Of a stretch of DNA of 28,359 nucleotides, positions 1 to 28,359 are shown in pieces. The notes beneath the pieces were generated by a model. It did not search any database, was not told the DNA's origin, and saw nothing but the letters and a program-made list of their open reading frames with translations. This DNA comes from Planctomycetota bacterium (GTDB lineage Bacteria; Planctomycetota; SZUA-567; H5-PLA8). The position numbers and the translations under genes are program-made. Numbering within the stretch: the first letter of the stretch is position 1; every line of letters starts with the position of its first letter. The DNA is taken from positions 1 to 28,359 of the forward strand of contig BTVV01000079.1 of NCBI GenBank assembly GCA_045863855.1. The letters are read 5' to 3'.

Positions 1-22
1 CGCTACTTAAGGAGAGCCGGGA

Positions 23-331
23 ATGGACGCTAACGCAAGGCGTGAGAACGAGTTGAAGAAGGTCATCCAGATCGACGAGGGGCGCATCCAGGCGCACTTG
101 GACGAGAAGGTCCGGCAGAGCGTCGAGGAGACGCTCAACGCGCTCCTGGACGCCGAGGCCGACGAACTCTGCCAGGCCAGGCGCTACGAACGCACGGCCG
201 CTCGGCGCAGTACGCGCGCGGGGCATTACACGCGCGCTCTGCATACCAAGGCCGGCGAGGTCGAACTGAAGATGCCGAAGCTGCGCACGCTCCCGTTCGA
301 GACGGCCATCGTCGAACGCTACCGGCGCCGC
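23..331 (+). pseudogene. IS256 (mutator) family transposase, N-terminal fragment
   Basis: Translation (…VEETLNALLDAEADELCQARRYER…RAGHYTRALHTKAGEVELKMPKLRTLPFETAIVERYRRR) matches the IS256 N-terminus. Similarity ends after RRR (~331), and the ORF reads on through unrelated T-rich sequence to a stop at 394. No DDE domain. RBS AAGGAG at 9-14. Confidence 0.88.
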
Positions 332-355
332 CTTTTCGTGCTTCGGGTTTTACGT

Positions 356-384
356 TTTACGTTTCCGCGCCGCATGGCTACAAC
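356..384 (+). promoter_or_regulatory. Candidate sigma70 promoter for the methyltransferase (-35 TTTACG, 17 bp, -10 TACAAC)
   Basis: TTTACG at 356-361, a 17-nt spacer, then TACAAC at 379-384, 27 nt before ATG 412. Confidence 0.4.
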
Positions 385-411
385 GGAGCGCTGAACCCTC
401 GGGGCGCGCTC

Positions 412-1032
412 ATGTCGCTGCAGGAAGTCCAGAACGCCTGGATCTATCTCGACAGCAACACCATGATCTGGCGCGGACCGATCCAGGCGGCGCAGGGCGT
501 CTTCCAGCCGATTCACTGGGTCGCGCAGTCGCGCATGCAGGCCGAACTGCGCCTCGCCCCCAACGAAGGGCGGATCGCCGACATCGGCTGCGGGTACGGC
601 ATCGTCACGGCCAACCTGGCTTGGAAGAAGCCGCGCACCGAGGTGATCGGCATCGATCCCGACGAGGGGCGCTTGCAGGTCGGGACGCAGTTGGTCGCCG
701 AGCACAAGCTGCGCAACTGCACCTTCCGCAAGGGCACGCTGGAAGAGTCGGGCGTCGAGCCGAATTCGTGCACCGGCGTGATTTGCACCGAGGTCCTGGA
801 CCATCTGCCCGACGGGAAAGAGAAGCTGCAGGAGCGGATCGCGAAGCTGATGGAGTTTCTGCAGCCCGGCGGCCGGCTGCTGGTCTCGTTTCTCGATCCC
901 GAAGGCTTCGATTACATCGGGAACAAGCCGCCGTCGCCTTTGCGCATGGAGGATTTCGCGTTCGCGAAGGATAAGGTGCTCGAACGCAACTGTCCGCGCT
1001 GGTGGTATCTTTTCTACATCGACAAGCGCTGA
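412..1032 (+). CDS. Class I SAM-dependent methyltransferase
   Basis: Motif I IADIGCGYG, post-I VIGIDPD, and the 'VICTEVLDHL' and 'LQPGGRLLV' motifs. Confidence 0.9.
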   Translation: MSLQEVQNAWIYLDSNTMIWRGPIQAAQGVFQPIHWVAQSRMQAELRLAPNEGRIADIGCGYGIVTANLAWKKPRTEVIGIDPDEGRLQVGTQLVAEHKLRNCTFRKGTLEESGVEPNSCTGVICTEVLDHLPDGKEKLQERIAKLMEFLQPGGRLLVSFLDPEGFDYIGNKPPSPLRMEDFAFAKDKVLERNCPRWWYLFYIDKR

Positions 1033-1064
1033 CGCGCGTCGCGCGGACGGCGGAGGAGTTCGAG

Positions 1065-2132
1065 GTGGCGCAACTGGGCAATCTCTTTCCCGATGACTTG
1101 AAGGCCCAGCTCCCGGCGGGCAAAGCCAAGCGCGGGGCGAACGGGCCGAGTCCTCGTGCGGCGTCCGCGCCGGGCGCGCATACCTTCGTCAAGGATCTGG
1201 TCGCCGGGCAGGAAGTGGACGACGTATTCCTGGTCCAGGACGCGTCGTTGCGCCTCGCCAAGAACGGGAGCAAGTACATCCAGGCCACGTTCGGCGACCG
1301 CACCGGGAACATTCCGGTGCGCCAGTGGGACGCCAACGACGTGGTCTTCCAGGCGTACCAGGGGCGCGGCTACGCCAAGGTGCGCGGGCGCGTAGAGACC
1401 TACCAGGCGCGCCTGCAGATGGTGGTTTTCCAGATCCAGCCCGCCGACGAAACGACGCTCGACCCGGCGGATTTCGTACCCGTCTCCAAGCGCCCGCTCG
1501 ACGAGATGGAGAAGGAACTCGACGCGCTGCTGGACACGTTCACCGATCCCGATTACCAGCGCCTGCTCAAGGCGCTCTTCGCCGATCCGCAGGTGCGGGG
1601 GAAGTTCATCAAGAGCCCGGCGGCGAACATGCTGCATCATGCGTGGGTGGGCGGGCTGCTGGAGCACGTGCTCTCGGCGTGCAAGACGGCCGACCACATC
1701 GCGAAGGACCGCCCGTTTTTGAACCGGGATCTGCTGCTGGCGGGGGTGATCCTGCACGATATCGGGAAGATCGAAGAGTTGAGCGCCGAGCCGGGGTTTC
1801 CGTACACGGATACCGGCCGGCTCTGCGGGCATATCGTGCTCGGCGCGCTGCTGGTGGACCGGACCGCGGTGGCGTTGAAGGACTTCCCGCCCAAGAAGCG
1901 CGACATTCTGCTGCATTTGATATTGAGCCACCACGGCACGCGCGAGTTCGGGAGTCCGGTCACGCCGTGCACCGCCGAAGCGGTGGCGCTGCACCACCTC
2001 GAATGCCTCGACGCCAAGGTGCAGGGTATTCAGTCGGTGATCGAAGCGGACCAGGAAAGCGGTAACACCAGCACGTGGACGGAGTTTACGCGCATGGTGG
2101 ACGGCCGGATCTATAAAGACAGCCACTCGTAA
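1065..2132 (+). CDS. yhaM: YhaM/Cbf1-like 3'-5' exoribonuclease (OB fold + HD domain)
   Basis: OB-fold segment (GSKYIQATFGDRTG…VRGRVETYQARLQ) plus SPAA..HHAWVGGLLEH, LHDIGK, GRLCGHI and HLILSHHG..EFGSPV. GTG 1065 chosen as start because GGAGGAG lies at 1052-1058. Confidence 0.9.
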   Translation: MAQLGNLFPDDLKAQLPAGKAKRGANGPSPRAASAPGAHTFVKDLVAGQEVDDVFLVQDASLRLAKNGSKYIQATFGDRTGNIPVRQWDANDVVFQAYQGRGYAKVRGRVETYQARLQMVVFQIQPADETTLDPADFVPVSKRPLDEMEKELDALLDTFTDPDYQRLLKALFADPQVRGKFIKSPAANMLHHAWVGGLLEHVLSACKTADHIAKDRPFLNRDLLLAGVILHDIGKIEELSAEPGFPYTDTGRLCGHIVLGALLVDRTAVALKDFPPKKRDILLHLILSHHGTREFGSPVTPCTAEAVALHHLECLDAKVQGIQSVIEADQESGNTSTWTEFTRMVDGRIYKDSHS

Positions 2133-2166
2133 AGCTTCGCGGCGGCGGATCGAACCCAGCGCGCAC

Positions 2167-2207
2167 AAAAAAAGCCGGCGCCGCGTGGGGTGCACTCGGC
2201 GCCGGCT
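2167..2207 (-). terminator. Intrinsic terminator between convergent genes (possibly bidirectional)
   Basis: Stem AGCCGGCGCCG (2173-2183) / CGGCGCCGGCT (2197-2207). The A7 run at 2167-2173 gives a U-tract on the minus strand. A T-run follows near 2229-2233 on the plus strand. Confidence 0.7.
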
Positions 2208-2291
2208 GGGGGTGGGAAGAAGCCGCCCTTTTTGCGTGCGAGGAAGTCGGGGAACTTCGCTCGCGGGGTGACTCCTTCGTTGCAAGCAGGA

Positions 2292-2843
2292 TTATTTTCG
2301 AGCGCCCAGTTCGCGGAACGTCCCGTACTGTTCGCCGGTCAGGATGCGGCGCAGTTCGGCCGTGAACTGAATGTTCGGATCGTACTGCCGGCAGGCTCGG
2401 GCGGACTGTACGACTTCCTGCGCGGCCTGGTTGACCATCACCTGATTGTTGGACTTCAGGTACGACTCGCGCGCGTTCTTCTGGTCGGTCAAGAGCTTCT
2501 CGCGCCGGCCGGTCAGCTCGTTCTTGACGCTCTGGAGCTTCTGCTTCTGCACGTCGTCCAGCTTAAGCTGCTCCGCGATCGCATCGAAGCGGCTCGTATC
2601 GAGCGCCGGGATGTCGATCGCTTCGGGCAGCGGCGGCTTCGCCGTGCCGTCCTGGGCCACGGTCTGGTCCTTGCCGTCCCAGTGTCCGGGCGCGACGGCT
2701 TTCAGATCGCCCGACTTGATGGGCTTGCGGTCGCTGCCGATCGCGACGAACCCGCCGCCTCGTCCGCCGCCCATGGCATAGCTTTCCTGGGCCGCCAAGG
2801 CCAACACGACCAGTCCCAGTACGGTCATCGTGGTTCTCTTCAT
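2292..2843 (-). CDS. Secreted LTXXQ-motif (Spy/CpxP-like) helical protein, paralog 1
   Basis: Signal peptide MKRTTMTVLGLVVLALAAQESYA, Gly-rich linker, LKLDDVQ and ILTGEQY LTXXQ-like motifs; GGAGG upstream on the minus strand. Confidence 0.75.
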   Translation of the reverse strand: MKRTTMTVLGLVVLALAAQESYAMGGGRGGGFVAIGSDRKPIKSGDLKAVAPGHWDGKDQTVAQDGTAKPPLPEAIDIPALDTSRFDAIAEQLKLDDVQKQKLQSVKNELTGRREKLLTDQKNARESYLKSNNQVMVNQAAQEVVQSARACRQYDPNIQFTAELRRILTGEQYGTFRELGARK

Positions 2844-3209
2844 TGACCTGCCACCTCCCCTATTGATCCCGCGCTAATTAGGTATAGACCACCTGTCCGC
2901 CCATACCTGTTCAGTACCGATTGCATTGGTAAGACACTCGTATAAGAGCATAAGTTGCTAGGGTTTTTGATGTTTTCTGGATACGCCAAGTTGATTTCCA
3001 TTTCGTACACGCACCGGTGCACGAAGTGTTGTATTTTAGGCTAATATAATACTATTTTGAGGTCGAAATTGTAAGCAGTTGTAAGTACCGAAACTAAATG
3101 TCGGGGCGTCTTATAAAGCGAGTAGCCTGTTCACACGGAGCTTGGTTTGCATCAGGATGGGGCTGCGGCCCTTCCGGGCCGGGTTCACTTAAGGATACGG
3201 TATTGCCCT

Positions 3210-4223
3210 ATGCTGCTTGAATGGACGCACCCCATTGCAGCCGGGTTCTTTCAATCGGACCATGCAACGCGCCGGCCGCCGCTGGATACGAGCCGGCACG
3301 CGGCGTTGATTTACGTGACGACGGGCGAAGGCTTCTGGCAAGTGGGGGCGTGGACGTTCCCGATCCGGCGCGGCGATTTCTTCGCGGTGCCGGAAGGCTG
3401 CGAACTGGCTCCGCGGTTGAAGCTGGGGGGGCTGCTGGGTTTCTATTACGCGCATTTCGAACTGGATCTGCGCGAACGCGCGCGCGGCCTGACGTTGAAA
3501 TGGCCTTGGGATCTGAGCGACGACGTGCCGAAGCCGACCGAACCCGCCGAAGCTCCTGTGGCCGGCGGGGAATTCCAGCCCGAGATCGCGGCGCTGTTCC
3601 GTCAGTTGCAGCACGAGCTGGGCCGGCGGCTGCCGGCGGCCCGCGCCGCGGCGCGGGCGCAGTTGACGCTGCTGGGCGTGGCGTACGCGCGCCAGATCGT
3701 CGCCGCGGCGCGCTCGAAGGAGGAGACGGACGCGCATGCGCCGGTGCGGCCGAAGCATTCGGCGCGTTCGGGGCGCGCGCTTCCGGAATCGGTGGCCAAG
3801 ACGATCGATTACGTGCACGATCACCTGGACCGGGAGCTGAAACTGACCGAATTGGCTCGCGTGGCGGGGTTCAGCGAGCGTCGGCTGATCCAGGTATTTC
3901 GCAAGCTGCTGGGCCGTTCGCCCATGGCGTTCGTGCGCGAGCAGCGCATCCGCGAGGCGCAGCGCCTGCTGTCCCAGCGCGGGATCACGATCAAGGATGT
4001 CGCGGCGCGCTTGAACTTCGCCGATGCGCATCATTTCAGCCGCGTCTTCCGGCAGGTGACGGGAATTTCGCCCAGCGATTTCGTGCGCGGCCTGCCGCTG
4101 CGCAAGAATCCGCAAAGCGGTCATGTGGCGGTCAGCCGTCCCGATACGCAGCCCAAGCGCGAATCGAACCGCATCTCGAACCGGCAGCCGCGCCCCAGCG
4201 GGCGCTTCAACGCGGCGCTGTAA
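3210..4223 (+). CDS. AraC/XylS family transcriptional regulator, paralog 1
   Basis: Cupin-like N-terminus (LIYVTTGEGFWQVG) and AraC double HTH (LKLTELARVAGFSERRLIQVFRK…TIKDVAARLNFADAHHFSRVFRQVTGISPSDF). The start may lie slightly upstream. Confidence 0.92.
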   Translation: MLLEWTHPIAAGFFQSDHATRRPPLDTSRHAALIYVTTGEGFWQVGAWTFPIRRGDFFAVPEGCELAPRLKLGGLLGFYYAHFELDLRERARGLTLKWPWDLSDDVPKPTEPAEAPVAGGEFQPEIAALFRQLQHELGRRLPAARAAARAQLTLLGVAYARQIVAAARSKEETDAHAPVRPKHSARSGRALPESVAKTIDYVHDHLDRELKLTELARVAGFSERRLIQVFRKLLGRSPMAFVREQRIREAQRLLSQRGITIKDVAARLNFADAHHFSRVFRQVTGISPSDFVRGLPLRKNPQSGHVAVSRPDTQPKRESNRISNRQPRPSGRFNAAL

Positions 4224-5130
4224 GCGGCGCATCGTTCGACGCCTCCGGTTCCGGCAGCCAGCGGTCCAGCAGCGCTCGAAACGCGGCGTCTTCGCGCAGC
4301 GCGGCGAAATCCGGATCGTTCCACACGTCCTTGCGGCTCAGGTGCCGGTGATTGGGCGTGCGAAAGAACGCTTCCAGCCAGCGCAGGCAGGCCGCGCGGT
4401 CGTCCGCCAGCGCGCAGTAGCCGGCGGCGTTGTAGAGCACGCAGCAGTGGACGGGCTCCTCGCCCGGTCCGTCCACGGAACAGCCAGCGCGTTCCAGCGC
4501 CCGAGCGAAAGCGGCCGCGGCGGAGTCGCGCTGACCGGCGCGCTGCGCCTGCCCCGCGTACTGCAAGAGGGCGATGGGATCGCCGGGGTCTGCGGCCACG
4601 GCGCGGCGGGCATGATCCGCCGCGGCGGGATGGTTGCCGCGGCTGCCGTGAAAATGGCACAAGCTGCGATGGGTATCGGCCAGCGGGCAGAGGGCCAAGC
4701 TCGCCTCGAAGCAGCGTAACGCGTCCACGTCGCGGCCCGCATGAGCGGCCAGTTCGCCCAGTCCGCGCAGCGCGAAGGCGCGCGCTTGGAGATCCGGGTA
4801 CGGAGCATCCAGCGCGCGTTCGAAAGCCTGTCGCGCAAGCTCCGCGTCGTGGACGTAAAAGCGCAGGAATTCGCCGCAGGCGGACCAGAGCGCCGCATGG
4901 TCCGCAAACCGGCTCAGACCTTCGGCGTACGCCGCGTCGGCGCCCAGAAGGTCTTCGCGGCGTTCGCACTCGGCGGCGCGGTCGAGGATTTCCTTTAAGC
5001 CATCCGGCCACGGAGCGGACGCGCCGCGTTGCGCGAACGCGCGCGCCGACCACCAGGCGGCCGCCACCAGCATCGCACACGCGGCGGTTCTTGACGCCCA
5101 GCGGCAGCGGGGAAGCACGGAGCGTGGCAT
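4207..5130 (-). CDS. Exported TPR-repeat protein with C-terminal YN..…DPDF cap
   Basis: Hydrophobic N-terminal segment, several TPR-like helices, C-terminal LYNAAGYCAL…NDPDFAALR. ATG 5130 is preceded by GAAGGAG; alternative starts at 5169 and 5199. Confidence 0.8.
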   Translation of the reverse strand: MPRSVLPRCRWASRTAACAMLVAAAWWSARAFAQRGASAPWPDGLKEILDRAAECERREDLLGADAAYAEGLSRFADHAALWSACGEFLRFYVHDAELARQAFERALDAPYPDLQARAFALRGLGELAAHAGRDVDALRCFEASLALCPLADTHRSLCHFHGSRGNHPAAADHARRAVAADPGDPIALLQYAGQAQRAGQRDSAAAAFARALERAGCSVDGPGEEPVHCCVLYNAAGYCALADDRAACLRWLEAFFRTPNHRHLSRKDVWNDPDFAALREDAAFRALLDRWLPEPEASNDAPLTAPR

Positions 5131-5154
5131 GCGCGAGGCGGCTCCTTCAAAATC

Positions 5155-5185
5155 GGGAGGGGCCGGCATGGTTCCGGCCCCTCCC
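5155..5185 (-). terminator. Perfect 12-bp hairpin (terminator/attenuator or stabiliser) between LTXXQ paralog 2 and the TPR gene
   Basis: GGGAGGGGCCGG (5155-5166) / CCGGCCCCTCCC (5174-5185), followed by GATTTT on the minus strand. Confidence 0.55.
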
Positions 5186-5219
5186 TGGCGCGGGGTCATG
5201 GTGCGGGGAGCACCATGTA

Positions 5220-5789
5220 CTACACTCGAGAGGCCAGCTCGCGGAACGCTCCGAACTGCGTCGCGTCCAGGATGGTCTTCAAGCCGGCTACGAATTTCCG
5301 ATTCGGATCGAACGAGCGGCACGCGCCGGCGGCTTCGACGACGTCGCGTGCGATCGTCTGGCACGCCACGGGGCAGGCGGTGCGTTCGTAGGTCAACCGC
5401 GCGCTGGACTGTTCCTTCACCAGCTTCTCGGCTTCCGCGCGAATGGAGCGCTTCAGCGCGTCGACGCGTTCGGTCTGCTCGGCGCTGAGGTTCAGGCCGC
5501 TGACCACCGCGTCGAACTTGCGGGTATCCAAGCTGGCGATTTCCACCGCCGCAGGCAGCGGAAACTTCTGCGCCGTCTGGCCGCATGAAGACTGCCCGTC
5601 GCCGCCCGTTCCGCGCGCCCCCAGCCCGCCGGTGACGACGGAGCCGCGCTTGCCCGCCGGCTGCCCGCCGCTGCGCACCCCCACGCGTCCGCCGCCGCTG
5701 CGGCCGCCGCCACCGCACAATGCGAACGCATCCGAACTGCACCACGCGCCGACCATCAGCAGAAGCGCGCCCATCGTAAGCATCTTCAT
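5220..5789 (-). CDS. Secreted LTXXQ-motif (Spy/CpxP-like) helical protein, paralog 2
   Basis: Signal peptide, Gly-rich linker, LNLSAEQ and ILDATQF motifs. Aligns with 2292-2843 (PLPxAxxIxxLDTxxFDA…ACRxxDPN…FREL). RBS AAGGAG upstream. Confidence 0.78.
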   Translation of the reverse strand: MKMLTMGALLLMVGAWCSSDAFALCGGGGRSGGGRVGVRSGGQPAGKRGSVVTGGLGARGTGGDGQSSCGQTAQKFPLPAAVEIASLDTRKFDAVVSGLNLSAEQTERVDALKRSIRAEAEKLVKEQSSARLTYERTACPVACQTIARDVVEAAGACRSFDPNRKFVAGLKTILDATQFGAFRELASRV

Positions 5790-6010
5790 GTCCGGCTCTC
5801 CTTGTCATGGTCAGGCCAGAGCTTCAGTACCGCCCGAAGCGCCCGGCCCTCGCTCGATTCGCTGTATCAAGGTCGGAACCGAGCGGATGGTCTTAGGCCG
5901 AGTGCCGAAAGGGACATCACGTGTGCCGGAATGTCCACAGGCAGCGCGGAAGCCTGACAAGTGCGGGTCTGCGGCAGCAGCCTCTAAGGAAGCGCGCGAC
6001 GACCGCGTCT

Positions 6011-7006
6011 ATGAAAGCAGGAATCGGAGCACCGCTCTTGCTCTTCGAACACGCCCGACCGGTGGCCGCCGGCTACTTTCAATGCGATCTGAACACGCGG
6101 CGCGCGCATCGCGATCCGTCCGCTCAGGCGGCGCTGGTGTATCTCGCCAGCGGCGCGGGCACCTGGAAGATCGGCCCGTGGCAAGGCAAGCTGGAGCGCG
6201 GCGGATTGCTTGCGCTGCCCGTGGACATGCCGGCGGCTTTGTATCCGCTTCCGCATCAGGCGCTGGGCTATTACTACGTGTACCTGGAAGCGAACGGTCC
6301 GAACGGCGCGAAGGATTTGCGCTGGCCGTGGGATTTGGGGATCGCCTGGCCCCACGGGGAGGCGCCGCCGCCGGTGGCGAGCGGCGATTTTCAGGCCAGC
6401 ATGGCGGGACTGGTGCGGCGGATTCAGGACGAACTCGCGCGCCGGCGCACGGGCGCGCCGGTGGTGGCCCGCGCGTGCTTGAGCCTGCTGGGGGTCGGCT
6501 TCGCGCGCATGCTGAGCGTGCCGCACGAACCGCGGACGGCCGGACACGCCCTCCGAACGGCGCCGAAGTCCGGCGCCGAATGGCCCGAGCCCGTCGCGCG
6601 CGCGGTGGACTTCGTGCTCCAGAACCTCGACCGCGATCTTTCGCTGCTGGAACTGGCGCGCGTCGCGCGCTACAGCGAGCGCCGGCTGGTGCAACTCTTT
6701 CGCGCCGCGCTGGGGCGTTCGCCCATGGCGTACGTCCGTGAGCAGCGGGTGCGCGAGTCGCAGCGGCTGCTGATGCAGGGCGGCATGACGATCAAGGAGG
6801 TCGCGCTGCGGCTGAACTTCGCCGATCCGCAGCATTTCTGCCGCGTCTTCCGGCAGGCCACGGGGATCACGCCCAGCGATTTTCTCGCCGGCCGCGCGCC
6901 GCTCAAGCAGCCGCGCGCTTCGGGGTACACCCCGTCATCCGAAAGCCGCCGCGAACAACCTCGGCGCGGCAGCGGGCATCGCTCCGCCGCCGCTTCGCAT
7001 GCCTGA
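6011..7006 (+). CDS. AraC/XylS family transcriptional regulator, paralog 2
   Basis: AraC double HTH (LSLLELARVARYSERRLVQLFR…TIKEVALRLNFADPQHFCRVFRQATGITPSDF). Collinear with paralog 1, including PxAAGxFQxD and LxWPWDL. Confidence 0.92.
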   Translation: MKAGIGAPLLLFEHARPVAAGYFQCDLNTRRAHRDPSAQAALVYLASGAGTWKIGPWQGKLERGGLLALPVDMPAALYPLPHQALGYYYVYLEANGPNGAKDLRWPWDLGIAWPHGEAPPPVASGDFQASMAGLVRRIQDELARRRTGAPVVARACLSLLGVGFARMLSVPHEPRTAGHALRTAPKSGAEWPEPVARAVDFVLQNLDRDLSLLELARVARYSERRLVQLFRAALGRSPMAYVREQRVRESQRLLMQGGMTIKEVALRLNFADPQHFCRVFRQATGITPSDFLAGRAPLKQPRASGYTPSSESRREQPRRGSGHRSAAASHA

Positions 7007-7186
7007 CGCGCAGGAACCTTAGAGCCACTAACCAGACCATCGACGGCCGTCTGCTTGCGGCGGTGCTTCGCCGGACCGCATCAGGCTCAGGCACCGGATG
7101 CTCGTCACGATCCGGCTTCTTCGCCTTCTTTGTTCCGCTTGACCGGCGCGGCACAGCCGCCTCGACGCTGGTTTTGCGAGCGGCTC

Positions 7187-7417
7187 TTAGACGTTCTCTT
7201 CTTTGCGGTGTTCGAGCAGTCCTTCCAGATGCTGCTTGATCAGGTCGGGCTTGTGCTTGAAGAGCGCGCGCTCGATGTTGTACCCGTCGATGCTCCGCTC
7301 GGATTTTTTGAGCTTCGCGGCAGCGGCCTGAACTTTCTCGGCCCCGGCGAGCATCTCTTTCCAGCCCGCTTCGGCCTCGTCGTAGACCGCCTTGTAGTCC
7401 TCGCCTGCCTCGCTCAT
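7187..7417 (-). CDS. Small hypothetical helical protein (76 aa)
   Basis: Charged amphipathic sequence with GC3-rich codon usage and a GGAG upstream, in an otherwise empty interval. Confidence 0.7.
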   Translation of the reverse strand: MSEAGEDYKAVYDEAEAGWKEMLAGAEKVQAAAAKLKKSERSIDGYNIERALFKHKPDLIKQHLEGLLEHRKEENV

Positions 7418-7567
7418 CGCCCGCCGCTCCGTTCACCTTGGTTGAATGGCTGTACCTGCTACCGATACCCTCGCGGAGCAAGAATCGCAAGCGCAGCGAA
7501 AGACCGTGCGCACGCAGGCGCGGCGGTGTATGTGCGAGGATTCCCGCGGCGCAAGGAGCGTTCAGGC

Positions 7568-8812
7568 ATGTCCAGGTCTAGCGTGGCTTATGAGCAAAGC
7601 GTGCTGTTGACGAGCGCATGGACGCGGCTGGTTCACGCGCTGCACCTCCAGAAGGCCGCGAAGGCGGCAGGCCAAGCCGTACCTGCGGCATTCGCGTGCA
7701 CGCCCGCCGAACGGGAACGCTTGGCGCCGGTGGTGAACCTGGGCCTCGCGTTATCCAAGCGCGGCGCGGTCGAATTCAAGACTTGGGCGAGCGGCACGCA
7801 TGCCGAACTCGAAGCGGCGCTCGTGCGGCTGCGCGACGAACTTCCCGATCCGGCAGACGGTACGCCGGGACCCGTTTTGCGGGCTTGGCTGCAAGCACAG
7901 GCGCCGCAGGCGTCCGAGACGGCGCGCGCGGCGGTGGCCAGTTTGGTCCAACTCTGCCTGCTCGTGGATCGCGACGGCGATCTGCTTCAGGATTTATACC
8001 GCTGCTATCTTGCCGTGGGGCTGCCGGTCTGCTTCTCGGATCTCGGGTTGCCATCGGACCACGCGGCGTTGGAGGAGGCCGCGCGGGTGCTCGCGGCTCG
8101 AACCGTGCCGTGTCCGTTCGATACCACGGCGCTGGGCTGGCAGATGGCGCTTCAGAAGGTGACGATGTGGGGCGAGAAGAACAGCGGGCGGCGCGACAAG
8201 CACACGCTGGCGCGCGAACTGCTGGCCGATCCGGAGGTTCAGGCGCTGCTGCCGGCGCTGAAGGCGCGGGGCTCCAGGCGGATCGGCATTCTGGGCCACA
8301 GCATGACGATGAGCCTGCACTGGACGACGCACGGTTCCTGGTGCGAAGTGGCGTGCGAACTGCTCAAGCTGGTTCAGCCCGGGGTGGAATACGCGAGCTT
8401 CCAAGCGGGCGGCCTGACGCCGGCGCGCGCACTTAAGGAGGGGCTGGCGGACCGGCTGCTCGAATGGCGCCCCCGCGAGGCGCTGCTGTTCATGTTCTTG
8501 GGCAAGCCCGAAGACCGCGTGAGCCTGGCGGAGATCGTGCGGCGCTTGAAGGCCGCCGAGGTCCGCATCCAGATCGTCGACGATATCCGTCCGTGGATCT
8601 ACGAATGGTATCAAGGCCAGGAGGCCGAACACGCGTACGAACGCGAACTGTGTGCGCGCGAAGGCGCGGTCTTCCTCGACATGCAGCGGCGCTACCGCTT
8701 CGCGAAGGATTGGGAATCGTGGAAGCCGCTGGGCGGCGACGTGCATCTGCATACGCCCGCGCATGTATTCTATGCGAAGGAACTCCTGAAGGATTGGGCG
8801 GCTTCGGGCTGA
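7568..8812 (+). CDS. Hypothetical protein with C-terminal SGNH/GDSL-like hydrolase domain
   Basis: IGILGHSMT (block I-like), AGGLT (block II-like), GGDVHLHTPAH (block V-like). RBS AAGGAG at 7553-7558. Confidence 0.7.
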   Translation: MSRSSVAYEQSVLLTSAWTRLVHALHLQKAAKAAGQAVPAAFACTPAERERLAPVVNLGLALSKRGAVEFKTWASGTHAELEAALVRLRDELPDPADGTPGPVLRAWLQAQAPQASETARAAVASLVQLCLLVDRDGDLLQDLYRCYLAVGLPVCFSDLGLPSDHAALEEAARVLAARTVPCPFDTTALGWQMALQKVTMWGEKNSGRRDKHTLARELLADPEVQALLPALKARGSRRIGILGHSMTMSLHWTTHGSWCEVACELLKLVQPGVEYASFQAGGLTPARALKEGLADRLLEWRPREALLFMFLGKPEDRVSLAEIVRRLKAAEVRIQIVDDIRPWIYEWYQGQEAEHAYERELCAREGAVFLDMQRRYRFAKDWESWKPLGGDVHLHTPAHVFYAKELLKDWAASG

Positions 8813-8858
8813 CGTTCCTCCCGTTGACGTGCCGCAGCGGCGGGGCACCATCGTCGGG

Positions 8859-10415
8859 ATGCCCGTCACGCTCGTGCACCGCCCGAAAGGCGTCCCCGCC
8901 GAACGCCTGCTCCTGATCGGGGGGTTCGACGCCGAATTGTCCGCGGCGTTACGCAAGACCAACTGGCTGGTGGAAGAACTCCTCGACGGGCGCGAAGCGC
9001 TGGAGAGCGCCTCGCAGCGCGAGTACGGCGTGGTGCTGTGCAGCCTGCGTATGGACGGGACGTGGGGCCTCGACGTGATGGAGGCGGTGCTGCGCGCCGA
9101 TCCGCTGACGCCGGTGGTGATCTCGACGCACGAACGCAATCCGCGGGTGGTGGTGGAGGCGATGCAGCGCGGCGCGTTCGATTACGTCAACGAGCCGTAC
9201 GTCGACTTGCCCGGTGTGCTGCGGGTGCTGGACCGCGCGGTGCAGCGCCGCGTGGCGCTGCGGCAAGGTCGCGAATGGCGCGCGGCGCTGGCCGGAGACG
9301 GCGTGCGCTTCTTCGGGGATCTGGTGGGGCGGAGCGAAGCGTTCCGCGAGTTGTGCGAAAAGGTGCGGCAGGTGGCGCCGAACCGTTCTCCGGTGCTGGT
9401 GGAAGGCGAATCGGGGGTCGGCAAAGAAGGCGTGGCCCGCGCGCTGCACGAAGCCAGCGAACGTCGTTACGGTCCGTTCGTGGCCGTGCATTGCGGGGCG
9501 ATTCCCGAAAGCCTGCTCGAAAGCGAACTTTTCGGGCACGAGAAGGGCGCGTTTACCGGCGCCGACGCCACGCGCGTGGGTGTCTTCGAAGCCGCCAGCG
9601 GCGGCACGCTCTTTCTCGACGAGATCGGGCTCACCAGTCCGGCGTGCCAAGGCAAGCTGCTTCGGGTCCTCGAGAACGGCGTGATCCGTCGCGTCGGCGC
9701 GAGCCGGGAGTTTCAAGTCGACGTGCGGGTCGTCAGCGCCACCAACGAACCGCTCGACGAACTCGTCGCGCAGAAGCGCTTCCGCGCAGACCTGTTTTAC
9801 CGCTTGAACGTGGTGACGCTGAAGGCGCCGCCGCTGCGCGAACGCAAAGAGGATATCGCGCTGCTGGCGTACCACTTCGCGCAGCGCTTCGCCGACGAAT
9901 CGGGCAAACCGTTCGAGGCCATCTCCCCGCCGGCCCTGGAAGCGCTGCAGGCGCACGCGTATCCGGGCAACGTGCGCGAACTTCGCAACCTCGTCGAGCG
10001 GGCGGTCGTCTTCGCGCGCGGGCCGGTCATCCGCACGACGGATCTGCCCGAAGCGCTTCGCACGTCGGCGCCGCGCGAGGCGCCCGGCTCGGAAGCCGAA
10101 CCCGCGCCTTCGGCGGCGTCGCGCGCGCAGCGCGCGCATCTGCTGGGCGCGCGCGGAGCCGGCGGGCTCGACGAGCGCCTCGCCGCGGTGGAGCAGAGCT
10201 TGCTGGAGCAGGCGCTCGCACAGGCCGGCGGGAACCGTTCGCACGCCGCGCGGCTGCTGGATATCCGGCGCACCAATCTGCTGCAGAAGCTCCGGCGCTA
10301 CGGACTCGACGGCGGCAAGCCCCATCGCGCGAAGATCAAGCGCACCAAGCCATCCGGCGCGAAGCTCAAGGCAAAGCCGAAGCCCAAGCCCAACCCGAAG
10401 AAGCGCAAGCGGTAA
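8859..10415 (+). CDS. Sigma54-dependent enhancer-binding protein (NtrC/AtoC architecture) with degenerate receiver domain
   Basis: Walker A GESGVGKE, ESELFGHEKGAFTGA, Walker B LFLDEI, FRADLFYRLNV, YPGNVRELRN, and Fis-type HTH GNRSHAARLLDIRRTNL. Confidence 0.93.
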   Translation: MPVTLVHRPKGVPAERLLLIGGFDAELSAALRKTNWLVEELLDGREALESASQREYGVVLCSLRMDGTWGLDVMEAVLRADPLTPVVISTHERNPRVVVEAMQRGAFDYVNEPYVDLPGVLRVLDRAVQRRVALRQGREWRAALAGDGVRFFGDLVGRSEAFRELCEKVRQVAPNRSPVLVEGESGVGKEGVARALHEASERRYGPFVAVHCGAIPESLLESELFGHEKGAFTGADATRVGVFEAASGGTLFLDEIGLTSPACQGKLLRVLENGVIRRVGASREFQVDVRVVSATNEPLDELVAQKRFRADLFYRLNVVTLKAPPLRERKEDIALLAYHFAQRFADESGKPFEAISPPALEALQAHAYPGNVRELRNLVERAVVFARGPVIRTTDLPEALRTSAPREAPGSEAEPAPSAASRAQRAHLLGARGAGGLDERLAAVEQSLLEQALAQAGGNRSHAARLLDIRRTNLLQKLRRYGLDGGKPHRAKIKRTKPSGAKLKAKPKPKPNPKKRKR

Positions 10416-10436
10416 CTCCCCGGAAAGCCCTCTTAC

Positions 10437-11282
10437 ATGGACGCGTTCCTGCAAGCCTGGATCATACCGCCCGAAACGTCGGCCGAACCTTGGGTGTACA
10501 TCACGACGGCGGTGGTGGCGCTGGCGCTGACGGCGGTAAGCAAAGGCGGTTTCGGCGGCGGCGTGGGGATCGTCTCGGTACCGCTGATGCTGCAAGTCGC
10601 GCCGGCGCATTTCGTGGTGGGGCTCTGGCTGCCCGTGCTGATCTCCTGCGACCTCGCGACGATTCACCACTATCCGAAGCAGTGGAGCCCGCGCGCGGCG
10701 TTTCAGCTCGCGCCGGGCATGCTGCTGGGCATCGCGGGGACGACGGTCCTGCTGAGCTGGGTGGTGACGAATCCCGACTCGCCCGAAACGAAGGCGACGC
10801 AGGCGCTGCACGAAGCCTGGTTAAAGCTGGGCATCGCGGCGGTGGGTTTCGTCTTCGTCGCGCTGCGCTGGGCGCCGCAGGCCAAGGAAGACGCGGAGCC
10901 CTGGAAGCCCAACTGGATCGTATCGTTTCCCATCGGCTTCGTGGCGGGCGTGACGACCACCGTCGCGCATGCGGCGGGGACGATCATCACCATGTTTCTT
11001 TTGCCGCAAAAGCTCGACAAGCGTGTTTTCGTCGGCACCACCGGTCGTTACTTTTTCGCGTTCAACTCGCTGAAGGTTCCGTTCATGCTCGCGATCGGCT
11101 GGATCAATATCGACACGCTTAAGTACGGACTGTGGCTGATGCTCCTCGCGCCGCTGGGGGTCGGGTTCGGTTCGTGGCTGAATCACCGCCTCAGCGCCGC
11201 GCGCTTTACGCAATGGATCTTCATTTTCCTGGTGCTGGCGTGCGGCAAGCTGGTTTACGACGGGGTCCGGGTGATCCGGTAG
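10437..11282 (+). CDS. TauE/SafE (TSUP) family membrane transporter
   Basis: Multiple TM helices, SKGGFGGGVGIVSVPL, AHAAG…LDKRVFVGT…FNSLKVP. Confidence 0.88.
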   Translation: MDAFLQAWIIPPETSAEPWVYITTAVVALALTAVSKGGFGGGVGIVSVPLMLQVAPAHFVVGLWLPVLISCDLATIHHYPKQWSPRAAFQLAPGMLLGIAGTTVLLSWVVTNPDSPETKATQALHEAWLKLGIAAVGFVFVALRWAPQAKEDAEPWKPNWIVSFPIGFVAGVTTTVAHAAGTIITMFLLPQKLDKRVFVGTTGRYFFAFNSLKVPFMLAIGWINIDTLKYGLWLMLLAPLGVGFGSWLNHRLSAARFTQWIFIFLVLACGKLVYDGVRVIR

Positions 11283-11295
11283 CGAAGCGCCCCTA

Positions 11296-11355
11296 TGTCA
11301 ATTATGTGACAGGCACGCCGGACTTCCGTTCGGATAGGGTGTCATATATTTGACA
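11296..11355. promoter_or_regulatory. Two TGTCA-N6-TGACA palindromes, likely upstream activator sites
   Basis: TGTCAattatgTGACA at 11296-11311 and TGTCAtatattTGACA at 11340-11355, 44 bp apart in an AT-rich spacer. Confidence 0.7.
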
Positions 11356-11428
11356 TAATTGTCCGGCAAATTAAAGACAAGCCGTAGCCTGGCAAGAAGT
11401 TACAGGATTTCGTTTCCCGGCATTCTGG

Positions 11429-11444
11429 CGGTATGCGCATTGCT
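11429..11444 (+). promoter_or_regulatory. Sigma54 -24/-12 promoter
   Basis: cGGtatgcgcaTTGCt: GG 11430-11431, N10, GC 11442-11443, about 36 nt before ATG 11480. Confidence 0.62.
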
Positions 11445-11479
11445 GTTGCTGTTCCCTGGTTCCAAACAGGGGATTGCCC

Positions 11480-12730
11480 ATGCCGACCGAATCCGCCACG
11501 TCGCTCGCACCGCTGGCCTTGCACGGCGGGCCGCGCGCCAAGACGACTCCTTATAAGACCGCGCCGCGCTTCGACGACAACGAGCTGCGCGAATTGCAGG
11601 AAGCGCTGGCGCAGGGGACGCTGTTCTACGCGTCCGGCAAAAAGACCAAGGATTTCTGCGCGCGCTTCGCCGCTCGGTACGGCGTGCGCCACGCGATCCC
11701 GTGCAGCAGCGGGACGGCGGCGCTGCATATCGCGCTGGGCGCGTGCGAGATCAAACCCGGCGACGAAGTGATCACCGCTCCGATCACCGACATGGGCACG
11801 CTCTCGGCCATCCTGCTGTGCGGGGCGCTGCCGGTCTTCGCCGATCTCGACCCGCATACGTACACGCTCGATCCGGCCGCGGTGGCGGCGAAGATCGGCC
11901 CGCGCACGGCCGCGATTTTGCCGGTGCATCTCACCGGCGCGCCGTGCGCGATGGATGCTCTGCGGGAGCTGGCCGCGCGGCACGATCTTTGGCTGGTCGA
12001 AGATTGCGCGCAGGCCTATCTGACCGAATACAAGCGCCAGCTTTGCGGGACGCTGGGCGATCTGGGCTGCTTTTCGCTCAACGACTTCAAGCACATCGGC
12101 GCCGGCGACGGGGGCGTGGTGCTCACCAACGACGACGCGCTGGCGGCTCGCGCGCGGCTCTTTTCCGACAAAGCGTACGACCGCAGCGGCGGCGCGCACA
12201 ACCCCGCGTTCATCGCGCCGAACTACCGGCTAACCGAACTCCAGGCGGCGGTGGGACTGGCGCAATTGGCGAAACTCGACGGCATCGTGGCCGCGCGGCG
12301 GCGCTACGGCGAGCGGTTGCAGCGCGGCTTGGAAGGTATCGCGGGGCTGCGGCCGCAGCGCTTCGTCGAAGGCGGGCGCGGGAGCTTCTGGTTCTACATG
12401 CTGCGGGTGGACGAAGCCGTGCTGGGTCCGGCGGTCGCGTTCGTCGAGGCGCTCAAAGCCGAAGGCGTCAACGCGTCGGCGGGGTACATCGACCGCCCGG
12501 TGTACCTGTACGACCTGTTCGTGAACCGGCGCGGCTTCGGCGGGAGCGGCTTCCCGTTCGACCTCGCGCCGCACCTGCGCTACGAGGCCGGGTTGTGCCC
12601 GCGCGCGGAGGCGATCTTGCGCGACGCGGTTCGCGTGACCGTGCGCGAGTCGTTCGATGACGAGGATCTGGAACAGACGCTTTGGGGATTTCGGAAAGTT
12701 GCCGCGTACTTCGCGGCGCAACGGGCGTAA
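11480..12730 (+). CDS. DegT/DnrJ/EryC1/StrS PLP-dependent aminotransferase 1
   Basis: SSGTAALHIAL, PGDEVI, LVEDCAQA, FSLNDFKHIGAGDGG (PLP Lys) and NYRLTELQAAVG. Confidence 0.93.
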   Translation: MPTESATSLAPLALHGGPRAKTTPYKTAPRFDDNELRELQEALAQGTLFYASGKKTKDFCARFAARYGVRHAIPCSSGTAALHIALGACEIKPGDEVITAPITDMGTLSAILLCGALPVFADLDPHTYTLDPAAVAAKIGPRTAAILPVHLTGAPCAMDALRELAARHDLWLVEDCAQAYLTEYKRQLCGTLGDLGCFSLNDFKHIGAGDGGVVLTNDDALAARARLFSDKAYDRSGGAHNPAFIAPNYRLTELQAAVGLAQLAKLDGIVAARRRYGERLQRGLEGIAGLRPQRFVEGGRGSFWFYMLRVDEAVLGPAVAFVEALKAEGVNASAGYIDRPVYLYDLFVNRRGFGGSGFPFDLAPHLRYEAGLCPRAEAILRDAVRVTVRESFDDEDLEQTLWGFRKVAAYFAAQRA

Positions 12731-12747
12731 ACAGGAAAGGGAGACGC

Positions 12748-14028
12748 ATGTCCACCGTGCTCAAACCAAGTCCATCCGCGGAACGTCTGGCCGCACTGGG
12801 CGGCCCCAAGGCCGTCCAGGCTCCGGCGGGCGATCTATTGAGTTGGCCGCAGATCGGGGCCGAAGACGAGGCCGCGGTGCTGGACGTGCTGCGGCGCGGG
12901 GCGATGTCCGGCACCGACGTAACGCTTCAATTCGAGCAGGAGTTCGCGGCATGGCACGGCGTGAAGTTCGCGCTCGCGCATCCCAACGGCACGTCCGCGA
13001 TTCTGGCGGCGCTTTTCGGCTGCGGCGTGGGGCCGGGCGACGAAGTGATCGCGCCGAGTTTCACGTTTTGGGCGAGCTGCACGCAGGCGCTGAGCCTCGG
13101 GGCGAAGATCGTCTTCGCCGAAGCGGAGCCCCATTCGCTTTGCATCGATCCGCGCGACGTCGAGAAGCGCATCACGCCGCGGACGAAGGCGATCGTGGCG
13201 ACGCACTACTGCGCGCACCCGGCCGATATGGATGCGCTGATGGCGCTTGCGCGGCCGCGCGGGATCAAGGTGATCGAGGACGTGAGCCACGCGCACGGCG
13301 CGCTCTATAAAGGAAGGCTTTGCGGCACGCTCGGCGACGCGGCGGGCATGAGCTTGATGAGCGGCAAGTCGCTGATCGCCGGCGAAGCCGGGATGCTGAT
13401 CACCCAAGACCGGAAGATCTTCGAGCGCGCCGTCGCGTTCGGACATTACGAACGCACGCAGGCGAAGAGCAAGTATTTCACGGGCGAGCCGTATTTGACC
13501 GATCCCGAACTGGCGAAGTACGCGGGGATTCCGCTGGGCGGATGCAAACACCGGCTCAACCAGTTGGCTTCGGCGCTGGGGCGCGTGCAGCTCAAGCAAT
13601 ACGCTCGGCGTATGGAGGAGATCCAGCGCGCGATGACGCGCTTCTGGGATCTGATCGAGCGTGAAGTCGAAAGCGGCGTGCGAGGGCACCGTCCCGCTCC
13701 CGGCAGCGGCAGCACCATGGGCGGCTGGTACTATCCGCACGGATTGTACGAACCCGCAAAGATGAACGGCGTGCCGGTGGCGCGTTTCTGCGCTATGGTG
13801 GCGGCCGAAGGCATCGATTGCGGCCCGGGCGCGAATGTGCCGCTGCATTTGCATCCGCTTTTCGCCGATCGCGGCTGCGTGATCGAACCGCTTCCGGTGA
13901 CCGAATCGCTGCCCGGGCGCTGCTTCGGGGTGCCGTGGTTCAAGCACGACCGCGCGGAGCAGATCGAAGCCTACGCGCGCGGCGTGGTGAAGGTGGTCCG
14001 AGCCATTCAAAGCGGCGAGGCGCGCTGA
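12748..14028 (+). CDS. DegT/DnrJ/EryC1/StrS PLP-dependent aminotransferase 2
   Basis: NGTSAILAAL, GPGDEVI, VIEDVSHAHG and SLMSGKSLIAGEAG. RBS GGGAG upstream. Confidence 0.93.
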   Translation: MSTVLKPSPSAERLAALGGPKAVQAPAGDLLSWPQIGAEDEAAVLDVLRRGAMSGTDVTLQFEQEFAAWHGVKFALAHPNGTSAILAALFGCGVGPGDEVIAPSFTFWASCTQALSLGAKIVFAEAEPHSLCIDPRDVEKRITPRTKAIVATHYCAHPADMDALMALARPRGIKVIEDVSHAHGALYKGRLCGTLGDAAGMSLMSGKSLIAGEAGMLITQDRKIFERAVAFGHYERTQAKSKYFTGEPYLTDPELAKYAGIPLGGCKHRLNQLASALGRVQLKQYARRMEEIQRAMTRFWDLIEREVESGVRGHRPAPGSGSTMGGWYYPHGLYEPAKMNGVPVARFCAMVAAEGIDCGPGANVPLHLHPLFADRGCVIEPLPVTESLPGRCFGVPWFKHDRAEQIEAYARGVVKVVRAIQSGEAR

Positions 14029-14030
14029 GC

Positions 14031-14798
14031 ATGGACGCCAAAGCCCGGCCGGAATGGCCGAACGGCGCGGAATGCGCCGTCTCGCTTACCTTCGACGACG
14101 GCATGAAGTCGCACCTCGATTGCGCCATTCCGCTGATGAACCGCTTGGGCTTGCGCGGCACGTTTTACCTGAATACGCCGGGCGATTCCTGGCGCGAACG
14201 TCTGGAACCGTGGAAAGCGGCGGTTCAGGCGGGCCATGAAGCGGGGAACCACACGTGTTCGCATTATTGCGGGCGCGGCGCGCTGGGGCGGGATTTCGGC
14301 CTCGAGAACATCTCCCTGGAGCAGTTGGCGCGGGATATCCTCGAATGCGAGCGTCGGCTGGGTGAAGTGCTTGGGGCGTGCGCGCGCAGCTTCTGTTACC
14401 CCTGCTACGACCATCACGTAGGCGAAGGCGCCGAACGTCAGAGCTACGTGCCGTGGGTGGCGAAGCATTTCGGCTGCGGGCGCGGCAAGTTCAACGGGAC
14501 GCACCATCTCAACCATCCGGCGGTTTGCGACCTGGCGCACGTCGGCTCGCATGCCTGCGAGCGCATGGGCGGGCACGAAATGCTGGGACTGTGCGCACGC
14601 GCCGCGGACCAGGGAGCGTGGACGGTGCTCACGTTTCATGGCATTCTGGAAGGGCACGTCAGCGTGAACGAAGTGGACTTCCGCGAGCTGTGCGAACATT
14701 TGGCGCGGCATCCCAAGCGCTATTGGGTCGCCCCGGTGGTGGAAGTCGCCGCATTCGTGCGCGCCTGGCGCGCACAGACCGTGCATTCGCAATCGTAA
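14031..14798 (+). CDS. Polysaccharide deacetylase (NodB/CE4) family protein
   Basis: SLTFDDG, GHEAGNHTCSH, SFCYP and LTFHG motifs. Confidence 0.9.
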   Translation: MDAKARPEWPNGAECAVSLTFDDGMKSHLDCAIPLMNRLGLRGTFYLNTPGDSWRERLEPWKAAVQAGHEAGNHTCSHYCGRGALGRDFGLENISLEQLARDILECERRLGEVLGACARSFCYPCYDHHVGEGAERQSYVPWVAKHFGCGRGKFNGTHHLNHPAVCDLAHVGSHACERMGGHEMLGLCARAADQGAWTVLTFHGILEGHVSVNEVDFRELCEHLARHPKRYWVAPVVEVAAFVRAWRAQTVHSQS

Positions 14799-14814
14799 TG
14801 GAGTCTCGTTGGAC

Positions 14815-15678
14815 ATGCTCATCGACAGCCATCAGCACACCAACTGGCACGGCAAGGATTGCGCCGCCGTCGTGGCGGACATGGACCGCGCGGGCATCGA
14901 CGTCTCGTGGCTGCTTTCGTGGGAGGTGCCCGAACACGAGTACGATCCCGGGTACTACCACGTCTTCGATCCGCGCGACATCGGGCTGCCGTTCACGCGC
15001 ATCGTGGAGGCCTGTACTCGATTTCCGGGCCGATTCGTCGCCGGATATGCGCCCGATCCGCGCCGGCACGACTGCATCGAGCGGCTCGAAGCGGCCGTGC
15101 GCATGCATGGCGTGAAGGTGTACGGAGAGTTGAAAGTCCGCATTCTGTTCGACGATCCCGACGTGTTGCGGGTCTTTAAGCGCTGCGGCGAGCTTAAATT
15201 ACCGGTCGTTTTTCACATCGATATTCCGGCGCGCGAGCGCCCCAAGCCGCCTGCGCGCGATTACTGGTACTGCGCCGATATCGACCGGCTGGAGACGGCG
15301 CTGAAGGCTTGCCCCGAGACGATATTCGTCGGGCACGCGCCGGGGTTCTGGCGCCACATCAGCGGCGACGGCTACACCGCGCCGGAGGCGTATCCCAAGG
15401 GCGAGGTGACGCCCGGAGGGCGCGTGCAGGCATTGATGCGCCAATACTCGAACCTTTACGCCGACCTCAGCGCCGGATCGGGGCTCACCGCGATCAGCCG
15501 TCCGCCTCAAGGTCAGGGCAGAGCGTTTCTGCTCGAGTTCCAAGACCGCCTTCTTTTCGGGCGCGACTGCTTCGACGACCGGCTCATGGATTGCCTGAAG
15601 ACCCAGGATTTGCCGCGCGAAGCGTTCGATAAAATCACGCACCTCAACGCGCTTCGGCTCGTGCCGCTCGAGCGCTGA
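14815..15678 (+). CDS. Amidohydrolase-superfamily metallo-hydrolase (Amidohydro_2 type)
   Basis: IDSHQH, YGELK, LPVVFH, FVGHAPGFW, NLYADLSAGSG, DRLLFGRD and NALRL. Confidence 0.88.
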   Translation: MLIDSHQHTNWHGKDCAAVVADMDRAGIDVSWLLSWEVPEHEYDPGYYHVFDPRDIGLPFTRIVEACTRFPGRFVAGYAPDPRRHDCIERLEAAVRMHGVKVYGELKVRILFDDPDVLRVFKRCGELKLPVVFHIDIPARERPKPPARDYWYCADIDRLETALKACPETIFVGHAPGFWRHISGDGYTAPEAYPKGEVTPGGRVQALMRQYSNLYADLSAGSGLTAISRPPQGQGRAFLLEFQDRLLFGRDCFDDRLMDCLKTQDLPREAFDKITHLNALRLVPLER

Positions 15679-15692
15679 ACGGAGGCCGCCTT

Positions 15693-16922
15693 ATGCTGCG
15701 CGCGGGCGCCGCAAGCCTGGAGATCACCCCGTTCGTGGGCGGCCCCATGGCCGGCTACGCCGACCGTACCGGCGGGAGCGTAAGCGTGCGCGATCCACTG
15801 CGCGCCGAAGCGCTGGTGCTCGACGGCGGGCGCGGCTCCTGCGCGATCGTCACCGCCGATTTGATCGGGTTCGACGCGAGCACCTCGGCCGCCGTGCGCG
15901 CGGCGGTGCAACGCCGCTGCGGGATTGTTCCCGAACGGGTCATGCTGGCCGGTACGCATACGCATTGGGGTCCGGAGTTGCGGGAGATGCGCCTGGCGCC
16001 GGAAACGCCTCTCCGCGCGGAGCACGAGGCGTACCTGATCATGCTCACCGAGCGCATCGCCGAGGCGGTGCAGCGCGCGTGCGAGCGTCTGCGTCCCGCA
16101 CGCGCCGGCGCCGCATCGATAAGCGCCGCGGGGCTCGCCTTCAATCGCCGCATCGTGACGAACGGTACGTGCGAGATGGCTTTCCGGCTTCCGCCCGAGC
16201 AGCTTGCGCGCGCGACCGGGCCGGTCGATCCGGAGTTGAGCGTGCTGCGCATCGCCGATTCTTCCGGCGGCGAGTCGATCGCGACGCTGCTGAACTTCGG
16301 CTGCCATCCCGTCTGCAGCACCGATCGTCCCGGCGAACTCTCGGCGGATTATCCCGGCCACGCCAAGCGTTTGATCGAGCGTGAACTGGGCGGCGTGGCG
16401 CTTTTCGCGCTGGGTTGCGCCGGCGACGTGGTGCCCGCGCGGCGCGGGGGCGACGCGGCGCTCGAACTGGGCCGCGCCGTCGGCGGCTTGGCCCTGCGCG
16501 CGCTCGCGGGCCTCGAAACCGGCGGGGAACATGCGCTGGACTGTGCGCGGCGCATGCTAGACCTCCCGCTGCGCGACCTGGCTTCGGCGCAGGAGCCCGA
16601 GCGTGTGCGGCGCTTCTTCCCCGAGTGGGCGGGCAAGCGCGAGCGCACCGTGGAACTGCAGGCGTTTCGCCTCGGCCCGTGGCCGATCGTGGCGCTGCCC
16701 GGCGAGATCCTTGCGGCATCGGGGTTGGATCTGAAGCGCCGGCTCGCCGCAAGCCCGGCCTTCACGCTCACGATGGCGAACACCTCGGCCGGCTATTTTC
16801 CGCGGCGCGAAAGCTTTAGCGAAGGGGGCTACGAACCGACGGTAAGCTGCTTCGAGCCCGGCAGCGCGGAGCGTCTGATCGACGAAGCGGGGGCGCTGGC
16901 GGGCGAACTAGGGGCCGAATAG
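15693..16922 (+). CDS. Neutral/alkaline ceramidase-like metallo-amidase
   Basis: ITP..GGPMAGY, DPLRAEAL, THTHWGP, NRR, NFGCHP, SADYPG, GCAGD, LPGE and GGYE. Confidence 0.85.
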   Translation: MLRAGAASLEITPFVGGPMAGYADRTGGSVSVRDPLRAEALVLDGGRGSCAIVTADLIGFDASTSAAVRAAVQRRCGIVPERVMLAGTHTHWGPELREMRLAPETPLRAEHEAYLIMLTERIAEAVQRACERLRPARAGAASISAAGLAFNRRIVTNGTCEMAFRLPPEQLARATGPVDPELSVLRIADSSGGESIATLLNFGCHPVCSTDRPGELSADYPGHAKRLIERELGGVALFALGCAGDVVPARRGGDAALELGRAVGGLALRALAGLETGGEHALDCARRMLDLPLRDLASAQEPERVRRFFPEWAGKRERTVELQAFRLGPWPIVALPGEILAASGLDLKRRLAASPAFTLTMANTSAGYFPRRESFSEGGYEPTVSCFEPGSAERLIDEAGALAGELGAE

Positions 16923-17597
16923 CAGGACCAAACCCGAGACGAATGCGCCCAGCAGAAGCACGGCGAGCAGCAGGGAGCGCAGCGAGAAACGGAAAAAGTC
17001 TGGCTCTGGCGGTGTGAGTAAGCGGCGATTGCCCCGAACGGCAACCCATTCGAAAGCGATCAGCGCACCCGCCAGACTTCCGCACAGGCCCAGCAAAATC
17101 TGAATCCAGATCATGGAACCGCCGGTTGGATAGCCCTGACTTCGCCGGCTCATGTACAATAAAGCAATTCCAGCCACCGAGATCGCTCCCGGTCCCACCC
17201 ATCCGATTCGCTTTCGCGCTCCCATGCCGCCTCGCAGGTCGATCCAGATCAAGGCAGGCACGGTGTATGGCAGGGCGAGAAGGGCCATCGCGTAAGTAAG
17301 TACGCCCTCGCCGCGCTGAGGGTGCGATCCGATCGCTTGCCTATAAGCTTCCCTTCCCACACAGGCGCCGATTAGCGCCAAGGAGCCGAGCAAAAGGTAA
17401 GCGGTTCTAGCAAATTCGGTCAGATAAAGAGCGCGAAGTTGCGGGCTCTCCCAAACATAGTCGAGCACCTGAGCGTATAGGAATCCTGCGGCTACTTGCG
17501 AAAGGATGACGCCACCAAGCATTGCGCGCACACCCAACCGCGTGCAATCGGCCGCCGTGTATCGAGGCTCGACGGCAACGGGCGCCTCCGGCTCCAT
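16908..17597 (-). CDS. Hypothetical integral membrane protein
   Basis: About 6 hydrophobic segments and a C-terminal FRFSLRSLLLAVLLLG. Less GC3-biased than its neighbours. Follows tolC on the same strand. Confidence 0.7.
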   Translation of the reverse strand: MEPEAPVAVEPRYTAADCTRLGVRAMLGGVILSQVAAGFLYAQVLDYVWESPQLRALYLTEFARTAYLLLGSLALIGACVGREAYRQAIGSHPQRGEGVLTYAMALLALPYTVPALIWIDLRGGMGARKRIGWVGPGAISVAGIALLYMSRRSQGYPTGGSMIWIQILLGLCGSLAGALIAFEWVAVRGNRRLLTPPEPDFFRFSLRSLLLAVLLLGAFVSGLVLLFGP

Positions 17598-17612
17598 GCG
17601 CCTGCCGCTCCG

Positions 17613-19730
17613 TTACTCCCGCAATTCTTCCGCCGGAATGTACTGCGCTTCGGCCGGCTTCTTCGCGTCGAGCTTGCTGCGGTATTCGAACGGATCGTCT
17701 TCGGGCAGCGGGTTCGGATCGGGCGCGCGCTCGGGCTGGCCCTTCTCGCCCAGGGTCGGCGGGAGCGAACTGTCCACCAGTCCGCCTGCGCCGCGCGCTT
17801 CCAGTTCCACGCGTCCCGTGGGCTTCCCGACCACCGTCTCCAATTCGGCCAGGCGCACCACGTAGTCGAGGCGGCGGTTGATGAAGTCGGTCTTCGCGGC
17901 GAGCAGGTTGTCCTCGGCGCGGATCACGTCGAAGCTGTCTTTCAGACCGCGCTCGAAGCTGATCTGCGCGGCTTCCACCGAGCGCTTGGCCTGTTCGACT
18001 TTCTTGCCTTGGATCAGGATGCTCTTCTCGGTCTCGCGCAGCGTGCGCAGGATGACGCGCACGTCCAGGTGCACCTGCTGGCGCGCCTGCTTGAGCTGGA
18101 TTTCGGAGCGCTGCAAATTCAGGAGCGCGCGCTCGTAGGCCGCGCGGTCCGGAATCTTGCCCCACGGGAGGCTGTAGCGCAGTTCGGCGGAGTAATCGTA
18201 ATCTTCCAGCCCGTGCGATTCGGCCAGCGAGTTCCCGCTGTGGCTGCGGCCGTACCCGGCGACGAGGTCGATCTGGTGGCCCAGGCCGTCCTTGGCCAGC
18301 ATCGTGTTGAGCTTGCGGATCGCCATGCTGCGGCGGCTGTTCAGCACGTCCAGGCGGTTCTCCAGCGCTTCGGAGAGGATCACCTTCTCGTCGAAGCGCG
18401 TGGCCTGGAACATCACGGCGGGCTTGCCGATCGGATCGCCGACGACGCTGGTCTTGATCTTCGTCCCGTCCGGGCGGGTGACTTCCTGCTCCGCGACCGA
18501 ACGCTTGACCAGGAGCACCGTGCCCGATTTTTCGTCGGTCTCGATGCGAATGTCTTCGGTCTTGGCCGGGTTTTCGCCGAACTCCACGGCCTCCTTGACC
18601 ACGCCGACCAGTTCTTCCAGATCCACGTCCATGATCTGCTTCAGCGCGTCGAAGGCGTTGGCCAGCGCACGGTCGTTGGCGGTGAGGGCCAGTTCGCGGT
18701 CGGCGAGCTGAACTTCGGCGTTGAAGACTTCCAGCAGCGTGACCTGTCCGGCGCGTTCGCGCGCGCGCGTCAGGCGCAGGAAGGTCTGCGCGGAGTCCAC
18801 GGCGCGGTGGTTAACTTCCAGGGTCTGCAACTGGCGTACGCAGTTCGCATAGGCGGTGCGCACCTGGAAGATCAGGTCCTGCACGTCCAGTTCCAGATTG
18901 CCGCGGCTGATCAGCTTGGTCAGGCGCGCGACGCGGATATCGTGCATGCCCACGTCGAAGCCGGCGCCGCGCCAGAGCGGCTGGACAACGCTCAGGTCGA
19001 AGGCCGTCGAGCGCGTCCCCGGACCGCTGGGCGTCGAGATGCTTTCCGAACCGCTCAACGTGACCCGCGTGCCCCACGGCGCGACCTGCGTGATGCTCGC
19101 CGATAGCGACTGCGCATTGGAATGCTCTTCATCCGCACGCGAGCCGCCGTGGCCCAACGAAAGTTCGAACTCGGGACGATAGGCCGACCAGGCGAGATTC
19201 AAATCGATGTCCGAAGCGCGGTCGTCGATGCGCGAAAGGCGCAGCCCCAAGTTGTTTTGGACCGCGATCTCGATGCACTCGTCCAAGGTCAGGGTCAGTT
19301 CCTGCCCGGGCTTGGCGGCTGCTCCGGCCACCGCGCCGGCTTCTTCGCCTTCGCCCACCGGCGCACCGGGTTCATCCGCGGCGGGGCCTTCCAGCGCGGG
19401 CTTGGCTCCCGCGGGCTTTTCCATTTCCTGCTGCAAGCGGATGATGCGGGCCTGGATCAGACCTTCTTCGGGGCGCTTATGCAGCGCCGCCAGGAGGCGA
19501 GCTTCTTCCAGTGTGGCCAGCGCGCGGGTGCCTTCGCCGGCCTCCTGCTTGCGTTGCGCGTCGAGGATCAGGGCGGCCAGCTTCTGCGTGACCGCGGCCT
19601 CGCGGTCTTCGGCCGGCGCTTCGCCCACCGCGGGTGCGGCTTCTTCGGCCACCACACGGAGGGAGCCGATCGCCACGAGGCAGAACGCCACGCCCAGACA
19701 AAGTACGTTTGCGTATCGAAAGCGCAGCAC
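17613..19730 (-). CDS. TolC-family outer-membrane efflux protein
   Basis: Signal peptide, LTLTLDECIEIAVQNNL, VVQPLWRGAG, ALENRLDV and FERGLKDSFDVIRAEDNL (two OEP repeats). GTG 19730 has AGGAG 5 nt upstream. Confidence 0.88.
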   Translation of the reverse strand: MLRFRYANVLCLGVAFCLVAIGSLRVVAEEAAPAVGEAPAEDREAAVTQKLAALILDAQRKQEAGEGTRALATLEEARLLAALHKRPEEGLIQARIIRLQQEMEKPAGAKPALEGPAADEPGAPVGEGEEAGAVAGAAAKPGQELTLTLDECIEIAVQNNLGLRLSRIDDRASDIDLNLAWSAYRPEFELSLGHGGSRADEEHSNAQSLSASITQVAPWGTRVTLSGSESISTPSGPGTRSTAFDLSVVQPLWRGAGFDVGMHDIRVARLTKLISRGNLELDVQDLIFQVRTAYANCVRQLQTLEVNHRAVDSAQTFLRLTRARERAGQVTLLEVFNAEVQLADRELALTANDRALANAFDALKQIMDVDLEELVGVVKEAVEFGENPAKTEDIRIETDEKSGTVLLVKRSVAEQEVTRPDGTKIKTSVVGDPIGKPAVMFQATRFDEKVILSEALENRLDVLNSRRSMAIRKLNTMLAKDGLGHQIDLVAGYGRSHSGNSLAESHGLEDYDYSAELRYSLPWGKIPDRAAYERALLNLQRSEIQLKQARQQVHLDVRVILRTLRETEKSILIQGKKVEQAKRSVEAAQISFERGLKDSFDVIRAEDNLLAAKTDFINRRLDYVVRLAELETVVGKPTGRVELEARGAGGLVDSSLPPTLGEKGQPERAPDPNPLPEDDPFEYRSKLDAKKPAEAQYIPAEELRE

Positions 19731-19925
19731 ACTCACTCCTCTCAGGGCGGTCCGATTCGACCGCGCCTGATTTCCAAACCAATCGGTCTGCTGACCGACA
19801 GCCATCCGTACATGAAGGTTTGCTTACCTTAAAGGGCGCTTAAACCCTAACCTTCACCGGGAGGCTCGGCAAGTTCCAAGCGGCCAACCTTGCACGAGTG
19901 GCGCACAGGCGCATAGCCGATCTGG

Positions 19926-20792
19926 CTAGAAGGGAGCGCCCACGCTGCCCGGGCGGAAGAGCCGATCGGCGCGGTACTGGGAGGGCGGCATCCCGAAGCG
20001 CGCCTTGAACTCCCGGCTGAAGTGGTAGGGATTGGCAAAGCCCACCTGAGCGGCCACGCCGGCCAAGCTCTCGTCGGCCCGCAGCAACCGTCGCGCGGCT
20101 TCGTCGAGGCGCAAGCGCTTCAGGTATTCCATCGGCGGGACGCCCAGGACGCTCAAGAATTGCCGGTGCAGGCTGGCGCGGGAGAGATGCGCCAGCTTGG
20201 CCAAGGCCGGGATATCGAGCGGCTCGGCCAGGCGGTCGCGCAGGGTCCTCAACAGCGGCGCCAGACGCGCCGCGCCGGCCAGCACTTCGTTGGCTCCTGG
20301 ACGCAAGACCGCTTGGGCGCTCAGCAGCCGCAACAGCCCGAAGCCCAGTTCCTGCCGGCGTGCCAACGCGTGAAGCGGCAGACCGTCCGCTCCGCGTTGC
20401 GCCAATAGGCCCTCGATGCACGCGCCGGCTTCCACGGCGGCGGCGCCGGTCAGCTTTTCCGGCGGCGCCAGGAGGCTCAAGACGTCCAGGCCGCCCCAGA
20501 GCACAAAGCCGAAGTGCGCGAACCGAAAGCGCATGCTCCCCGCCACGGGATCGAAGCGATGGACAAAGAGAAGCGGCTCGTGAGGCGGCGCGAAGATCGC
20601 CGTCCCGGCCGGGCCGTCCACCGTGCGGCCTCCCACCTTCAATTCGTAGCTGCCGAGCGTGGCTTGCGTGAGGATCCCGAAGGGGACGGTCTTGGCGTGA
20701 GCCCAGCCGTCGTGCCGCGCCGATCCGGCGCCGGCTTCGAGGAAGCGCAAGCTCAACGCATCGGCCCAGCGATCCAGGGGCAAAAGGGACAA
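19926..20792 (-). CDS. AraC family transcriptional regulator
   Basis: LDIPALAKLAHLSRASLHRQF…SLAGVAAQVGFANPYHFSREFKARFGMPPSQYR. TTG 20792 with GAAAGG upstream preferred; ATG 20843 is an alternative. Confidence 0.9.
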   Translation of the reverse strand: MSLLPLDRWADALSLRFLEAGAGSARHDGWAHAKTVPFGILTQATLGSYELKVGGRTVDGPAGTAIFAPPHEPLLFVHRFDPVAGSMRFRFAHFGFVLWGGLDVLSLLAPPEKLTGAAAVEAGACIEGLLAQRGADGLPLHALARRQELGFGLLRLLSAQAVLRPGANEVLAGAARLAPLLRTLRDRLAEPLDIPALAKLAHLSRASLHRQFLSVLGVPPMEYLKRLRLDEAARRLLRADESLAGVAAQVGFANPYHFSREFKARFGMPPSQYRADRLFRPGSVGAPF

Positions 20793-20946
20793 GGTGCACC
20801 TTTCTTTGAGACGTACAGATAAATACCTGAGATGCAGCGCCATGGCCGCGAACACGCCTATGGGGGTAATTTTGAGGCATAGAGCGCGTTTCGGCAAGCG
20901 GGAAGGCCCTAAAGTCTTCGAGCGCATTGAGACCAGGAGATAGGTC

Positions 20947-21930
20947 ATGTCTACGGCAACGACGGTGGCGGGGATGCGCGTCGTGGAGTGGTTGGGCTCG
21001 GGACGCGCGCGGGTGTCGGAGCATCCCCTGCCGGCTCAAGCGTTGGGCGAGGACGAGGTCGAAGGCCCGACGCTCGTTTCGCTGGTCAGCCCCGGCACCG
21101 AGTTGCAGAGCTTCCTGCGCGACGACCCCAAGCCGCGCGGGAGCGGTTATGCCGCCGTCTTTCGCATCGCTCGACTCGGCGCAGCGGTCACGGGATTGGC
21201 CGAGGGGCAAGCGGTCTTTGCCATGGGCCGGCACGCCTCGTTTCAGCGCTTCAAGGCCCGCGACGTGGTGGCGCTGCCGGACGGCCTGGCGCCGGAGACG
21301 GCCGTATTCTGCCGCCTGATGGGCGTAAGCTGGACGACGCTGGTGACCACCGCCGCGCGCCCGGTCGACCGGGTACTGGTGACGGGCCTGGGCATCGTCG
21401 GGCACTTGGCCGCGCAGAATTTCAAGGCCGCCGGGTACCGCGTCACGGCCGTCGATCCCGTGGCGTGGCGGCGCGAACGGGCTCAGCGCGCCGGCATCGC
21501 GGAGGTGCTGGCGCAGGCTCCTGCAGCCGAGCCTGACGGGACTTTCGCGCTGGCCGTGGAGTGCTCCGGGCACGAAGACGCGGTGCTGAGCGCCTGCCGC
21601 GCCGTCCGCAAGGGCGGAGAGGTGGTGCTGGTGGGCGTGCCGTGGCAGCGCCGCAGCGAAGCAAGCGCGCACGCACTGCTGGATCTCGTCTTTCACCGCT
21701 ACATCCGTCTGCGCAGCGGCTGGGAATGGGAGTTGCCGCACCATCCGCACGCCTTCGGCCGGGGGAGCATCTTCGATTCGTTCCGCGGCGCGCTGCACTG
21801 GCTGCACGAGGGCCGCGTGCAGGTCGCCGGTTTGAGCCGTTCCTTCGCGCCCGAGCAGGCGCAGGAAGCGTTGAGTGGTTTGGCCGGCCGCGACGCCGAG
21901 CACCTCACGGCGCTATTCGATTGGCGCTGA
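20947..21930 (+). CDS. MDR-superfamily (zinc-type alcohol dehydrogenase-like) oxidoreductase
   Basis: SLVSPGTE, GYAAV, Rossmann VLVTGLGIVGHLAAQ and AVECSG..GGEVVLVG. RBS AGGAG upstream. Confidence 0.87.
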   Translation: MSTATTVAGMRVVEWLGSGRARVSEHPLPAQALGEDEVEGPTLVSLVSPGTELQSFLRDDPKPRGSGYAAVFRIARLGAAVTGLAEGQAVFAMGRHASFQRFKARDVVALPDGLAPETAVFCRLMGVSWTTLVTTAARPVDRVLVTGLGIVGHLAAQNFKAAGYRVTAVDPVAWRRERAQRAGIAEVLAQAPAAEPDGTFALAVECSGHEDAVLSACRAVRKGGEVVLVGVPWQRRSEASAHALLDLVFHRYIRLRSGWEWELPHHPHAFGRGSIFDSFRGALHWLHEGRVQVAGLSRSFAPEQAQEALSGLAGRDAEHLTALFDWR

Positions 21931-22018
21931 CCCGCCAACAACCGCAGGCCAACAGCGCGCGAACGCAAGATCGAACAAGCTGAACGGGCGAGGCTTAAAC
22001 ACATAAGGAGCGGACGTC

Positions 22019-22825
22019 ATGGACACGCAAGGCGTACATCCGGCCATCGGCATCTCGTCGTGGTCGTTCAACAAGATGCTCTTTGCGAAGCAGATGGATC
22101 TGTTCCAAGTCTTCGCCGCCGTGCGCGGGCTGGGCGTGCGTAAAGTGGAACTGAACAACCATTTTTTCGCCAGCCAGGAGGAAGCGTACCTCGGCGCGTT
22201 AAAGGATGCCGCCGATCGTTACGGCGTGCGCGTGGTCAACCTGGCCGTCGACGACAAGGGCTTCGATCTCTCGTCGCCCGACGAAGCGCAGCGGAAGGAA
22301 GCGGTCGCGCGGACGGTGCGCTGGATCGAAACGGCGGCGCGGCTGGATTGCCCGTTCGTGCGCAACAATTCCGGCGGGCAGGATGCGGCGGCGTGCGCGC
22401 GAAGCTTCTCCGAACTGGCCGCGGAGGCGCGCGAGCGCGGCCGGCGCATCGCCATCGAGGCGCACGGCGGATTCTCCAGCGACGCCGCGCAACTGCTCCC
22501 GATCCTCGCCGCCGTCCGCGAACGCGAGCCGCAGGGCGTGGCGCTGATTCCCGATTTCGGAAACGTGCGGATCACGCCCGAGCGCGACCGCTACGCGCAG
22601 ATCGAGGCCATGGCCCCGTTCGCGGCACTGTGCCATCCGAAGATGCACGACTTCGACGCGTTCGGCGAACAGCCCGAATGGGATACGCAGCGGCTGGTTT
22701 CGATCGTAGCGCGCGCGGGCTTCCGCGGCCCGTGGATCGTGGAATTCGAAGGGCAGGAAGAGGCGTTCGAGGGCCTGCGCAAGAGCCTCGTGCTGCTCTC
22801 GCGCTGCTTGAGAAAAGCCGCGTAA
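22019..22825 (+). CDS. Sugar phosphate isomerase/epimerase (xylose-isomerase-like TIM barrel)
   Basis: ISSWS, VELNN, IEAHGG, PDFGN, HPK and GPWIVEFEG. RBS AAGGAG. Confidence 0.88.
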   Translation: MDTQGVHPAIGISSWSFNKMLFAKQMDLFQVFAAVRGLGVRKVELNNHFFASQEEAYLGALKDAADRYGVRVVNLAVDDKGFDLSSPDEAQRKEAVARTVRWIETAARLDCPFVRNNSGGQDAAACARSFSELAAEARERGRRIAIEAHGGFSSDAAQLLPILAAVREREPQGVALIPDFGNVRITPERDRYAQIEAMAPFAALCHPKMHDFDAFGEQPEWDTQRLVSIVARAGFRGPWIVEFEGQEEAFEGLRKSLVLLSRCLRKAA

Positions 22826-22831
22826 GAGGCG

Positions 22832-23845
22832 CTACCAGCCCTTCTTGGGCGCGGCCTTGAGTTCGAAGACCCAGCGGATCAGGCGCTGGATGAACTCCTT
22901 GATACCCAGGTTCGTCGCGGCGCTGAGCGAGAGCACTTCGCAATCCAGTTCCTTGCGCATGCGTTCCAGGTTTTCGCCGGCCCCGGGCAGATCGAGCTTG
23001 CTGGCGACGATCAGGCGCGGGCGTTCGGCCAGCACCGGGGAATAGAGCCTCAACTCGTTCTCGATCAGCCTGAAGTTCGCGAGCGGATCGCTCCCGTCGA
23101 GCGGCGCGGCGTCGACGAGATGCACGAGCAGGCTGGTCCGTTCGACGTGGCGCAGGAATTCGTCGCCCAATCCCGCGCCGGCGTGCGCGCCTTCGATCAA
23201 GCCCGGCAAGTCGGCGACGACCACCTGGCGGTATTGCCCGCTGTCGACGATTCCAAGCTGCGGCTCTTTGGTCGTGAACGGATACGGCGCGATCTTCGGG
23301 TGCGCGGAGCTGATGCGCGAGAGCAGCGTCGATTTGCCGGCGTTGGGCAGCCCGATCAATCCCACGTCGGCGATCAGCTTCAGCTCGAGATGCAGGTCGC
23401 GCTCTTCGCCGTCGGTTCCGGTCTCGTGCTCGAGCGGGGTCTGATGCGTGGAGGTGGCGAAATGCTGGTTGCCGCGCCCGCCCTTGCCGCCCCGGGCGAC
23501 GACAAACTCCTGGCCGGCTTCGGTGAGGTCGCAGAGCAGTTCGGCGGTGGCTTTGTCTTTGACGAGAGTGCCGAGGGGCACCTTGACGATCGTATCCTTG
23601 CCGGACTTGCCGGAGCAGTTCTTGTTCGAGCCCGGCTGTCCCGCCTCGGCCACGATGCGCCGCAACCGGTATAACCCCAGCAGGGTATCGGTGTGCGGAT
23701 CGGCTCGGAAGATGATGCTCCCGCCGCGCCCCCCGTCGCCTCCGGCCGGGCCGCCCCAAGGCCGGAATTTTTCCCGCAGGAACGCGGTGCAGCCGTCGCC
23801 GCCTTTGCCTGCCTTTACGTGAATATCCGCTTCGTCGATGAACAT
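22832..23845 (-). CDS. obg: GTPase Obg/CgtA
   Basis: MFIDEA..VKAGKGGDG, GGPAGGDGGRGG, LELKLIADVGLIGLPNAGKST, YPFTT, DLPGLIEGA and SKLD. Confidence 0.97.
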   Translation of the reverse strand: MFIDEADIHVKAGKGGDGCTAFLREKFRPWGGPAGGDGGRGGSIIFRADPHTDTLLGLYRLRRIVAEAGQPGSNKNCSGKSGKDTIVKVPLGTLVKDKATAELLCDLTEAGQEFVVARGGKGGRGNQHFATSTHQTPLEHETGTDGEERDLHLELKLIADVGLIGLPNAGKSTLLSRISSAHPKIAPYPFTTKEPQLGIVDSGQYRQVVVADLPGLIEGAHAGAGLGDEFLRHVERTSLLVHLVDAAPLDGSDPLANFRLIENELRLYSPVLAERPRLIVASKLDLPGAGENLERMRKELDCEVLSLSAATNLGIKEFIQRLIRWVFELKAAPKKGW

Positions 23846-24181
23846 AGTCGGGCCAGTGTGCGCGGAGGCGCTCCGCTTTGCAACGCCATCGTTGCAGGTT
23901 GTTGATTGGACAGGGTTAAGGTGTCTCGAAATGCGATGCCGCAAGCGTTCCGAATTGCGTCATTCCAAGGCTAACTTCTTTAAGATGAGGCTTTCGTTAA
24001 GGGTTATTACGAACAATCAAGTTCGGTATGCAAAATGCTAAAACACTAACTGCTGATTTTTGAGCAGTGTCTCAGGGCGGTAGTGGAATTAGAGGGCTCG
24101 GGACGGTATGATTTTCGATCTAGATGTAAAGGGTTGATTTTAATTGGACGATGGGTAGGTGTATTAGGTAAATCAAGCTAC

Positions 24182-25234
24182 GTGAGCGACCAACGGCTTT
24201 TACGTCTGCTGGATGCCAATGCGAATCGAGCGCGTGAGGGGCTCAGGACCGCGGAGGATTTCGTACGTTTCGTGTGCGGGGAAGGGCGCGGTTTCGAGCG
24301 CCTGAAGGGGCTTAGACATCGCCTGACGGGCATTATGACCAAGGCTTGGGGCGATGAACTATTAAGCGGAGCGCGGCGAGTTCAAGCTGATCATGGGCAT
24401 CCGGACGTGTCGACGGCGGCGGCGCCGCGGTCGGACGCGACGGGGGCTGCCGTGGCGCGGCGAGGCCTGAAACGGGCGCAGGAAGCCGTTCGGGTGCTGG
24501 AGGAGTTCGCGCGGGCGGGGCAGCCGGAGGCAAGCGAGGCGCTGGCGCAGGTGCGCTTCGAATTGTACGCGGCGGAGCAGTGGCTGGACCACGGCGCCGG
24601 GCGAGCGGCGATTTTGCAGCGCGCGCGGCTGTACGTGCTTCTGGCGGAGGCCGATTGTCCGCTGGGGCTGGAGGCGACGGCGCAGGCGGTGCTGGAAGGC
24701 GGCGCGCGGATCGTGCAGGTGCGGGAGAAGGCGCTGGAAGGCGCGGCGCTGCTGGAACGCGTGAAGCGCGTGAAGGCGTTGTGCGCGAAGCACGAGGCGC
24801 TGTGCGTGGTGAACGACCGGACCGACGTGGCGCTGGCGGCCGGAGCGGACGGCGTGCATCTGGGCCAGCGGGATCTTTCGCCGCGGGACGCGCGGGAGCT
24901 GGCGGGCGAAGGGCTGGTGATCGGGCGCTCGACGCATTCGGTGGCGCAGGCGCGGCGGGCGGTGGACGAAGAAGGCGCCGATTACGTGGGCATCGGCGCG
25001 CTGTATCCGACGGGGACGAAGCAGGCCATCGAGTTGATTGGGCCGGCGGGCGCCCAGCAAGTGGCGGAGCTGGATTTAAAGGCGCCGGTCTTCGCGATCG
25101 GCGGGATTACGGTCGAACGCATGAGCGAAGTGCGCGCGGCCGGGTTGACGCGGATAGCCGTTTCGAAGGCCGTGTGTGCGGCCCGCGATCCGGCTCGAGC
25201 CGCCAAAGAGTTGCTGGAACGGTTGTTAAACTAA
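24182..25234 (+). CDS. thiE: Thiamine-phosphate synthase with N-terminal ThiD2-like helical domain
   Basis: RLLDANANRAREGLR…KRAQEAVRVLEE (ThiD2-type), then VQVREK, VNDRTDVA..ADGVHLGQ, GRSTHS, PTGTK and FAIGGI. Confidence 0.93.
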   Translation: MSDQRLLRLLDANANRAREGLRTAEDFVRFVCGEGRGFERLKGLRHRLTGIMTKAWGDELLSGARRVQADHGHPDVSTAAAPRSDATGAAVARRGLKRAQEAVRVLEEFARAGQPEASEALAQVRFELYAAEQWLDHGAGRAAILQRARLYVLLAEADCPLGLEATAQAVLEGGARIVQVREKALEGAALLERVKRVKALCAKHEALCVVNDRTDVALAAGADGVHLGQRDLSPRDARELAGEGLVIGRSTHSVAQARRAVDEEGADYVGIGALYPTGTKQAIELIGPAGAQQVAELDLKAPVFAIGGITVERMSEVRAAGLTRIAVSKAVCAARDPARAAKELLERLLN

Positions 25235-25303
25235 CTTGACGGCCGCACCTGGGACGTGCCGCTTCGAGGACATCTTGGAACAGGAAAAGGAGACAGCACC
25301 GCG

Positions 25304-26092
25304 ATGAGCTACCCTAGCGCTTCTATCGCTCGTTCGTTCCCCCAGCGTATCGGGATTTTCGTGGACGTGCAGAACATGTTTTACTCCGCCAAGCTGCTGC
25401 ATCAGAGCAAGGTGGATTACGGACGGTTGCTGCGCGAGATCACCGGCACGCGCCATCTGATCCGCGCGATCGCGTACATCGTCCAGAAGCCCGACGTGAA
25501 TCAGTCCGGCTTCCACGAGGCGCTTTCGCGGTTCGGGTACGAGCTGAAGATCAAGGAACTGAAGATCCGCCCCGATCCGGACGGCCGCGGCGGCACGGTG
25601 GCCAAGGGTTCGTGGGACGTGGGCATGACGATCGACGTGCTCAACATGTCGAACAAGCTGGATACGGTGATTCTGGTCACCGGCGACGGCGATTACGTGC
25701 CGTTGATCGACGCGCTGAAGGCGCAGGGCTGCCGCGTCGAGGTCGTCAGCTTCGAACGCTCCACGGCCAACGAACTGGTCCGCGCGGCGGATCAGTACAT
25801 TCCGATCCAGGAGTCGTGGATCTTCAAGGAAAAGAAATTCGTCGAGCAGACGCCGGCGGCGGAAGGGAATCTGCCGAAGGGGCTGTTGGGTTCCACCGCG
25901 GCGGGCCAGACGGTGTACGAGGGCCTGCCGAAGGACGAGGACCTGGACGCGGAATCGGCGCAGTTGGAAGCCGCCGAGGAAGCCGCGGACTACGGCGACG
26001 AGGACGAGGACGATCTGCCGGGCGAGCCCGAGAAGACGACGACCAAGCGCGCCAAGCGCCGCAGCCGCCCCGACCTGGGGATTTTGGCCTGA
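25304..26092 (+). CDS. NYN-domain (LabA/DUF88, PIN-like) protein with acidic tail
   Basis: IFVDVQN, KGSWDVGMTID, LVTGDGDYVPL and ELVRAADQYI. RBS AAGGAG. Confidence 0.92.
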   Translation: MSYPSASIARSFPQRIGIFVDVQNMFYSAKLLHQSKVDYGRLLREITGTRHLIRAIAYIVQKPDVNQSGFHEALSRFGYELKIKELKIRPDPDGRGGTVAKGSWDVGMTIDVLNMSNKLDTVILVTGDGDYVPLIDALKAQGCRVEVVSFERSTANELVRAADQYIPIQESWIFKEKKFVEQTPAAEGNLPKGLLGSTAAGQTVYEGLPKDEDLDAESAQLEAAEEAADYGDEDEDDLPGEPEKTTTKRAKRRSRPDLGILA

Positions 26093-26127
26093 AGCCGCCG
26101 GCACGCCGTAACGCTCAAGCCGCATGG

Positions 26128-26161
26128 AAACGCCCCGCTCCACCGAGCGGGGCGTTTTTTT
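26128..26161 (+). terminator. Rho-independent terminator of the thiE-NYN unit
   Basis: AAACGCCCCGCTC-cacc-GAGCGGGGCGTTT, with the stem running into a T7 tract. Confidence 0.9.
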
Positions 26162-26285
26162 GTGCTTCCGAACGGCGTCCGGCATTCAGACGGCCACGGC
26201 GAATTGCGCGTACAACGCGGTCAACGCGCGGCCGGTTATCACAGCAGCTCGGCGGGGGTGGCGGAGGCCATAACAAAAACGCAAA

Positions 26286-26301
26286 TGTTCCACGTGGAAC
26301 A
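26286..26301. promoter_or_regulatory. parS: parS centromere-like site (ParB binding)
   Basis: Perfect palindrome TGTTCCACGTGGAACA (extends to 20 bp, 26284-26303), matching the bacterial parS consensus TGTTNCACGTGNAACA; intergenic. Confidence 0.85.
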
Positions 26302-26712
26302 TTCACGATGCGAAGCGAGGTGCTCTTGTGCGGCAACTTTTCGAACGAACTTTAAGGACTTAGAAGGACGAAAACGCGGTCTATACCACCTCGCGCACGT
26401 CGAGCAAAAATTCGATTCTGCTATAAAACTGCCATAAATCGCTGCTGCAAAGCGTATATTTGCACGCAGGTGCTTAGTGTCCGGGCGGCTATGCGCGAGG
26501 GGCTGAACGGGTGCAGGCGGTGCGGGGGCCCAAAAAACGCGGCCTTCCGTGGCCTTCGGCGTTCGGCGTTCGGCGCGGGGTCCAGGCGGTTTCAGGTGTG
26601 CTTAAGAGGATGAGGTTGTTTCGTGTTTAGCCGTTCCGTTCGCCAGGCGCGAGTCTATCATGGGTGGGATGGGAAGTGGGGGTGTGGTGTGAGGCGGTGC
26701 GCGCGCCGGTGA

Positions 26713-26769
26713 GGCACGGAGCAGCGCCCACTACGCTTGCTCCATGGTAACCGCTTCCGGCCACCCGCC
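26713..26769 (+). repeat. REP-like hairpin + tail, unit 1 (degenerate)
   Basis: CACGGAGCA-GC…GCTTGCTCCATG followed by GTAACCGCTTCCGGCCACCCGCC; near-copy of 26872-26927. Confidence 0.8.
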
Positions 26770-26871
26770 GTGGCGCTGGTCGAGTTTCCGGTGGCTGGAG
26801 CAGGGGCGAAAAGAGGGCGAACCCGTGGTGGTGGACGAATGGGTGGAGGTTTGAGCGTGCGCGGTCGGCTG

Positions 26872-26927
26872 GGCACGGAGCAAGCACACACCGCTTGCTC
26901 CGTGGCACCCGCTCCCGGCCACCCGCC
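26872..26927 (+). repeat. REP-like hairpin + tail, unit 2
   Basis: Perfect 12-bp stem CACGGAGCAAGC (26874-26885) / GCTTGCTCCGTG (26893-26904), then GCACCCGCTCCCGGCCACCCGCC. Confidence 0.85.
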
Positions 26928-27034
26928 AGGAAACCGGCCCAGTTCCAGGCTTTCAGGAGGACGAAGTTCGAATACCTTATGGTTCATTGGAAGAGCTGAA
27001 TAGGAGGACTACGGATAGGAGACTTATACCTTGA
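26927..27034 (+). pseudogene. Headless 3' gene remnant (QETGPVPGFQEDEVRIPYGSLEELNRRTTDRRLIP*), possible toxin C-terminal tip
   Basis: Open frame from the repeat boundary to TGA 27032-27034, which overlaps the TTG start (27031) of the next gene as TTGA. Confidence 0.45.
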
Positions 27035-27321
27035 ATTGTCGAGTCGGCACTATTCTGAAGGGTACTGTTGAGCGAATTGCACATTTCGGCATCTTCGTAA
27101 GGCTGCTCGACGGATCTGTAGGATTTGTTGACTTAGTAAATATTCCTAGAGATGCCACGGGAACTCGCAAGTTTCCTGAGTTGGGGAGCCTTTTCGAATT
27201 TGTTGTGATTGGATTGGATGGCGAAGATGTGAGATTGAGCCAGCTGGCTGAAGACCTTGAAAATGCGAAGTCAGGAAAATTGCCTAATAGCCGATTTGGA
27301 CCCTTCAAGCCTAGGCATTAA
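27031..27321 (+). CDS. Stand-alone S1 (OB-fold) domain protein, low GC
   Basis: VGTILKGTVERIAHFGIFVRL..GSVGFV…ELGSLFEFVVIGLDGEDVRLS is an S1 signature. AGGAG at 27017-27021. Confidence 0.85.
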   Translation: MNCRVGTILKGTVERIAHFGIFVRLLDGSVGFVDLVNIPRDATGTRKFPELGSLFEFVVIGLDGEDVRLSQLAEDLENAKSGKLPNSRFGPFKPRH

Positions 27322-27353
27322 AAATCGTGGCCGTATGTGTCAAAAAAGTTCGT

Positions 27354-27576
27354 GTGGCGGGTGGCCCGCACAAACCGCATGCTTGTGTGGGTGCCGAAGG
27401 CACAAGAGGCGTGCGGGACACTCGAATTCGATGAGGGCAAATGTGGTGACAGGAAGCGACCGTGGACTTGCAGGCTTCTGAGGCGGTACGCACCCATCCA
27501 TAGCGTACGCTCACGAGCGCCTCTTGTTCGCAAGCTCACCCACACCAATCTGCGATTTGTGTGGGCCACCCGCCAC
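27354..27576. mobile_element. REPIN/MITE-like element with ~60-bp imperfect terminal inverted repeats
   Basis: The left arm GTGGCGGGTGGCCCGCACAAACCGCATGCTTGTGTGGGTG…ACAAGAGGCG is the imperfect reverse complement of the right arm CGCCTCTTGT…CACCCACACCAATCTGCGATTTGTGTGGGCCACCCGCCAC. Each arm is itself a hairpin. Confidence 0.78.
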
Positions 27577-27595
27577 CCGCTCCCGGCCACCCGCC
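27575..27595 (+). repeat. Third copy of the tail ACCCGCTCCCGGCCACCCGCC
   Basis: 21/21 identical to 26907-26927. Confidence 0.85.
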
Positions 27596-27636
27596 ATTAC
27601 GCGTGCCGCAGCCTGAGCAACCATAGGAGACTTCGC

Positions 27637-28359
27637 GTGCGATCAAGAAATTTGCAGATACTGGCATATTTACTATTGCCGCCAATGCTTCTTGTGCCCT
27701 CTATTGAATTACGAGGGGAGGAATTGACAGAAGATGAAATATGTATTTTGCTAGAAAAAGCAATACAAGTTCGCGGGCCAGAATACATGGCTATTCGTGC
27801 GAAAGTGCTGGAGGCAAAGAATATTCTAATACCAATACTAGCAAAGAGACTATTGAATGAGGTTGATGTTGAGAAAAAGTTGGTATTTGAGGCGCTGCTT
27901 GGCTGGTGCCTGTATCAAGATCACTATAGCGCGATAGAGAAAGCGCTTAGCATAGGTGACAGAAGTGCCCCACCTGAATGGCATGGGGAGGGGCATGTTA
28001 TGCCTGCATATGCAGAGGCTCTTCTTAAACTCGATCCACCAGAAGGCCTAGAAGATCGACTGAGTTGGTTTTTAAAATGTCTTAGGCGGCTAGAGAGTAG
28101 AGATGACCCAAGATGTATATTTGTCTTGCTGTACTACTCAATGAAAATTGATGACAATTCAAAGCTTAAGCGCGCTGCACTAATGTCGATACGGCATGCC
28201 TTTGCACTCCCTCGAGGATTGGATCGGCACTTTATATTAGTCCTAGATACGCGTTGGTTGACGTGGTTATTAAAAACGGCTGCCGAAGATGGCGCTAGTA
28301 GCGTGCGATCATCAGCGCTGAATTTACTTGGGTTTTTCGTCAATTCAGGTGCGACCCAA
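27637..28359 (+). CDS. Low-GC hypothetical helical (HEAT-like) protein with N-terminal hydrophobic segment, 3'-partial
   Basis: Not in the ORF track because it has no stop in the window. GTG 27637 follows AGGAG (27625-27629) and opens 241 uninterrupted codons: MRSRNLQILAYLLLPPMLLVPS…AAEDGASSVRSSALNLLG…. Confidence 0.8.
   Translation, partial: MRSRNLQILAYLLLPPMLLVPSIELRGEELTEDEICILLEKAIQVRGPEYMAIRAKVLEAKNILIPILAKRLLNEVDVEKKLVFEALLGWCLYQDHYSAIEKALSIGDRSAPPEWHGEGHVMPAYAEALLKLDPPEGLEDRLSWFLKCLRRLESRDDPRCIFVLLYYSMKIDDNSKLKRAALMSIRHAFALPRGLDRHFILVLDTRWLTWLLKTAAEDGASSVRSSALNLLGFFVNSGATQ

Follow-up and report, generated by a model that had tools for sequence, protein, structure and literature searches.

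Arrays of single low-GC genes bounded by the ends of RAYT elements in a Planctomycetota genome: a candidate gene-capture system

The locus and its cargo genes

The DNA analyzed here, referred to as the window, is 28,359 nt long and represents the whole of contig C79 from a genome of 6.93 Mb and 63.8% GC (G000). This assembly is 93.9% complete, and repeats break it at many of the slots described below. Loci used for comparison (prefix L) comprise those from a congener (G002) with matches to the leader or to the A, B or R repeats, and a selection from genomes G001, G003 (another genus) and G005. The right end of the window contains the following features.

26126..26159, + strand: terminator-like hairpin closing the host thiE-NYN genes (hairpin search; Pfam for the genes)
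26228..26672, + strand: repeated non-coding leader before arrays, ~450 nt (HMM matches genome-wide)
26713..26769, + strand: unit 1, A-type REP hairpin with tail, start of the variable slot (G002 diverges after 26712)
26770..26854, + strand: 3' remnant of a RAYT gene (WRWSSFRWLE...), fused directly to tail 1 (13 of 15 residues identical to the RAYT on contig C13)
26872..26927, + strand: unit 2, A-type REP hairpin with tail, the right end of an A-type RAYT element (repeat comparison, fold)
26928..27034, + strand: headless open frame QETG...LIP*, whose stop overlaps the next start; candidate toxin tip (ORF; chance ~0.33 in shuffles)
27031..27321, + strand: cargo gene 1, 96-aa single S1-domain protein, 46% GC (PF00575, E 7e-6; Atlas S1 fold)
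27332..27360, + strand: R2 repeat starting at CG, 11 nt past the stop; forms the end of cassette 1 and is itself cut short by element B (12 matches, sharp left edge)
27357..27573, + strand: element B, two-armed and REPIN-like, with GTGG and a hairpin at each end (43-nt inverted arms; internally deleted relative of an intact RAYT element)
27574..27595, + strand: A-type tail added to element B, the end of unit 3 (repeat comparison)
27637..28359, + strand: cargo gene 2, >241 aa, 45% GC, resembling HEAT repeats, incomplete at the contig end (ORF; a lead from Atlas features only, 0.91 to HEAT clusters)

Pfam matches place thiE and an NYN gene upstream of the leader. The orthologous region of G002 aligns at 91% identity up to position 26712 and then gives way to different DNA that includes an RHS gene; the orthologous slot of G001 is without an array. 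By synteny, the slot of the window continues on contig C5, which starts within a B arm and holds further cassettes. The left end of the window (1-322) adjoins a second slot, and a four-gene array is found in G002 (L038:6600-10925) between flanks matching contig C168 and C79:323. The first ORF of the window is presumably a remnant of an IS256-type transposase. The window also contains a tandem paralogous gene block (3802-4101 versus 6603-6902 and 2298-2502 versus 5226-5430) with a period of ~2.8-2.9 kb and 71-76% identity.

The original prediction, made from the letters of the window alone, proposed an array of captured low-GC gene cassettes delimited by REP hairpins. Its feature list was incomplete, as it passed over the ~450-nt leader that precedes the first unit. 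This leader has 31 HMM matches in G000 and at least 15 long copies in G002, and it is a mosaic. Within it lies a perfect 16-bp palindrome (26286-26301), which we take to resemble parS and which has 14 exact copies in G000, many of them within leaders at scattered slots. A search of the leader and spacers against Rfam retrieved no family (best match 17.8 bits, cut-off 48 bits), and a sigma-70 promoter search of the same sequences had no match. Other slots are preceded by a second leader type made of short tandem words (L136:1-210; L038:6500-6620; L058), which has a short motif in common with the first.

Both headless frames named in the prediction are present (QETG...LIP*, stop at 27034; ...PLRVPQPEQP*, whose stop ends at 27626). 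A comparable short tip arose in 33% of the shuffled leaders for unit 2 and in 51% of those for unit 3, and frames as short as these are therefore weak evidence by themselves. An intact gene, expected behind each frame, follows the first one only, as gene 2 ends at the contig edge. The predicted switch to AT-rich DNA amounts to a clear drop in GC content (45-46% versus 64% in the genome), although the cargo is not AT-rich in the strict sense. Cargo gene 1 had no relative among the searched candidates, nor in 400 genomes of the phylum at E ≤ 1e-8, and cargo gene 2 had one weak match only in 1.84 billion proteins. No source of the QETG...LIP* frame or of either cargo gene was found in those searches.

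A conspecific contig (L123) carries cargo gene 2 for 50 nt beyond the window end. A reading of the window's last bases as a copy of repeat R3 is ruled out, because gene 2 continues in this contig. In L123, which originates from another sample, cargo gene 2 lies directly behind a C236-type leader, reflecting either relocation or a chimeric assembly; a 59-nt arm is identical at both cargo 2 loci and the leader is mosaic, and this placement was not counted as evidence. Both cargo genes were detected in four runs from four studies with 0-1 differences per piece listed, and one of these runs may be the source of the assembly. Strain-variable cargo within the species, expected by the prediction, was not seen at the window slot across the four runs. 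Read joints in the runs (e.g., 26927 to 27330) most likely stem from other slots and were not counted as excision.

Identity of the repeats

The three predicted tails, ending at 26769, 26927 and 27595, and the two hairpin types were confirmed, with type A in units 1 and 2 and type B in unit 3. The 19-base tail has four copies in the 6.93-Mb genome, three of them in the window, and the A hairpin has 39 copies in G000. Folding z-scores were −5.35 for unit 2, −2.19 for unit 1, and −2.09 for the B hairpin of unit 3. Unit 3, previously described as a simple hairpin with a tail, does end in an A-type tail, but its hairpin is the right arm of the two-armed, 217-nt element B. Also missed in the first reading were the RAYT gene remnant that forms the DNA after unit 1 and the R2 repeat that closes the first cargo segment at 27332.

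Judged by sequence, the repeats of the window are the outer ends and remnants of RAYT (REP-associated tyrosine transposase) elements. Locus L032 holds a RAYT with an internal deletion, which finishes with the window-type RAYT remnant, A hairpin, and tail, and the arms of element B flank an intact RAYT in L036, L037, and L124. This intact element of ~660 bp with B arms has two copies in G002 and a third in the conspecific contig L124. Because the RAYT remnant, L032, and the intact B-armed RAYTs match, the tail can be identified as the outer end of a RAYT element (the reverse complement of the GTGG-tagged REP foot). A search for a RAYT/Y1 transposase between the same hairpins, which had been suggested as a check, was thus successful: a hairpin-flanked Y1 HUH REP-associated transposase is present in relatives and passed NCBIfam NF047646 (cut-off 80) with 104 bits in L036 (G002; 8022-8531) and 87 bits in G001. 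None is intact in the G000 assembly, in which the two Y1 transposases found are of neither A nor B type and no intact cognate RAYT was detected. The B arms each carry GTGG and a stem, the two copies being inverted, which fits the GT[AG]G consensus given in the available text of PMC6006769. Among 31 inspected loci of related RAYTs, mostly from Planctomycetota, most share this foot in the form GGGTG(G/C)C. In G001, nine copies of a related RAYT element of ~778 bp (L046-L054) are 93-99% identical, i.e., multicopy and IS-like, unlike the single-copy RAYTs described elsewhere in the sources available to us. Neither a search of viral contigs with the A hairpin nor a first sequence-pattern search of metagenomes gave a match.

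Geometry, cargo and junctions of the arrays

Locus L029 contains nine unrelated low-GC genes in a row, nearly all of them set apart from the next by composite blocks that are 88-94% alike, and L022, L031, L034, and L038 hold arrays of the same kind. In a set of 26 hand-chosen regions from G000 and G002, repeat masking left 54 unique segments with GC ≤ 0.50. A single ORF covered at least 65% of the segment in 52 cases, and 48 of the 54 segments were oriented in the array direction. In 30 of the 52 segments, no more than 25 nt separated the stop codon from the segment end; of the others, 11 took their stop from deep within the following repeat, and in 11 it lay further upstream. Furthermore, 36 of 48 low-GC-facing ends (G001 and G002 loci) had a sense start within 170 nt. 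The right boundary of a cassette is either the left foot of another element or one of the sharp-edged repeats R1, R2, or R3. R1 and R2 start at CG, and R1-R3 also close RHS toxin-immunity modules in the same genus; RHS loci with R repeats are found in or beside the slots. By eye, R1 and R2 run into apparent ends of tRNA-integrated islands with tRNA 3' pieces (G000:C144:9605; L036:9423; L037:8518; L141).

The GC content was ≤0.55 after 19 of the 34 A ends in G000, compared to 4.5% of random positions, and >0.55 after the remaining 15. The prediction would be in difficulty if most copies bordered ordinary host genes. Instead, copies cluster in low-GC slots: 58 of the 62 A and B matches lie near a leader (25 within 10 kb) or a contig end (33 within 5 kb), the nearness to contig ends being partly an assembly effect. 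The arrays are messier than those of integrons in that RAYT remnants, inverted units, several repeat types including many kinds of REP, and IS ends occur in the slots, and G003 contains looser versions. Dense piles of other REP/MITE types were seen at L018:3282-4300 and L038:10100-10950, with some arms like those beside an IS200-like gene in L001.

Most of 64 other proteins from cargo regions matched no family; the remainder included four SUKH-like and two ankyrin proteins and a few with trypsin, WD40, EF-Tu-D3, zinc-ribbon, or DUF domains. One cassette (L134:80-379) is a stand-alone, 100-aa EF-Tu domain-3-like gene. Another cargo gene, a low-GC gene of 565 codons in L058 (G002:C1, ~663-665 kb), resembles, on our assumption, a DUF262-type nuclease and may be anti-phage cargo. 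A DUF7919-like cargo of G002 has homologs in eight other genomes of the phylum, mostly among ordinary-looking genes and with no RHS gene recognizable by eye; a ninth homolog, in G003, adjoins a RAYT. Relatives of an SMI1-like cargo obtained in a plasmid search were <50% identical and too distant for junction mapping. In PADLOC, 3 of 55 cargo proteins matched, through generic ankyrin or protease domains only, and no specific match to a known anti-phage defense gene was obtained. The designation as a defense system and an anti-phage role of the cargo are without support from this screen. The accessible part of PMC3482391 counts SUKH, ankyrin, and HEAT among the immunity classes. Some of the cargo could plausibly serve as an immunity bank. 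With regard to the predicted enrichment in immunity genes, the counts are four SUKH-like and two ankyrin proteins and one cassette traced to an RHS locus (see below), beside a majority of the 64 proteins that lack a family. As a source of genes, the arrays offer uncharacterized ones that are probably of the immunity type.

The precise junctions anticipated by the prediction were found at C|G. In 24 two-ended copies, the left flank ended in C 21 times and the right flank started with G 22 times, and the first base past B ends was G in 20 of 24 cases. A-type ends always finish in C, and the next base is not fixed (A 11, C 6, T 3, G 2). Loosely matching motif rows (C12, C24 +57339, C95, C146) were treated as false and entered no count. 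According to the available text of PMC8266576, TnpAREP cuts single-stranded REP DNA at a dinucleotide and joins it again, the attacking 3' base being a C, which fits. The rule reported there for a GTGG guide (C|C or C|A) does not fit the B junctions at C|G.

A rejoining of the flanks into an intact ancestral locus, which would speak against the prediction, was observed for none of the 15 elements with a flank found elsewhere. The flank was accompanied by its natural neighbor, usually across a C|G step, and never by the opposite flank, albeit these 15 elements sit by nature in repeat-rich spots, and insertion with a later one-sided deletion would give the same picture. Several element ends are joined to other repeats or to host DNA. 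Three valid cases of genes open into an R repeat were available, which gives low power; in two of them, no open frame past the block is longer than the one that continues the gene (L022 was left out, as its open frame is not that of the gene).

In favor of the prediction, cargo differs between congeners at the same slots. Host flanks of orthologous G000 and G002 slots are ~92% identical and the content inside differs, the cargo sets of the two genomes being almost wholly different. Cross-genome matches of 53 cargo DNA queries were confined to repeats, one host gene, and one pair with 72-74% identity in different settings. Contig L124 records several joins. A G000 cargo gene (99.4% identity) breaks off in mid-gene at C|G, where the left end of the RAYT takes over with no more than a few shared bases, and C13-type cargo lies beside a C149-like flank. 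The right end of the RAYT is joined to a headless frame of 138 codons. At 45% identity, this frame matches the C-terminus of a protein in which an RHS core motif is recognized, albeit below the family cut-off. The gene downstream of this frame forms the G002 cassette in L034 (gene at 10077-10526), whose C|G cut falls 14 nt ahead of the toxin stop. The L034 cassette starts inside the RHS toxin, and the upstream part of the toxin is absent from the other side of the element. Sequence comparison, with a search against RHS loci as the prediction had proposed, hence traces one congener cassette, consisting of a toxin tip and the downstream gene, to an RHS toxin locus. In 30 leaders, 19 tips were counted, compared to 12.8 predicted by shuffling; the start calls behind this comparison are noisy, and a handful of doubtful rows were kept.

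Possible origins and comparison with known systems

We assign a probability of roughly 0.6 to the reading that single foreign genes bounded by RAYT ends form these arrays and that the RAYT builds them by joining one end at a time to unrelated DNA. This reading starts from the identity of the ends, the C|G joins, the non-rejoining flanks, the mostly co-oriented single-gene geometry, the differences between congeners, and the RHS donor. A link to the enzyme is given by the RAYT remnant in the window, by the intact RAYT between B arms in G002 and L124, and by the related RAYTs with the common foot. Acting in trans, the RAYT would cut single-stranded DNA after C and attach its element ends, one by one, to single strands of foreign or distant origin. 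RHS-type toxin-immunity modules would largely be the donors, with their 3' repeats R1-R3 coming along as the right boundary. Homologous recombination between the repeated spacer blocks would move and multiply cassettes among slots, and selection would keep immunity-type genes, so that the arrays would do what rAID and integron arrays do, but with no tyrosine recombinase involved. Counter to RAYT capture are the lack of an intact A or B RAYT in the G000 assembly, the identical flanks that insertion with deletion from one end would leave, the variable base after A ends, the small share of SUKH-like proteins (4 of 64) in a cargo mostly without a family, the two of three genes open into R that could continue past the block, the disagreement of C|G with the rule in the available text of PMC8266576, the near-identical window cargo in four runs, the G001 slot without an array, and the 15 of 34 A ends that face GC >0.55. 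More tentatively, and with some doubt on our side, the arrays might represent a third kind of bacterial gene-capture array beside integrons and rAID, in which a RAYT attaches incoming single-stranded DNA to REP ends at C|G and stores single immunity genes, taken from the toxin loci of rivals, behind a dedicated leader in at least 15 chromosomal slots, to the benefit of the host.

Without any capture, RAYTs and REPINs might also have piled up selfishly in acquired RHS or immunity islands, which end deletions then trimmed to the selected genes. The many REP types, RAYT remnants, IS ends, and inverted units in the slots are consistent with such an origin, as are the RHS loci with R repeats in or beside them, the ends joined to other repeats or host DNA, and the nine elements of G001 with 93-99% identity, as expected of a mobile IS. 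We nonetheless consider it unlikely, as it does not readily account for up to nine unrelated single genes in a row with near-identical composite blocks between nearly all of them (L029), for cargo that is almost wholly different between congeners despite ~92% identical host flanks, or for the C13-type cargo beside a C149-like flank in L124. A simple secondary insertion of composite REPIN blocks into CG sites between the genes of contiguous poly-immunity islands would leave C|G on both sides, as observed, and two of the three valid genes open into R could continue in the longest open frame past the block (a test of low power). This explanation is largely refuted where testable by the 0 of 15 elements that rejoin, and the L034 cassette, which starts in an RHS toxin whose upstream part is not across the element, and the eleven genes that take their stop from well inside a repeat further reduce its probability to a very low level. 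Scarcely more credible is that the cassettes are the product of a different enzyme, be it a tyrosine recombinase, an IS110 recombinase, or a reverse transcriptase, for which the REP-derived sequence is a site only. The tight single-gene geometry resembling integron cassettes, the 18 and 19 tyrosine-recombinase matches in G000 and G002, respectively, and the missing cognate RAYT in the G000 assembly would be compatible with this possibility. However, no tyrosine-recombinase match passes the integron-integrase cut-off, none is located by coordinates within 15 kb of the 15 long G002 leaders, and the junctions sit at the ends of RAYT elements, intact ones included.

RAYT-mediated capture would give rise to arrays that share features with several known systems. 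In integron and CALIN arrays, a leader is followed by tightly trimmed cassettes that hold one gene each and mostly point the same way, and a repeat comes after every stop. The arrays described here are alike in their trimmed cassettes (52 of 54 with a single ORF, 48 of 54 in the array direction), their leader, and the repeat past the stops, and they differ in having neither an attC motif nor IntI and in a presumed HUH cut-and-join reaction instead of tyrosine recombination. None of three genomes had an integron integrase above the TIGR02249 cut-off, and no RYYYAAC...GTTRRRY core-site pair was present in 26700-28359 by pattern matching, in agreement with the original prediction, and an attC/integron reading was rejected.

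The rAID-1 arrays of Bacteroidales also comprise low-GC, co-directional, immunity-like genes with a repeated intergenic sequence suggestive of active acquisition, as far as described in the available text of 10.1101/471110. The present arrays likewise have at least two low-GC genes in one direction with repeats between them, low being relative to a host of 64% GC, as the 41% GC cut-off given there was made for Bacteroidales. In contrast to rAID-1, there is no 5' XerD-like recombinase (thiE-NYN lies upstream in the window, and none occurs within 15 kb of the 15 G002 leaders), the spacers are RAYT ends and remnants of 200-450 nt, each genome has many slots, and the immunity function of the cargo is putative. 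With no adjacent XerD, no IntI, and no attC, the arrays belong to neither rAID-1 nor the integrons. Polyimmunity loci and orphan RHS modules resemble them in their SUKH, ankyrin, and HEAT-type genes and in the toxin tip before a gene, whereas nearly every gene is individually bounded by transposase ends here, a mechanism not named in the accessible part of PMC3482391.

By its enzyme and hairpins, the system is best classed as REPtron/REPIN, with which it shares the HUH Y1 transposase, inverted GT[AG]G-tagged hairpins, non-autonomous two-armed derivatives, and dinucleotide junctions, as far as these are described in the available parts of PMC8266576, PMC6006769, and 10.1101/2021.07.10.451892. 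It departs from these sources in that its copies are gathered in hypervariable slots and not in the intergenic DNA of the host, with flanks that fail to rejoin and ends that look onto single foreign genes; moreover, G001 has multiple copies of an intact element, and the junctions are at C|G and not C|T. A dispersal as simple insertions in host intergenic DNA is also at odds with the 58 of 62 matches near a leader or contig end and the 0 of 15 rejoining elements. Within the literature accessible to our search, no paper describing REP- or RAYT-delimited gene arrays was found, and supplements of REP surveys might list the repeats. With the RAYT clade, its ends, the C|G junction rule, and a traced donor-to-cassette event in hand, gene collecting by RAYTs is directly testable, as the RAYT of this lineage is one protein of 170 residues that can be assayed with short DNA oligonucleotides. 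The compared cassette arrays, integrons and rAID, depend on tyrosine recombinases. The host benefit of RAYT-REPIN systems is called unclear in the available part of a review (10.1101/2021.07.10.451892). If true, gene collecting would supply this long-sought benefit.
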